The notes beneath the pieces were generated by a model. It saw only the letters and a program-made list of their open reading frames with translations, did no database searches and was not told the DNA's origin. A stretch of 64,000 nt of DNA. Origin: Eledone cirrhosa. Taxonomy: Eukaryota. Made by a program: the position numbers and the translations under genes. Location: positions 1 through 64,000 of the forward strand of contig CAXHJY010000838.1 in the NCBI GenBank assembly GCA_964016885.1, given 5' to 3'. Every line of letters begins with the position of its first letter. Within the stretch, counting starts at the first letter, position 1. This document shows, piece after piece, positions 1 through 64,000 of this stretch.

Positions 1-1724
1 GTCATGCATTGGCACATTACTCAATTTTCCCAATATGATCCAACTAAAAAGTAGGCTTCAGTCTACTTTAAAGTTGAGTGGGTTTAAATCATGAAAATCA
101 GCCAGCCATAACATACCCACTCCCAATAATTCAAAGTAGATAGGTTTGCAAAGAAGTTTATATGTAAAAATATAAGCAGAAAGATATATGTAAAAATATA
201 CATGCATTTCAATAGTTAGGTGACATTTTCTTATGTTTCATTCATACACAACAGGGGAAATCATCATCATCATCATCATCATCAAATACAATAGAAAAAA
301 GAAAATGAATTAAGTTTCTTGGGGTGATGAAAATGTATGCTAACAAACATTGTTAACTCTTATCAACCTGTATCATGAAATTTCATTAGCAAGATATTCT
401 TGAGAAGTACAAAACAACACTTTGACTGCATCACATTAAAAATTAAAGTGTTTACTCTAATATTGCTAATTTTCACTATGACATTTCCTTTAGAGATGGT
501 ACTTTAAACATTCAAATTAATAAACCTATTTTTTTAGATAGTTTCTGCTACATCGTTACAGAATTTTAAGAGTTAATTATTGAAAAATATCTGAGGTGAA
601 AGAGTCAGACGACAGACTAACAATATAGAAATATATATATATAAAGTAAGATGAAATATAAGCATATCGAAACAACTGTAGTTGTGGTAGTTTGTGATGG
701 GACACAGATAACAGTGAGGTAACCATCTTACACCAGAACAAAGAAGAAAAAACAAACATTTAAAGGACATCCAGAATACATTGAGGCAAGAATTATTGAA
801 ATTACACATTATAATATTCTTGTTGTTAAGAGAGAAATCCTCTTGCCACAATGAACATTGAAGTGAAATGCCAAGGTAGACTTAAAAAATAATAATAAAT
901 AGGACATGAAGAAAATAAAAGGAAGAAGAGAATGAGGGGAAAAAGTAAAAGGTAGATTTGTGCAGTGAGAAAGGAAGTAGAGCAAATGAGATTCCTTAAT
1001 GGGTTAAGGAAAGAGGAAGACGGCTGTCAAGTATTTAGAACATCAAAGAAGAACAAACAAAGATGTCACAAAGAATAAAGTGTTTATGTGTTTGTGTGTA
1101 TATGTGTACAAGTGTTTGTGTGTACATGTGTTTATGTGTTTGTGTGTACATGTGTTTGTGTGTGTGTGTGTTCGTGTGTATGTGAACTGGTGCATATATA
1201 TGTATACAGCTGAGTTAATATGAATAAAAATGTAATGGAGAAACAGTGTAAAACAAGGAATATGAATGCCACAAGGTAAGTGAATCTGAGAGGGAGTTTG
1301 TAAACTTCAAAGTGAATAAAATAGAAAAGAAGAAAGTCTTATTATTAATACTGCAGTATCAAGCAGACTAAGAGCAACATTAATGAAACATTTCATGAAG
1401 CATGTCCTATAAAATACACCACCATATAGGACATTTCATCAAGCATGTCCTATAAACGACACCACAATATAGGACACATCAGCTGTTACAAAGACAACAA
1501 AATAATAATTCACAGAGAGAGAAAAAAGAGACAGAGAGGGAAGCAAAACAAAACAAAACAAAACAAAATAAAATAATAATGTCAAGGAAGGGAAGATGAA
1601 AATAGATAAAACATTGTGAATGGAGCAAAGAATTGAAGGTAAAGCAGGTTGAATAGAACTGAAGCAGACATAATAACTATAGATCTCATTAAGTATACAT
1701 TTTTTATAGTAACCATTCACTGTG

Positions 1725-2065
1725 GTTATGTTTGTGGCAGTTATGGTAGAGAGCTAAATATTATATCTAGTCAACTCTTCTAAGGTACTAGTACCTATTC
1801 CACTGATATTTCTCAAAGGTTTATAGCAACCATACATTGTAGTTAATGTTTGTGATATGTTATGATAGAGAGCTAAATATTATATTTAGTCCCCAACTCT
1901 TCTAAGGTACTAGTACCTATTCCACTGATATTTCTCAAAGGTTTATAGCAACCAAACACTAGTTCATGTTTGACAGTTATGGTAGAGAGCTAAATATGAT
2001 ATTTAGTCCTCAGCTCTTCTAAGGTACCAGTACCTATTCTACTGATATTTCTTAAAGGTTTATAA
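1725..2065. repeat. ~118-bp tandem repeat, 3 copies
   Basis: GTTATGRTAGAGAGCTAAATAT...CTCTTCTAAGGTACTAGTACCTATTCCACTGATATTTCTCAAAGGTTTATA recurs at ~1740, ~1859 and ~1976. Confidence 0.9.
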
Positions 2066-2163
2066 AATAAGTATCAGGTAATCAACTACACCAATAACCT
2101 AAAACCTCTAGCCTGGTAAGAAATTCTTATTGTTATCATTATAATAATTATTTCATTGCTGTA

Positions 2164-2372
2164 TTGGCAGAGTGTCAGACAACATAATTGTGGCATATAG
2201 GGACAGCCCTTTACATTCTGAGTTTAAATCGTGTCAAGGTTAGTTTTGACTTTCATCCTTACAGGGCTGAAATAAACCAGTAAAATAAAGTACCAGTAAT
2301 GCACAGGGATCGATTTGATCAACTTTCTCCTTCCTTTAAAATTGCTGGCCTTGTGCCAAATGTAGAAACAAT
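2164..2372 (+). mobile_element. tRNA-derived SINE (Meta-core-like family), diverged copy
   Basis: TGGCAG head, degenerate B box (GTTTAAATC), CTTTCATCCTT...AAAGTACCAGTAATGCAC core and TGCTGGCCTTGTGCCAAA..AGAAACAAT tail shared with many copies in the window. Confidence 0.75.
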
Positions 2373-3711
2373 TAATATCTATTACTCATTTATTTCAGGG
2401 AAATTCTAATAAGCCTCAAGACAAATGAATTTTTTTATATCTATTTCTAAACAGAACTGATATCATTGATGTGTGAAGGAAGTGAGATAGTTTATTTGTT
2501 TAATTTTGCCATCTCCCCTGAATTTGAAGATCATCAAAATTACAATAAGGATTACTGAATAAAATGTCACCATTTGAAACCATGCCATTGCTACACTGTT
2601 TCTTTCAACAACTCAAGCAAATCTTTAAATTTGAAAACCTGTCAAAGCCCCACCATAGTGAGAAAAACTGGTTTAAATGTAAGAAAAATAAGTCACTTAT
2701 TTTGTGATATTTCATGAACTGGATGGAATTAGTCCAATGCAGAGGAAACTATTAAAAAATAAATAATGTCAGAAAACATTGAAAAATGTTTACTTAGGTT
2801 TGATATGAGAAAACAGTCACTCAAAGAAGAAACATAGATGGAATGAACAACATGGAGTTGTAATCTTTATTCCAGTCTTTTAGTGAGAATATAAAAGCAT
2901 TAAGAAAGGAGTTTTGATGTGAAATAGGATTTGATTCATATTTATTAACACTAAGCTCCTTTAAAAATTCCTACAATATTCAATAAAAAAAAAAAACTAC
3001 AAATCTTCGCAGCCCTAATTTCTATATGCAGTTAAACAATGTTCAATCTGAATGAAAGAGACGGCATAGAAAGACTAGACACTGTACAGTATTGATTAGT
3101 TGATAATGGAACAATAACACATGTGAAAATCTACTGCAACAGCTCTCGGCAAATAATGATCAGACTTCAGTGGCAGAAAGTAATTCATTGTAGTCACTAA
3201 CAGACTTGCCTTGAGACAATTCAGCTGATCCAAGACCAACTTATTTACAAGGATTAATCTTTTTACAAGTGTATGCAATGATTTCATAGCAATTTCTAAA
3301 TATAGAAATGTTTTGTTTCATTTTGTTTGTTTTTTCTCCATTATTTCTATATATTAATTGTCTCTGAAAATTTGAAGCTGAAAACTATGTCAGATATTCT
3401 TAAACATTGAATTTGACATAGATTTTTAATTATTTTTCATTATAATTTTAACACAAGATATGGCTAGCTCTAAATGAATCATTCACAAAATTCATTAAGA
3501 CAGTAAAATACTAGAACAAATATTCCAAAGGGACTCACTAAAAATATAAGCCAGTGAGAATCTTGTGATGAATATAGCAGATTTCTTCCAGAGAAAGAGA
3601 CAAAGTGAGAGAGAGGAAATAAGAAAGAGATATAGAGGAAGATATCACCCCAGTACTAGACTGGTACTTTTACGAATACCATAAAGCATTCTAACGACAA
3701 TTTGCTGCCTA

Positions 3712-4100
3712 CATAGGTGTATGGCTGTGTAATTAAGGTGTTCGGTTTGTAACCATACGGTTATGGGATAAATCCTACCACATGGCACCTTGCTTGGGCA
3801 ATTGAGTTTAATTATAGCCTTGAGGAGTAGAGTAATGCCTTGTGAGTGGAATTTAGTTGGAGGAAACGGCGGAATCATGTCATATATATATGTCTGTGTG
3901 TGTGTGTATGTCTATGTTTACGTTTTGGTCTGAGTCTTTGTTTATGTCCCACAACTTAGTGGTTTGATAAAAAAAACATTAGATTGATAAAATACATGCC
4001 AGACTTTAAAAAAATAAGTACTGGGGTTGATATGATGGGGGAAAAAATGATGATAGTGTCTCAGCATGGCCTGAATCTAATGACTGAAACCAGTAAAAGA
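3712..4100 (+). mobile_element. Second tRNA-derived SINE family, diverged (partial relatives near 15300-15450 and 26060-26210)
   Basis: TGGCTGTGTAATTAAG head, GGCACCTTG..GGGCAA..GCCTTGTGAGTGGAATTT body, internal TG tract, GACTGAAACCAGTAAAAGA end; similar segments recur in the window. Confidence 0.6.
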
Positions 4101-4379
4101 ATTTTAAAAATATTGTAAAATAAAAGAAGACAACCAAAGGCAAGCTGTTGTGATACAATAATGTTTATATGCTTAAAAGTTGAAAATATAAAATAGTGGG
4201 AATCGTTTATGGCAAGTTAGATATCTACCTGTTGATGGTTGGATACTTATGTGTGGTGAGATAAACATCACATGATGGAATGAAGCAGCCAACACAAACA
4301 TTCTGGTATTAAGGAGTGAATGGTGAATGCAGTGACAAGCTGATGCAATGCAAGCAAGTTGTTGGATTCTGATATACAC

Positions 4380-4505
<126 letters not shown>

Positions 4506-4647
4506 TGATATTCCCCCTCCATACACATGCATGTATCTGTGTGTATATCATGACTCATACACATTATTCTATGTACTATACATGCACCTTTCATGACTTG
4601 TGTTGCACCTGAGCATTGTACACAATAATTTCATTATTATTTATATA

Positions 4648-4748
4648 CAGGGTGTCCCAAAAACATGTATACACACTTTGATTAGCTGTACAGACAATAT
4701 TTATTAGAATGCTGTTGAAGTGTGTATACATTTTTGGGGGACATCCTG
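4648..4748. mobile_element. Tc1/mariner-type MITE (~100 bp); relatives at 20447-20537 and ~34795-34862
   Basis: TA-CAGGGTGTCCCAAAAACATGTATACACACTT ... AAGTGTGTATACATTTTTGGGGGACATCCTG terminal inverted repeats in a TA context. Confidence 0.75.
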
Positions 4749-4749
4749 T

Positions 4750-4782
<33 letters not shown>

Positions 4783-4830
4783 ATTTATATTAAAAAAAGT
4801 GGGAGAAAACCTACACACTCAATCACATAC

Positions 4831-5028
4831 CACGACGATGCTGAAATGTTTATATAATAATGTCTAAAGCAACTCAACATATTTGCAGCATTGCCACAGG
4901 AGGTAGCATGGCTAAGGCACTGGAATAACCAAATACTCTTGCAGATATCACCTGATACATTGATAAGTGTCCCCAACAGCAACAGCGACAATAACATTAC
5001 TGTCAGCAACCTAGCTCTCGCCAAACAT
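4831..5028 (-). CDS. Candidate exon encoding a signal peptide plus Cys-rich segment (hypothetical secreted peptide)
   Basis: Non-repetitive 198 nt between TTTCCAG acceptor-like and GTATGT donor-like sites; only one minus-strand frame is open: CLARARLLTVMLLSLLLLGTLINVSG-DICKSIWLFQCLSHATSCGNAANMLSCFRHYYINISASS; no family recognised. Confidence 0.3.
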
Positions 5029-5524
5029 CTGGAAAGTCACATATTAAAGCCCACAGAACTTATTCAACTGCAGTCTACACACAAAACCAAGAAATGAATT
5101 TCAATATAATAAACTTTCAGCCACACCTATTCAAGTATGTAGACTGGATGGATGCATTAACACATATATCTTAGAGACAGAAGACTGTTAGTTATGGAAT
5201 GTGAACTACCAATCTCTTGCCTGATGCCTGATCAGACACTATTCTCACTCTTTCTCTATCTGTTTCTACTTGACCATCTGCACTCTCAAAATACATAAAT
5301 AAATAAAGTCAAAAGGTGTCAACCCCCCCCCCCCCCCCCCTCCCAACTACCGCTCCCCTCACCCCACACTAACTAACAGTCTCCAGTCACATTGTTGACT
5401 GTGAAAATTGACCTAAATTCCAGAATGTCTCTTAGCAAGGTTTGGAATGTTAGAACACAACAGAGAAAAGATATATAAGCACTGCAAAATGCAGTCAGCT
5501 GGAGCTTTAGAAGAACAATAGAAT

Positions 5525-5970
5525 AAAAGGAGAGAGAGGGGGGGGGGAGACTGAAAGGAGGCAGAGAGAGACAGAAAGAAGATAGAGAGAGGACAGAGAG
5601 AAAGAGAAACACAAAGGAGAGAAAGACAGAAATAAGGGGAGGGAGGGGGAGGAGAGACAGAAAGAGGGAGAGAGGGGGAGGAGAGACAGAAAGAGGGAGA
5701 GAGAGAGAGGGAAGGAAAGAGGGAGGGAGAGAGAGAGAGAGAGGGAAGGAAAGAGGGAGAGAGAGAGGGAAGGAAAGAGGGAGAGAGAGAGAGGGCAGGA
5801 AAGAGGCAGAAAACAAGAGAGAGAGAGAGAGAGAGAGAAAGACAAAAAGAGAGAAGCTTTGTCCTCATTCCAAACATTCAAATGATAAAGCCATAAAAGG
5901 TTAATAGAAATGATATTTAAAATTGAAAAAAAGAAAGAAAGAAACAAGGAGAGAAAGGAGAAAGAAAGAG

Positions 5971-6021
<51 letters not shown>

Positions 6022-6028
6022 AAAGAGA
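5525..6028. repeat. GA-rich and (AAAG)n low-complexity tracts
   Basis: Polypurine runs visible directly. Confidence 0.9.
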
Positions 6029-6119
6029 AACCCATTTTTGCAGGTTTTGAAGTTCTAGAAAGATGGATGTTACAGACAAGGAGATCAAATAGAAAAAAAT
6101 GGTTGATTGTGGCAACAAA

Positions 6120-6598
6120 TAGGTGTGTTAAAATGTGGAGTGATGGCACACACATATACATATATATATATATATATTATATATATATACATATACACAT
6201 ACACACGCATAGGTGTGTTAAAATGTAGAGTGATGACACACATACATATATATATACACACATACATATACACACGCTTAGGTGTGTAACAAAATGTGGA
6301 GTGGTGGCACACACACTCACACACATACAAACACACACACACACAAACATACATACATTCATACACGTGTAAAACAAGTAGAGTGGGGGCACATACAGAC
6401 ACATATATACACACACACACACATATATATACACAGAGACACATACACATGTATATATACACACATACATACATACACATATATATACACACATACATAC
6501 ACAGGCGTGTAAAAAGGTGGAGTTGTAGTGCACAAACACACATACATCCCCCCACATACACACAGAGATACATATATCCCCCCCACATACACACACAA

Positions 6599-6631
<33 letters not shown>

Positions 6632-6690
6632 GATACACATTTACATACATCCCCCCACATACACACACACAAATATATATATATTGGCAA
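6120..6690. repeat. Compound TA/CA microsatellite with a recurring AGGTGTGTTAAAATGTGGAGTGATGGCAC-like spacer
   Basis: Spacer recurs at ~6121, 6211, 6280, 6365 and 6503. Confidence 0.8.
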
Positions 6691-6924
6691 GCTATTTAGA
6701 ACACTGGTTTAACTGCTTTACTTCCCTCCGAAGAAGAGATATTATCTAAAAAATTAAGGACATTTAAATAAATCTAAGGTAAAAGACTAATTGTCAACAA
6801 TATCTTTTGCATTTGCATTCTTTATTCTATGTCCATACCTGCATTGTTTTGGTTTTATTATACATATACAAACGTTTATACCTCATTACATAATGCTTCA
6901 AGTGAACTATAACCTCCTCCTTTC

Positions 6925-6955
<31 letters not shown>

Positions 6956-7300
6956 CACACACACACACACACAGAAGCATATATACAGACATATGTTTTT
7001 GTTTATTTGAATTGTAACATCCAATGAAGGATCAAAGCCAAGTGAGAAATCAATGAATGATACTTCTATTGGAGTTAAAAATCGTCCTGTATCTCATCTG
7101 TATTTTGTCTAATCAATAAATATCACATTTGTTTTCAATGTGAAAAAGAAGAATAGGTCATGAGCAGAGAAAGTATTAAAAGAACTGAAATATTCAGTAG
7201 GAAAGCCCCACTAACAACTATGTATGTATATATATATATATATATATCATCATTATTTTATATCACCTTTCCCTTGCTTGAGAGGGAGAGAGACACGCAC

Positions 7301-7350
<50 letters not shown>

Positions 7351-7351
<1 letters not shown>

Positions 7352-7720
7352 ATGATATTAAATAAATGTAAACTATATTTATAAAACCATATTTATTTTA
7401 TTATATATATTTCAAGGGTACCAAGACAACATTGGTATGCTTTCATCAGATAAAATACATTTCCAACCGATAAGGTATGATTTTCTTGGGTATGTCTCTA
7501 TTTATAAAACAAACTTTGTATTTTATCTGATGAAAGCATACCAATGTTGTCTTGGTACCCTTGAAATATATATAATAAAATAAATATGGTTTTATAAATA
7601 TAGTTTCCATTTATTTAATATCATTGAATATTTACTCCAGTAATTTGTTGAGTGCTCTAAATCAGTAATAAACATTTATGTTTGTCGGACTTCCAACAAA
7701 TTAAATACCACTTCTACTTA
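7351..7720 (+). mobile_element. Fold-back element A (Penelope-like pseudo-LTR remnant): 109-bp inverted arms plus ~95-bp 3' tail
   Basis: Arms 7351-7459 and 7517-7625 are near-perfect reverse complements; flanked by TA/CA tracts; each arm carries a hammerhead motif. Confidence 0.7.
7519..7582 (+). ncRNA. Minimal type I hammerhead ribozyme motif (identical copy on the minus strand at ~7394-7457)
   Basis: Stem I TATTTTAT/ATAAAATA; core CTGATGA 7527-7533; stem II AAG-ca-TACCA/TGGTA-cc-CTT; GAAA 7563-7566; palindromic stem III A-TATATA-T; AUA cleavage triplet ending at 7574. Confidence 0.8.
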
Positions 7721-7728
7721 TATATATA

Positions 7729-8045
7729 TAGTTATGTAATAAACAACATAAGATAATTATTTCATTTACCAGTGGTTTCTTGAAAGCAACCAAAATTGCT
7801 TTCATTCATCAGAATCAAAATATCCTGGTGTCTTTATTGACAGTGGATTTGAAAAATGGTTTCTCAAATCCACTGTCAATAAAGACACCAGGATTTTTTC
7901 ATTCTGATGAATGAAAGTACTTTTGGTTGCTTTCAAGAAACCACTGGTAAATGAAATAATTATCTTATGTTGTTTATTACATAACTAATAAGCTCTGTAA
8001 TTTACATAGAGCACTCTTTTTTCCTGGACCTTTCCGACTTTATTC
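7729..8045 (+). mobile_element. Fold-back element B (Penelope-like pseudo-LTR remnant): ~128-bp inverted arms plus tail
   Basis: 7729-~7856 and ~7861-7987 are reverse complements with a few mismatches; unique tail to ~8045; TA flanks. Confidence 0.7.
7897..7956 (+). ncRNA. Minimal type I hammerhead ribozyme motif (slightly decayed mirror copy on the minus strand at ~7760-7820)
   Basis: Stem I TTTCATT/AATGAAA; CTGATGA 7904-7910; stem II TGAAAG../..CTTTCA with an A-A mismatch at the base; GAAA 7937-7940; stem III ACCA-c-TGGT; GUA triplet ending at 7949. Confidence 0.72.
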
Positions 8046-8167
8046 ATACATATATATGTATATAGGAAAGAAAAATACATATATTACATATTATACCATT
8101 ATAACATTAGCATATATAAATATATATTGTCAAACACACCATATATATATATATATATATATATATT

Positions 8168-8990
8168 CCGTTCTTTACTTTTACTTCGCACGATCTTTCA
8201 TGTAGCGTGTATAAGACTTTTTGTTTCGTGGCGGTACCCTTAGAGTTAGCACTAGTATTTTTTTGCGGGACCCTAAATTATATTCTCGTACTAGTTTACT
8301 TTCTTGCACTGGGTGGTTGCTGGCCCTGTGATTGGGGTAGAAGCCTTTATTATTTCGTGGCAGTCTCTTTAGTATTTTATTCTTCATTATATATATTTTT
8401 TAAAAAATTTATTTATCTATTCTTTTATTCACGTATTTGTTTATTTATTTATTTATTTATGTATTTCTTTAGCCTAGCAATAGCGAGAGACTTAAGTCTT
8501 AGTAACCAGATTTTGCTTTTTTTTTTTTTTCTCTCTCAGTACTGTTTATAGTTTTACTCTTCATTGTTCTACTTACCATTTCGAATTCCTCCCCCTCCCC
8601 CTCCCTAGTATCCATTTGATCTCACGCCCAGCTATAGCCGGTACGACCAACGCATGAATGGGTCTACTCCACCCCCTCTCCCTTTTTCTCCTACCTGCAG
8701 GTTTAGCTACCCCTTCCCCCACCAATTTGCCATCACCGATTTACTACTAACTTGTGATGTGACCAATCCTGGTGATTGTCTCTTTGACCATATATGGAAT
8801 TACCCCTTGATAAGCTCGGCTATTTAAATACCAGAATAAATTTTCATTCAGTCCAGAATTAGGCGTCGAAACGGCTTGAGCCCAGCCGTCGGGGTCTTAC
8901 TTGTTCCTATTACCCACTCTACTACCCTAAGTATTGAGTACTTTGGTGCATTATGGTCCACCTGGTCCCTTACCACATTTCCTTCGTTAT
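8168..8990 (+). mobile_element. Longer remnant of family C (Penelope-like) with a decayed hammerhead at 8802-8895
   Basis: CpG-containing block between TA tracts; ACCCC-TTGATAA...C-GAAA-CGGCT-loop-AGCCG-TC-GGGGT; 3' portion recurs at 16239-16343, 37308-37515 and 45014-45090. Confidence 0.55.
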
Positions 8991-9119
8991 ATATATATAT
9001 ATATATATATTATTTGTATACCCATTAAGCATATGCACAATACATATGTGTGTATATATATATATGCATACACACAAGTGTGCCTAATTGACTGTGTGTG
9101 TGTGTGTGTATATATATAT

Positions 9120-9445
9120 CATCATCATCACCGTTTTACGTCCGTTCTTCCACACTTGCATGGGTTAGACGGGTTGTCCTGTTGTGGGCAGTGTCTGGTC
9201 GGCTGACCATGACTTGCTCATACAGGAACTGATTTGGCTTGATTTCTACAGCTGGATGCCCTTCCTAACACCAACCTCATTTACAGTGAGTGCTGGGTGC
9301 TTTTTTCCGTGGCGCCTACACGTCTACTTTACAGTGTGGGCTGGGTGCTTTTTTGCCGTGGCACCTCCACGACCACCTTGCAGTGGGGGCTGTGGGGTCA
9401 TATTGTCTATATGCTTCAGCTTGTACCCATGGGAGGTCGGGTACT
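9120..9445 (-). mobile_element. RTE LINE 3' end, same young subfamily as 41332-43646
   Basis: Near-identical reverse complement of 43319-43646, including the (GAT)n tail. Confidence 0.92.
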
Positions 9446-9457
9446 CTATATATATAC

Positions 9458-9569
<112 letters not shown>

Positions 9570-9621
9570 ACATACATGTGCCTAATTGACTGTGTGTGTG
9601 TGTGTATATATATACACAAGT

Positions 9622-9690
9622 GGGACAATTCCTGTCTAAACCCATGCTAGCGTGGAAGATAGACGTTAAACGATGATGAAGATGATGATG
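9622..9690 (+). mobile_element. RTE LINE extreme 3'-end fragment
   Basis: CCCATGCTAGCGTGGAAGATAGACGTTAAACGATGATGA matches the LINE terminus. Confidence 0.8.
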
Positions 9691-9731
<41 letters not shown>

Positions 9732-9953
9732 GTCTGCTTGACTATGTGGGAGTATCAACAATGCAGATAATCACTGTGGGAGTATGCATGTGAATGTATG
9801 TATGTATAGCTAAATAAAATAATAAAATACAAAACCAAAAAAATAGTTTGCTAAGTGGGTGGGGAAATATGTCATTTTAACCTGGGCTAGTTTTCAGTAA
9901 ATAATAATAGGACAAAAAAATTTTTAGAGTGTGTGTATGTGCATATATACATA

Positions 9954-10006
<53 letters not shown>

Positions 10007-10117
10007 ATATGTAAATATATATTTATACCCCCCCCCCCCACACACACACACACTCTCAAGAGCGTGAAACTAATAAACTTTTGTTTGTACTGCCTCTGTT
10101 TTTGTTCCAGTTTTCAC

Positions 10118-10149
<32 letters not shown>

Positions 10150-10262
10150 ATATTTATATATACATATACATATGTGTGTGTGTATATCATCATCATCATC
10201 ATCATTTCATTTTACGTCCACTTTTCCCTGCTTGCAAGGGTGGGACAGTATATATAAATGTG

Positions 10263-10308
<46 letters not shown>

Positions 10309-10454
10309 GTGTGAATGTTTATATCTATATGTCTCGCTCTCTCTTTATATATATATATATACATAAATATAGGCATATGTTCTAGAGTTTACTATTGACC
10401 AGGGGTGTAATATCCAATAGGTTCGACAGATTACTTGGAAAATAACAATAAAAT

Positions 10455-10990
10455 TACAAACACCAGCACCACCACCATCACCACTACTACTACAAACACC
10501 AACACCACCACCAACAACACCACCACTAACAACAACACCACCACCACCAACTCTACCAACAACAACTACACCACCACTACTAACACTACCACCACCAACA
10601 CCACTACCAATACCAAACTCTACCAACAACAACACTACCACCACCAACACCACTACCAATACCAAACTCTACCAACAACAACACTACCATCACCAACACC
10701 ACTACCAAACTCTACCAACAACAACACTACCACCACCAACACCACTACCAATACCAAACTCTACCAACAACAACACTACTAACAACAACAACACTACCAC
10801 CACCAACACCACTACCAATACCACCAACTCTACCCACACCAACACCACCACCACTAACAACAACAACACTACCATCACCACCACCAACAATACCACCACC
10901 AACAACAACAACACTACAACCACCACCACCAACAGCAATACAACCACAACAACACTACCACCACCACCAACACCACTACCAACACCAGAC
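10455..10990. repeat. ACC/AAC/ACT trinucleotide tract with ~42-bp higher-order units
   Basis: ACCAATACCAAACTCTACCAACAACAACACTACC recurs several times. Confidence 0.85.
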
Positions 10991-11364
10991 AAAGAGACAG
11001 AAAGTGTGCAACTATGCATGACTAAATTAGTAAGGAGTGATGATATTGGGCAGTCAACTGTGATATACCATTGAACCCTACTACTTCTCTCTTTAAAAAG
11101 GAAAGGAAAAAATAACAAAAATGGACAAAAAAACAAAACAAACTGCTTAGACAATTATGATATGAAAGTTTTTTTATTATTTTTTTCATGTTTTACTTAT
11201 CAGACAACACGAAAATAGAGGAGTGGGGTAATGATATGTGGGGGCGGGGAGTGAAGGGAGAGTGAAGGGCCAGTCAAGGAGACGGGAGGGTGAGGGTGAA
11301 TGAAGGAAACGGGGAGGGTGAGGAGGTGAGTGAAGGAGACGGGGAGGGGGATGGTGACGATAGG

Positions 11365-11822
11365 ACACTGTGTGTGTGTGTGTTGGATTGCATGTTTTTT
11401 GTGTGAATGTATGTGTATGTGTGAGATTGCATGTTTTGTATGTGAATGTATGAATGTGTGTGTATGTGTATGTGAGATTGCATGTTTTGCATGTGAATGT
11501 TTGTGTGCGCGTGTGTGTGTTCATGTGTGTGTGAGATTGCATGTGTTTTGTATGTGAATGTGTTTATTTGGTGTGTGTGTGTGAGATTGCATGTGTTTTG
11601 TATATGAATGTGATTGTTTGTGTGTGTGTGTGTCTGTGTATATATGTGAGTGTGTGTATATATATATATGTGTGTGTGATTGCATGTGTTTTGTATGTAT
11701 AGAAATATATGTGTATATGTGTAGAAATGATTAGATATATATATGTGTGTGTGTGCATATGTGTGAGTGGTTGCGTGTGTTTTTGATTTCTTTTTGTATG
11801 TAAATAGATAAATAATAGTTTA

Positions 11823-11882
<60 letters not shown>

Positions 11883-11890
11883 TGTGTGCT
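11365..11890. repeat. TG-rich minisatellite (GAGATTGCATGT..TTTGTATGTGAATG units) and (TG)n
   Basis: Motif recurs ~7 times. Confidence 0.8.
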
Positions 11891-11929
11891 ATTCTTATTA
11901 GCATGTGTATGATTGTATATGTGTTTCTA

Positions 11930-12190
11930 AGGTAAATGGCTTAGTGGTTAGGGTGTTCAGCTCGTGACTACAAGACCTCAAGTTCGACTTTCAATGATAC
12001 ATTGTGTCCTTTATTTCCCATTGCTCCAGTTGGCAAAAAAAAAAAAATGATTTGTTGCTGTAATTCAAAAGGCCAGCCTTGTCACATGCTGAGAACTGTG
12101 TAAATAAGGTTACACATGTCTGTGGGATGCTCAGCCACTTGCATATTAATTTAATGAGCAAGCCGTACATCTGTTTGTACAACTGGAACA
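11930..12190 (+). mobile_element. tRNA-derived SINE, third family (minus-strand relative at ~25850-26030)
   Basis: TGGCTTAGTGGTTAG A box, GTTCGACT B-box-like, TGTAATTCAAAAGGCCAGCCTTGTCACA segment mirrored at ~25990-26015. Confidence 0.6.
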
Positions 12191-12221
12191 CTCACTGGAA
12201 CAGACAGAGATCTAACACATT

Positions 12222-12337
12222 AGGATGTGTGTATGTAGGTGTGTGTGTGTATATGTGTGTTTCTGTCTGTACTATAATGTGTGTGGATGTATGTGTGTGT
12301 GTGGGGGATGTATGTGGATGTATGTGCGTGTGTGGGA

Positions 12338-12369
<32 letters not shown>

Positions 12370-12818
12370 GGATGTATGTGGATGTATATGTGTGTGTGGG
12401 ATATGTGTGTGTGTGGGATGTATGTGGATGTATATGTGTGTGTGGGATATGTGTGTGTGTGGGATGTATGTGGATGTATGTGGGATGTATGTGGATGTAC
12501 GTGTGTGTGTGGGATGTATGTGGATGTATGTGGGATGTATGTGGATGTATGTGTGTGTGTGGGATGTATGTGGATGTATGTGTGTGTGGGATATATGTAA
12601 GAGAGCGGAGAGACAGAAAGGAGAAAGGAAAGAAGAATAATGAAGAAAGAAAGAATTGGAGGCCAGCTGCATAGAACACAGTTTAATAAGAGAGAGTGGG
12701 AGGGAGTGTGGGAGCAGGGAGAAAGAGAGAGAGAGAGAGAGCAGGGAGAGGGGAGAGGGGATGAGAGAGAGAACAGGGAGTGTGAGAGAGAGAACAGAGA
12801 GAGAGAGAGAGAGAGAAC

Positions 12819-12853
<35 letters not shown>

Positions 12854-13400
12854 AGTGAGAGAGAGAGAACAGGGAGTGGGAATGAGAGAGAACAGGGAGT
12901 GGGAAGAGAGAGGAGAACAGGGAGTGGGAAGAGAGAGGAGGAGGTGGAAATGAGAGAGAGAGAGAGAAGGGAGAGGAATGAGAGAGAGCAGGGAGAGGGA
13001 ATGAGAGAGAGAGCAGGGAGTGGGAATGAGAGAGGAGGAGGTGGAAATGAGAGAGAGAGATAGAGAAGGGCGAGGAATGGGAGAGAAGCGAGAGGATTGA
13101 GTGAGAGAGATAGCAGAGAGAGAAAGGAGAGGGAATGAAAGAGAAAGGAGAGGGAATGAAAGAGAAAGGAAAGGGAATGAGAGAGAGAGAGCAGGGAGAG
13201 GGAATGAGAGAGAGAGAGCAGGGAGAGGGAATGAGAGAGAGAGAGCAGGGAGAGGGAATGAGAGAGAGAGAGCAGGGAGTGGGAATGAGAGAAAGGGAGA
13301 GGGAATCAGAGAGCAGGGAGAGGGAATCAGAGAGCAGGGAGAGGGAATCAGAGAGCAGAGAGAGAGAGTGAGAGCAGGAGGGGGAAATGAGAGTGTAGAA
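12222..13400. repeat. GGATGTATGT/TG minisatellite followed by GA-rich GAGAGCAGGGAGAGGGAAT minisatellite
   Basis: Direct observation. Confidence 0.9.
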
Positions 13401-14693
13401 ACTAATAAATGTTGGCCAAGAAGCAGAGAGAGGGACAGAGAAAAATAAAGAGAGTAATCAAATATGGGGGGAGAGAGACGGGGGAATAAAGAATTAGAGC
13501 AATGGAATATGGAGAGAGAGAGAGGGGGAGGGAGAGAGAGAGTGGAGAGATAGATTTTAAAAATAAAGAATTAGAGTAATGGAGGAAAAGAGTGAGAGAC
13601 AAAACGAGGTTGTTTAATTCTTAATATCTTGTAATATTTTAGTAAAAAAAATATTTAAAAACAGGCTTGTTAATTCAATGTTTGTAATATCTTTACTGGG
13701 GGAAAAAGAAAAGATACTAGATACATTTGCAGTATTAGTGCAGGTTTGTACTTTTCAAGGATGTCTTGCTAATGTGGTTTCGTGTGGTACAGGACGTTAA
13801 GAGTTAATGAGAGAAAGAGAGAAGCAGAGAGAGGGAGAGAGAGAGAGAACTGAAGATGGAAAGGTGGAATAAATGAGAGAAGAGAGAAGCTAAGAGATAC
13901 TGATATAAAAAGAGTGAGAGATAGTGGTGTGTAGAAGATAGAGAGAGAGACCAACAGACAGACATATAGAGACTGGGAAAAACAGAGAAGAAAAAATGGA
14001 GAAACTTAGGAAAGGGAACAAGAGAAGGGGAGGAGAGAGAATTAAAATGGCTGAACACTAATAGAAAAAGAAGGATTGAGGGCAAGCTGCAAGGTTGTTA
14101 TTGTTTAGCCCCAGGATAGAGATGATAGTATTTATTTATCTATCACTGTTTAGTCAAAGAGGAGAGAGCAATGCCCAAGACCCTTTTCAGAGCCTCCATG
14201 ATTGGCGGAAGGGCAGAAGAAAGGCATACTGAAACTAGAGATCTGACCTGAATGGTCACAACAGAGTAGGCTCTGCTAAAGACAGCCAAGGATTAAGTAG
14301 TGGTGTTAAACTGGATGGTGGATTAACTCTACCACTCAAGAAAGCAACAACGGAATTTGAACTCAGAATGCTTAAAGCTGGAACAGATAACAGAAGATAT
14401 TTTGTCCTACATCTTAACAATTCTGCCAATCCACCATCCTGGACTGGTATTGTATTTCATTGACCCTAAAAAAATGAGAAGCTAACTTGAAAAGCTATGA
14501 CCCTAAAAGATGGAAAGCTAAGATGATCTCAACAAGATTTGAACTCAGAATACACAAAGCTAGAACAGATATTGCAAGACACTCTAATGTCTGACACTCT
14601 AATGACTCTACTAGTTAACCAGACCTTTGATGAAAGAGATTCAAGCTATGACCATCCTATTTATTTTTTTGTATATAAGCAATAACATTTTCT

Positions 14694-14955
14694 AATGTTA
14701 TATTTAGGGAGAGTCATGTTGTCCTAATATTGCCAAAAATAGTAAAAAAACATTCAGTTTGGTTTGGTTTTCAATCCAGTTTCAGTATATATTTTTTTGT
14801 TTAAATAAATTAGCTGGCAATCCATGTTTATCACTGATTGACCAACAGTTAAAAATACAAATATAATTTTTGGCAATATTAGTACATGACCCTCCCCAAA
14901 TATAACAATATCAGTTTCAACACACGATTTCATATAAAAAACCTTGCAAAACAAA
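14694..14955 (+). mobile_element. Older copy of fold-back family D (same family as 41179-44014)
   Basis: TGTTATATTTAGGGAGAGTCATG..AATATTGCCAAAAAT inverted against TTTTTGGCAATATT..CATGACCCTCCCCAAATATAACA, then tail CACACGATTTCATATAAAAAACCTTGCAAAACAAA. Confidence 0.75.
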
Positions 14956-15018
14956 TTAACTAGTGAACCATTCTTGTTGTTCAGAGGATGTAATTTAAGA
15001 TGCAGCTACTATCTTTAA

Positions 15019-15239
15019 CCCTTCAGCACTTAAACTGGCCATATCCAGCCAGAATTCTCTCACCTCTTTCTGTTTAAATCAGCTGTAACTGGCCGTTTAT
15101 ACCTACATTAAAGTATTGTTCTCAAAATAAATAACATCAAAATCTCATAGATTTGATATTATGTGAGATAATTATGTAAGATAATGCCTTTACTGTGAAA
15201 ATACAATAGTATATATAGAGTAATGTAAATGCTAAAGGT
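15019..15239 (+). mobile_element. piggyBac-type MITE (~215 bp)
   Basis: TTAA flanks, CCCTTYAGCA..TA terminal inverted repeats; 11 copies in the window. Confidence 0.85.
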
Positions 15240-16238
15240 TTAACAAATTTATCAACCAGATAGAGAGTCCCTTCTTGGCTTATAATTTTAAAGTAAAAAG
15301 GTAAACAGTTGATGACCACATAGTTTTAGGGTTCAATACCACAGTATGACACTTTAAGCATGTGTTTTCTACTGTAATCTTGGGTTGACCAATGCCTTAT
15401 GAGAGGTCTTTGTTAGACTATGTGGAAGATTGTCATGTGTGTGCGTGTCTTTCATCAATTTATATACACCTTGAATATAAACATAGTTGAGAGAAAAGAA
15501 AAACAAAACACACACTCACTCACTGACAATGGTGCTTTACAAAGTTCCTTGCATCAAGCTTGGCACTTCCTTGTCATTTTTCACTGTCAGAAATGTAACA
15601 AGCCAGTGACTGACCTGTTACCAATCTGTAACCAATTATGCTATTGCGCAAAAACTGTGATAGAAAATACAAATAAATTATCCAGAACAAAACTAAATCT
15701 ATGTCAGCATATTAGTGTATTTCTAAATAGTTACATCAACACCTAGAAATGTTCATATTTTCTGTAAGTAAATTTCTTACAGAATGGTTATTTTAGTATA
15801 TGCAACTTTGCTATTTTCATGTATTCAGAAATCCTTCATAAATTTAGAAGTACATTTTAGATAAAACTTTGCATGTTACAGTGTATTCCTAACTATATAC
15901 TGGCATTCCATGGTCAAGTGATTCAGTTATGATGTTTATCAGTGGGGGCAGTGATGCAATCAGCTTTCAATCATAACATTTGAATGCCTGTGTATCTGAG
16001 TTTTGTCAAGTTCAGGAGTTCAGTGTGACATATTTACTGCTCAGGTGTGGTTTTCATGCAGAATGAAGAGCATTACCTAAAGTAATTTAACTGAAGATTG
16101 CTTCTAGTGAGAAACTTCTAGTAGTAATGTTATGTGGAATCTCTCATCCAGAAGTATATATTAATTCAATACAGTATTAAGTACTCTTTCCTTTGTTTCT
16201 AATAGAATATAATATAATACTATATATATATATATATA

Positions 16239-16343
16239 TAACAAAGAGGGTGTGGTAAGATACCAGGTGGACCATAACGCACCAGAGTACTCAATACTCG
16301 AAATAGCCGGAGCTCAGCCATCGGGGTCCTGACTCTTTTCCTA
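16239..16343. mobile_element. Family C fragment: inverted tail joined to the 3' half of the hammerhead
   Basis: Reverse complement of 8930-8990 followed by GAAATAGCCGGAGCTCAGCCATCGGGGTCC. Confidence 0.7.
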
Positions 16344-16365
16344 TATATATATATTATTATTTATA

Positions 16366-16397
<32 letters not shown>

Positions 16398-16399
16398 AA

Positions 16400-16606
16400 T
16401 AAACGTGAAGGCTAAAATCCAAAGAGGGCTCGATAAGGATAAATATATATCAAATATATAAGAACCCTAGAGCAAATATTTATTAAAATAACAGATTAAA
16501 GTTTAAGCAAAGAATCACTGCTTTCACCCTTAACGGGATCTTCTGAAGATCCCGTTAAGGGTGAAAGCAGCAATTCTTTGTTTAAACTTTAATCTGTTAT
16601 TTTAAT
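16400..16606. mobile_element. Fold-back element E: palindrome 16482-16606 centred on a hammerhead-like core
   Basis: ~62-bp arms; CTGAAGA-T-CCC-gttaa-GGG-T-GAAA at 16543-16566; symmetry axis at 16544. Confidence 0.6.
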
Positions 16607-17230
16607 GAGGAATCAGATGTTGTTTACTCGAGAGAAGACTACGTTGGTACGGTCACGTGATGCGCATGAAAGACAAAAGCTGTATAAAGAAGTGCAGGGC
16701 GATAAAAATAGACGGTAGCCACGGAGTAGGCAGACCCAGAAAAACCTGGGACGACTTGATAAATTCCGACCTCACACACTTACACCTCTCCAAGACAATG
16801 TCACTGGACTGAGATCTTTGGCGCTACACAGTAATACAGAAGACCCGCCTTGCCTAAGTACAAAGCGAAACCTACAGTCAGTAGGCACCTCTAACAAAAT
16901 ACACCCCCGTCCCACTACCCCCACCCCATACACCACCCCTTTCAATGTAAAGTATGTTGGTACCACAACATCCAGTCCAAAATAAATGAGGTTGTGTAGG
17001 TGTCACGAAAAAAACACACAGTCCACGCTGTAATGTGGCCGTGTAGGTAACACAGTAAAAACCTCCCAGTCCCACACTGTAAACGTGGTTGGCGTTAGGA
17101 AGGGCATCCAGCCGTAGAAAACCCGCCAGATAGTCCTACATGAGCAAGACAACCAATCTTGCCTCAAGTGGGAAAACTCCCGTCCAAACCCATGCAAGTG
17201 TGGAAGATGGACGTTAAACGATGATGATGA
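16607..17230 (+). mobile_element. 5'-truncated RTE LINE (ORF C-terminus plus 3' UTR), decayed
   Basis: Translates RGIRCCLLERRLRWYGHVMRMKDKSCIKKC...GRPRKTW with an internal stop; GTTAGGAAGGGCATCCAGC UTR motif; (GAT)n tail. Confidence 0.92.
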
Positions 17231-17237
17231 TATATAT

Positions 17238-17368
17238 AAGTTTATCTCGGGTTCAATCGGGGGTAACCACAGTAAGTAAGGTACTCAATACATAGCAGAG
17301 TATAAATATTTAATATAGAAATGCTTCTACAGGACTAGAACTGTTTCATTCTTCCTGTAGAAGCCATT
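17238..17368 (-). mobile_element. Family F fragment (second copy 45126-45240) ending at a GAAAC...GTC half-hammerhead-like motif
   Basis: The two copies are nearly identical over ~115 bp; the minus strand reads GAAACAGTTCTAGTCCTG; short inverted copy at 17354-17368. Confidence 0.55.
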
Positions 17369-17814
17369 CTCTCTCTCTCTCTCTCTCGAGAAAGAGAGAG
17401 AGCGAGAGTGAAAGAGAGAGAGGGAGGGGGAGATGGATGGATAAATGTCTTAGAATATTTGTTAACCCAGTAAAAACAAAGACAATTTATATCCACTTCT
17501 GCGTATCCAACACAGATTTCAAAACACTAGGCAAATATGTTCAAACTAATCAACATCGTTTAATCATTTAGCAGTTGACTTTTTCAAGGTCATATAAGTA
17601 TAGAAATCCCAGAAAAAGATTTTAGTCATTCCTATGGTGTCAGTTCCAGCTATGATTCATTATAACATTCTTATGAGTTGTCATAAGTTTATTTTATTTA
17701 TTTATTTATTTTTATTTTTTAATGAGGCAATGATCAGTATATTAATAAAAGCAATATAAGCCTTGGCTAAAATGTCTTTGAACAACTTGGTGACTTTCTA
17801 CACCATCACTTTAA

Positions 17815-18025
17815 CCCTTTAGCATTTAAACCAGCCATATCCGGCTAGAATTCTCTCACCTCTTTCTGTTCAAACCGGCTGTAACTGGTCACTTATGTTA
17901 AGGTATTGTTCTCAAAATAAATAATATCAAAATCTCATAGATTCAATATAATGTGAGATATTATGAGATAAAGCCTTTACAGCAAAAATGCAACGTATAT
18001 ATAGAGAAATGTAAATGCTAAAGGG
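17815..18025 (+). mobile_element. piggyBac-type MITE
   Basis: TTAA|CCCTTTAGCATTTA...TAAATGCTAAAGGG|TTAA perfect ends. Confidence 0.92.
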
Positions 18026-18907
18026 TTAAAGTTTTAAAGTAGAAGCTCTTCTGTCGTTGTACAACTACTATGTTGTAAATATTTTATATTTCCCCTACAA
18101 TATTTATTATTCCATTAAATATTTCCTATTTTATTGAGGTCCTGTTTCCTTAAAAAGTCTTCTATTTACTTCCTTAATAAATTAATATTTATATTCATCA
18201 CTTGTTTATTACAATTAACAATGATTTACATCATATGGCTTTCATCAAATTAATTTCAACCTTCTCTCTTAAAAAATATCTTGTTTACCATATCAACACT
18301 AAAATCCCTCAAGATTTGTTTTACAGCAGGCTCTTTAATTCTAATTTGTTATTTCAGCCTAAGATATATTTTAGCTGTACGTTCATTAGTTTAGCAAAGA
18401 TAACAGATTTTTATCAAAATAACTCAATTCTAAGTTTTGTTTGTAAATCTTAAAATAAAAATTGTTAGGAGGTCATATAAACATATTTATATAATTTTAT
18501 ATTTTAAGATATTGCAGAAGCAAAGTGAATAAAATGTCAGGCTCAAAGCTGAAAAGTTTGTGAGTTGATATTACATTAAGTGTTTCTATTTGATGCTCCC
18601 TGCAATAAATATACTGACACTAACTTAACTTATATTATGTGGCATAAAATACCCTCTGATATGCTTGGTAAACATAGAGTGAATGAATCACCATTAGAGC
18701 AACAAACTGTCTATATACAGCTGAGTGGTTTGGAGATAATCTCACATATAACTAAAATTATAGTCTGATTCACTGACTTCTAGCTTACAAACCACACACA
18801 ACTAGTTATATATCGTCAGTAAAAGACTTCCTTATGATATAGCTAAACTTTAACTAAAATAGGTTTATTTAACTTTTTTCAGGTATTATAAAATAGTTTT
18901 CCTTTAA

Positions 18908-19106
18908 CGCTTTAACATTTACATTACTATTACATTTTCATGGTAAAGGCTTTATTTCACATAATATGGAATCTACGAGATTTCGATGATGTTATTATTT
19001 TGAGAACAATACCTTAACGTCAGTATCAGTAGCCGATTATGGCCGGTTTGAACAGAAAGAGGGGATAGAATTCTGGCCAGATATGGCCGGTTTAAATGCT
19101 AAAGGG
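18908..19106 (-). mobile_element. piggyBac-type MITE, opposite orientation
   Basis: TTAA flanks; internal GGCCGGTTT repeated at 19041 and 19085. Confidence 0.88.
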
Positions 19107-19672
19107 TTAAGAGACAGTCTTAGTTTCTTCAATAAATGTTCATGTCCATAACACCAACATTAACGTTATCTCATCTCTCTTTTCATACTAGCTATATACA
19201 TAAGTCCTTTCTACATTCTTTTATACTCAGCAACTTAAAGTCAAAATATATCCATTCAACCTTTAAAGCAATTAACAATGGTGCTGATATATAAATCCTT
19301 TATTTTTGCTCCCTGACACACTTTTTAAGTCCCAATTCTCATTAATGGGATTACTTAATATATATCTAGGACATCAGTAACAGATACTAAAAATGGCTTC
19401 TTTTTTATTATTATTTCTTAGTCAAACAAGGAAAGATAATGCCCATGGGTCTTTTCAGGGTCTCCAAGATTAATGGAAGGAAAGGAAGGTGATATTCTCA
19501 AACTCGGGACCTGGATTGATAGTCTGAAACAGTGTAGGTCTGAGGACCAAGTGGAGGAGTTAAATATGGTCTACCACTCATGAACAGTAATATATCTTCT
19601 GACCAACTTCCTTACATTATTTGTCAGTCCTGTGAGGGACTCTCAACATTCTATTATTACTAGATTGGTAAA

Positions 19673-19960
19673 GGGTGGTGGATTGGCAGTATCGGTAGAG
19701 GGTTGGACACCATGCTTTGAAGCATAGAGTTACCTCCCTTCATGATCTGAGTTCAAATCCTGCCGAGGTTAACTTTGCCTTTCAGTATCAGTAAAGCATC
19801 AAACACCATGCTTTGCAGCATAGGGTTATGGCCCTTTACGTTCTGAGTTCAAATCATGTCGAGGTTAACTTTGCCTGTCATCCTTAGAGGGTTGATAAAA
19901 TAAAGTACCAGTAATGCACTGGGATAATTGCTGGCCATGTGCCAAAAGTAGAAACAATTA
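19673..19960 (+). mobile_element. Meta-core-like SINE with a partial tandem duplication of its 5' half
   Basis: TGGCAGTATCGG A box, GAGTTCAAATC B box twice, core and tail. Confidence 0.85.
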
Positions 19961-19988
19961 TTACTAACAAATTCTAAATCCTTTTTAA

Positions 19989-20196
19989 CCCTTTAGCATT
20001 TAAACCGTCCATATTCGGCCAGAATTCTCTCAGCTCTTTCTGTTCAAACCAGCTGTAACCAGTCACTCATACTGATGTTAAGGTATTGTTCTCAAAATAA
20101 ATATCAAAATCTCATAGATTCGATATTATGTGAGATAATTATGTGAGGTAAAGCCTTTACCACGAAAACATAATAGTATATATAGAGTAATGTAAA
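19989..20196 (+). mobile_element. piggyBac-type MITE, right end truncated
   Basis: Intact TTAACCCTTTAGCATTTA left end and family body. Confidence 0.85.
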
Positions 20197-20984
20197 ACAA
20201 TGCCTTTTTCCATTTTCAAAATTAGTCCATCTATCATAATATTGGATTGAAGCTTAATTTTAATCCAAGTAAACTGAGGTAAATAACGTCATATATTTTA
20301 CTGCTCAAGGACACAGCAAACCATACAGTTAGAACTTGTAACTTATGAGTTATAGGCCTACTTTTAACAACTTAGTTACAATGGTGTATTGATTAGAGTT
20401 TATAGCTGAGTGAAAAGACTGCCATAAAACTGTTTGGGAATTAATACAGGCTGTCCCAAAAGCATGTATACACACTTTGATTACTCGTACAGGCAATATT
20501 CATTAGAATGGTATATACATTTTTGGGGAACATTCTATATATGTATACAATTGTTGCTATTTTTTCTCTTTTTTTTTGTGTTATATCATGTGTTGATTAA
20601 TCTAGATATATTTATTCATGTATTTGCTTTTTCCACTGTTCGAGAGAGTTGTTGGTTGGTAAGCAAAAATAAATCAAATAAGAAAAAAACTTCAGTGTCA
20701 TATGAAATAAAACAAAATAGAAGCCTGAAAAATTAAATATTATTCTAACATAACTATAGCTTTTATTAGAACTGATAAGGATAAACTGGCTAATCAAATG
20801 TTTGTATAACTATCTGCTAGATATATTTTCATATTTCTTGCTAAAAGGTCAGCCTGATGACCTTAAAGGAAACCTACTTAAAGGTAAGAAATCATTATTT
20901 TATGGCATTAAATTCAGGGAGTTGTCATTAATAAAAGAAACAAAATAAAGTAATCCTTCTCAAAAATAAATAGATGGATAAATA

Positions 20985-21432
20985 AATAATTGTTTCTACT
21001 TTTGGCACAAGGCCAACAATTAACCCAGTGTATTACTGGTACTTTATTTTATCCACCCTGTAAGGATGAAAGGCAAAGTTAACCTCGGCGGGATTTGAAC
21101 TCAAGCCATAAAGGGCCATAACTCTTTACTGCAAAGCATGGCGTCCGACCCTCTACCGATACTGGGAATCCACCATCCATAGATGGATAAATAATGAGGA
21201 TAAGGATGATAATGATAATAATGGTTTCTGATTTAAGCACAAGGCCAGTAATTTTAGGGTAGAAGTAAGTCGATTAAATCGACCTCAGTGCATTACTGGT
21301 ACTTTATTATATCGACCCTGTTAGGATGAAAAGCAAAGCTAACTCTGGCGGGATTTGAACTCAGAAAGTAAAGGACCATAACTCTATGCTGCAAAGCATG
21401 TTGTCCAACAATCTACCAATACTGTGAATCGA
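20985..21432 (-). mobile_element. Two adjacent Meta-core-like SINE copies (20985-21180 and 21220-21432)
   Basis: Reverse complements of the SINE at 26543-26730. Confidence 0.85.
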
Positions 21433-22321
21433 CCTGATGATGATGAAAAATCAAGTAACATCAATATTAATACATATACACACACATATTTAAAGTTATA
21501 TCACTCAGGTGTTTTTTTTTTGGGGGGGGGGGGGTTCAACATTGGAAAGGATAAAAACTGCACAAAAATTAATAAAAAAAAAAACTGGAACAAGAATTAT
21601 CACCATCATCGTTTTTACATCTATTTTTTTCCATTCTTATATATGTTGGACTAATGCAATACTGTTTCCAGTAATATTTGTTAGCAGAAAACTATGTAAA
21701 AGACATCAAAATAAATGTGCAGAAACATTTGCTATTTTTTCCTAAGCAAATATACATTAGAGGCAGCAAGAGAGAAACGGAGAGAAGAGGTGTGAGGAAA
21801 GAGAGAGGAGTAGATGGTTTCTAAGTTATAAACAATTAATAAATATATTTTTATAGTTTGATAATTTAAGAATTATATTAGACTTTAATAGACCATGTGA
21901 AAACTAAGATATTTCCAGTTTGGCTGCTATTTCAAAAATATTTTAAAAGACTGGTAATATTTATAGATATTGCATATTAATAGCTATTTTATATTAATAT
22001 ATTAGCAGAACAGCATTTTGTTTTCCTATTTAACATAGATTAAATAAGGCATGTCTCATTTAGAGAGCTGTACAATATATAAATAAAACAGTTGGACAGA
22101 AATGAGATTTCCAAATGTTTATGATAACGTGCAGAAAGTGTCAAATAATAATACTTCTTTGCATTAATTCTTAGAAATTTAGTTCAGACACTTAGAAGGT
22201 TTGTAATGTTTTCTTTTGTTAAATAGGGATTTAAAGAAAACATCAAACACATTTAACTGCAACCCTTCAATTCCAGTGGGGACTTTAACCATTTTGGGGC
22301 CAATACCGTCATCTTACTGCT

Positions 22322-22365
<44 letters not shown>

Positions 22366-22373
22366 ATACATAT

Positions 22374-22405
<32 letters not shown>

Positions 22406-22508
22406 TCAAAAAGTTACACCAGCCCTCATATTTACCAGTTGTGTCAAGGCAACAACCACATGGTACATAGTAATGTAGTTTGTACTACAGCCTACATCTA
22501 CAACAATA

Positions 22509-22556
<48 letters not shown>

Positions 22557-23777
22557 TTATATATATATTTATAACTATATGATTGTTAAGACAAAAGGCA
22601 TCTCAATTACAAAGAAAATAGTACTATGCAGTAAAATGTAGCAGAAGTTTAGAAACAAAATGCCTGCAGCCGAGTAACATGTACCATCATCATCATTATG
22701 AATGACAACAATCTTTAGTAGTTGTATTAAGGGCTGCATAAACAGCAGTTAGATAGATTAATCCATAAAAAAAAAAAATCAATAGTGATTTAGATTGCAC
22801 CAGCAGTATAGGTCACTAAGTCTAGAGTAGCAATACTTTAATAAATGTGTACTTGTCCATGTACAAAGAAAGCTAACTAGTGCTATGTAGAGGGGGGCGG
22901 GGCAGAGAAAAATATAAATCTCTATAGTACTGGTTAGCAACAAGGAATCCATAGAAAAGATGAGATGAGGCACCACACAGCTAGCACCAACGAAGAAAAA
23001 GACATGAGAAATAATAATCAATAGTTATGACAAAGAACAAAAAAAAAAAAATGTGCAGAAGAATCAATGGTTCTTTGATATTCCTTTGAGAGTTAGTACT
23101 CGCAAGAGGATCTGACTAGTCTTACAAGCAGGACATAGGGTCGGTAGCTTTACAATTATCATAAACAATAACTACAAGAAAGGTAATGCTATTTCTGTTT
23201 TCCCCAAAGAATGCAATGCAAAGCCTGTGGCAAACCATCACATTTCTCTCAATTTTGGCAACTGTCTCTTGGATATTTGGATATAGAAAGACAGAGGAGA
23301 TGAGGAATAACTTGAGTAACTTGAAAAAATCAACAATCAATTCATAAAAGAATATCTGTGTGTGGTTCTTGAAGAGTTCTGACCCCCCCCCCCCCTCTAT
23401 TATTTTTTTCTTCAATTCTCTTCTTTCATTTGCTTTTCTATTTTAGTAGGTGTGGGTTGAAAGGTTCAGCAAACTGAATCGTTTAATTACAAGAAAGTCA
23501 TATCATCAAATGTAGATCCACGAAAAGTACTAAATCTGTAGACATTATATAATGCTTCAGTGCATTTTACAAATAAAAAAAGTAAGTACAAAACACATTT
23601 CATAATAGAAATATCAGGATACAGAGAATGGAAAGATAGAGCAATACCATAAAAATTACCAAATCCAAATGACAAATTCTAGGAAGCATCTAGTAGCTAC
23701 TTTGTTATGTTGTTTCAGAAAAGATAACTAGATGAAAAAATCATGAAAAGTATTGCTATGTAACCAGTTTTATATTA

Positions 23778-23995
23778 TTTAGCAATTAAACTGGATGTAT
23801 CCGGCCAGAATTCTCTCACCTCTTTCCGTTCAAACCAATTATAACTGACCCCTCACACCAACGTTAAGGCATTGTTCTCAAAATAAATAATATTAAAATC
23901 TCATAGATTCGATATTATATGAGATAATTATGTGAAATAAGGCTTTTATCATGAAAATATAATAGTAAATATAGAGTAATGTAAATGGTAAAGGG
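23778..23995 (+). mobile_element. piggyBac-type MITE, decayed ends
   Basis: Family body sequence. Confidence 0.8.
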
Positions 23996-24799
23996 TTTAT
24001 ACAAATTGTCAGGAGTTAGATATTGTCAATTTAACTGATCATAGTAATATTATTTTATCAACTCTAAAGTTGACATCTCAAGGAATTGAACCGTGTATAC
24101 CACAAGAATCTAGCTAATCATTTTACTATTTCCAAGAACCAACATCTTTAAAATTTCTAAAGAATTAAATTTTATTTCAAATTAAAATAAAAAATAAAAA
24201 AAACTCTTTTTATAGAAGATATTGATCCTTTTTATATAGTCTTTAAGTACCATCTGATTATATTTATAAAGGGACAGAATACTATCAGATTTATTATTAT
24301 AATGTTAAATTCTTATTCAAACAAAGTTTGGTTGTGAAGAGCAAATAATGTATTTGTCAAAGAAATTTGTCAGCTTCTAATGTGTTAAATAAAATTAATA
24401 GCAGAGATTAGCATAACTGGTCTGAGGCAGATTACTGTGTTGTACAAATAAATCACGGGAAGACACATTTGGGTAAACTCTTATTACCTTCTATAGGAAG
24501 ACAAGAAACCTAAAATTTCCAAAGATATTCTTCCAAAGATGTAGAGGATGTGATATAGATATCCATTTGAAGTGTATAAATGGATACTATTAGGAATTAA
24601 CACTTAGCTTATTAGTAAATATTTATTATCCTAGGCCTGTCCACTTGTGGTTGTATGACTGCCTCAAACGTTTAGTAAAACATGGTTTATGCCAGCAAGT
24701 CATACTCAATCACAAGTGATTGCTATAGTTACTACTCTGTGGTATTTTCCTGTAATATTGTAGGTAGACTATTGAAGATTAAATTAATACTAAGAATCT

Positions 24800-25149
24800 T
24801 TTAGTATTAATGTACGTGAACGACCAAGCATAGACGAGTTGAGAGAGAAACTGTGTGTAAGAGGGATGAACTGTAGTGTCCGGGAGAGAAGACTGCATTG
24901 GTATGGACATGTGATGCGCATGGAGGATGACCACTGGGTAAAGAAGTGCCAAGAAATCCCAGTGGAAGGAACATCCAGTAGAAGAAGACCACGAAAATCA
25001 TGGGCGGAGGTGGTGAGAGCTGACCTCAGATCGCTGAAACTCACAGAGGAAATGACGAAGGACCATGACGAATGGAGAGATGCTGTGCTGAAAAGGACAT
25101 ATCCCACCCTTGCAAGCAAGGAAAAGCAGACATAAAATGATGATGATGA
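24800..25149 (+). mobile_element. RTE LINE 3' fragment, different subfamily with a very short UTR
   Basis: ORF 24839-25135 ERRLHWYGHVMRM...RRRPRKSW is homologous to the C-terminus of 41723-43348; (GAT)n tail. Confidence 0.88.
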
Positions 25150-25450
25150 ATCTTTTAATGTGGCACCAAGAACAAATGAAACATTTATCAGTTATACAGT
25201 GCACTTACAGTTTACAGTGATGAATTGTGACTATCCATGATACCTATTTATAGTGAAGATAGACTGAGTTAGCATAAGTTTAATGTGTGTCTGGGACATA
25301 GATTAACACTAACAAAATGTTGCAATCCAGTGACCAGTTGGTTGACGCCTTAATTTTTCAGCTGTCAGTGACTCACTGTAAGGGAGATCTGTCATAAATA
25401 TAACAGCCTCTTCTTCAATAAAATATTTAATAAAAATCCCACTTTAATAA

Positions 25451-25488
<38 letters not shown>

Positions 25489-26246
25489 TACACACATATA
25501 TATATATAATGTAAACATGGTTTGATATTAGAGCTGCAATTATTGAGGGGATGGGGGAAGAAGTATCCTTAGTTTCTATAATAACATTGGCGCTCAGCTG
25601 TGTTTCGGGTAAGACATTAAACTATTTCTTTGCGCTTATAAAGCAGCAGAGAAGGTCAGAATAGGAAAAGAATGGCCTGATGTTAGCATGATAAATTAAA
25701 TGAAAACTAGACTTGTGGTCTCTTGTGTTAAGCATAGACCTTCATATATGGTCTATATGTAATATTATACAATACATAATGTTCATGTTTCACAGAATAA
25801 CTGTAATTTATGTATATAAACTTAAGGTCAAGGTTAAAACTTGTGCAAAATGATGATGGACCTGTCAGTTTTCAGCTGTTCAATCAACAGAGCAGCCTAC
25901 TCATGAATTGAACATGTCAGTGCCTGAGCATTCTATAAACATGTGTACCCTTAAAATTATTTTCAGGGAGAATCAATTTGACACAATATGTAACAAGGCT
26001 GGTCCTTTGAATTACAGGTACAATCCAGTTGTCAGGCTTCCAGACTGATGCCTTTTCCTTTTACCCAATTTCACTCACAAGCCATAGGTTGAGAAGCCAT
26101 AGGTTGACCCAAGTGCATGGTAAATGGTACTTACTTAAAATGCCATGCAGTGGAATTGAACCTAGGACCTAATGATTGTGAAGCAAACGTCTTCACTATT
26201 CAGCTGTGCTGTGTCCCAATATATTATATAATCACATTCTGTTTTG

Positions 26247-26526
26247 ATGTGGAAAGTGATATCAGGCTAAACAATGCAAAATGGATGGTAAGATGAAGGT
26301 AACGAAAAGGTAAGTTACCTGATAATATTTGTTTTGCTTTGTTTTTTGTTGTTGCTGTTGTTTATTTTGTCCTAATATTTTTTGAAGGGAATTTTAAGTC
26401 CCGAAATATTAGAACGGAAGAAACAACAGCTACAACAAAAAACAAAGATTACCAGGTAACTTATTTTTACATTACCTTCATCTTACCATCCAGTTTACAT
26501 TATTTAGCCTTATATCATTTCCACAT
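26247..26526. mobile_element. Decayed fold-back element G (~130-bp arms)
   Basis: ATGTGGAAA..GGATGGTAAGATGAAGGTAA..AAGTTACCTG inverted against CAGGTAACTT..TTACCTTCATCTTACCATCC..TTTCCACAT; centre GGGA-loop-TCCC-GAAA-TAT-TA. Confidence 0.65.
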
Positions 26527-26542
26527 TATATATTATATACAA

Positions 26543-26730
26543 GGGCAGTGGATTGGCAGTATCAGTAAAGCGTCAGACACCATGCTTTGCAGCATAGGGT
26601 TATGGCCATTTACGTTCTGAGTTCAAATCCTGCCGAGGTTAATTTTGCCTTTCATCCTTATGGGGTCAATAGAATAAAGTACCAGTAATGCACTGGGATA
26701 ATTGCTGGCCTTGTGCCAAAAGTAGAAACA
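26543..26730 (+). mobile_element. Full-length tRNA-derived Meta-core-like SINE with 18-bp target-site duplication
   Basis: TSD ATTATATATTATATACAA at 26525-26542 and 26731-26748; A and B boxes; GCCTTTCATCCTTATGGGGTCAATAGAATAAAGTACCAG core resembles the Meta domain. Confidence 0.9.
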
Positions 26731-27829
26731 ATTATATATTATATACAATGCTTCAAGCAAACTAAAACATTTTATTATTCTGTTTTGAATTTAGAAAACA
26801 TGAAAATAAAATGTTTCATTGATGGATAGTGAGAAATACTTGAGATAAATTGGGTATTTATTCAGAATAAAGATACATTTTACCTATAAATACTGGAGAT
26901 TTATTTAAAAGTTTATTTTCATCATCATTATTATCTAAACTTCATCCTAGTCTTCTATAATTCTCTCAACATTATTACATCTATTTTACTATATTGTATA
27001 TTCTTATCATTCATTATCTCCAGATATATAGCAACACTACATGATTTAGTTTCAATTACATCATTCTACAGTAGGTTTAGCATATCTCTATTAACTATGA
27101 ACTTATAGGATTTCTTCACCAAACTATCATTTCACATCTGTCTATTATCGCATCTTTATCCTCCACAGATATTCATACCATCTGCTCAGGTAATGATCTA
27201 TTATCATCATATAAACACCCTTGTTCATCTCATAACCAGCCACTGCACAAAGTGCATAGTATTATCCTCAACTGGAATTTAACATACAACATGCTGAAAC
27301 TATCACATATTCATACCATCACACATGCATACCACCACATATTCATACCATCACATATTCATACCAACACACATTCATACCATCATATATTCATACCATC
27401 TGCTCTGGTTATTATCTATTACCAACTGAAGACATCTCTTCAGTTCAACTACCATATAGCTCTTTATAAACCCATACACCTACCACCACATCCTCTGATC
27501 TAATAACAACATCCTCTATATGTTTGTAGCATCTTGCAAATAGCATTCAACATCTTACACTCTCAGACATTTTCTTAGTTTTACTGGATTCTCGCCAAAG
27601 TCTAACTAGTTTAATGACATCGTTCTAAGGGCTAGTTTATAGTTTAGTATACCTAGAAGTAGAAGAACTACCTGGGTATACAAAAGAACTGCCTTGGCAT
27701 AAAGCACATTGGTTTAATCCACATTATGCCAACAGTCACATAAATGATTTCAGTTTTTAAATTTATGTATAACCTACATCAGTGTGACTGATACTTAGAA
27801 GACTGTGGCGTATAACTAACACACTATCA

Positions 27830-27985
27830 AACTATACACACAAACATACACATGTATATACACACACACACACACACACGGACATACACATACACACACA
27901 CAAACATACATACACACATATATATACACATACATGCACACACACAAATATACTCATGCACACATATACACACACACAAACACAC

Positions 27986-28036
<51 letters not shown>

Positions 28037-28116
28037 ATATACATATATACACAAACATACATACACACACATATATACACATACATGCACACACACACAA
28101 ATATACACATACACAC

Positions 28117-28179
<63 letters not shown>

Positions 28180-28300
28180 CATACACACAGAAACACATAC
28201 ATATATACGCACACAGACATGAAATTGCAAGAACATTACATATGCACACAGACACACACACACACATAGAGAGAGAGAGAGACACATATCCACATGCACA
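27830..28300. repeat. Compound CA/TA microsatellite
   Basis: Direct observation. Confidence 0.9.
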
Positions 28301-28743
28301 AACATTAACAAACACAGACTTCACAACAGGCAGTGTGTACAAGATGGCTGATAACGCGATGTGCAGCCATAGCAGCATGGCTGACACACAGACATACATT
28401 TGCAATAAATGACTGACACACAGAAATGCATAAGCAGCTGCATGACTGACACACAGACATACATTTGTCAGAGTCTAACATGAATGATAAATACATAGAT
28501 ATATTTATATATTTACTTAGAGCAGCAGCAGTCACAGTAGTGGTGGTGGTGGTGGTATGGTCAAAGCAAAGCAACTGGTGCATCACATTCACAGTATATA
28601 ACCAGTTTATAGCTAACAGGCTAATGTTAATAGCATGAAAGACTGTAATGATTGTGAGATATATATGTATGTGTATATACACACATATATGTGTGTGTAT
28701 GTGTGTGCTAGTGTAAAAAAATAGATGTTAAACGATGATGATG

Positions 28744-28793
<50 letters not shown>

Positions 28794-28828
28794 GAGTGAG
28801 AGAGAGAGAGAGATTTATATTTATTTAT

Positions 28829-28999
28829 ATATTGACATCTACTGCACTCTACAAGGACAGATTATAAGATTTCTTTATATATATATATATATACACACAC
28901 ATATATACATACATAAAATGGTGATGATGATGATATATATATATATATAAAGAAATCTAATAATCTTCTGTCCTTGTAAAGTGTAGTAGATGTCAATAT
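28829..28999. repeat. ~60-bp inverted repeat enclosing microsatellite
   Basis: ATATTGACATCTACTGCACTCTACAAGGACAGA..AGATTTCTTTAT vs ATAAAGAAATCT..TCTGTCCTTGTAAAGTGTAGTAGATGTCAATAT. Confidence 0.8.
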
Positions 29000-29049
29000 A
29001 AGACATATCAACAAATACAGATAGTTACAATAGTGATGATTATAAATAG

Positions 29050-31160
29050 GATGTCAACAGTTTGTGTCAATAGGAGACATCAGAGAGAATAGCAACAATG
29101 GGAAGTGTCATTATGGTAGGATCATTATGGTAGGATCAAGGGTAAAAGAAACATCAATAAGTGTCAACAATATGACAATAACTGTGAACCCCAGGGTAGG
29201 CTCAACCATAATAAGTCGTAATCAACATCAGAATAAGATCAACTGCAATAGTTGTCAACATATGTATAGTGACAACAGTGTGTCAACTTCAGTGTAGGGT
29301 CAACAGCAGGTGTTAAAATCAGTGTAGGATCAACAAGTGTGTTAACATCAGGGTAAGATCAACAACAGGTGTCAATATTGAGGTAGGATCAACAACAGTG
29401 TGTCAACATCAAGGTAGGATGAACAACAGTGTGTCAACATCAAGGTAGGATGAACAACAGTGTGTCAACATCAAGGTAGGATCAACAACAGTGTGTCAAC
29501 ATCAAGGTAGGATCAACAACAGTGTGTCAACATCAAGGTAGGATCAACAACAGTGTGTCAACATGAAGGTAGGATCAACAACAGTGTGTCAACATCAGGG
29601 TAGGATCAACAACAGTGTGTCAACATCAAGCTAGGATGAACAACAGTGTGTCAACATTAGGGTAGGATGAACAAGTGTGTCAACATCAAGGTCGGATGAA
29701 CAACAGTCTGTCAACATCAAGGTAGGATCAACAACAGTCTGTCAACATTAGGGTAGGATGAACAACAGTGTGTCAACATCAAGGTAGGATGAACAACAGT
29801 GTGTCAACATCAGGGTAGGATGAACAACAGTGTGTCAACATCAAGGTAGGATCAACAACAGTGTGTCAACATCAAGGTAGGATCAACAACAGTGTGTCAA
29901 CATCAGGGTAGGATCAACAACAGTGTGTCAACATCAAGGTAGGATCAACGACAGTGTGTCAACATCAAGGTAGGATCAACAACAGTGTGTCAACATCAAG
30001 GTAGGATCAACAACAGTGTGTCAACATCAAGGTAGGATCAACAACAGTGTGTCAACATCAAGGTAGGATCAACAACAGTGTGTCAACATCAAGGTAGGAT
30101 CAACAACAGTGTGTCAACATTAGGGTAGGATGAACAACAGTGTGTCAACATTAGGGTAGGATGAACAACAGTGTGTCAACATCAAGGTAGGATCAACAAC
30201 AGTGTGTCAACATCAAGGTAGGATCAACAACAGTGTGTCAACATCAGGGTAGGATGAATAACAGTGTGTCAACATCAAGGTAGGATGAACAACAGTGTGT
30301 CAACATCAAGGTAGGATCAACAACAGTGTGTCAACATCAAGGTAGGATCAACAACAGTGTGTCAACATCAAGGTAGGATCAACAACAGTGTGTCAACATC
30401 AAGGTAGGATGAACAACAGTGTGTCAACATCAAGGTAGGATGAACAACAGTGTGTCAACATTAGGGTAGGATGAACAACAGTGTGTCAACATTAGGGTAG
30501 GATGAACAACAGTGTGTCAACATTAGGGTAGGATGAACAACAGTGTGTCAACATTAGGGTAGGATGAACAACAGTGTGTCAACATTAGGGTAGGATGAAC
30601 AACAGTGTGTCAACATCAAGGTAGGATGAACAACAGTGTGTCAACATCAAGGTAGGATAAACAACAGTGTGTCAACATCAAGGTAGGATGAACAACAGTG
30701 TGTCAACATCAGGGTAGGATCAGCAACAGTGTGTCAACATCAGGGTAGGATCAACAACAGTGTGTCAACATCAGGGTAGGATCAACAACAGTGTGTCAAC
30801 ATCAGGGTAGGATCAACAACAGTGTGTCAACATTAGGGTAGGATGAACAACAGTGTGTCAACATCAAGGTAGGATGAACAACAGTGTGTCAACATCAGGG
30901 TAGGATGAACAACAAGGTAAGATCAACAATAGTGTCTCAACATCAGTGTAGGATCAACAACTGCAAGTCTCAACATCAGAGTAAGATCAATGACAATAAA
31001 TATGAACATTGGGGCAGGATCAACAGAACAGATGTAAACATTAGAATGAGAATAGCAGATGATGCAGATGTCAATGTTAGATTGTCAGCAGAAGGATAAC
31101 AGAACTGTTTACAATCGGTAACTGTAGGAATAAGTCAACATGAGGGATCAACAGCACTGT
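29050..31160. repeat. 31-bp tandem satellite; homogeneous core ~29397-30912 (~49 units) with degenerate flanks
   Basis: Unit AGTGTGTCAACATYARGGTAGGATSAACAAC. Confidence 0.95.
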
Positions 31161-31618
31161 GTTCATAAAACCTAACAAAAAACAAGCTACCAAACAGTTT
31201 GTTAAGACATATATGCCAACAAAAAAGGACAAAATAATTTGAATGGTGACACATCATATCAGCTTTTTATCAACTGATGCTGTCAACATTTATGCAGGGC
31301 AATAAGTCGACAAAATGAAAGAAAGGAATTTGTGATGTACTAACATCATAGAATTAGCTGAAGTCTGAACAATTTATAGTTCATTTTGTCACTTATTTAT
31401 ATAAGTCATTCTATACAACAATGCTGTGTGTATCCAGTTTAAAATAATTACACCATAACATTATATCACAGCATATCGTAAGAATTGACTAAATGTGTTG
31501 GCATTAGAAAGGACATTCAACCAATAAAACACTATCTCAAGAATAACTTTACAATGAGTATGAAGCTTGTCGTGGAACCATGAAGCTGTTACCTGCTTAG
31601 TAAGGAAAATAGCCTTAA

Positions 31619-31825
31619 CCCTTTAGCATTTACATTACTCTATATATACTAATATATTTTCACGGTAAAGGCTTTATCTTACATAATTATCTCGCATAAT
31701 ATCGCATCTATGGGATTCTGATATTATTTATTTTGACATCAATATGAGCTGCTGGTCATAGCCGGTTTGAATATAAAGAGGAGAGAGAATTCAGGCCAGA
31801 TACAGCCAGTTTAAACGCTAAAGGG
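31619..31825 (-). mobile_element. piggyBac-type MITE
   Basis: TTAACCCTTTAGCATTTA...TAAACGCTAAAGGG. Confidence 0.85.
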
Positions 31826-32254
31826 ATAAAATGCTTGTATTCCATACTACAATGAGTTTTTTTCCTTTCTTGCATTTGCTAATGTATTGATGTTTAAAAT
31901 ATTCGAACTACAATAATTCAGCCATAAAGTACGAATGGTACATTGTCTTAGGTTTTGTAATTGCCCTTATTGTTGATACCAGTTTACCAAGTACACAACA
32001 TGCTCATTCTTGTTTGACAAGGCAATACAAAAATTATAAACAATAAAAAAAAAAGGGACAATACATGTAGAATTGTTTGAAGATGTTACTAGTACAATGA
32101 CAATTTAGATAATGTCCCAGAGGACACTGGTAAATCATCTTAGACAATCTTAGCAAAGAAACCACAGGTGACCGAGATAAACAAAACTCAAAGGATACTG
32201 ATAAAACAAACTTGGATAGCATCATTAAAGCAACTTAATGTAGACTAATGAGCC

Positions 32255-32267
32255 TCATAGGATATAC

Positions 32268-32307
<40 letters not shown>

Positions 32308-32386
32308 ATATATATATGCAAATATGTATATATGCAAATATGTATATATACATATGTATGTATGTATATATATATAAATATATATA

Positions 32387-32473
<87 letters not shown>

Positions 32474-33211
32474 ATGCATATATAAGCGGCAGCTTGAAGT
32501 ATGCCATTAAGCCAGCCCCAGAGGACATTCATACAAAAAAAACAAGAACAACAAAAAAACACAACAAGCAGCAGCAGCCATGATGAGATATTGACAAATA
32601 ATAGAAAAGAACTCTTCAAATAGTGGTAAACATTAGTACTAAATCAGAATACAGAAGAAAGATGTTATCTATACAAAATGAGCAAAAAGAAAACATGTTT
32701 TAAAAGTCACTAACACCAGATGTTTTCATGTTGTCAGAGATGTCCGTTAATTAGGTAACAAATACTTAATGATTGATTCAAAAAGAATCTAGAAAAAAAA
32801 CATTTTTCAAAATATCTACATTATGAAAACCACATAATTATGAATTGTGCAAGAGTTATATATATAAGCTAGCGTGGAAGAACGGACGGTAAACGGTGGT
32901 GATGATGATATATATATATATAAATGTATACATATATATTCATATATACACATATATATATAAACACATACACACACACATATATATATATATATGCATA
33001 TACACACATATATATATATGTATATACACACACACATATATATATGTATATACACACACACATATATATATGTATATACACACACACATATATATATGTA
33101 TATACACACACACATATATATATATGCATATACACACACATATATATAAATGCATATACACACACACACACACATATGTATATGCATATACACACATATG
33201 TATATGCATAT

Positions 33212-33259
<48 letters not shown>

Positions 33260-33650
33260 GTATGCATATACAGACATATACATATATATATATATATATA
33301 TATACCTATATATATGGATATACACATATATAAATTCATATGCATATATATACACATACACATATATAAATTCATATACATATACACATATACATTCATA
33401 TACATATATACACATATACATTCATATACATATATACATTCATATACATTCATATACACATATACATTCATATACACATATACATTCATATACATATATA
33501 CACATATACATTCATATACACATATACATTCATATACATATACATTCATATACATATACATTCATATACATATACATTCATATACATTCATATACACACA
33601 TATACATTCATATACATATATACACATATACATTCATATACACATATACA

Positions 33651-33736
<86 letters not shown>

Positions 33737-33941
33737 TGTATATATATATATTCATATATAGATATGTATTAACATATATATATATATATTTCATCTCAGT
33801 TGTGATATACTGAATGATGAATGCAAAATATGTAAACAAAATGAAATTTGTCTCTCTCTCATTTACACACAACCAAACACACAGACACCCCCAAATACAC
33901 ACCCAAACACAAAGACACACACATCCTAACAGAAACCCCTT

Positions 33942-33981
<40 letters not shown>

Positions 33982-34185
33982 ACATCCATACACACACAGA
34001 CAGAAGCACACCCCCCCCCCCCACAAACACACATACACACAACATCCACAAACACACATCCAAACACACAAACACACACACAGAGAAGCACCCACACAGA
34101 AACCCCGCACAAATACACACACAACATCCACAGACACACATCCACACAGACACACACACCAACACACAGAAGCACCCACACAGAA
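32255..34185. repeat. Compound TA/CA/TACATT microsatellite blocks, with an RTE tail at 32867-32908
   Basis: Direct observation. Confidence 0.85.
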
Positions 34186-34858
34186 AGACCGAGAAAAAGA
34201 AGTCAACATATAATATAACAACTACACATTAGTAACACAGAAGTGGAAAGAAAGATGTAAAAAAAAACTTGAAGTCTTTCCTTCACCAACACTTCCTGAC
34301 TCTGTGATCAACAAATAAATTAAGTGGAAATTTTTCTGGTCTACAATAATACATCCGTTCTGTTTTGGGATTGAAAGCCTAGTTGGCACAGGTTGCGAAA
34401 ATGTTGGTGAGAGGAGGGTATAGAGAAATAAGGAAAGTGGAGGAACATTAATAGATAAGCAAAGAGCATAAGGACCAGGAAGTCATCAACGTCAAGCAGC
34501 TACTTAAATATGGTCAGAGGTAATAGAGAGAGGACCAGGCATAGAGTCACCTTTTGAAATGCTAATAAGAAGCAATGCCACAAAGAGGGTGGCAAGGGGA
34601 TGAATAATGTGAAATTTGATTTGGTTTATTTATATTTAAAAACAAAATAATAAACTAGATGTTATTTGTTTTATATGCATGTATGTATATATACATATAT
34701 GCATGTATATATGTACATATATTCATAAATATATACATCACCATTTTACATCCTTTATCCCCATACTTGCATGGTATATATATATATATATATATGTATG
34801 TATACACACATTTCAACAGCATTCTAATAAATAAATGTATACATTTTTAGAGGGCACC

Positions 34859-34904
<46 letters not shown>

Positions 34905-37261
34905 GACCCAAACCATGTGTGAAATATAGGCTTCATTTCAAACTGTGCATTAAATATGTTTGTAATTAATACTAAATACATATGATTTATGTATCGGGAC
35001 TGAGAATGTGCTTACTTACATGCAACTAAACAGAATAAAAGAACTAAAGCTTCTCAAAATCTAGGGCCCAACTAGCCTATCTGCACCACCAACTCTCTGT
35101 ACTAACCCGTAAATAAGGCTTAGGTTTCAGTAAGCTCTTAACCAAATAAATTTCTTCTGACAAAATACATTAAAAAAAACTGATAACCCACACTTGCAAA
35201 GTTTCTTTCCTGCAACAGCCCAAAAGCATGGAAGAAAACAAATTCAGTACACTATGTAAAATGCCATGAAAAGCACACCAACTTACACCTTGTAAGGTGG
35301 TTGGTTTTAGGGAAGGCATCCAACCATAGAAACAAAAGCTGAATATGGAATGTATCAGCAAGATGAAGTCACTCCAACATTTCTGGACTGTGACAGCCTA
35401 GCCAACACACTTCAGTGTGGAAAGAAGACATAAAATGATGTGACAAAACCTAATTATATACAACTAAACTAATAAGTGAAATATTTGTAGGACAACTGAA
35501 ATATGTCTTCTTCCAGATTCTGATGTTAGTACATACAAAATTGATCTAGTTCTTTCTCCCTGGTAATCATTCAGCCCTTATTTTGGTGAAGCAATACCCA
35601 AGGTTACAACACATCAAGATACGAGACTATTTGTAATGGTCATTACTAGATAAACCATAAAATAACATAGCTGCTAAGAAATAGCAAACTTATATGAATG
35701 ACCTGATTGCTATCAATCTGATTTATAGAGAGATATTTCTGAATATTCTCAATTTCAGCAACAAAGATCTGTATAACACTTATACATGAAACAACTCATT
35801 CTTACAGAAGTTCTGTCAGTCTTTCAAAGCAATGCATTTGTTTGTTGTTGTTTGTTAGTTTGTTGTTTTTTGTTGTTTATTTTTTTAACCATAGCAACTA
35901 AATCATAAAACATTAATTACCCAATAACAGAAAAAAAGATGCAGTAGACATTGATTCTCTTTTATCCAATTCCCTAATTTTTTTTCTCTCCAAAAACGTT
36001 ACTAAAATAATTTGGCTGGATTTTCTCCACAACGATTTCTTTGTCTTAAAGGTAACAAATTAATAGTCTCCCGTTCTTTTAAAAAAGGAAAAAGTTAAAT
36101 TACTATACTTTTGATCTCTGTCTTCAGCTGATAAAGTACTTTTTTTTTATATAGGTTTTACCCTGTACAACAAATTAATTTGCAATGAAACCATAAACTA
36201 TACTCCAATAAAATTTAAAAAAAAGCTCTTCTACAAACCAGAGCTAACAAAAGAGTTAACAAAAATTCTTTAGTTTCTATTTTTTTTTGTTGTTATTTTT
36301 TGTCTCTAAAGAAAACATTTGTATCTAAAAGTAATTAAGAAACTAAAGAATTTCATTAGAATGAGCCATTTTCTCTGGCTTCTCACCATGACAAAATGTT
36401 CTAATTTTGATGTCTCCCATTAATTTTAACCATTTTATAAAAGAAAAACAAATAAAATAAAATAAGAGAAAAGAAAAGCATAAAAATATTTAAAGAATAT
36501 ATTGATATGTTTCTTAGTTGAGGTGACAGGTTCAGTACCATTTACCAGTACAAGAACTTTACATTAGATTGGCAAGATGTTGAAATATTACATGAAGGTC
36601 AAGATCAATAAAAGAAACTGTTAAATAAATTCCGTATTTCAAATTGGTGTTGGCAGAGTGCTAGAAGCACAATGGGAGTGCTACCTATATTCTAAAATAA
36701 TTTAATATGGACCAAAAATAAAATAAAAGGCCCATGATAGGCTTTGAACTCATAACCTATAAGATGAGAATCAATCATAAAAATCAATTCAAAGCTATCA
36801 GGCTTCTGTCAGTAAGTTCCCCCTATTGATTGCTAGGGATAATAGCACACTTAAATAGAAACACTTTAAAAATGGTCTATTTCCTATTTATTATAGACAG
36901 TTGTGTCCAGTAGTGAAGCTGGTGTCTTACAAATACCTCAGTTATTGCATTTATTGATATAGCTTTGAGGAAGATGTCAATTTCCACTGCCAGAATCTCA
37001 TTTCCCTGCTTATACACTCCATAGCTATGTCTCAATAGGTGTGTTTAATTCCAAAGAGGTTGATGTCACACTGCAGATATTTTTACTGAGAAGTACCACC
37101 CACTAACACCAGTTGAAGATACAAAATATTGCCTTTAATTTGCACTGTACAGTCTTACAAAAAAAGGACATATTAGATAATATGTATTTATATAATATAA
37201 TATATATATTATCTAATATATATATATATTGTTATGCTTTGGGAGGGTGTATATATGTGTA

Positions 37262-37305
<44 letters not shown>

Positions 37306-37307
37306 TA

Positions 37308-37515
37308 TATAAAACAAAGAAAGTGTGGTAAGAAACCAGGTGGACTATAAATAACGCATCCACCAGAGTACACGATACTTAGGGTAGTAGAGTGGGTAAT
37401 AGGAAAAGAGTCAGGACCCCGACGGCTGAGCTCCAGCCGTTTCAGCAGCTAGGCGTTCGGATCTAGCTATCGAAACAGCCAGAGCTCAGCCGTCGGGGTC
37501 CTGACTATTTTCCTA
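37308..37515. mobile_element. Family C inverted pair: two half-hammerheads pointing outward, plus tail
   Basis: 37400-37452 inverted against 37463-37514; GAAAC..GAGCTCAGCCGTCGGGGTCC on both strands. Confidence 0.75.
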
Positions 37516-38307
37516 TATATATATATACACACACACTATCTGAATACAACATATTGGATGGTTACAGCTCAGGGTTAACCAACAACAACTGTTTTCCTTT
37601 ATATTGTGGTACATACAAGACAATAATAATAATGTGTCCAAAAGTACAATAAAGGTCTTATGTCAAAAATTGAATTGGTCTACCAACTTAATGGCATAGA
37701 GCCACTTCTGGTTTATAAGATAAAAATAAAATTATAACTTAATGCTGTAAATAAGTTAGAAAGAATATGCTACATATTTGAAAAAAATGAATAAAAGGCA
37801 CTGAAAATGAAAAACAAATAAGAGAATTCATAAGATAATTGGCTAAAAAATGGAGATGTAAACAAACAGTTAAAGAAGTTGAAGAATAACTGGAAGGCAG
37901 AATCAGAGAAGAAAGAGTGGAAGAAACTAAGATGAAAGAGAGAAAATTACATAAACAAAGGAAAAAGGAATTGTTTTAGTGTAAAGACAACTTCAAAACA
38001 GTTAGAGCTTCTAAGTTCATATTAATGGGAAAACAACTTCAAATGATTTAAAAATAAGTTTCGGCTAAATTTCTTTTTTTATTAAAGTTATTAAGTTTAA
38101 GCAAGATGACTACAATGAGAAAAATACTGCAAGACTTGCCAAGGCCATCTGCTTAGGAGGCAGGCAGGTAATGCCAATATCTAAATTAGAGAGCTTTGGA
38201 TAATACAGAGAAATGAAGATTAAACAGAAGTTTGCTACATATTGAACAAAATCATTGAGATATTTGATATCCCTGTCTTTATATTCACACACACATAAAC
38301 ACATTAA

Positions 38308-38530
38308 CCCTTTAGCATATAAACTGGCCATATCCAGCAAGAATTCTCTCACCTCTTTCTGAAGAATTCAAACCAGCTGTAACCAGCCACTCATTCATGT
38401 TAATGAATTGTTCTCAATATAAATAATATCAACATCTCATAGATTCAATATTATGTGAGATAATTATATGAGGTAAACCCTTTACTATAAAATATAATTG
38501 TAAATATAGAGTAATGTAAATGCTAAAGGG
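38308..38530 (+). mobile_element. piggyBac-type MITE
   Basis: TTAA flanks and both TIRs. Confidence 0.9.
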
Positions 38531-38744
38531 TTAAAAAGCCGAACTGTCATTAAAGGCACTGTTGAATGATTTAAAAGAAATCGTTTAACAGAAAATATCT
38601 AAAAATGGATGTCTTAATTTAAATCTTTATATCTATTTTATAGTATATATTTTTCAAGAATGTTTTGCTAATGCAGTTTCTTGCAGCACAGGATGTGGAG
38701 AGTTAAGGAGGAGCACAGGATGTGGAGAGTTAAGGAGGAATTAA

Positions 38745-39455
38745 CATGTTATTGCCAGAAATTTAACACTGAAAAAAGCAAGCAACAGGAAGGTACTGGG
38801 ACTTGACAAAATCCCAAACTTCTTGTTGAAATATTATTTAACAGGGGCTGCCCAGTTTTAGCGAAAAAGGAATATATCTACAGACATGATAAAGTTGGAA
38901 TTTATATACACTGGAAGTTATGTCTACACTACAAAATACCAACAGAAAAAAGTGGTGCAGAGACACACCAAAAAAGGTGTCAGAGAATGACAAAGCAACT
39001 ATACTTTTGGATACTCCAATACACACAGACAGGGAGATCAAAGCCAACCAACCAGATATTATAGTCAAGGACCACAAAGAATAATATTGTCTTCTAATTA
39101 ATGTATCTATACTCACAGATGACAATATATCTATCAAGGAAATGGAGAAATTATCCAAATATAAAGATCTGGAGATAGAAATAACCTGAATATGGAGGAG
39201 AAAAAAAGAAACAAAGGTGCTCTGGGAATAATAAAAAAACACACAGTTACATATATAACCAAAACTCCAGAACTTACAAATATATACAGCAACTAGAAAC
39301 TATCACTACTAGTCACTGTACACATATTACAGATAGTACTATCAATACAATAGAAACAACAACATTGAAAACAACACTGTGCATACCCAAAGTGCACAGA
39401 GCCATGCTCAGTAATGCAGTGATGACATGCAATAGAATAAAACTAGTGTTAATAA
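38745..39455 (+). mobile_element. Decayed R4/Dong-clade non-LTR retrotransposon (restriction-like endonuclease end), internally deleted
   Basis: Translates GCPVLAKKEYIYRHDKVGIYIHWKLC...ENDKATILLD..IHTDREIKANQPDIIVKD...KEMEKLSKYKDLEIEI with stops; upstream KKASNRKVLGLDKIPNFLLK; (AAT)n end. Confidence 0.75.
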
Positions 39456-39925
39456 TAATTGTTTCTACTTTAGGTACAAAGCCAGCAATTTTAGGGGAGG
39501 GAAATTGACCCCAGTGCATTACTGGTACTTTATTTTATTGACCCTGTAAGGATGAAAGGCAAAGTTAACCGTAGTTGGATTTGAAGTCAGAACGTAAAGG
39601 GCCGTAACTCCATGTCGCAAACATGTTTGACGCTAGTAATAATAATAATAATAATTTGTAATTTAGGCACAAGGCCAGAACGTAAAGGGATGTAATTCTA
39701 GGCCCCCAAAGATGTTTGACGCTAACAATAATGATGATGATGATTTCTAATTTAAGCACAAGGCCAGCAAGGAAAAGAAAGTTTATTAAACTGATTCCAG
39801 TAAATGACTGGTATTTTTTATTTTACCAATTCCAAAAGAATAAAAGGTAAAGATGACTTTGGTAGGATTTGAACTCAAAATGTAAGGAACTAGAACAAAT
39901 ACTACACCACATTTGTCTGATGCTG
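39455..39925 (-). mobile_element. Cluster of Meta-core-like SINE copies and fragments
   Basis: Tail, core and B-box reverse complements, repeated. Confidence 0.75.
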
Positions 39926-41331
39926 TGTAACAAATAACCAAACTGAGCCTAAAGCATTCCGGCTGTAATTTCATTGGACAAGTCATGCTACTGATGTTCT
40001 ACTAATAGCTGGCTTGTAAGAAGTGATATGAAAATATATTTAAGAACTGACATAAAGGGAGGAAAAAAACCAAACTCCAAACTTTTAAGTATAACAGCAA
40101 AGACCTGTATGAATAAGAAAATGTCCTATAATATCTCCTTCATTCTCGCCCTCTCTTTTGCTCTCATTTGGAATGCAAAAACTATTTGTCTGTCACATAT
40201 TGAAGTAGGATGATTAGGTTTATTAAAGTGACCAATATGGGTCATAGTGAGAATTAAAAAAAAAAAAAAAGAGTTCCACTCTTAAACAGTAGTTTGTTCT
40301 CTTTGTTAGTCTATCTTGCTACAAAATAAATAGATTGAGGTCCCTATAAATAGACTGGAATCCCTATAAATAGATTTAAAACGGCCTTTTTAGATATTAT
40401 TTAATAACACATTTTATGCGTGAATAAGAGTGAATTATAGAGAGAGAGTGAGGGATGGCGAGATAAGAGAAAGAAAGTGAGCAAAAGAGGGTGAGGAATG
40501 GAGAGATAAGAGAAAGAAAGTGAACAGAAGAAAAAGGAATCCATTCTGTGCTGGCTGAAGTATATTGATTAGTATTTTTCTTTCTGCAAGGTGTAAGGAT
40601 ATTTGTTGGGGAGGTGGATAGACAATTGAATCAACTCAATGTATTTTTGTACATATTTTATTGTATCAGAGTGGCTTCCAAGGTTTGAAAGAAGTCCTAC
40701 TAATAGATGGATTCTGGTTGGAATACAAAAGCATTCTAAACAGTATATGTATAAAACTATAAAATATAAAAAAGACTGTCAATATGACTGATTGGTAAAC
40801 ATTCATAGCCAACATTAAATTACTGGCTCACTAATCTACTGTATCCTCTCCTTGTGTTGTCTGTTGCTACTACAATGTTTTCTGGCCCAATGAACTAACA
40901 AACTGTTTACAGCTTCTCTCAAAGTCACACAATACACTCACATGCCAAATACTCTCTAGAAGCCATACAGTTATCTCTAACTCCACTCTCCTGTACTAGC
41001 ACTTTCCTAAAGCTCATGCAATACACCTGTCTGTCACCATCAACCTTGCAGATCCCTGTACAAAACACTTTTCCCAAACTCCCATTTTATACCTGTAGCA
41101 TCATAGATCTCTCTTCTTGCCCACATTTTTCCTCCATACATCAATATCAGCTTTACCAAAGATAAGTAATATATATATATATTGTTATACTTGGGGAGGG
41201 TCATATTGTTGTAATAATATTGCAAGAAATAATAACAGAACACACTCACTGTTTGGTTGGTTTTCGCTTCTGTATCTTATATATCTCCACAGTTAATTCA
41301 TTTGGTCCTCAATGTTTATCATTGACTGACC

Positions 41332-43646
41332 CGGGGGGAGCAGGGTACACGGGGGGAGCAGGGTACATTACATAGAGACCAAGAGGGAAGCTAGGCGACA
41401 AGTATACTTAGCTAGGAGGGAAGCAGAGGATAGAAAATTCAAGCATGTTTTACAACGTGAGGACCAGAAACAGGAGGTATTCAAGATTGCGAGGCAGTGT
41501 GTCAGAGATAGTTGTGATGTCATTGGAGAGAAGTGTATCCGGAATGATAAAGGTGAGCTTGCCCTCACAAGTGCTGAGAAGAAAGATGCATGGAAGAGTC
41601 ATTATGATAGATTACTAAATGAGGAGAATGCATGGGAAGAAGAGACCCTACCCCACGTAGACCCTATAGAGGGACCAGCAGTACAAGTCAGCGGCAGCGT
41701 AGTAAGTAAGGCAATCAGAGATATGAAGATAGGGAAGGCAACCGGTCCTTCGGGTATAGCTGCCGAGATGCTGAAGGCATCTGGGTCTGTAGGTCACACT
41801 ATAACCACACGTATTGTTAACCAGGTAATACTAGAGGGGGCCATACCAAAAGATTGGTGCAGTAGCATCATTGTCAACTGCTACAAAGGTAAAGGCGATG
41901 CACTAGATAGAGGAAACTATAGAGGTATAAAGTTGATGGACCAGGTCATGAAAGTAACAGAAAGAGTTATAGCACAGCTGATTAGGGACCGGGTGAATAT
42001 AGACGAGATGCAATTTGGGTTTGTACCAGGGAAAGGCACCACTGATGCGCTCTTCCTTGTGAGGCAATTACAGGAAAAGTACCTAGCTAAAAGTAAGCCA
42101 CTCTACTTGGCATTTGTCGACCTTGAGAAAGCCTTTGACAGAGTTCCACGTGCAGTAATCTGGTGGGCTCTTAGAAAACTAGGAGTAGATGAATGGCTTG
42201 TGAAAGCGGTACAAGCCATGTATAGGGGAGCAGTCAGCAAAGTTAGGATTGGCAATGAGTATAGCGAGGAATTTAGCGTACAGGTTGGGGTCCACCAGGG
42301 CTCTGTTCTTAGCCCTCTCCTGTTCATCATAGTCCTGCAGGCAATAACGGAGGAGTTTAAGACCGGATGCCCATGGGAACTCCTGTATGCTGATGACCTC
42401 GCACTCATAGCTGAATCTATGGTAGAACTAGAGAATAAATTCCAAACCTGGAAGCAGGGACTAGAGAGAAAGGGCCTCAAAGTCAACATGACAAAGACTA
42501 AGGTCCTTATAAGTAGACGAGAAAACAGAACCCAGATCCCCTCAGGGAAATGGCCTTGCTCAGTATGTAGGAAAGGTGTAGGTAGGAACTCCATTCTTTG
42601 CCCCAAATGCAAACAATGGGTACACAAGAGATGTAGCGGGATCTCAGGAAGCTTAATTAAGAATGTAGGATTCACATGCAGCAGCTGTGCTGAAACAGCA
42701 AGCAAACAGCCACAGGAAACAAGTACCACCAATCTCTGGGAGGGCCCTGTAGAAACAGTAGACAGCTTCTGCTACCTAGGTGACCGAATTAGCAACGGAG
42801 GTGGGTGCTCAGAAAGTACAATAACTAGGGTAAGAACGGGATGGAAGAAGTTTAGGGAACTACTACCACTGCTAGCTGCAAAAGGCTTCTCCCTCAGAAT
42901 GAAAGGCAGACTGTATGATGCGTGTATCCGAACAGCGATGTTGCATGGTAGTGAGACCTGGGCGCTGAAGGTGGAAGACTTACGTAGATTAGAGAGAAAC
43001 GAAGCCTGCATGCTCCGATGGATGTGTAACAGTAATATACGTGAACGACAAAGCATAAATGAATTGAGAGAGAGACTGAGCATAAGAGGAATCAAATGCT
43101 GCGTGCAGGAGAGGCGGTTACGCTGGTATGGACATGTGATGCGTATGAAGGATGACAGCTGCATAAAAAGGTGCAGAGCACTAGAAGTTGATGGAAACCG
43201 CGGAGTGGGGAGACCCAAGATGACTTGGGATGAAGTGATAAAAGCCGACCTTACCCAACTACACCTCTCAAAGTCAATGACACACGACCGTGACTTCTGG
43301 CGTCACGCAGTAATACAGGGTACCCGACCTCCCATGGGTACATGCTGAAGCATATAAACAATATGCCCCCCCCCCCCCACCGCAAGGTGGTCGTGGAGGT
43401 GCCACGGCAAAAAAGCACCCAGCCCACACTGTAAAGTGGACGTGTAGGCGCCACGAAAAAGCACCCAGCACTCACTGTAAATGAGGTTGGTGTTAGGAAG
43501 GGCATCCAGCTGTAGAAATCAAGCCAGATCAGTTCCTGTATGAGCAAGGCATGGTCAGCCGACCAGACACTGCCCACAACAGGACAACCCGTCTAACCCA
43601 TGCTAGCGTGGAAGAACGGACGTGAAACGGTGATGATGATGATGAT
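41332..43646 (+). mobile_element. Young 5'-truncated RTE-clade LINE
   Basis: Uninterrupted frame, 3' UTR and (GAT)n tail; lacks the APE endonuclease. Confidence 0.95.
41351..43348 (+). CDS. LINE reverse transcriptase ORF (5'-truncated; open upstream of the Met at 41723)
   Basis: Motifs KATGPSG, NYRGIKL, QFGF, FVDLEKAFD, GVHQGSVLSPLLF, YADD, FCYLG, RRLRWYGHVMRM, GRPKMTW. Confidence 0.93.
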   Translation, partial: GGSRVHYIETKREARRQVYLARREAEDRKFKHVLQREDQKQEVFKIARQCVRDSCDVIGEKCIRNDKGELALTSAEKKDAWKSHYDRLLNEENAWEEETLPHVDPIEGPAVQVSGSVVSKAIRDMKIGKATGPSGIAAEMLKASGSVGHTITTRIVNQVILEGAIPKDWCSSIIVNCYKGKGDALDRGNYRGIKLMDQVMKVTERVIAQLIRDRVNIDEMQFGFVPGKGTTDALFLVRQLQEKYLAKSKPLYLAFVDLEKAFDRVPRAVIWWALRKLGVDEWLVKAVQAMYRGAVSKVRIGNEYSEEFSVQVGVHQGSVLSPLLFIIVLQAITEEFKTGCPWELLYADDLALIAESMVELENKFQTWKQGLERKGLKVNMTKTKVLISRRENRTQIPSGKWPCSVCRKGVGRNSILCPKCKQWVHKRCSGISGSLIKNVGFTCSSCAETASKQPQETSTTNLWEGPVETVDSFCYLGDRISNGGGCSESTITRVRTGWKKFRELLPLLAAKGFSLRMKGRLYDACIRTAMLHGSETWALKVEDLRRLERNEACMLRWMCNSNIRERQSINELRERLSIRGIKCCVQERRLRWYGHVMRMKDDSCIKRCRALEVDGNRGVGRPKMTWDEVIKADLTQLHLSKSMTHDRDFWRHAVIQGTRPPMGTC

Positions 43647-44009
43647 ATAAACACATATATATAGTCTAATAAAGTTAAAATAAAAATGGCGTAGACATAC
43701 AATACAACAGGAGGAACATAATAGTACCACTGATGATGTTGCAGATGTGCAACGAAAGAACTTTGTTAGACTATATATATGTGTTTATATCTATATTATA
43801 TCTGTATTTTTGACCATTGGTCAGTCAATGATAAACATTGAGGACCAAATGAATTAACTGTGGAGATATAAAAGATACAGAAGCGAAAACCAACCAAACA
43901 GTGAGTGTGTTCTGTTATTATTTCTGACAATATTATTACAACAATATGACCCTCCCCAAGTATAACAATATTTGTTTCGACACACGATTTCATATCAAAA
44001 ACCTCGCAA

Positions 44010-44045
<36 letters not shown>

Positions 44046-44210
44046 AATACATTGGCTTAAATAGTGTTAGATACATGAAAAGGTAGCATGATAATTACTA
44101 GAATGTGTTTGATAATAGGCCTGTTTAAGCAGAGTTGACGTGAGATTAAACAACAAACATTTCATCAAAGCCATGAGCACTACATTGCTTCATTAGATAG
44201 AATAATTTAA

Positions 44211-44417
44211 CCCTTTAGCATTTAATCCGGCCAGAATTCTCTCACATCTTTCTGGTCAAACCAGCTGTAACCAGATGCTCATACTGATATTAAGGTATTG
44301 TTCTCAAAATAAATAACATGAAAATCTCATAGATTCGATATTATGCGAGATATTTATGTGAGGTAAAACCTTTACCATGAAAATATATAAATATAAAGTA
44401 ATGCAAATTGTAAAGGA
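44211..44417 (+). mobile_element. piggyBac-type MITE
   Basis: TTAA flanks; right TIR decayed. Confidence 0.85.
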
Positions 44418-45013
44418 TTAAAAGAAAAAAATTCTCTATAAGCTAGTAAAAATAAGTGTAATCAACCATATCTATTTGATTGTGTGTGTTGCTTGTATGT
44501 AATAACATTTGTGAGCTGGGAACCAGTCTCTACACACAACCTGTATTCAGGACATGGATCAATTGGCAGGGCTAAGTGAGATGAGTGTAACTGAGGACTG
44601 ACTTTAACTACATAGCTTCTTCAAGAATATGTGGACTAGAAGAACATTTACAATGTAACATTTACAATACAATGCTCCTTCTCCTTGTCCTTGTGATAGT
44701 AAGCATTATATACCCAAGGCTCTATTATTCAGTTAAGTGGAATAAGTCAGCAAGTATCTCAGCCATTAAGACAGTGCAGTATCAAAGACTGGAATACACA
44801 CGGCTGACGTTTTGACAAGTAGTACAACATCATAACATACTCAGCTATGATTCTACAGTAGGGAAAATAGGTAGACATTGAAAAACTTTCTGTCAGAATG
44901 CAGTCAACTATTTGAATTTGCAGACCAGATAAACCCATATTCCGTATGAGAGAGGGAAAAAAAGGGGGTGGATAGAAATGTCATAAAATTTATTTTATAT
45001 ATATATATATATA

Positions 45014-45090
45014 TAGGTAAAGAGTCAGTACCCTGACGGCTGAGCTCTGGCCGTTTTGACAGCTAGTTTCTTACCACACATTCTTTGTTA
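45014..45090. mobile_element. Family C fragment
   Basis: Minus-strand half-hammerhead joined to the tail end TTCTTACCACACATTCTTTGTTA. Confidence 0.7.
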
Positions 45091-45425
45091 TATATATATA
45101 TATATATATAAATATCTATGCATATAAGTTTATCCGGGGTTCAATCAGGGGTAACCACAGTAAGTAAGGTACTCAATACATAGCAGAGTATAAATATTTA
45201 ATATAGAAATGGCTTCTGCAGGACTAGAACTGTTTCATTCAGGAGAAATCACCAAGAAGTAGGTGTGTCTTTATTTTCACACACACACACACACACACAC
45301 ATATATAAATATAAGGGAGAGAAATCAAGAAACATTTGAAGAGGGTAAGAAAATGAGTGTTGGGTAAGTCAGAGAAGCAGCAAAAAAGTCAAAATGACTG
45401 AAAATATGGAAATAATAAAATCAAC

Positions 45426-45479
<54 letters not shown>

Positions 45480-45835
45480 ATGTTGAAAACACATGATTAA
45501 CTGAATACATTTTCTAAAAATATGAAAACAGAGTGAGATTTAAAAGTAAAAACAAAAAAAAAGTGAAATCAAAACAAAACAACTGTATAAAAATTCCTGT
45601 GCAGTATTTCTGTTTTCTATTTGGTAAAGAAGAGAATTCTAGGTATTGGTTTCTGTGCTGAAAATGCAGACTTGCCTTTTCCCATGTCTCTTTAATTAGT
45701 GCTCAGACAAAGTGTGTTACACTAGCAGCAAACCTCAGCTAACTGACAGCCACCAACCACTGTTTGAAATTGAACACACTATAATAAACTGTATTGATTG
45801 AAATTTCTGATGTGCCAGTGAATGTGTGAATGCAC

Positions 45836-48850
<3,015 letters not shown>

Positions 48851-49156
48851 ATACAGAGAGAGAGAGAGAGAGGTGGATGTAAGAGAGAGAGAGAGAGGTG
48901 GATGTAAGAGAGAGAGAGAGAGAGGTGGATGTAAGAGAAAGAAAAAGAAGTGAGACTGAGTGAAAGAATGAAAAAGATAGGAGCTGCAGAAAGAGAAAGA
49001 CTAAAACTAAGACAGTTGCTAAATAAATGGAAAAAAAAAACAAAAAAAAACAGAGAGCAAGGGAGTTTAATGAGTGGGTGTATATTTATTTATTTGTGGA
49101 TGCAAGACAAGAAGAAAGAGAAAAAGTGGGAGAATTAAAGATAGCATGTGTGAGTC

Positions 49157-49213
<57 letters not shown>

Positions 49214-49879
49214 TTGTACATGTGAGTGCCTGTGTAGGTGTGTCTTTATTTTCATAACGTGATGGTGATGATGGAGAATTTTGGTTAGGTTGGGTGGGGA
49301 CATTAAGGATAATGCTTCATTATTTCAGTAGTGAAGTAAATAAATATTACCAAAGGGATTTAAGACTGGTACAGAATAAGGTCAATGATTAATTTAACTA
49401 ACAAGATAAAGGGCCAGAAATGACAATGATTCATAAACTAACATGATAGGATTCAAGACTTGCATAACTCCACACTCTGCTAACAGACTTCTCAAAGATA
49501 AAAACCACTCTCAATACAAATATGTCTCAACAGCTTTCTAGTTTAGAGTTAAGTGAATTTTATAAATATTTCTACAATCTGAATAAGATAGTGAAATAAC
49601 TGAATAGATAAAGATAGAGCTAGCTACTTACTTCTCCCCCTCTATCAAATGTATTGAGGTAAGGGAGTGCATCAGTGGTGAAGGTATCTGATGATGTTAG
49701 CTAGTTATAGCACAGCCTATATACTATGTTAACTCATTGCTAAAGGTATTATGTTAGTGGGTGCAGTAGACAAAAGAATTCGACACAGTTGGTGAAGTAG
49801 AAACAACTCCCAAAACTTTCATCTAGAAGTAAGAGTAAACTGTCAAAACTACTATTTAATTTTCATCCTTTATCTAGAT

Positions 49880-50361
49880 CAGCGGTTCTCAAACGTTTTG
49901 GGCCACCACCCCAGCCCCCCTTACGGCCACATAATACCCTCAGCACCCCCACCCTTATTTCCAGAGAGACCTGCCTACACGCAAATTGTAAATAAAATAG
50001 TTAATTTATATATAATAAATAATTGTTTCTACTTTTTGGCACAAGGCCAGCAATTATTCAGTGCATTACTGGTACTTTATTTTATCGACCTCATAAGGAT
50101 GAAAGGCAAAGTTAACCTCGGCAGGATTCAAACTCAGAATGGCAAGGGCCGTAACTCTATGCGTCAAAGCATAGCGTCCGACGCTCTAACTGTGTATAAA
50201 TGAATATATATTTACTATTTTACTATATTCATATATAATATGTATCATTTGATATTTAATATACTATTATATCATCTCTACTGCCCCCTTAAGCCCCAGT
50301 GCTCCCCAGAACCTTCTCAAAGCCACCTGGGAGGGGGTAGTACCCACTTTGAGAACCTCTC
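49880..50361. mobile_element. hAT (Charlie/Buster-type) MITE with a nested SINE (50018-50190, minus)
   Basis: CAGCGGTTCTCAAA...TTTGAGAACCTCTC ends; 8-bp TSD ATCTAGAT / TTCTAGAT. Confidence 0.8.
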
Positions 50362-50944
50362 TTCTAGATGATATAGGAAAGGTGCTGCTCATCTAACAGA
50401 ACTAAAGAAACAAAGTTTCCATCAATCTTTCCATTGCTGATACTACTTGCTGGTCACAACTCCTGCCAGGAGTAATGTGAATCAAAGTATTGTATTTTGC
50501 TCCAGAACACAAAGAGACTCCTGGTCAAGGAATCAAACCCTTGACCTTATGATCATGAGTCCAACACTTTAACCACTAGACAACATAACTGGCTTTTAAT
50601 TCATAGAACTGATGAATAACCATCTAAATATTAAGTGCCCAAAGCTCAAAACTAAAATATACTGAAACTTTTACACCTAAGTTTCCTGTTTGAGAGTTTA
50701 CTACTGGGTCATTAACCTACAATATATGTGTGGTAAGTAGATAGACTATAATATTACTAGATATTTATGATGGCAGAGTTGACAGTAATAAAACAAATCC
50801 AAATATGTTTAATTTGAAGCCTCCCTATTCCAAGATCTACAAGAAATAAAATGTGTACCAGTTATATACTAGGTTGGAGTTAATCGACTTTACTCATTCT
50901 ACAAAACATTTATATTGAGCAGGGTCGAATGAAATCAATATTAA

Positions 50945-53900
50945 CCCTTTAGCATTATTTACAATACTCTATATTTACTATTGTATTTTCACGGTAAACA
51001 AATAATATCAAATCTACGAAATTTTGATATTAAAATTTTTTTAAAACAATACCTTAACATAAGTATGAGCAACCAGTTACAACCAGTTTGAACAGAAAGA
51101 GGTGAGAGAATTCTGGCCAGATACTGCCAGTTTGAATAGAAGGAAGTGAGAGAATTGTGGTCGGATACGGCCGGTTTGAACAGAAAGAGGTGATAGAATT
51201 CTGGCTGGATAGGGCTAGTTTGAACATAAAGAGGTGATAGAATTCAGGCTGGATAGGGTTGGTTTGAACAGAAAGAGGTGAGAGAATTCTGGCTGGATAG
51301 GGTTGGTTTGAACAGAAAGAGGTGAGAGAATTCTGGCTGGATAGGACTGGTTTGAACAGAAAGAGGTGAGAGAATTCAAGCTGGATAGGGCTGGTTTGAA
51401 CAGAAAGAGATGAGAGAATTCTGGCTGGATAGGGCTGGTTTGAACAGAAAGAGGTGAGAGAATTCTGGCTGGATAGGGCTGGTTTGAACAGAAAGAGGTG
51501 AGAGAATTCAAGCTAGATAGGGCTGGTTTGAACAGAAAGAGGTGAGAGAATTCAAGCTAGATAGGGCTGGTTTGAACAGAAAGAGGTGAGAGAATGCAAG
51601 CTGAATAGGGCTGGTTTGAACAGAAAGAGATGAGAGAATTCTGGCTGGATAGGGCTGGTTTGAACAGAAAGAGGTGAGAGAATTCAAGCTGGATAGGGCT
51701 GGTTTGAACAGAAAGAGGTGAGAGAATTCTGGTTGGATAGGCTGGTTTGAACAGAAAGAGGTGAGAGAATTCAAGCTGGATAGGGCTGGTTTGAACAGAA
51801 AGAGATGAGAGAATTCTGGCTGGTTAGGGCTGGTTTGAACAGAAAGAGGTGAGAGAATTCTGGCTGGATAGGGCTGGTTTGAACAGAAAGAGGTGAGAGA
51901 ATTCAAGCTGAATAGGGCTGGTTTGAACAGAAAGAGATGAGAGAATTCTGGCTGGATAGGGCTGGTTTGAACAGAAAGAGGTGAGAGAATTCAAGCTGAA
52001 TAGGGCTGGTTTGAACAGAAAGAGGTGAGAGAATTCTGGCTGGATAGGCTGGTTTGAACAGAAAGAGGTGAGAGAATTCAAGCTGGATAGGGCTGGTTTG
52101 AACAGAAAGAGATGAGAGAATTCTGGCTGGTTAGGGCTGGTTTGAACAGAAAGAGGTGAGAGAATTCTGGCTGGATAGGGCTGGTTTGAACAGAAAGAGG
52201 TGAGAGAATTCAAGCTGAATAGGGCTGGTTTGAACAGAAAGAGATGAGAGAATTCTGGCTGGATAGGGCTGGTTTGAACAGAAAGAGGTGAGAGAATTCA
52301 AGCTGAATAGGGCTGGTTTGAACAGAAAGAGGTGAGAGAATTCTGGCTGGATAGGCTGGTTTGAACAGAAAGAGGTGAGAGAATTCAAGCTGGATAGGGC
52401 TGGTTTGAACAGAAAGAGATGAGAGAATTCTGGCTGGTTAGGGCTGGTTTGAACAGAAAGAGGTGAGAGAATTCTGGCTGGTTAGGGCTGGTTTGAACAG
52501 AAAGAGGTGAGAGAATTCTGGCTGGATAGGGCTGGTTTGAACAGAAAGAGGTGAGAGAATTCTGGCTGGATAGGGCTGGTTTGAACAGAAAGAGGTGAGA
52601 GAATTCTGGCTGGATAGGGCTGGTTTGAACAGAAAGAGGTGAGAGAATTCAAGCTGAATAGGGCTGGTTTGATCAGAAAGAGGTGAGAGAATTCTGGCTG
52701 GATAGGGCTGGTTTGAACAGAAAGAGGTGAGAGAATTCTGGCTGGATAGGGCTGGTTTGAACAGAAAGAGATGAGAGAATTCTGGCTGGATAGGGCTGGT
52801 TTGAACAGAAAGAGGTGAGAGAATTCTGGCTGGATAGGGCTGGTTTGAACAGAAAGAGGTGAGAGAATTCTGGCTGGATAGGGCTGGTTTGAACAGAAAG
52901 AGGTGAGAGAATTCTGGCTGGATAGGGCTGGTTTGAACAGAAAGAGGTGAGAGAATTCTGGCTGGATAGGGCTGGTTTGAACAGAAAGAGGTGAGAGAAT
53001 TCTGGCTGGATAGGGCTGGTTTGAACAGAAAGCGGTGAGAGAATTCAAGCTGGATAGGGCTGGTTTGAACAGTTAAGAGGTGAGAGAATTCTGGCTGGAT
53101 AGGGCTGGTTTGAACAGAAAGAGGTGAGAGAATTCTGGCTGGATAGGGCTGGTTTGAACAGAAAGAGGTGAGAGAATTCTGGCTGGATAGGGCTGGTTTG
53201 AACAGAAAGCGGTGAGAGAATTCAAGCTGGATAGGGCTGGTTTGAACAGAAAGAGGTGAGAGAATTCTGGCTGGATAGGGCTGGTTTGAACAGAAAGAGG
53301 TGAGAGAATTCTGGCTGGATAGGGCTGGTTTGAACAGAAAGCGGTGAGAGAATTCAAGCTGGATAGGGCTGGTTTGAACAGAAAGAGGTGAGAGAATTCT
53401 GGCTGGATAGGGCTGGTTTGAACAGAAAGAGGTGAGAGAATTCTGGCTGGATAGGCTGGTTTGAACAGAAAGAGGTGAGAGAATTCTGGCTGGATAGGGC
53501 TGGTTTGAACAGAAAGAGGTGAGAGAATTCTGGCTGGATAGGGCTGGTTTGAACAGAAAGAGGTGAGAGAATTCTGGCTGGATAGGGCTGGTTTGAACAG
53601 AAAGAGGTGAGAGAATTCTGGCTGGATAGGGCTGGTTTGAACAGAAAGAGATGAGAGAATTCTGGCTGGATAGGGCTGGTTTGAACAGAAAGAGATAAGA
53701 GAATTCTGGCTGGATAGGGCTGGTTTGAAGAGAAAGAGGTGAGAGAATTCTGGCTGGATAGGGCTGGTTTGAACAGAAAGAGGTGAGAGAATTCTGGCTG
53801 GATAGGGCTGGTTTGAAGAGAAAGAGATGAGAGAATTCTGGCTAGATAGGGCTGGTTTGAAGAGAAAGAGGTGAGAGAATTCTGGCTGGATAGGGCTGGT

Positions 53901-55419
53901 TTGAACAGAAAGAGGTGAGAGAATTCTGGCTGGATAGGGCTGGTTTGAACAGAAAGAGATGAGAGAATTCTGGCTGGATAGGGCTGGTTTGAAGAGAAAG
54001 AGATGAGAGAATTCTGGCTGGATAGGGCTGGTTTGAAGAGAAAGAGATGAGAGAATTCTGGCTGGATAGGGCTGGTTTGAAGAGAAAGAGGTGAGAGAAT
54101 TCTGGCTGGATAGGGCTGGTTTGAACAGAAAGAGGTGAGAGAATTCTGGCTGGATAGGGCTGGTTTGAACAGAAAGAGGTGAGAGAATTCAAGCTGGATA
54201 GGGCTGGTTTGAACAGAAAGAGGTGAGAGAATTTTGGCTGGATAGGGCTGGTTTGAACAGAAAGAGGTGAGAGAATTCTGGCTGGATAGGGCTGGTTTGA
54301 ACAGAAAGAGGTGAGAGAATTCTGGCTGGTTAGGGCTGGTTTGAACAGAAAGAGGTGAGAGAATTCTGGCTGGATAGGGCTGGTTTGAACAGAAAGAGGT
54401 GAGAGAATTCTGGCTGGATAGGGCTGGTTTGAACAGAAAGAGGTGAGAGAATTCTGGCTGGATAGGGCTGGTTTAAACAGAAAGAGGTGAGAGAATTCAA
54501 GCTGGATAGGGCTGGTTTGAACAGAAAGAGGTGAGAGAATTTTGGCTGGATAGGGCTGGTTTGAACAGAAAGAGGTGAGAGAATTCAAGCTGGATAGGGC
54601 TGGTTTGAACAGAAAGAGGTGAGAGAATTCTGGCTGGATAGGGCTGGTTTGAACAGAAAGAGGTGAGAGAATTCTGGCTGGATAGGGCTGGTTTGAACAG
54701 AAAGAGGTGAGAGAATTCTGGCTGGATAGGGCTGGTTTGAACAGAAAGAGGTGAGAGAATTCTGGCTGGATAGGCTGGTTTGAACAGAAAGAGGTGAGAG
54801 AATTCTGGCTGGATAGGGCTGGTTTGAACAGAAAGAGATGAGAGAATTCTGGCTGGTTAGGGCTGGTTAGGGCTGGTTTGAACAGAAAGAGGTGAGAGAA
54901 TTTTGGCTGGATAGGGCTGGTTTGAACAGAAAGAGGTGAGAGAATTCAAGCTGGATAGGGCTGGTTTGAACAGAAAGAGGTGAGAGAATTCTGGCTGGAT
55001 AGGGCTGGTTTGAACAGAAAGAGGTGAGAGAATTCTGGCTGGATAGGGCTGGTTTGAACAGAAAGAGGTGAGAGAATTCAAGCTGGATAGGGCTGGTTTG
55101 AACAGAAAGAGGTGAGAGAATTCTGGCTGGATAGGCTGGTTTGAACAGAAAGAGGTGAGAGAATTCTGGCTGGATAGGGCTGGTTTGAACAGAAAGAGAT
55201 GAGAGAATTCTGGCTGCTTAGGGCTGGTTTGAACAGAAAGAGATGAGAGAATTCTGGCTGCTTAGGGCTGGTTTGAACAGAAAGAGGTGAGAGAATTTTG
55301 GCTGGATAGGGCTGGTTTGAACAGAAAGAGGTGAGAGAATTCAAGCTGGAAAGGGCTGGTTTGAACAGAAAGAGGTGAGAGAATTCTGGCTGGATAGGGC
55401 TGGTTTAAATGCTAAAGGG
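50945..55419 (-). mobile_element. piggyBac-type MITE expanded by an internal satellite
   Basis: TTAA|CCCTTTAGCATT at 50941 and AATGCTAAAGGG|TTAA ending at 55423; normal body up to ~51083. Confidence 0.92.
51083..55406. repeat. 44-bp tandem satellite, ~98 units
   Basis: Unit CTGGTTTGAACAGAAAGAGGTGAGAGAATTCTGGCTGGATAGGG; ORF periodicity of 44 aa equals 3 units. Confidence 0.97.
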
Positions 55420-55489
55420 TTAAGGAATATCTATGAAAAAACAGTACTGAAATATTTATATAAAATTGATGTATGTGTTGTCTTATATA

Positions 55490-55662
55490 ATAATTGTTTC
55501 TACTTTTGGCACAAGGCCAGCAATTACCCAGTACATTACTGGTACTTTATTTTATCGACCCCGTAAGGATGAAAGGCAAAGTTAACCTCGGCGGGATTTG
55601 AACTCAGACCGTAAAGGGATGTAACTATGCTGGAAAGCATGGCGTCCGACTCTCTACTGATA
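55490..55662 (-). mobile_element. Meta-core-like SINE
   Basis: Reverse complement of the family consensus. Confidence 0.88.
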
Positions 55663-56980
55663 CAATAATGTTTTCATGTGTGTATGTTCACCACCTCCAT
55701 GGATTAGTAGCCACCTACATAGATATCTGTATGTTTCAGTTACATGATAGTACTTTACAGTATCTGTTTGTTTATGTAGTCAAGTAAGGTATTATTCCAT
55801 TGCATTATGCACGTGCAAATTATAATCTCTTGATAAATTGGCTGTGTGCCAAATTATCAGCAGCAGGCCTATGAGAACCCAAAAGAAATCCTAAGGAGGG
55901 CCAGTATAAGCAAACAGGTGGGTCGCAACATCTGTTTGAAATACCAAAGATATTGCTTTACTGTTGACATTGTTCTACACTGCTTCCACTGTGCCTCCAC
56001 AACAACTATAATTATAACAACAACTAAGTCGGTTGACTCCTTCCTTCTCTTAACCCGCCAACACACATTTCACCAGACTGTCTGTCAGGGGCTCCCTTAT
56101 GTAGCAATTTATATATGCATTCAGTAGCAGAAGCAGCACCTCGCTGCCAACAGAAATCTGATACATTAGGGTTAGGTAGATAAATATCCCAATTGAAGCA
56201 GACACTACAAGAAGCAGAAATGAATAAAGTTACAGCTTGTAAACTATAAATATGGACAACAATCACCTGTCTGCATACACAGAGCAAGTGGAAGTAGATT
56301 GAAATAAAGAGAACTTCACTAAAGTTAATATATATATATATTTGAATCTAAAGAAAAATAAAGTAAATAAAATGGTAAGAAAAAAAAAGAGAGAAGAATT
56401 TAAGAATGGTTTAAGTTATAGGGAGGGGGTAGGGAAAATGCTGAAATGTAACAGGAAATATGGAGAAGAAATATACAACAAAGTCAGCTGATGAGAGATA
56501 GGGGTGGGGAGTATAGTGAATTAGTAAACAGGTAGAGAGAATTAATAGTGTGTAGGAGGTACTTAAGTAAAACTCATATCAATAGGATGAAAATAGCCTC
56601 AGGCTGTTTGATTAGTTAAGGACTAAGGGACTTGTATGAAACAGTGTAGCATAAATATACCACTAATTACCCATAGTTATGTTGAAATGGATCCAGAGTA
56701 GATCATTACACCCCTAGTAATGTAACCATCAGTTCAGAGTAGAACATCAGGACAAAAGCAGAACTGATAAACCTTTCCTGTCCACACTTCATGTTATTAT
56801 GAATATTGGAATTCCTAACATTTCAGCCCACTAACCCTAGCTTAGAAAGTCATCAGTGGCCTGTTAACCTACACACTCTCACAGAAATAGGTTTATACAA
56901 TATTTATCTTATAGCCATAAACTTTTACTGCATTTTAGATCTCATTTTAGATCTCACGTTAGATCCATAAATAGTCTTTA

Positions 56981-57176
56981 ACGCCTTTTGTATTTACATT
57001 ACTCTATATATTACTATTATATTTTCATTTTATCTCACATAATATCTAACCTATGAGATTTTGATATGTATTTTGAGAACAAACACTTAAAATAAGTATG
57101 AGCAGCTGGTTACGTCTGGTTTCAACAGAGGTGAGGGAATTCTTGTCGGATACTACCAGTTTAAATGCTAAAGAGG
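56981..57176 (-). mobile_element. piggyBac-type MITE, decayed
   Basis: Family body; TTTAAATGCTAAAG end. Confidence 0.75.
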
Positions 57177-57823
57177 TAAGTTAGATTTCTTTTCAGCCAA
57201 ACTGTTTTGGGGTTGGATTTTTTTTTTTGTCTTAATTATCATCTAAGAATCCTTTCTGTCTGTTAGTCTGTGTACAATCAAGTATAATGAGAATCGAGAC
57301 ATGGTAGACTAATAAAGATCTATAGCAAATATAGGAACTTAGATTGGATAAAAAAACAGTAACGGGTGACTTTTAAACCAGTTATATCTATGTTCTCTCC
57401 TAAAACACCTTTCTTGAAAATAAAACGCAATATGTTTCTCTTTCTAATTCTTCCCTCCTCTCTCTCTCTATATATATATCTATCTATATATATCTTCCCA
57501 TTTCTCTCTTTCTATTTCTTCAGCTCCTCTCTCTCTCCCCTTTCTCACTATCTATGTATCTCTTCCCATCTTCTCTCTCTCTTCCTCAGCAGCTAGGTTT
57601 GAAGAAGCTATACAAGAGGTTGCTCACACCAGCATACTAACACAGATCTGCACCAGAATGCTGAACAGGATATTATGAAAATAGAATAAGGATTTCCAAC
57701 TTTGGTGCACATCAACAAATTAGGTGGGAGACAAGCTATCTTAATCACCTCTACTTATTGAATGTTGTTCATCATATTGAGTATTATAGTAGAAGAGATA
57801 TATGAATGTCACATAATTGCTTT

Positions 57824-57886
57824 ATTGTATAATATATATTTCTGTTACATTGTTATACATGTGACGTCATCAGGTGCTCATACAAT
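57824..57886 (-). ncRNA. Decayed hammerhead-like motif
   Basis: CTGATGA-c-GTcACAT-loop-ATGTaAC-a-GAAA-TATATA-TT-ATACAAT; stem I forms only with a 6-nt bulge. Confidence 0.35.
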
Positions 57887-58399
57887 CATATTTGCAGTTA
57901 AGCAATCATGGGGATATGTCGCTGGTCATGTATTTCCATCCTGCTGTGATGCCAGCAGACACACTCACACACACATATATATACACACACACACACACAA
58001 AAATACATCTATCTTAAACAAGGGTCAGATTTAACTTTAGGGATGATCACGTTAGAGTCCCTTAAGATAAAGGAAACTGTATGCGTATTTTCGCAGAGGC
58101 AAAATTAACTATTACCTCCTAACTGCTGCTTTCACAGACTAAAAGGTCAACAAAAATCCATATATATTTATAATGGAAGAAAGAATATTACCTGCAAAAA
58201 AAGTACAAGTCCAACTCCACAGATTCCTCTTCAGGGAGATTCTTCCTGGTGATGAAGCAATAGTAAAAAAAGTACTGAATAAATACTAAAAATATCTGTT
58301 ATATTTTGATGGAATATATCTATCATAAAATATGTCCTAATACTACAGGAACAATTGGAAACAGAAAAGCAATAAATTAGGGTCTGTATTGGGGGCATT

Positions 58400-59170
58400 T
58401 ATCCCGCCGAGGTTAACTTTGCCTTTCATCCTTACGGGGTCGATAAAATAAAGTACCAGTAATACACTGGGGAAATAGCTGGCCTGGTGCCAAAAGTAGA
58501 AACAATTATTAGATGTAGATAGGGTCATGGATTGGCAGTATTGGTAGAGGGTCTGACACCATGCTTTGCAGCAAAGAGTTACGGCCCTTTATGGTCCGAG
58601 TTCAAATTCCGCCGAGGTTCACTTTGTCTTTCATCCTTACAGGGTCGATAAAATAAAGTACCAGTAATACACTGGATAATTGCTGGCTGTGTGCCAAAAG
58701 TAGAAACAATTATTATATGTACCACATGGTGAACCTGTAACACTATTAAAGCACTAATTTGTATTCTGTATTTTATTTTTACAGTCTGTAATAATTGTTT
58801 CTACGTTAAGAACAAGGCCAGCAATTTGAAAGGGAGGGGAAAGTCGATTAAACCGACCCCAGTGCATTACGGGTGCTTTATTTTATCGATGAAGGGCAAA
58901 GCTAACTTCGGCGGGATTTGAAGTAATTAGACCCATCTATAACATGCTAGAGTGAAAAATGGACGTTAAACGATGATGATGATAATGATGAATTTTGACA
59001 CAAGGCCAACAATTTGTGGGAAGAACCAGAATTTGACTGGTACTTTATTCTATCTCAGAAGGATGAAAGGCAAAGTTGACCATGGTGGGATTTCAATTCA
59101 GAATATAAAGAACCAGCACAAATACCATAACCACATTTTTTTATGCCTTACGTGATCTGCCAATTCACCA
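58400..59170. mobile_element. SINE cluster (58400-58508 +, 58525-58712 +, 58790-58922 -, 58995-59170 -) with an RTE tail at ~58940-58990
   Basis: Family motifs on both strands. Confidence 0.8.
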
Positions 59171-60139
59171 CCTTTTTATATTCTATAATGATATTAATTT
59201 TTTATTAATGGATTTTACTGAAGGGAGATAGAACAGTAATACATAACATTAAATGTTACCTACTTTTAGTGAAACTAAGCCATGAGTCATGGTCTTAACA
59301 GACTATGTTTTATGTTGCTTGAGAACCACACCGATAATTGACACCTGATTAGTAACCTTGAGCTAAGATTCAATATAAGACTAATTCTTACTTTTCTCTT
59401 TCAATGCCATACCTTACAGAAGCCTAACTGCTATTTATTTAATTTTAAATGAATTTTTTTCCTTTCCTCTCTCAATCACAAACAACACACAAAGTATGCA
59501 CAGAGTTTTTAAAGGAAATAAGAAAAACATCATAGATTTATACTAGAAAGGTTTTAATCTTATATAAAAGGATGAAGAAAAAGGGCTCTTAGCTCCTAAT
59601 AGAGATATAGAGGCTCTGTGATGACACAGGATATGTCTTAGGTATATTAAATCTAGTGGAGCCCATCCTGTTTCAGGTTTGAAAACAGTAGATTTCTTCC
59701 AATGGAGAGAGAGAGAGAGAGCAAGAGAAAGTGATAAAGATAGAGGAAGAATCAACTCCAGTGCTGGAGTAGTTCTTCATTTATTATCCTCAAAAGTTGA
59801 CCTTAGAAGAAATAATTTATAAAGATAAATATAATAACTTTCTTTTATAAAAATGAAAACAAACTTCCATAAGAGAGAGAATATGAAGTTGTGTGGTTTA
59901 TGCCTTATCCAAGAGCGTTTAGCTACTAATCTATTAAGAAACAATACAGTAGTATTTTACAAGCCACAGGGAAATATTTGTTCAGGAATGATAACACAGT
60001 AATAAAAAGAAAACCTTCTTAATAGAGGAATTTATGCAGTGGAAAGAATTCAACGAGGCATAAATTGAAACACAAAGATGTCCATTCATAACATTTTTAG
60101 TTAACTAATGTTACTTCATGTTGTTTTCACAGCATTTCA

Positions 60140-60245
60140 TGTGTTGAAATGCTTGAACATGTGTGTATATTGAAATGCTTGTACATGTGTATATATTGAA
60201 ATGCTTGTACATGTGTATATATTGAAATGCTTGTACATGTGTATA
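60140..60245. repeat. 26-bp tandem repeat, ~4 copies
   Basis: TTGAAATGCTTGTACATGTGTATATA. Confidence 0.85.
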
Positions 60246-60284
60246 TGGCAGACTATTATAACATATGGCACACTTGCCAATAGT

Positions 60285-60500
60285 TAATTTAGGCACAAGG
60301 TCAGCAATTTTTTGAGAGGGCAGGGAGGAAAGTCGATCAAATCCCCTCCAGTACTTTATTGGTACTTAATTTCATCGATCCTAGGAATGATGAAAGATTT
60401 AAGTTGGCCTTGATAGAATTTGATGAAAGGAAAATTTGACCTAGGCAGGATTTGAACTCAGTATATAAAGGTTTCTAACAAATACATTTTGTCCAATGCT
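60285..60500 (-). mobile_element. Diverged Meta-core-like SINE
   Basis: GGCACAAGGTCAGCAAT, GGTACTT..ATCGATCC, GGATTTGAACTCAG. Confidence 0.7.
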
Positions 60501-60506
60501 GTTTAA

Positions 60507-60711
60507 CCCTTTAGCATTTACATTACTATATATATACTATTGTATTTTCTCGGTAAAGGCTTTATCTCACATAATATCAAATCTATGAGATTTTGATATT
60601 TATTTTGAGAAAAATACCTTAACATCAGTATGAGTAGCAAGTTATGGCTGGTTTGAACAGAAAGAGGTGAGTAAATTCTGATCAAATACAACTGGTTTAA
60701 ATGCTAAAGGG
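60507..60711 (-). mobile_element. piggyBac-type MITE
   Basis: Perfect TTAACCCTTTAGCATTTA / TAAATGCTAAAGGGTTAA ends. Confidence 0.92.
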
Positions 60712-61939
60712 TTAATGATGCTGCTAATCAGATTCATCCCATTTTTAATTAGAGCTTTGAAATTTAAAAAAAAAACTGTGTCAGCAAAATTCTTTCAGCT
60801 TCCTGGGATCTTAGAGATAAAGCAACAATCAAACACTGGAATCAGTTTAATTGACTAATAATAGTGTCACCTGGGCTTCTTTAAATAAGAGACTATTGCT
60901 GAGAATCTCAAATGGATCTCTTTAAAGAGTGGATGGACAATGTGCACCCCTCCTTCCCTTACCACCTTAATATTCCAGTGAGGAGCAGCAAACCTCAGAT
61001 ATTATTAGCTCTAAAATATTTAATGATGGATTAATTCCACAAATCCTATAAATAACATTGAATAAATGAAAGGAAGAGAAGGTGGTGGTCGTGGTGGTGG
61101 TGGTCGTGGTGGTGGTGGTCGTGGTGGTGGTGGAGAAGACGACTCTTGACATCCAACAAAGATTAAGGTTTCTAAAAAAATGTTAGTACATGGGCAAATC
61201 GTTGTGAAAATTGCAGTATTAAAATAAAGAATTCAATTTCTAATGTGATGAAATCATAGCGCTGTACTGCTCATTACACTTTCTATAAATGTCTTGCTAA
61301 TGTGGTTTCATGTGGTACAGAACATTAGGAGTCATATCAGACACAAAGCTTTACAATTGAAACTGTTTATTAAAATAAACAGATTTCAGATGATCTAATG
61401 TAATAGAAAATTCAAGAATGAAATGAAATGAATACATGTTAAAATAATGTAATTGAGCTGAGATTGCATGAAAAATAGGACATCGAAAGAGAATAGAACG
61501 AACCTACTTGACTTTTTAAAAGTGTATGCCAATACAATATTAGTGCAAGAAAGCAATTTCTCTAAGCACATCCTCTAAGTAAGTGACACATGCATTGAAT
61601 GAGATTGTCTTGCACCGATCTAGTAAACAGAGTTAATATAGCACACATTGGCCATGGCTCTAAATATTGCAGGATTTCAAGATAATAACCATTGTCTTGT
61701 CAGAGTTGAGAAAATGTTTTAATTTCTGTTCATAACTGAGACTTCACAGATACACACCTTGTATTAAAATAAAGTAGGGTTGATGCTAAAGTGACAATGC
61801 TACCTTAATATATGTCAATTACTTTATCTTCACAGTTAGCTCTCAGTGATTAGCCTGTTGGAACTTTATTGTAGCACAAGTATGTAACAATGCTCACAAA
61901 TATATTGTATATAATATGACTGGAGGCAGTAATGTTACA

Positions 61940-62570
61940 AACTGTGTTGTGTTACAAGGTGAGGAAGAATGGAGATGGCTGTGTTACAATGTAAGGGTGA
62001 CTGCAATGAGCTGTGTTACATGTTGAGGACAGCTGAAGAGGGCTGTGTTACAGGGTGATGACAACTGGACAGAGCTGTGTTACAAGATGAGGACAATTGG
62101 CGTGAATTGTGTTTCAAAATGACAACAACTGGAGAGGAGGGGCCAAGGTTACAAACTGAAAACTGCTGAAGAGGGCTGTGTTACAGGATGAGGAGAGCTG
62201 GAGATGGTTGTGTTACAGGATGAGGAGAGCTGGAGATGGTTGTGTTACAGGGTGAGGAGAGCTGGAGATGACTGTGTTACAGGATGAGAACAGCTGGAGA
62301 GGGCTGTGTTACAGAATGAGAACTTCTGGAGAAGGCTGTGTTACAGGTTAGGACTGCAAAAGAGGGCTGTGTTACAGGGTTAGGACTGCAAAAGAGGGCT
62401 GTGTTACAGGGTTAGGACTGCAAAAGAGGGTTGTGTTACAAGCTGAGGACTGATGGAAAGGGCTGTTACAAGATGAGGACAACTGGAGAGTATTGTGTTA
62501 CAGGGTGAGGACTTCTGGAAAGAGTTATGTTACAAGATGAGGACCCTTGGAGAGAGCTGTCTTACAAGCT
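61940..62570. repeat. Degenerate 32-bp minisatellite, ~19 units
   Basis: TGTGTTACAGGATGAGGAGAGCTGGAGATGGT and variants. Confidence 0.88.
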
Positions 62571-63389
62571 ACAATTTAAAATCCTCCAAACCTTTTCTGC
62601 CATGACTGTACCCCAACAAAATCACAAATATGAGAAAAAAAAATTAACAACTATAAGAAATAACCATGTATGATTCCAAATGAAGTAGTTGAGGTCCTGG
62701 TAATTCCATTGTTTTCTTTCCATTTTTTTAATAAAATTATATTTGGAAATCTTTGTCAAAATCCCATACATACCAATGAGTTTTCTTTCTTTAACATATA
62801 TTGCATACATCTGAATATAAGCTATTGTTGGTGGCAGCAAATCCACAAGTACCTTGTCATCTTTGCTCTGCTCTAATGATAGTAGATTTATAGCCCAGAA
62901 CTCATCAAGGTCTTGTGATATACATCTGCTATATTCTGTACATTCAATACTACACTACTACACATTTTGTCATACCCAGTTAGATCTTGTTTCTTGCAAT
63001 GTGAGATTTAGATCATGTCGGATCTAGTTTCTGGTTGTTTGTTTTACTTATGTTTTGTTAAGATTAGTATTGTGGATGATTGAAGAAAGTAAATATTTGT
63101 AGACTCCATAAATTGTCATAACACCAACTAATCTAAGGGCCTGGTGATATTCCAGCCTTTGTTCTAATAGCATACACAAATGTTTAAACAAAACTTTATA
63201 AAACAATTTTAAAAGTATTTTTCATGCAAGCAAGGAAAAGCATATGTATGATGATGATGATGATGATTTCAGTCCTAGAAAACTTTTGACAGTGTTGAAA
63301 AAGACAGTCATCACACCAATTTACAACACTTGCCATGTGCATACCTAAAATATTGGGACAAATAGTTTGTGTGAAAATTATTAGCTATC

Positions 63390-63760
63390 TGGAAATTAAT
63401 GTCTTTTTTGCAGAACTCAACATAGGTTTTACAGTTGATATTAAAAACTTGATAGCGTGTGTAGCTCGGAGATCAGAAATCACTCCAGGTAGAGCCGCTA
63501 CTTCTATGAATTGAGAGATCACAGCTCCAATACTATGGGCATGGGGTTAGAATGTCTCAGGAAAGAATCACTGGACATATTTTACAAGCAAAACCAACCG
63601 GCAGGAGACCCAGGGGCAGACCCGAAGCAAGATGGTTGGAAAACATTCATGAACTTGTTCGGTCTCACTTGTAAATGGTTGCTCCTACAGAACTTGCTGG
63701 AAGGAGTGTTTCAAGACTCTGCCCCCACAACCCTCTCAGAAATAACTGGGCAAAGAAGAA
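63390..63760 (+). mobile_element. Old RTE-clade (Expander/Rex3-like) LINE 3' remnant
   Basis: Translates LQVEPLLL*IERSQLQYYGHGVRMSQER...AKPTGRRPRGRPEARW. Confidence 0.75.
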
Positions 63761-64000
63761 GATATTAAACACATTATCTTCTGCATTATGGCAAGATATT
63801 GTAGACATAATTATATTTTGTTGTGATTGCTTAGCAAATATATTCACAAAAAAAAAAAGACTAAATATTTTTAATGAGATAGTAGTTTAGCTTTTTATCT
63901 AATAATCTAATAACAATTCTAGGCATACTGACTATCTTAGAATGTATAAGACAAAGATATGCCTTAACCTACATCTGGATGTTTAAGAACTAATTTTCAG

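Follow-up and report, generated by a model that had tools for sequence, protein, structure and literature searches.

Two neighbouring fold-back elements with hammerhead motifs, likely truncated leftovers of Penelope-like elements

A mirror-image stretch of DNA carrying a hammerhead motif on each strand was confirmed in the 64-kb window, the whole stretch that was analysed. This element (E1) is joined by a neighbour of the same layout (E2), and both are probably 3'-end fragments resulting from the retrotransposition of Penelope-like elements (PLEs), with hammerheads that would be dead at this locus through the predicted pairing of the arms. They are likely ordinary truncated leftovers of such elements, and their membership among the endonuclease-positive PLEs is probable, not proven. 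In its account of the locus the earlier note had recorded E1 and missed E2, which starts ten bases past the end of E1 in the same (TA)n tract (Table 1).

Table 1. Features of the two elements and their immediate surroundings, by position in the window
Feature	Positions	Strand	Details and evidence
(GT)n(TA)n(CA)n microsatellite	7301..7349	.	left flank, likely E1 target; sequence
E1 inverted copy, more 5'-truncated, tail-less	7350..7459	-	hammerhead core 7449–7410; cleavage predicted after 7402
E1 spacer, upstream body of direct copy	7460..7516	+	contigs bridging into right arm
E1 direct copy, part common to inverted arm	7517..7626	+	repeat search
E1 type I hammerhead	7519..7582	+	stem I 7519-26/7575-82 (8 bp), CTGATGA 7527-33, GAAA 7563-66
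E1 tail, one-sided 3' extension, 93 nt	7627..7719	+	contig mapping
(AT)5 between E1 and E2	7720..7729	.	sequence
E2 inverted copy, tail-less	7729..7856	-	hammerhead core 7812-7776
E2 direct copy	7860..7987	+	repeat search
E2 type I hammerhead	7897..7956	+	7-bp stem I, CTGATGA 7904-10, stem II 7911-36, GAAA 7937-40
E2 tail, one-sided 3' extension, ~60 nt	7988..8047	+	depth drop; TA-rich flank beyond

The arms of E1 form an inverted repeat of 110 nt each around a 57-nt spacer and are complementary at 109 of the 110 positions, the sole mismatch being 7369/7607. The 109-bp inverted repeat claimed in the earlier note was thus confirmed, its length being right to within one base. The arms of E2 show 5 differences in 128 and are separated by a centre of 3 nt. 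An order of insertion based on arm divergence (1/110 against 5/128) was rejected, the difference not being significant (p 0.22). All E1 and E2 junctions fall in (TA)n or (CA)n microsatellite, in which a target-site duplication is unreadable.

Parts of the stretch are contained in 12 public sequencing runs from six studies. Contigs of four of the 15 listed runs were mapped to positions 7345–8135 at 80% likeness (X1, 12,154 contigs; X5, 91; X6, 17; X8, 17), the RAD-seq raw-read runs X13–X15 and the runs X2–X4, X7 and X9–X12 lying outside this mapping. Both families are very abundant. Summed depth in X1 was 10^5–10^6 over E1 and E2 as compared to 9–15 in the last two bins of the right flank, a ratio of element to flank of roughly 10^4–10^5, in which depth is not copy number. 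The spacer of E1 is family sequence and not host DNA; contigs run from it into the right arm, from 7459–7492 through 7572–7603, in X1 (four contigs), X6 and X8. The E1 tail also belongs to the family, being contiguous with the element in contigs of X1 and X5, and the right end of 7720 given in the earlier note agrees with the true family end at 7719/7720 obtained from the mapping.

Variable 5' truncation, fixed 3' ends and a microsatellite target were seen in both elements from the depth gradient and the loose ends of contigs. Depth in X1 dropped in the 5' direction, in E1 from 877,207 (7507–7533) through 346,991 (7480–7506) to 64,023 (7453–7479) and in E2 from 203,904 (7885–7911) to 42,435 (7858–7884), although part of this fall may reflect divergence instead of truncation. 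Other copies of E1 end at about 7623–7631 or about 7719–7730 and then continue as (TA)n, with loose contig ends behind 7623 (5 contigs), 7631 (35) and 7730 (138). In E2, loose ends into (TA)n were found before 7719 (74), that is, at the end of the arm, and behind 8038 (58 in X1), and X1 depth at the end of the tail fell from 162,523 (bin 8020–8046) to 543 (bin 8047–8073).

Head-to-head junctions were also sought among joints within X1 contigs. Out of 15 joints listed (26 in all), 11 lead from a place in the left arm to a place in the right arm, all of them at different places, ten at a depth of 8–26 and one at 93. The remaining four comprise one opposite-strand joint, one that returns by 111 nt (from 7988 to 7878, in a single contig) and two skips of another kind. 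Among the 11 head-to-head joints, 6 have copy starts at most 4 nt apart, the other offsets being 14, 15, 16, 19 and 60. The sides of the joints measure 21–33 nt and such joints may arise from repeats; the evidence they provide for head-to-head junctions elsewhere is good but not firm. As ten of the 11 are near single-locus depth and have different centres, the fold-back appears to be made anew at insertion, with no fixed mobile palindrome.

The type I hammerhead that the earlier note claimed for each arm of E1, with an 8-bp stem I, CUGAUGA, GAAA, a palindromic stem III and an AUA site, is borne out by the coordinates. Stem II (7534–7562) was described there as bulged; the interruption is present, in the form of a 2x2 internal loop flanked by 3 and 6 pairs and not of a bulge. 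Stem III occupies 7566–7573 as the palindrome ATATATAT, and the cut on the plus strand is predicted from the motif to fall after 7574, the same position as had been expected. The minus-strand motif of E1 has its CTGATGA from 7449. In E2, stem III is near-palindromic (ACCACTGGT), the site is GUA and cleavage is predicted after 7949, while stem I of the minus-strand motif is disrupted by the letter at 7816, which no X1 contig mapped there carries. Across the palindromic 15.2–16.2 and loop 3, self-complementary positions number 8 of 8 in E1 and 8 of 9 in E2. The pair G10.1–C11.1 and an extra nucleotide between 9 and 10.1 are absent from both; at 10.1–11.1, E1 has A-U, with G making up 30% of the depth in X1, and E2 has A.A, with U-A making up 79%.

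A type I hammerhead descriptor, composed after the sequence had been inspected, was run on both strands of the 64 kb and gave three matches (7527+, 7449− and 7904+); 40 block-wise dinucleotide shuffles gave none. A motif search such as the earlier note had proposed thereby recovered both arms of E1. The core CUGANGA, GAAA, a UH site and the type I stem order are found in all three, while the motif at 7812− fails at stem I. The bare core pattern occurred 12 times against 3.6 expected. The Rfam/Infernal-type search, also proposed there, matched no hammerhead family: no match reached the gathering score in the whole window, and the 68 matches obtained at E ≤ 10 in 7250–8500 were all under that score and included no hammerhead family. 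This null result is weak counter-evidence because known PLE variants required custom descriptors (PMC4209133). When the motif was folded in isolation, the hammerhead was not its minimum-energy fold (z 0.38 and −0.36).

The pattern of variants suggests that both families probably kept a working hammerhead. Among 40 of the 84 variant rows, those listed, all unphased, a single one falls on the 26 core and cleavage positions, and it concerns the free position 7 (7908). Fourteen listed rows concern paired positions, nine of which keep or restore the pair alone, three via a double change, while two (7522 and 7918 T>A) break it. At 7921/7926 this double change replaces U-G by A-U and accounts for three pairing-compatible rows; G-C/A-U at 7538/7558 is also among the compatible changes. 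With 12 of these 14 unphased rows compatible, covariation in the stems may be suspected. The difference in conservation between core and tail was not significant on the few rows listed (Fisher p 0.29; 0.12 without position 7). Relative to the family variants, the copies in the window are the damaged ones at 7538, 7911, 7920 and 7816; at 7538 the window copy of E1 has lost a pair of stem II which is retained in 91% of the family depth.

The behaviour of the ribozymes at the locus was evaluated from nearest-neighbour energies, predicted without tertiary contacts. The monomer hammerhead fold of E1 is placed 5.4 kcal/mol above its ensemble, and the double-hammerhead dimer at −20.2 kcal/mol as compared to −22.1 for the best dimer fold; the corresponding values for E2 are −28.4 and −36.1 kcal/mol. 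A transcript across both arms of E1 is predicted to form a 110-bp hairpin in which the hammerhead would cost 87.7 (+) or 88.8 (−) kcal/mol, and across both arms of E2 the predicted cost is 73.1 kcal/mol. The predicted cost of the plus-strand hammerhead of E1 varied with the start of the transcript, being 17.6 kcal/mol at 7440 and 5.1–5.4 only for starts at 7450–7460. The E1 motifs lie on opposite strands and therefore provide no dimer in cis; a heterodimer of E1 and E2 in cis was ruled out, stems I and III of the 7904 hammerhead being incompatible with E1. The earlier suggestion that the element could cleave transcripts made from either strand hence appears unlikely, since in read-through RNA the hairpin is predicted to sequester the motif, at a cost to the hammerhead of about 88 kcal/mol, and a compatible dimer partner on the same strand is missing. 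Read-through RNA is expected to form a long hairpin, with the ribozymes off.

As judged by alignment, E1 and E2 are unrelated high-copy families lying side by side. Outside the core no homology above that of shuffles was found between them (533/1000 reach the score), and a 10-nt word common to the two tails was equalled in 87 of 1000 shuffles. That two independent families arrived at a common layout within a single (TA)n tract points to an insertion mechanism and not to a selected design. The inverted 5'-truncated copy, the one-sided 3' extension, the (TA)n target and the dimer-type hammerhead all uphold the Penelope-like anatomy put forward in the earlier note. Its fuller proposal, a recent ORF-less Penelope-like or retrozyme-like insertion, is supported as to recency, the missing ORF and this anatomy and falls as regards a retrozyme, as there is no head-to-tail repeat at the locus.

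We infer the following series of steps. A PLE enzyme with RT and GIY-YIG activities would nick the (TA)n target, and cDNA would start at either of two 3' points of the RNA, tailed (~7719 or 8047) or tail-less (~7626 or 7987). Early stopping of the cDNA would give rise to 5' truncation. An inverted second segment would then be made, primed either by fold-back of the new cDNA on itself or from a second nick, and the direct and inverted segments would be joined head to head. In E1, fold-back priming would require a first cDNA extending from 7719 to 7460 that looped back to 7517; twin priming would fit equally. The hammerhead would owe its duplication solely to its position, at most about 100 nt from the 3' end. 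Within the parent RNA it was likely dimeric, acting between tandem pseudo-LTRs via the palindromic stem III, while the fold-back read-through RNA would form a duplex of 110 or 128 bp instead of the hammerhead dimer.

This layout has published counterparts. PLE insertions have been described with an inverted 5'-truncated copy beside the 5' end and a tail of 30–40 bp on one end, and (TA)n targets hide their target-site duplications (PMC8557442). As far as that description goes, E1 and E2 resemble the endonuclease-positive PLEs (Penelope/Poseidon, Neptune, Nematis, Hydra) in the head-to-head inverted 5'-truncated copy, the extension on one end, the microsatellite target without readable duplication, the variable 5' truncation and the hammerhead near the 3' end; unlike PLE insertions, their copies are without an ORF and their tails measure 93 and ~60 nt as opposed to 30–40. 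The same source gives a (TA)n bias for Naiads, a microsatellite bias for Neptune and hammerheads in the pLTRs of canonical clades. Naiads fit E1 and E2 less well because they are without canonical hammerheads. The pLTRs are usually inverted head to head, with palindromes at the junctions for which self-priming was proposed and left unsettled (PMC3846280). The tail is bounded by two RT start sites, and hammerhead cleavage was dispensable for insertion in vitro (PMC11167929).

Dual minimal hammerheads on opposite strands, 100–700 bp apart, have been described in S. mansoni, and the PLEs of rotifer, shrimp, mosquito and Drosophila have hammerheads whose helix III is small and palindromic; among the constructs tested, dimers cleaved at a low level (PMC4209133). 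In the features given there, E1 and E2 are like the palindromic-helix-III group in being of type I with CUGAUGA/GAAA, a long helix II and a helix III of 2–3 bp, in occurring as opposite-strand pairs, as described for S. mansoni, and in being predicted to act only as dimers. They are unlike the PLE minimal hammerheads of that report in their helix I of 7–8 bp as against 4–5 and in being without the G10.1–C11.1 pair or the extra nucleotide after A9; strictly, a 'minimal' hammerhead has no helix III, whereas E1 and E2 do. Animal retrozymes, which are tandem and probably PLE-derived (PMC7229834; bioRxiv 10.64898/2026.07.22.740005), also offer a comparison. E1 and E2 are like the non-LTR retrozymes of animals in being short, AT-rich and non-coding, with a type I hammerhead and probable mobilisation by PLEs. 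Unlike retrozymes as described there, which form head-to-tail arrays that give circular RNAs, their copies are head to head with no sign of a circle. In a squid genome, Penelope elements and 235 hammerhead loci have been annotated (PMC6962438).

A retrozyme origin was weighed on these grounds. E1 and E2 would then come from short tandem non-LTR retrozymes propagated via small circular RNAs, and the locus would be a truncated monomer in which an inversion had occurred by accident. The type I hammerhead, the AT-richness, the missing ORF and a unit of 260–320 nt, within animal retrozyme sizes (PMC7229834), all agree with this, as does the one listed joint that goes back. We consider it unlikely, however, as no head-to-tail copy is present in 6500–8600 or among the window self-search matches listed, as head-to-head joints outnumber the go-back joint by 11 to 1 among the 15 listed, and as two discrete 3' ends lead into (TA)n. 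Since retrozymes have been argued to derive from PLE pseudo-LTRs (bioRxiv 10.64898/2026.07.22.740005), it is in any case close to the PLE reading. The long, near-perfect terminal inverted arms, AT-rich and without an ORF in a TA-rich target, could also be expected if the whole palindrome were the mobile unit, be it MITE-like or a self-copying palindromic element with terminal inverted repeats. That reading is already largely refuted and has a very slight chance of being correct: the centre varies between copies (11 distinct junctions among the joints listed), family sequence extends 93 and 60 nt beyond one arm only, and depth over the element is uneven.

The E1 fold-back might further be a working RNA switch that cuts either strand, for example with a bidirectional promoter in the 57-nt spacer, and a possible bidirectional promoter has been discussed for pLTRs (PMC3846280). 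Both E1 cores are intact, and transcripts starting in the spacer or at most ~10 nt into the left arm are predicted to avoid the hairpin at a cost of 5.1–5.4 (+) or 9.4 (−) kcal/mol. Starts at 7440 or further left would however cost 17.6–87.7 kcal/mol, the free monomer has a stem III of 2 bp, and in the published account no cleavage could be detected for a lone minimal hammerhead from S. mansoni (PMC4209133). The loss of the stem II pair at 7538 in the window copy also stands against a switch, which is very unlikely, and young age accounts for the identity of the arms. Finally, no contig piece covers the whole locus and its flanks are of low complexity, as would be the case for an inversion created by assembly or library preparation, or for a chance motif in AT-rich DNA. 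This is scarcely credible given that the arms differ at 1 (E1) and 5 (E2) places with different neighbours on each side, that similar junctions occur in contigs at a depth of 8–26 and that the shuffles gave no descriptor match.

On the PLE reading the locus would be ordinary, as its layout and ribozyme type are already published for PLEs, and E1 and E2 would be new families of a known kind. The families are apparently unnamed, and they are undescribed in the literature searched, a scope that leaves most subscription journals and repeat databases outside. Exact E1 and E2 patterns had no match in viral, metagenome and prokaryote genome collections, as expected for an animal repeat. A bolder reading, doubtful yet conceivable, is that the two families are non-coding hammerhead parasites of PLE enzymes, present in tens of thousands of copies and inserted by fold-back cDNA priming, with many copies becoming hairpins. 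Fold-back priming is suggested here because of the 6 in 11 listed junctions with closely spaced copy starts. If this were true, perfect hairpins of 100 bp and more would silence the ribozyme by their own structure and supply ADAR editing and Dicer with long double-stranded RNA from across the genome, and an atlas of junctions could settle the origin of PLE head-to-head repeats. The hairpins of the two families could, if transcribed, form a large share of the double-stranded RNA of the host. Their independent inverted junctions, which number in the thousands, could tell apart self-priming and twin priming, a choice left open in the published accounts (PMC3846280, PMC11167929).

Within the elements, putative splice-donor-like words are present at 7474–7495 in the E1 spacer and at 7947–7953, overlapping the E2 cleavage triplet, and a putative acceptor-like word is present at 7631–7640 in the E1 tail. 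Introns can occur in PLE pseudo-LTRs. A bacterial promoter scan of the E1 spacer was set aside as irrelevant for animal DNA.

Protein domains were searched for with Pfam in 16 long frames and in 184 of the 187 filtered frames of at least 45 aa, the other three lying within the 16. No GIY-YIG or PLE ORF was found among these window frames; the only domains were RT and PHD at 41330–43345, two low-complexity tandem-repeat frames having given weak spurious matches. The frame in question (41330–43348, +) has 672 codons with RT (PF00078, E 4.5e-32) and a PHD finger, and its relatives, 55–69% identical, in many cases carry the AP endonuclease domain PF03372. It was rejected as the parent of E1 and E2, AP endonuclease in the relatives being LINE-type.

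Three further hammerhead-like sites were noted in the window. At 16482–16606, the centre of a 125-nt palindrome (94%) falls exactly on a CTGAAGA...GAAA core whose stem II is short; this is probably the remnant of a third fold-back hammerhead, cut off within the core and deprived of stem I. The site at 43730–43757 has the layout of a textbook PLE minimal hammerhead, with CTGATGA, one additional T, a stem II of 6 bp without mismatch, closed by G-C, and GAAA, and no stem I matches it; the core is framed by a 32-nt inverted repeat detected by eye (43645–43676 / 43759–43790). The minus-strand site at 57821–57890 has a hammerhead-like core at 57873–57839. It shares the stem III palindrome ATATATAT with E1 and may have a stem I of 7 bp, displaced by 6 nt. 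It is perhaps a decayed relative; an alignment with E1 was uninformative outside the region from GAAA to stem III.

The window as a whole is animal DNA dense in repeats and rich in microsatellites, and its repeat landscape looks cephalopod-like. Pfam revealed no host exon in it, and a tRNA scan gave no hit. Four more palindromic elements, at 4638–4758, 26247–26526, 28828–29000 and 37399–37516, have no hammerhead core and are likely MITE-like. An array of 44-bp units at ~51166–55426 matches 52 nt of a 230-bp dispersed repeat (15008–15246, one of at least 11 copies that the window contains), and this satellite has apparently grown out of a SINE-like repeat.

What the first reader, a model, noticed from the sequence alone, without database searches (positions are those of the whole stretch)
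50941..55423. Satellite DNA caught being born inside a single MITE
Seen: a ~215-bp piggyBac-type MITE inflated to ~4.5 kb by ~98 copies of a 44-bp subterminal segment, with both TIRs and both TTAA sites retained. Unexpanded sister copies show the seed: GGCCGGTTT occurs twice exactly 44 bp apart (19041 and 19085), matching the unit length. The first units resemble the ancestral MITE (CTGGCCAGATAC, CGGATACGGCCGG), while later ones share a derived GGATAGGGCTGG. Established: MITE-internal arrays are a known source of satellites in molluscs and insects. Inference: microhomology-seeded duplication, then polar amplification. The element may remain mobilisable and multiplies a putative transposase-binding subterminal motif.
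Basis: partly seen in the sequence, partly recalled or inferred. Interest (0 to 1): 0.72.

Follow-up and report, generated by a model that had tools for sequence, protein, structure and literature searches.

The report
Old minisatellite inside a piggyBac-type MITE
A 44-base piece of a very common miniature jumping element is repeated 98 times between the element's own ends; it likely began as an old slip between two built-in 22-base repeats and likely grew in place much later, which is an already described way for short tandem repeats to arise, and nothing found here shows a new satellite spreading.

Summary
There are 98 units of 44 bp (51086-55402) inside a TTAA-flanked element with CCCT termini, and ten unexpanded sisters lie in the window. 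The seed is larger than stated: a CpG-restored family form has a 22-bp direct repeat (20 of 22 identical) at lag 44. Contigs of two organisms hold other tandem junctions at a 44-bp period whose letters are absent from this array, so the seed has likely fired repeatedly.

'Caught being born' is not supported. The family is old here (sisters 83% alike pairwise). Units 1, 2 and 3-98 share no derived change, so the first duplications are likely about as old as the insertion; only the 3' lineage expanded later. Polarity is confined to units 1-6. The seed palindrome is broken in the amplified unit and the left TIR carries 3 extra bases, which argues against a multiplied binding motif or mobility. 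By size it is a minisatellite.

Close precedents are Xstir/Xmix, miDNA4, DTC84 and the short-direct-repeat model of minisatellite origin. Not tested: empty site, array length in reads, autonomous partner, host identity. One weak new lead: the amplified unit gained a two-tetrad G4-like motif.

The parts
50941..50944 (.). left TTAA target site
   Evidence: sequence
50945..50956 (+). left TIR, 12 bases perfect; the family TIR is 14 bases and this copy has 3 extra bases after about base 12
   Evidence: (table 4)
50957..51070 (+). AT-rich body of the MITE, shortened by internal deletion relative to sisters; with unit 1, 8.0% non-CpG divergence from the restored family form
51071..51092 (+). left copy of the 22-bp direct repeat (seed), all four CpG positions decayed to CpA
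51086..51129 (+). unit 1: three changes from the restored unit, all at CpG positions
51130..51173 (+). unit 2: five non-CpG changes, all three CpGs kept, seed hairpin still predicted
51174..51349 (+). units 3-6: derived lineage with 8 rare changes; old edge of the array
51350..55402 (+). units 7-98: homogenised array, on average 1.2 differences per 44 bp from the majority unit
51745..52446 (+). higher-order repeat of 7 units (307 bp): units 16-24 equal units 23-31
   Evidence: lag 7: 13 matches against 1.96 expected, 0 of 2000 shuffles
55388..55409 (+). right copy of the seed, of the derived type, overlapping the right TIR by 4 bases
55406..55419 (-). right TIR, 14 bases, identical to the family majority
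55420..55423 (.). right TTAA target site
15015..15242 (-). unexpanded sister copy
17811..18028 (-). unexpanded sister copy
19985..20196 (-). unexpanded sister copy, left end lost
23778..23998 (-). unexpanded sister copy, right end damaged
31616..31828 (+). unexpanded sister copy
38304..38533 (-). unexpanded sister copy
44207..44420 (-). unexpanded sister copy
56981..57178 (+). unexpanded sister copy, decayed
60504..60715 (+). unexpanded sister copy

Best explanation
This is a 98-unit, 44-bp tandem array between the TTAA-flanked ends of an abundant piggyBac-type MITE; it likely arose in place, first by early slippage or unequal exchange between the MITE's own two 22-bp direct repeats and likely much later by expansion of one decayed unit. 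Shown: the ends, the units, the sisters, and the variant pattern. Inferred step 1: while the element was young and its two seeds nearly identical, mispairing at lag 44 gave at least three units. Inferred step 2: these aged separately, each losing different CpGs. Inferred step 3: the unit nearest the right TIR, by then CpG-free, expanded to 96 copies by local single-unit and multi-unit duplications (7-unit blocks among them), leaving units 1-6 stranded at the left edge. The result behaves like an ordinary, probably length-variable minisatellite in a probably immobile shell, one of several such arrays in this family.
For: Restored family form: best self-match at lag 44, score 16; 0 of 200 shuffles reach it (maximum 12); 20 of 22 bases identical. 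Unit 2, which was not in the alignment, shows the inferred CpG that none of 9 informative sisters retains, supporting the reconstruction. Array junctions read GTTTGAA, the left-seed form, and the terminal one GTTTAAA, the right-seed form, as a crossover inside the seed predicts. Units 1, 2 and the majority differ from the restored unit by 3, 5 and 3 changes with none shared; sisters differ by 4.8-10.9% at non-CpG sites, mean 7.2%. Units 7-98 differ from their majority by 1.2 of 44 bases. Two variants are locally clustered (p=0.002 and p<0.0002) and lag 7 is enriched. Of the 12 joint rows displayed in table 5c (191 more not shown), 5 imply a period of exactly 44 and 1 a period of 45, in runs of two organisms; their junction motifs GATATG, GATATT and GGTTAC occur 0 times in this array. 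One of them (X4, 51117 to 51076) crosses over earlier in the seed, which points to an independent event. The mechanism is in print (Haber and Louis 1998 as summarised in PMC6947457, passages).
Against: The star-like pattern of units 1, 2 and 3-98 also fits recombination among three different family copies. Unit 2 is odd: three intact CpGs with five other changes, a state none of the ten sisters shows. TTAA is invariant, so matching target sites do not prove one insertion. No run other than X4 covered the single-copy part of the left flank, so no empty or unexpanded allele was seen. The joints come from short contigs; table 5c does not state their kind or locus, and reading them as tandem junctions is my inference from the period. 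Ages rest on ten sisters and 44-bp units, so they are rough.
Confidence: 0.7

Rival explanations
1. Hybrid of neighbouring insertions: recombination between the seeds of two or three nearby same-direction copies deleted the DNA between them and joined their units, so the two ends belong to different insertions; the 3' unit then expanded. A related fusion model is in print for Xstir.
For: 11 copies in 64 kb give close partners. Units 1, 2 and 3-98 share no derived change. Unit 2's CpG state differs from its neighbours. TTAA cannot tell insertions apart.
Against: It needs two such events for three lineages, against slippage in one element. Other junctions at a 44-bp period, 15-28 times the flank depth in X4, suggest that tandem duplication at this register is common.
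Confidence: 0.15
2. One reading: a young satellite riding a still mobile MITE, or one member of a dispersed expanded subfamily that transposes as a unit and seeds free arrays.
For: Terminal 12 bases and both TTAA are perfect. Other tandem junctions exist in two organisms. Xstir and miDNA4 occur both inside MITEs and as arrays (PMC12628747, passages). If the host is an octopus (recalled, not shown), recently active piggyBac families are reported in O. vulgaris (PMC13282606).
Against: All ten sisters are 86-93% identical to their majority; none is young. The left TIR has a 3-bp insertion and the seed palindrome next to the right TIR is broken. The other junctions have different letters. In X4 the summed depth at 51238 is about 69 times the flank depth, the order of this one array and not of thousands of units (weak, since the tool says summed depth is no copy number and contigs fit several places).
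Confidence: 0.1
3. The element is real but the array length is an assembly error.
For: X4 holds only 0.64 of the sampled words.
Against: 29 unit types with local clusters and a 7-unit block, in which even the one-base deletion recurs at units 15, 22 and 29. The window has no N, and a 3-kb AT run is assembled through.
Confidence: 0.05

Closest known systems
Xstir repeats inside Xmix (T2-A1), Xenopus (PMC6004289 and PMC12628747, passages; the original Hikosaka and Kawahara 2004 paper not seen)
   Same: An internal segment of a very abundant TTAA-targeting MITE is amplified into a tandem array within the TIRs.
   Different: Xmix has AGGRR termini (Kolobok type); this one has CCCT termini. Xstir is a large family found also as free arrays; that is not shown here. 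The proposed Xstir origin is fusion of two nearby elements; here a built-in direct repeat explains the unit.
miDNA4 of Xenopus tropicalis (Scalvenzi and Pollet 2014, seen only through PMC12628747 and PMC9659126, passages)
   Same: A MITE carrying one monomer or a variable array; short direct repeats flanking the monomer are proposed to drive the change.
   Different: Tc1/mariner family; the monomer is thought captured, with repeats of 5 or more bases. Here the monomer is native to the MITE and the seed is about 22 bp.
DTC84 of the clam Donax trunculus (PMC3879986; abstract and Discussion read)
   Same: Ordered unit variants inside a mobile element, and a palindrome at the unit junction.
   Different: Up to five cores (about 160 bp), putative AA target duplication, pearl/Helitron-like build. 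Here 98 units of 44 bp, TTAA, and the palindrome is lost in the amplified unit.
TE-derived minisatellites from short flanking direct repeats (Haber and Louis 1998; Alu and B1 cases; seen through PMC6947457 and PMC9659126, passages)
   Same: The same mechanism: first duplication between short direct repeats in a high-copy element, later expansion; 7276 human minisatellites are counted as TE-derived.
   Different: The hosts cited there are mostly retroelements, with seeds of 5-10 bp.
piggyBac-like elements with subterminal direct repeats, structural groups SG3 and SG4 (PMC5381638, passages); coral CMITEs (PMC2872659, passages)
   Same: TTAA target, TIR of 12-19 bp starting CCCT, direct repeats of 12-42 bp that may overlap the TIR and may be palindromic.
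   Different: Those groups are defined on transposase-bearing elements. No transposase partner was found here. CMITE arrays repeat the whole element.

Membership tests
piggyBac superfamily, non-autonomous | TTAA at both ends | tested here: met
   This copy, and 6 of 10 sisters at both ends.
piggyBac superfamily, non-autonomous | TIR of 12-19 bp beginning CC[C/T]T | tested here: met
   Family TIR 14 bp beginning CCCT; 12 bp perfect in this copy (definition).
piggyBac superfamily, non-autonomous | TTAA is a true duplication (empty site has one TTAA) | tested here: inconclusive
   Only X4 covered the single-copy left flank; no empty allele was seen.
piggyBac superfamily, non-autonomous | An autonomous element with the same ends and a DDD transposase | not testable with these tools
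   No genome is held. No transposase hit among 120 of 649 window frames scanned in Pfam.
MITE | Short, non-coding, TIR-bounded, high copy number | tested here: met
   201-241 bp; 11 copies in 64 kb; 16945 records of X4 and 21368 of X1 laid on the 702-base stretch.
Kolobok / T2-MITE | TTAA target with RR (AGGRR) terminus | tested here: not met
   The terminus is CCC (definition).
Minisatellite | Short dispersed array of up to about 100 units, unit longer than 6-10 bp | tested here: met
   98 units of 44 bp (definition, which notes no consensus on thresholds).
Minisatellite (VNTR) | Unit number varies between individuals | not testable with these tools
   No spanning reads were available.
Satellite DNA | Very long arrays or high genomic abundance, often heterochromatic | tested here: inconclusive
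   4.3 kb here. X4 depth at 51238 is about 69 times the flank depth, a weak sign against high abundance of this junction. The genome could not be searched.
Mobilisable element | Intact ends, young copies, insertion polymorphism | tested here: inconclusive
   Outer 12 bases intact, but 3 extra bases in the left TIR, decayed seeds and no young sister among 10. Polymorphism not tested.

The most novel reading that the evidence does not exclude
This MITE family, with perhaps hundreds of thousands of copies, is a genome-wide nursery of minisatellites: many independent 44-bp arrays have been born at the same built-in seed in at least two species, and which ones run away is set by CpG decay. Here three changes at CpG positions turned a hairpin palindrome into a two-tetrad G-quadruplex-like motif (four GG runs at 71 of 98 junctions, 0 of 20 seed positions in sisters). 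If so, the family is a naturally replicated experiment on what turns a two-unit seed into a long array.
Probability: 0.15. Interest if true: 0.62.

Novelty: new member of a known kind. Interest (0 to 1): 0.3.

Why it matters
As it stands it is a clean teaching case: seed, stranded early units, late expansion and a higher-order block can all be read in one locus beside ten unexpanded sisters. The process is known. It would matter more if the family-wide recurrence holds, because many arrays from one seed would let one test which unit variants expand, how often arrays leave their shell, and whether CpG loss or G4 potential predicts length.

Tried and rejected
No whole genome is held, so no search for other expanded copies, free arrays or a transposase. 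Metagenome scan for the tandem junction: 0 hits. Scan for the right end: 1 hit, a 21-base chance match in a bacterial-looking locus with no further likeness. Runs X1, X2 and X7 had no depth on 50584-50847, so no orthologous or empty site; the small shares of X1-X3 (0.05-0.18) are not used as evidence of orthology. Host identity: a homologue search with the window's reverse transcriptase named no close host (best 120 of 2449 listed, 48-61% identity); that the landscape looks like an octopus genome is recalled only. Rfam: 0 matches in the window. Pfam on 120 of 649 frames: only the LINE frame passed curated cut-offs. A gradient along the whole array was tested and not found. A stable fold of the amplified unit was not found (z -0.21 and -0.16). 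Kolobok rejected on termini. Earlier findings: nothing by sequence, place or long word list; one search listed 8 of 319, those shown concerning prokaryote-type repeats, none bearing on this locus. Literature searches showed no description of this family or array in their listings; the library lacks most subscription journals, Repbase and Dfam were not available, and the O. vulgaris repeat library on Zenodo was not seen, so it may already be catalogued.
Full report
Observation. The element spans 50941-55423 with TTAA at both ends, and the ends are reverse complements over 16 bases. TRF finds period 44, 98.1 copies, 94% matches. My parse gives 98 units of 29 types, 35 of them one type, with 92 EcoRI sites. 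Ten unexpanded sisters of 201-241 bp lie in the window; 6 of 10 keep TTAA at both ends, and the family TIR is 14 bp starting CCCT. One X4 contig matches 50560-50986 without a difference; X4 may be the source sample, so this is not independent. No whole genome is held, and I did not establish the host. The window holds a LINE-type reverse transcriptase frame, and no host gene or transposase among the 120 of 649 frames scanned.

The family. It is very abundant: 11 copies in 64 kb, and 16945 records of X4 and 21368 of X1, a run of another organism, were laid on 702 bases. Summed depth on the element reaches about 400,000 times the flank depth, which the tool warns is no copy number. It is old in this window: sisters are 86-93% identical to their majority and 83% pairwise, with 4.8-10.9% non-CpG divergence and roughly four in ten CpG positions changed. 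TTAA plus a CCCT terminus fit piggyBac as defined in PMC2872659 and PMC5381638 (passages), and not Kolobok or T2-MITE (PMC6004289, passages). The autonomous partner could not be sought.

The seed. Restoring CpGs where sisters show the complementary TG and CA decay products gives a form whose best self-match is at lag 44: 20 of 22 bases, score 16, above all 200 shuffles. Each seed holds the palindrome GGCCG-N4-CGGCC; both seeds of the 19-kb sister fold as small hairpins. The right seed overlaps the right TIR. Direct repeats of 12-42 bp that overlap the TIR or are palindromic are a known feature of piggyBac-like ends, and their role in binding is stated to be undemonstrated. Array junctions end in the left-seed form and the last unit in the right-seed form, which places the crossover inside the seed.

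History. Against the restored unit, unit 1 has three changes (all at CpG, two to CpA), unit 2 has five (none at CpG), and the majority has three (all at CpG, two to TpG); none is shared. I infer that three units existed before the CpGs decayed, so the first duplications are about as old as the insertion. Units 3-98 all descend from one decayed unit and hold only 3 CpGs in total. Units 7-98 differ from their majority by 1.2 of 44 bases, so most of the growth is much younger. Rare changes are concentrated in units 3-6 (8 events, p=0.00009), not in the last four (p=0.21), and units 7-98 show no trend (p=0.10). Two of seven tested variants cluster locally, the two commonest are spread end to end, and a 7-unit block is repeated. 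This is a stranded left edge with mixed turnover elsewhere, not growth from one end. Against this reading: unit 2's three intact CpGs are matched by none of the ten sisters, and a hybrid of different copies would give the same star-like pattern.

Recurrence. Table 5c shows 12 joints (191 more hidden). Five imply a period of 44 and one of 45; the others imply 42, 42, 49, 54, 56 and 83. The 44- and 45-bp forms use motifs absent from this array, lie at 15-28 times the flank depth in X4, and one switches earlier in the seed. Raw reads of X7 also show a joint going back 42 bases near the left end (47 reads, 12 starts). I read these as independent tandem duplications in other copies, in two organisms. 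Their loci and lengths are unknown.

Mobility and motif. The outer 12 bases are perfect, but this copy has 3 extra bases in the left TIR, the left seed has lost all four CpGs, and the majority unit keeps 2 of 5 palindrome pairs and has no stable fold. So what was multiplied is a decayed motif. Mobility is not excluded, but nothing here supports it.

A weak lead, found after the fact. The three derived changes leave four GG runs without the competing hairpin. The motif is at 71 of 98 junctions with a G4Hunter-type score of 1.12 in the majority unit, against 0 of 20 sister seed positions, one of them truncated by a deletion (highest score 0.76). G4-forming minisatellites can be unstable (PMC2673046, search listing and start of abstract only). 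Against it: two-tetrad motifs are marginal (my knowledge), the commonest variant (22 units) removes the first GG run, and some of the other tandem junctions lack a run.

Comparison. Tandem arrays from internal MITE segments are in print for Xstir/Xmix and miDNA4 (PMC12628747 and PMC9659126, passages) and DTC84 (PMC3879986, abstract and Discussion). The Xstir model already predicts one-way expansion. Origin from short flanking direct repeats is the standard minisatellite model, and up to about 100 units is minisatellite size (PMC6947457, passages). PMC13282606 (parts 1-2 of 3 and a supplement search) lists piggyBac and satellite families in O. vulgaris without describing such an element; it bears on this only if my recalled impression of an octopus host is right. 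Eight searches listed no description of this family, but repeat databases were not available.

Verdict. A real and unusually legible case of a known process: new member of a known kind, interest 0.3. The empty site, the true array length, other loci and the transposase partner remain open.

Noticed in passing
window 51130-51173: Unit 2 keeps all three CpGs yet has five other changes; none of ten sisters keeps all three. It may come from another copy.
   Followed up: partly
window 51071-51129: Six of the seven CpG positions in the left seed and unit 1 decayed to CpA (one to CpT), while the amplified unit decayed to TpG; the strand bias is unexplained.
   Followed up: no
window 50957-50998: Reads of X7 and contigs of X1 show a 42-bp joint going back in the left subterminal region, suggesting a second tandem-prone register in this family.
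   Followed up: partly
window 51112: 984 molecules of RAD run X7 end at the family's GAATTC site, so the library seems to be EcoRI-cut and this MITE supplies many of its tags.
   Followed up: no
window 29272-30914: A second minisatellite, 31 bp by 53 copies, 94% matches, with degenerate units fading out on both sides and no match elsewhere in the window.
   Followed up: partly
window 41330-43348: Uninterrupted 672-codon LINE-type frame with reverse transcriptase and PHD domains; best relatives about 60% identical. Related fragments near 16609 and 24794.
   Followed up: partly
window 45837-48853: A 3-kb AT-dinucleotide tract about 2 kb upstream of the element.
   Followed up: no
window 61946-62568: A 32-bp repeat of 19 copies with 64- and 96-bp higher periods.
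   Followed up: no
window 54822-54875: Unit 86 carries a 10-bp internal duplication, a new micro-slip inside the seed region.
   Followed up: no
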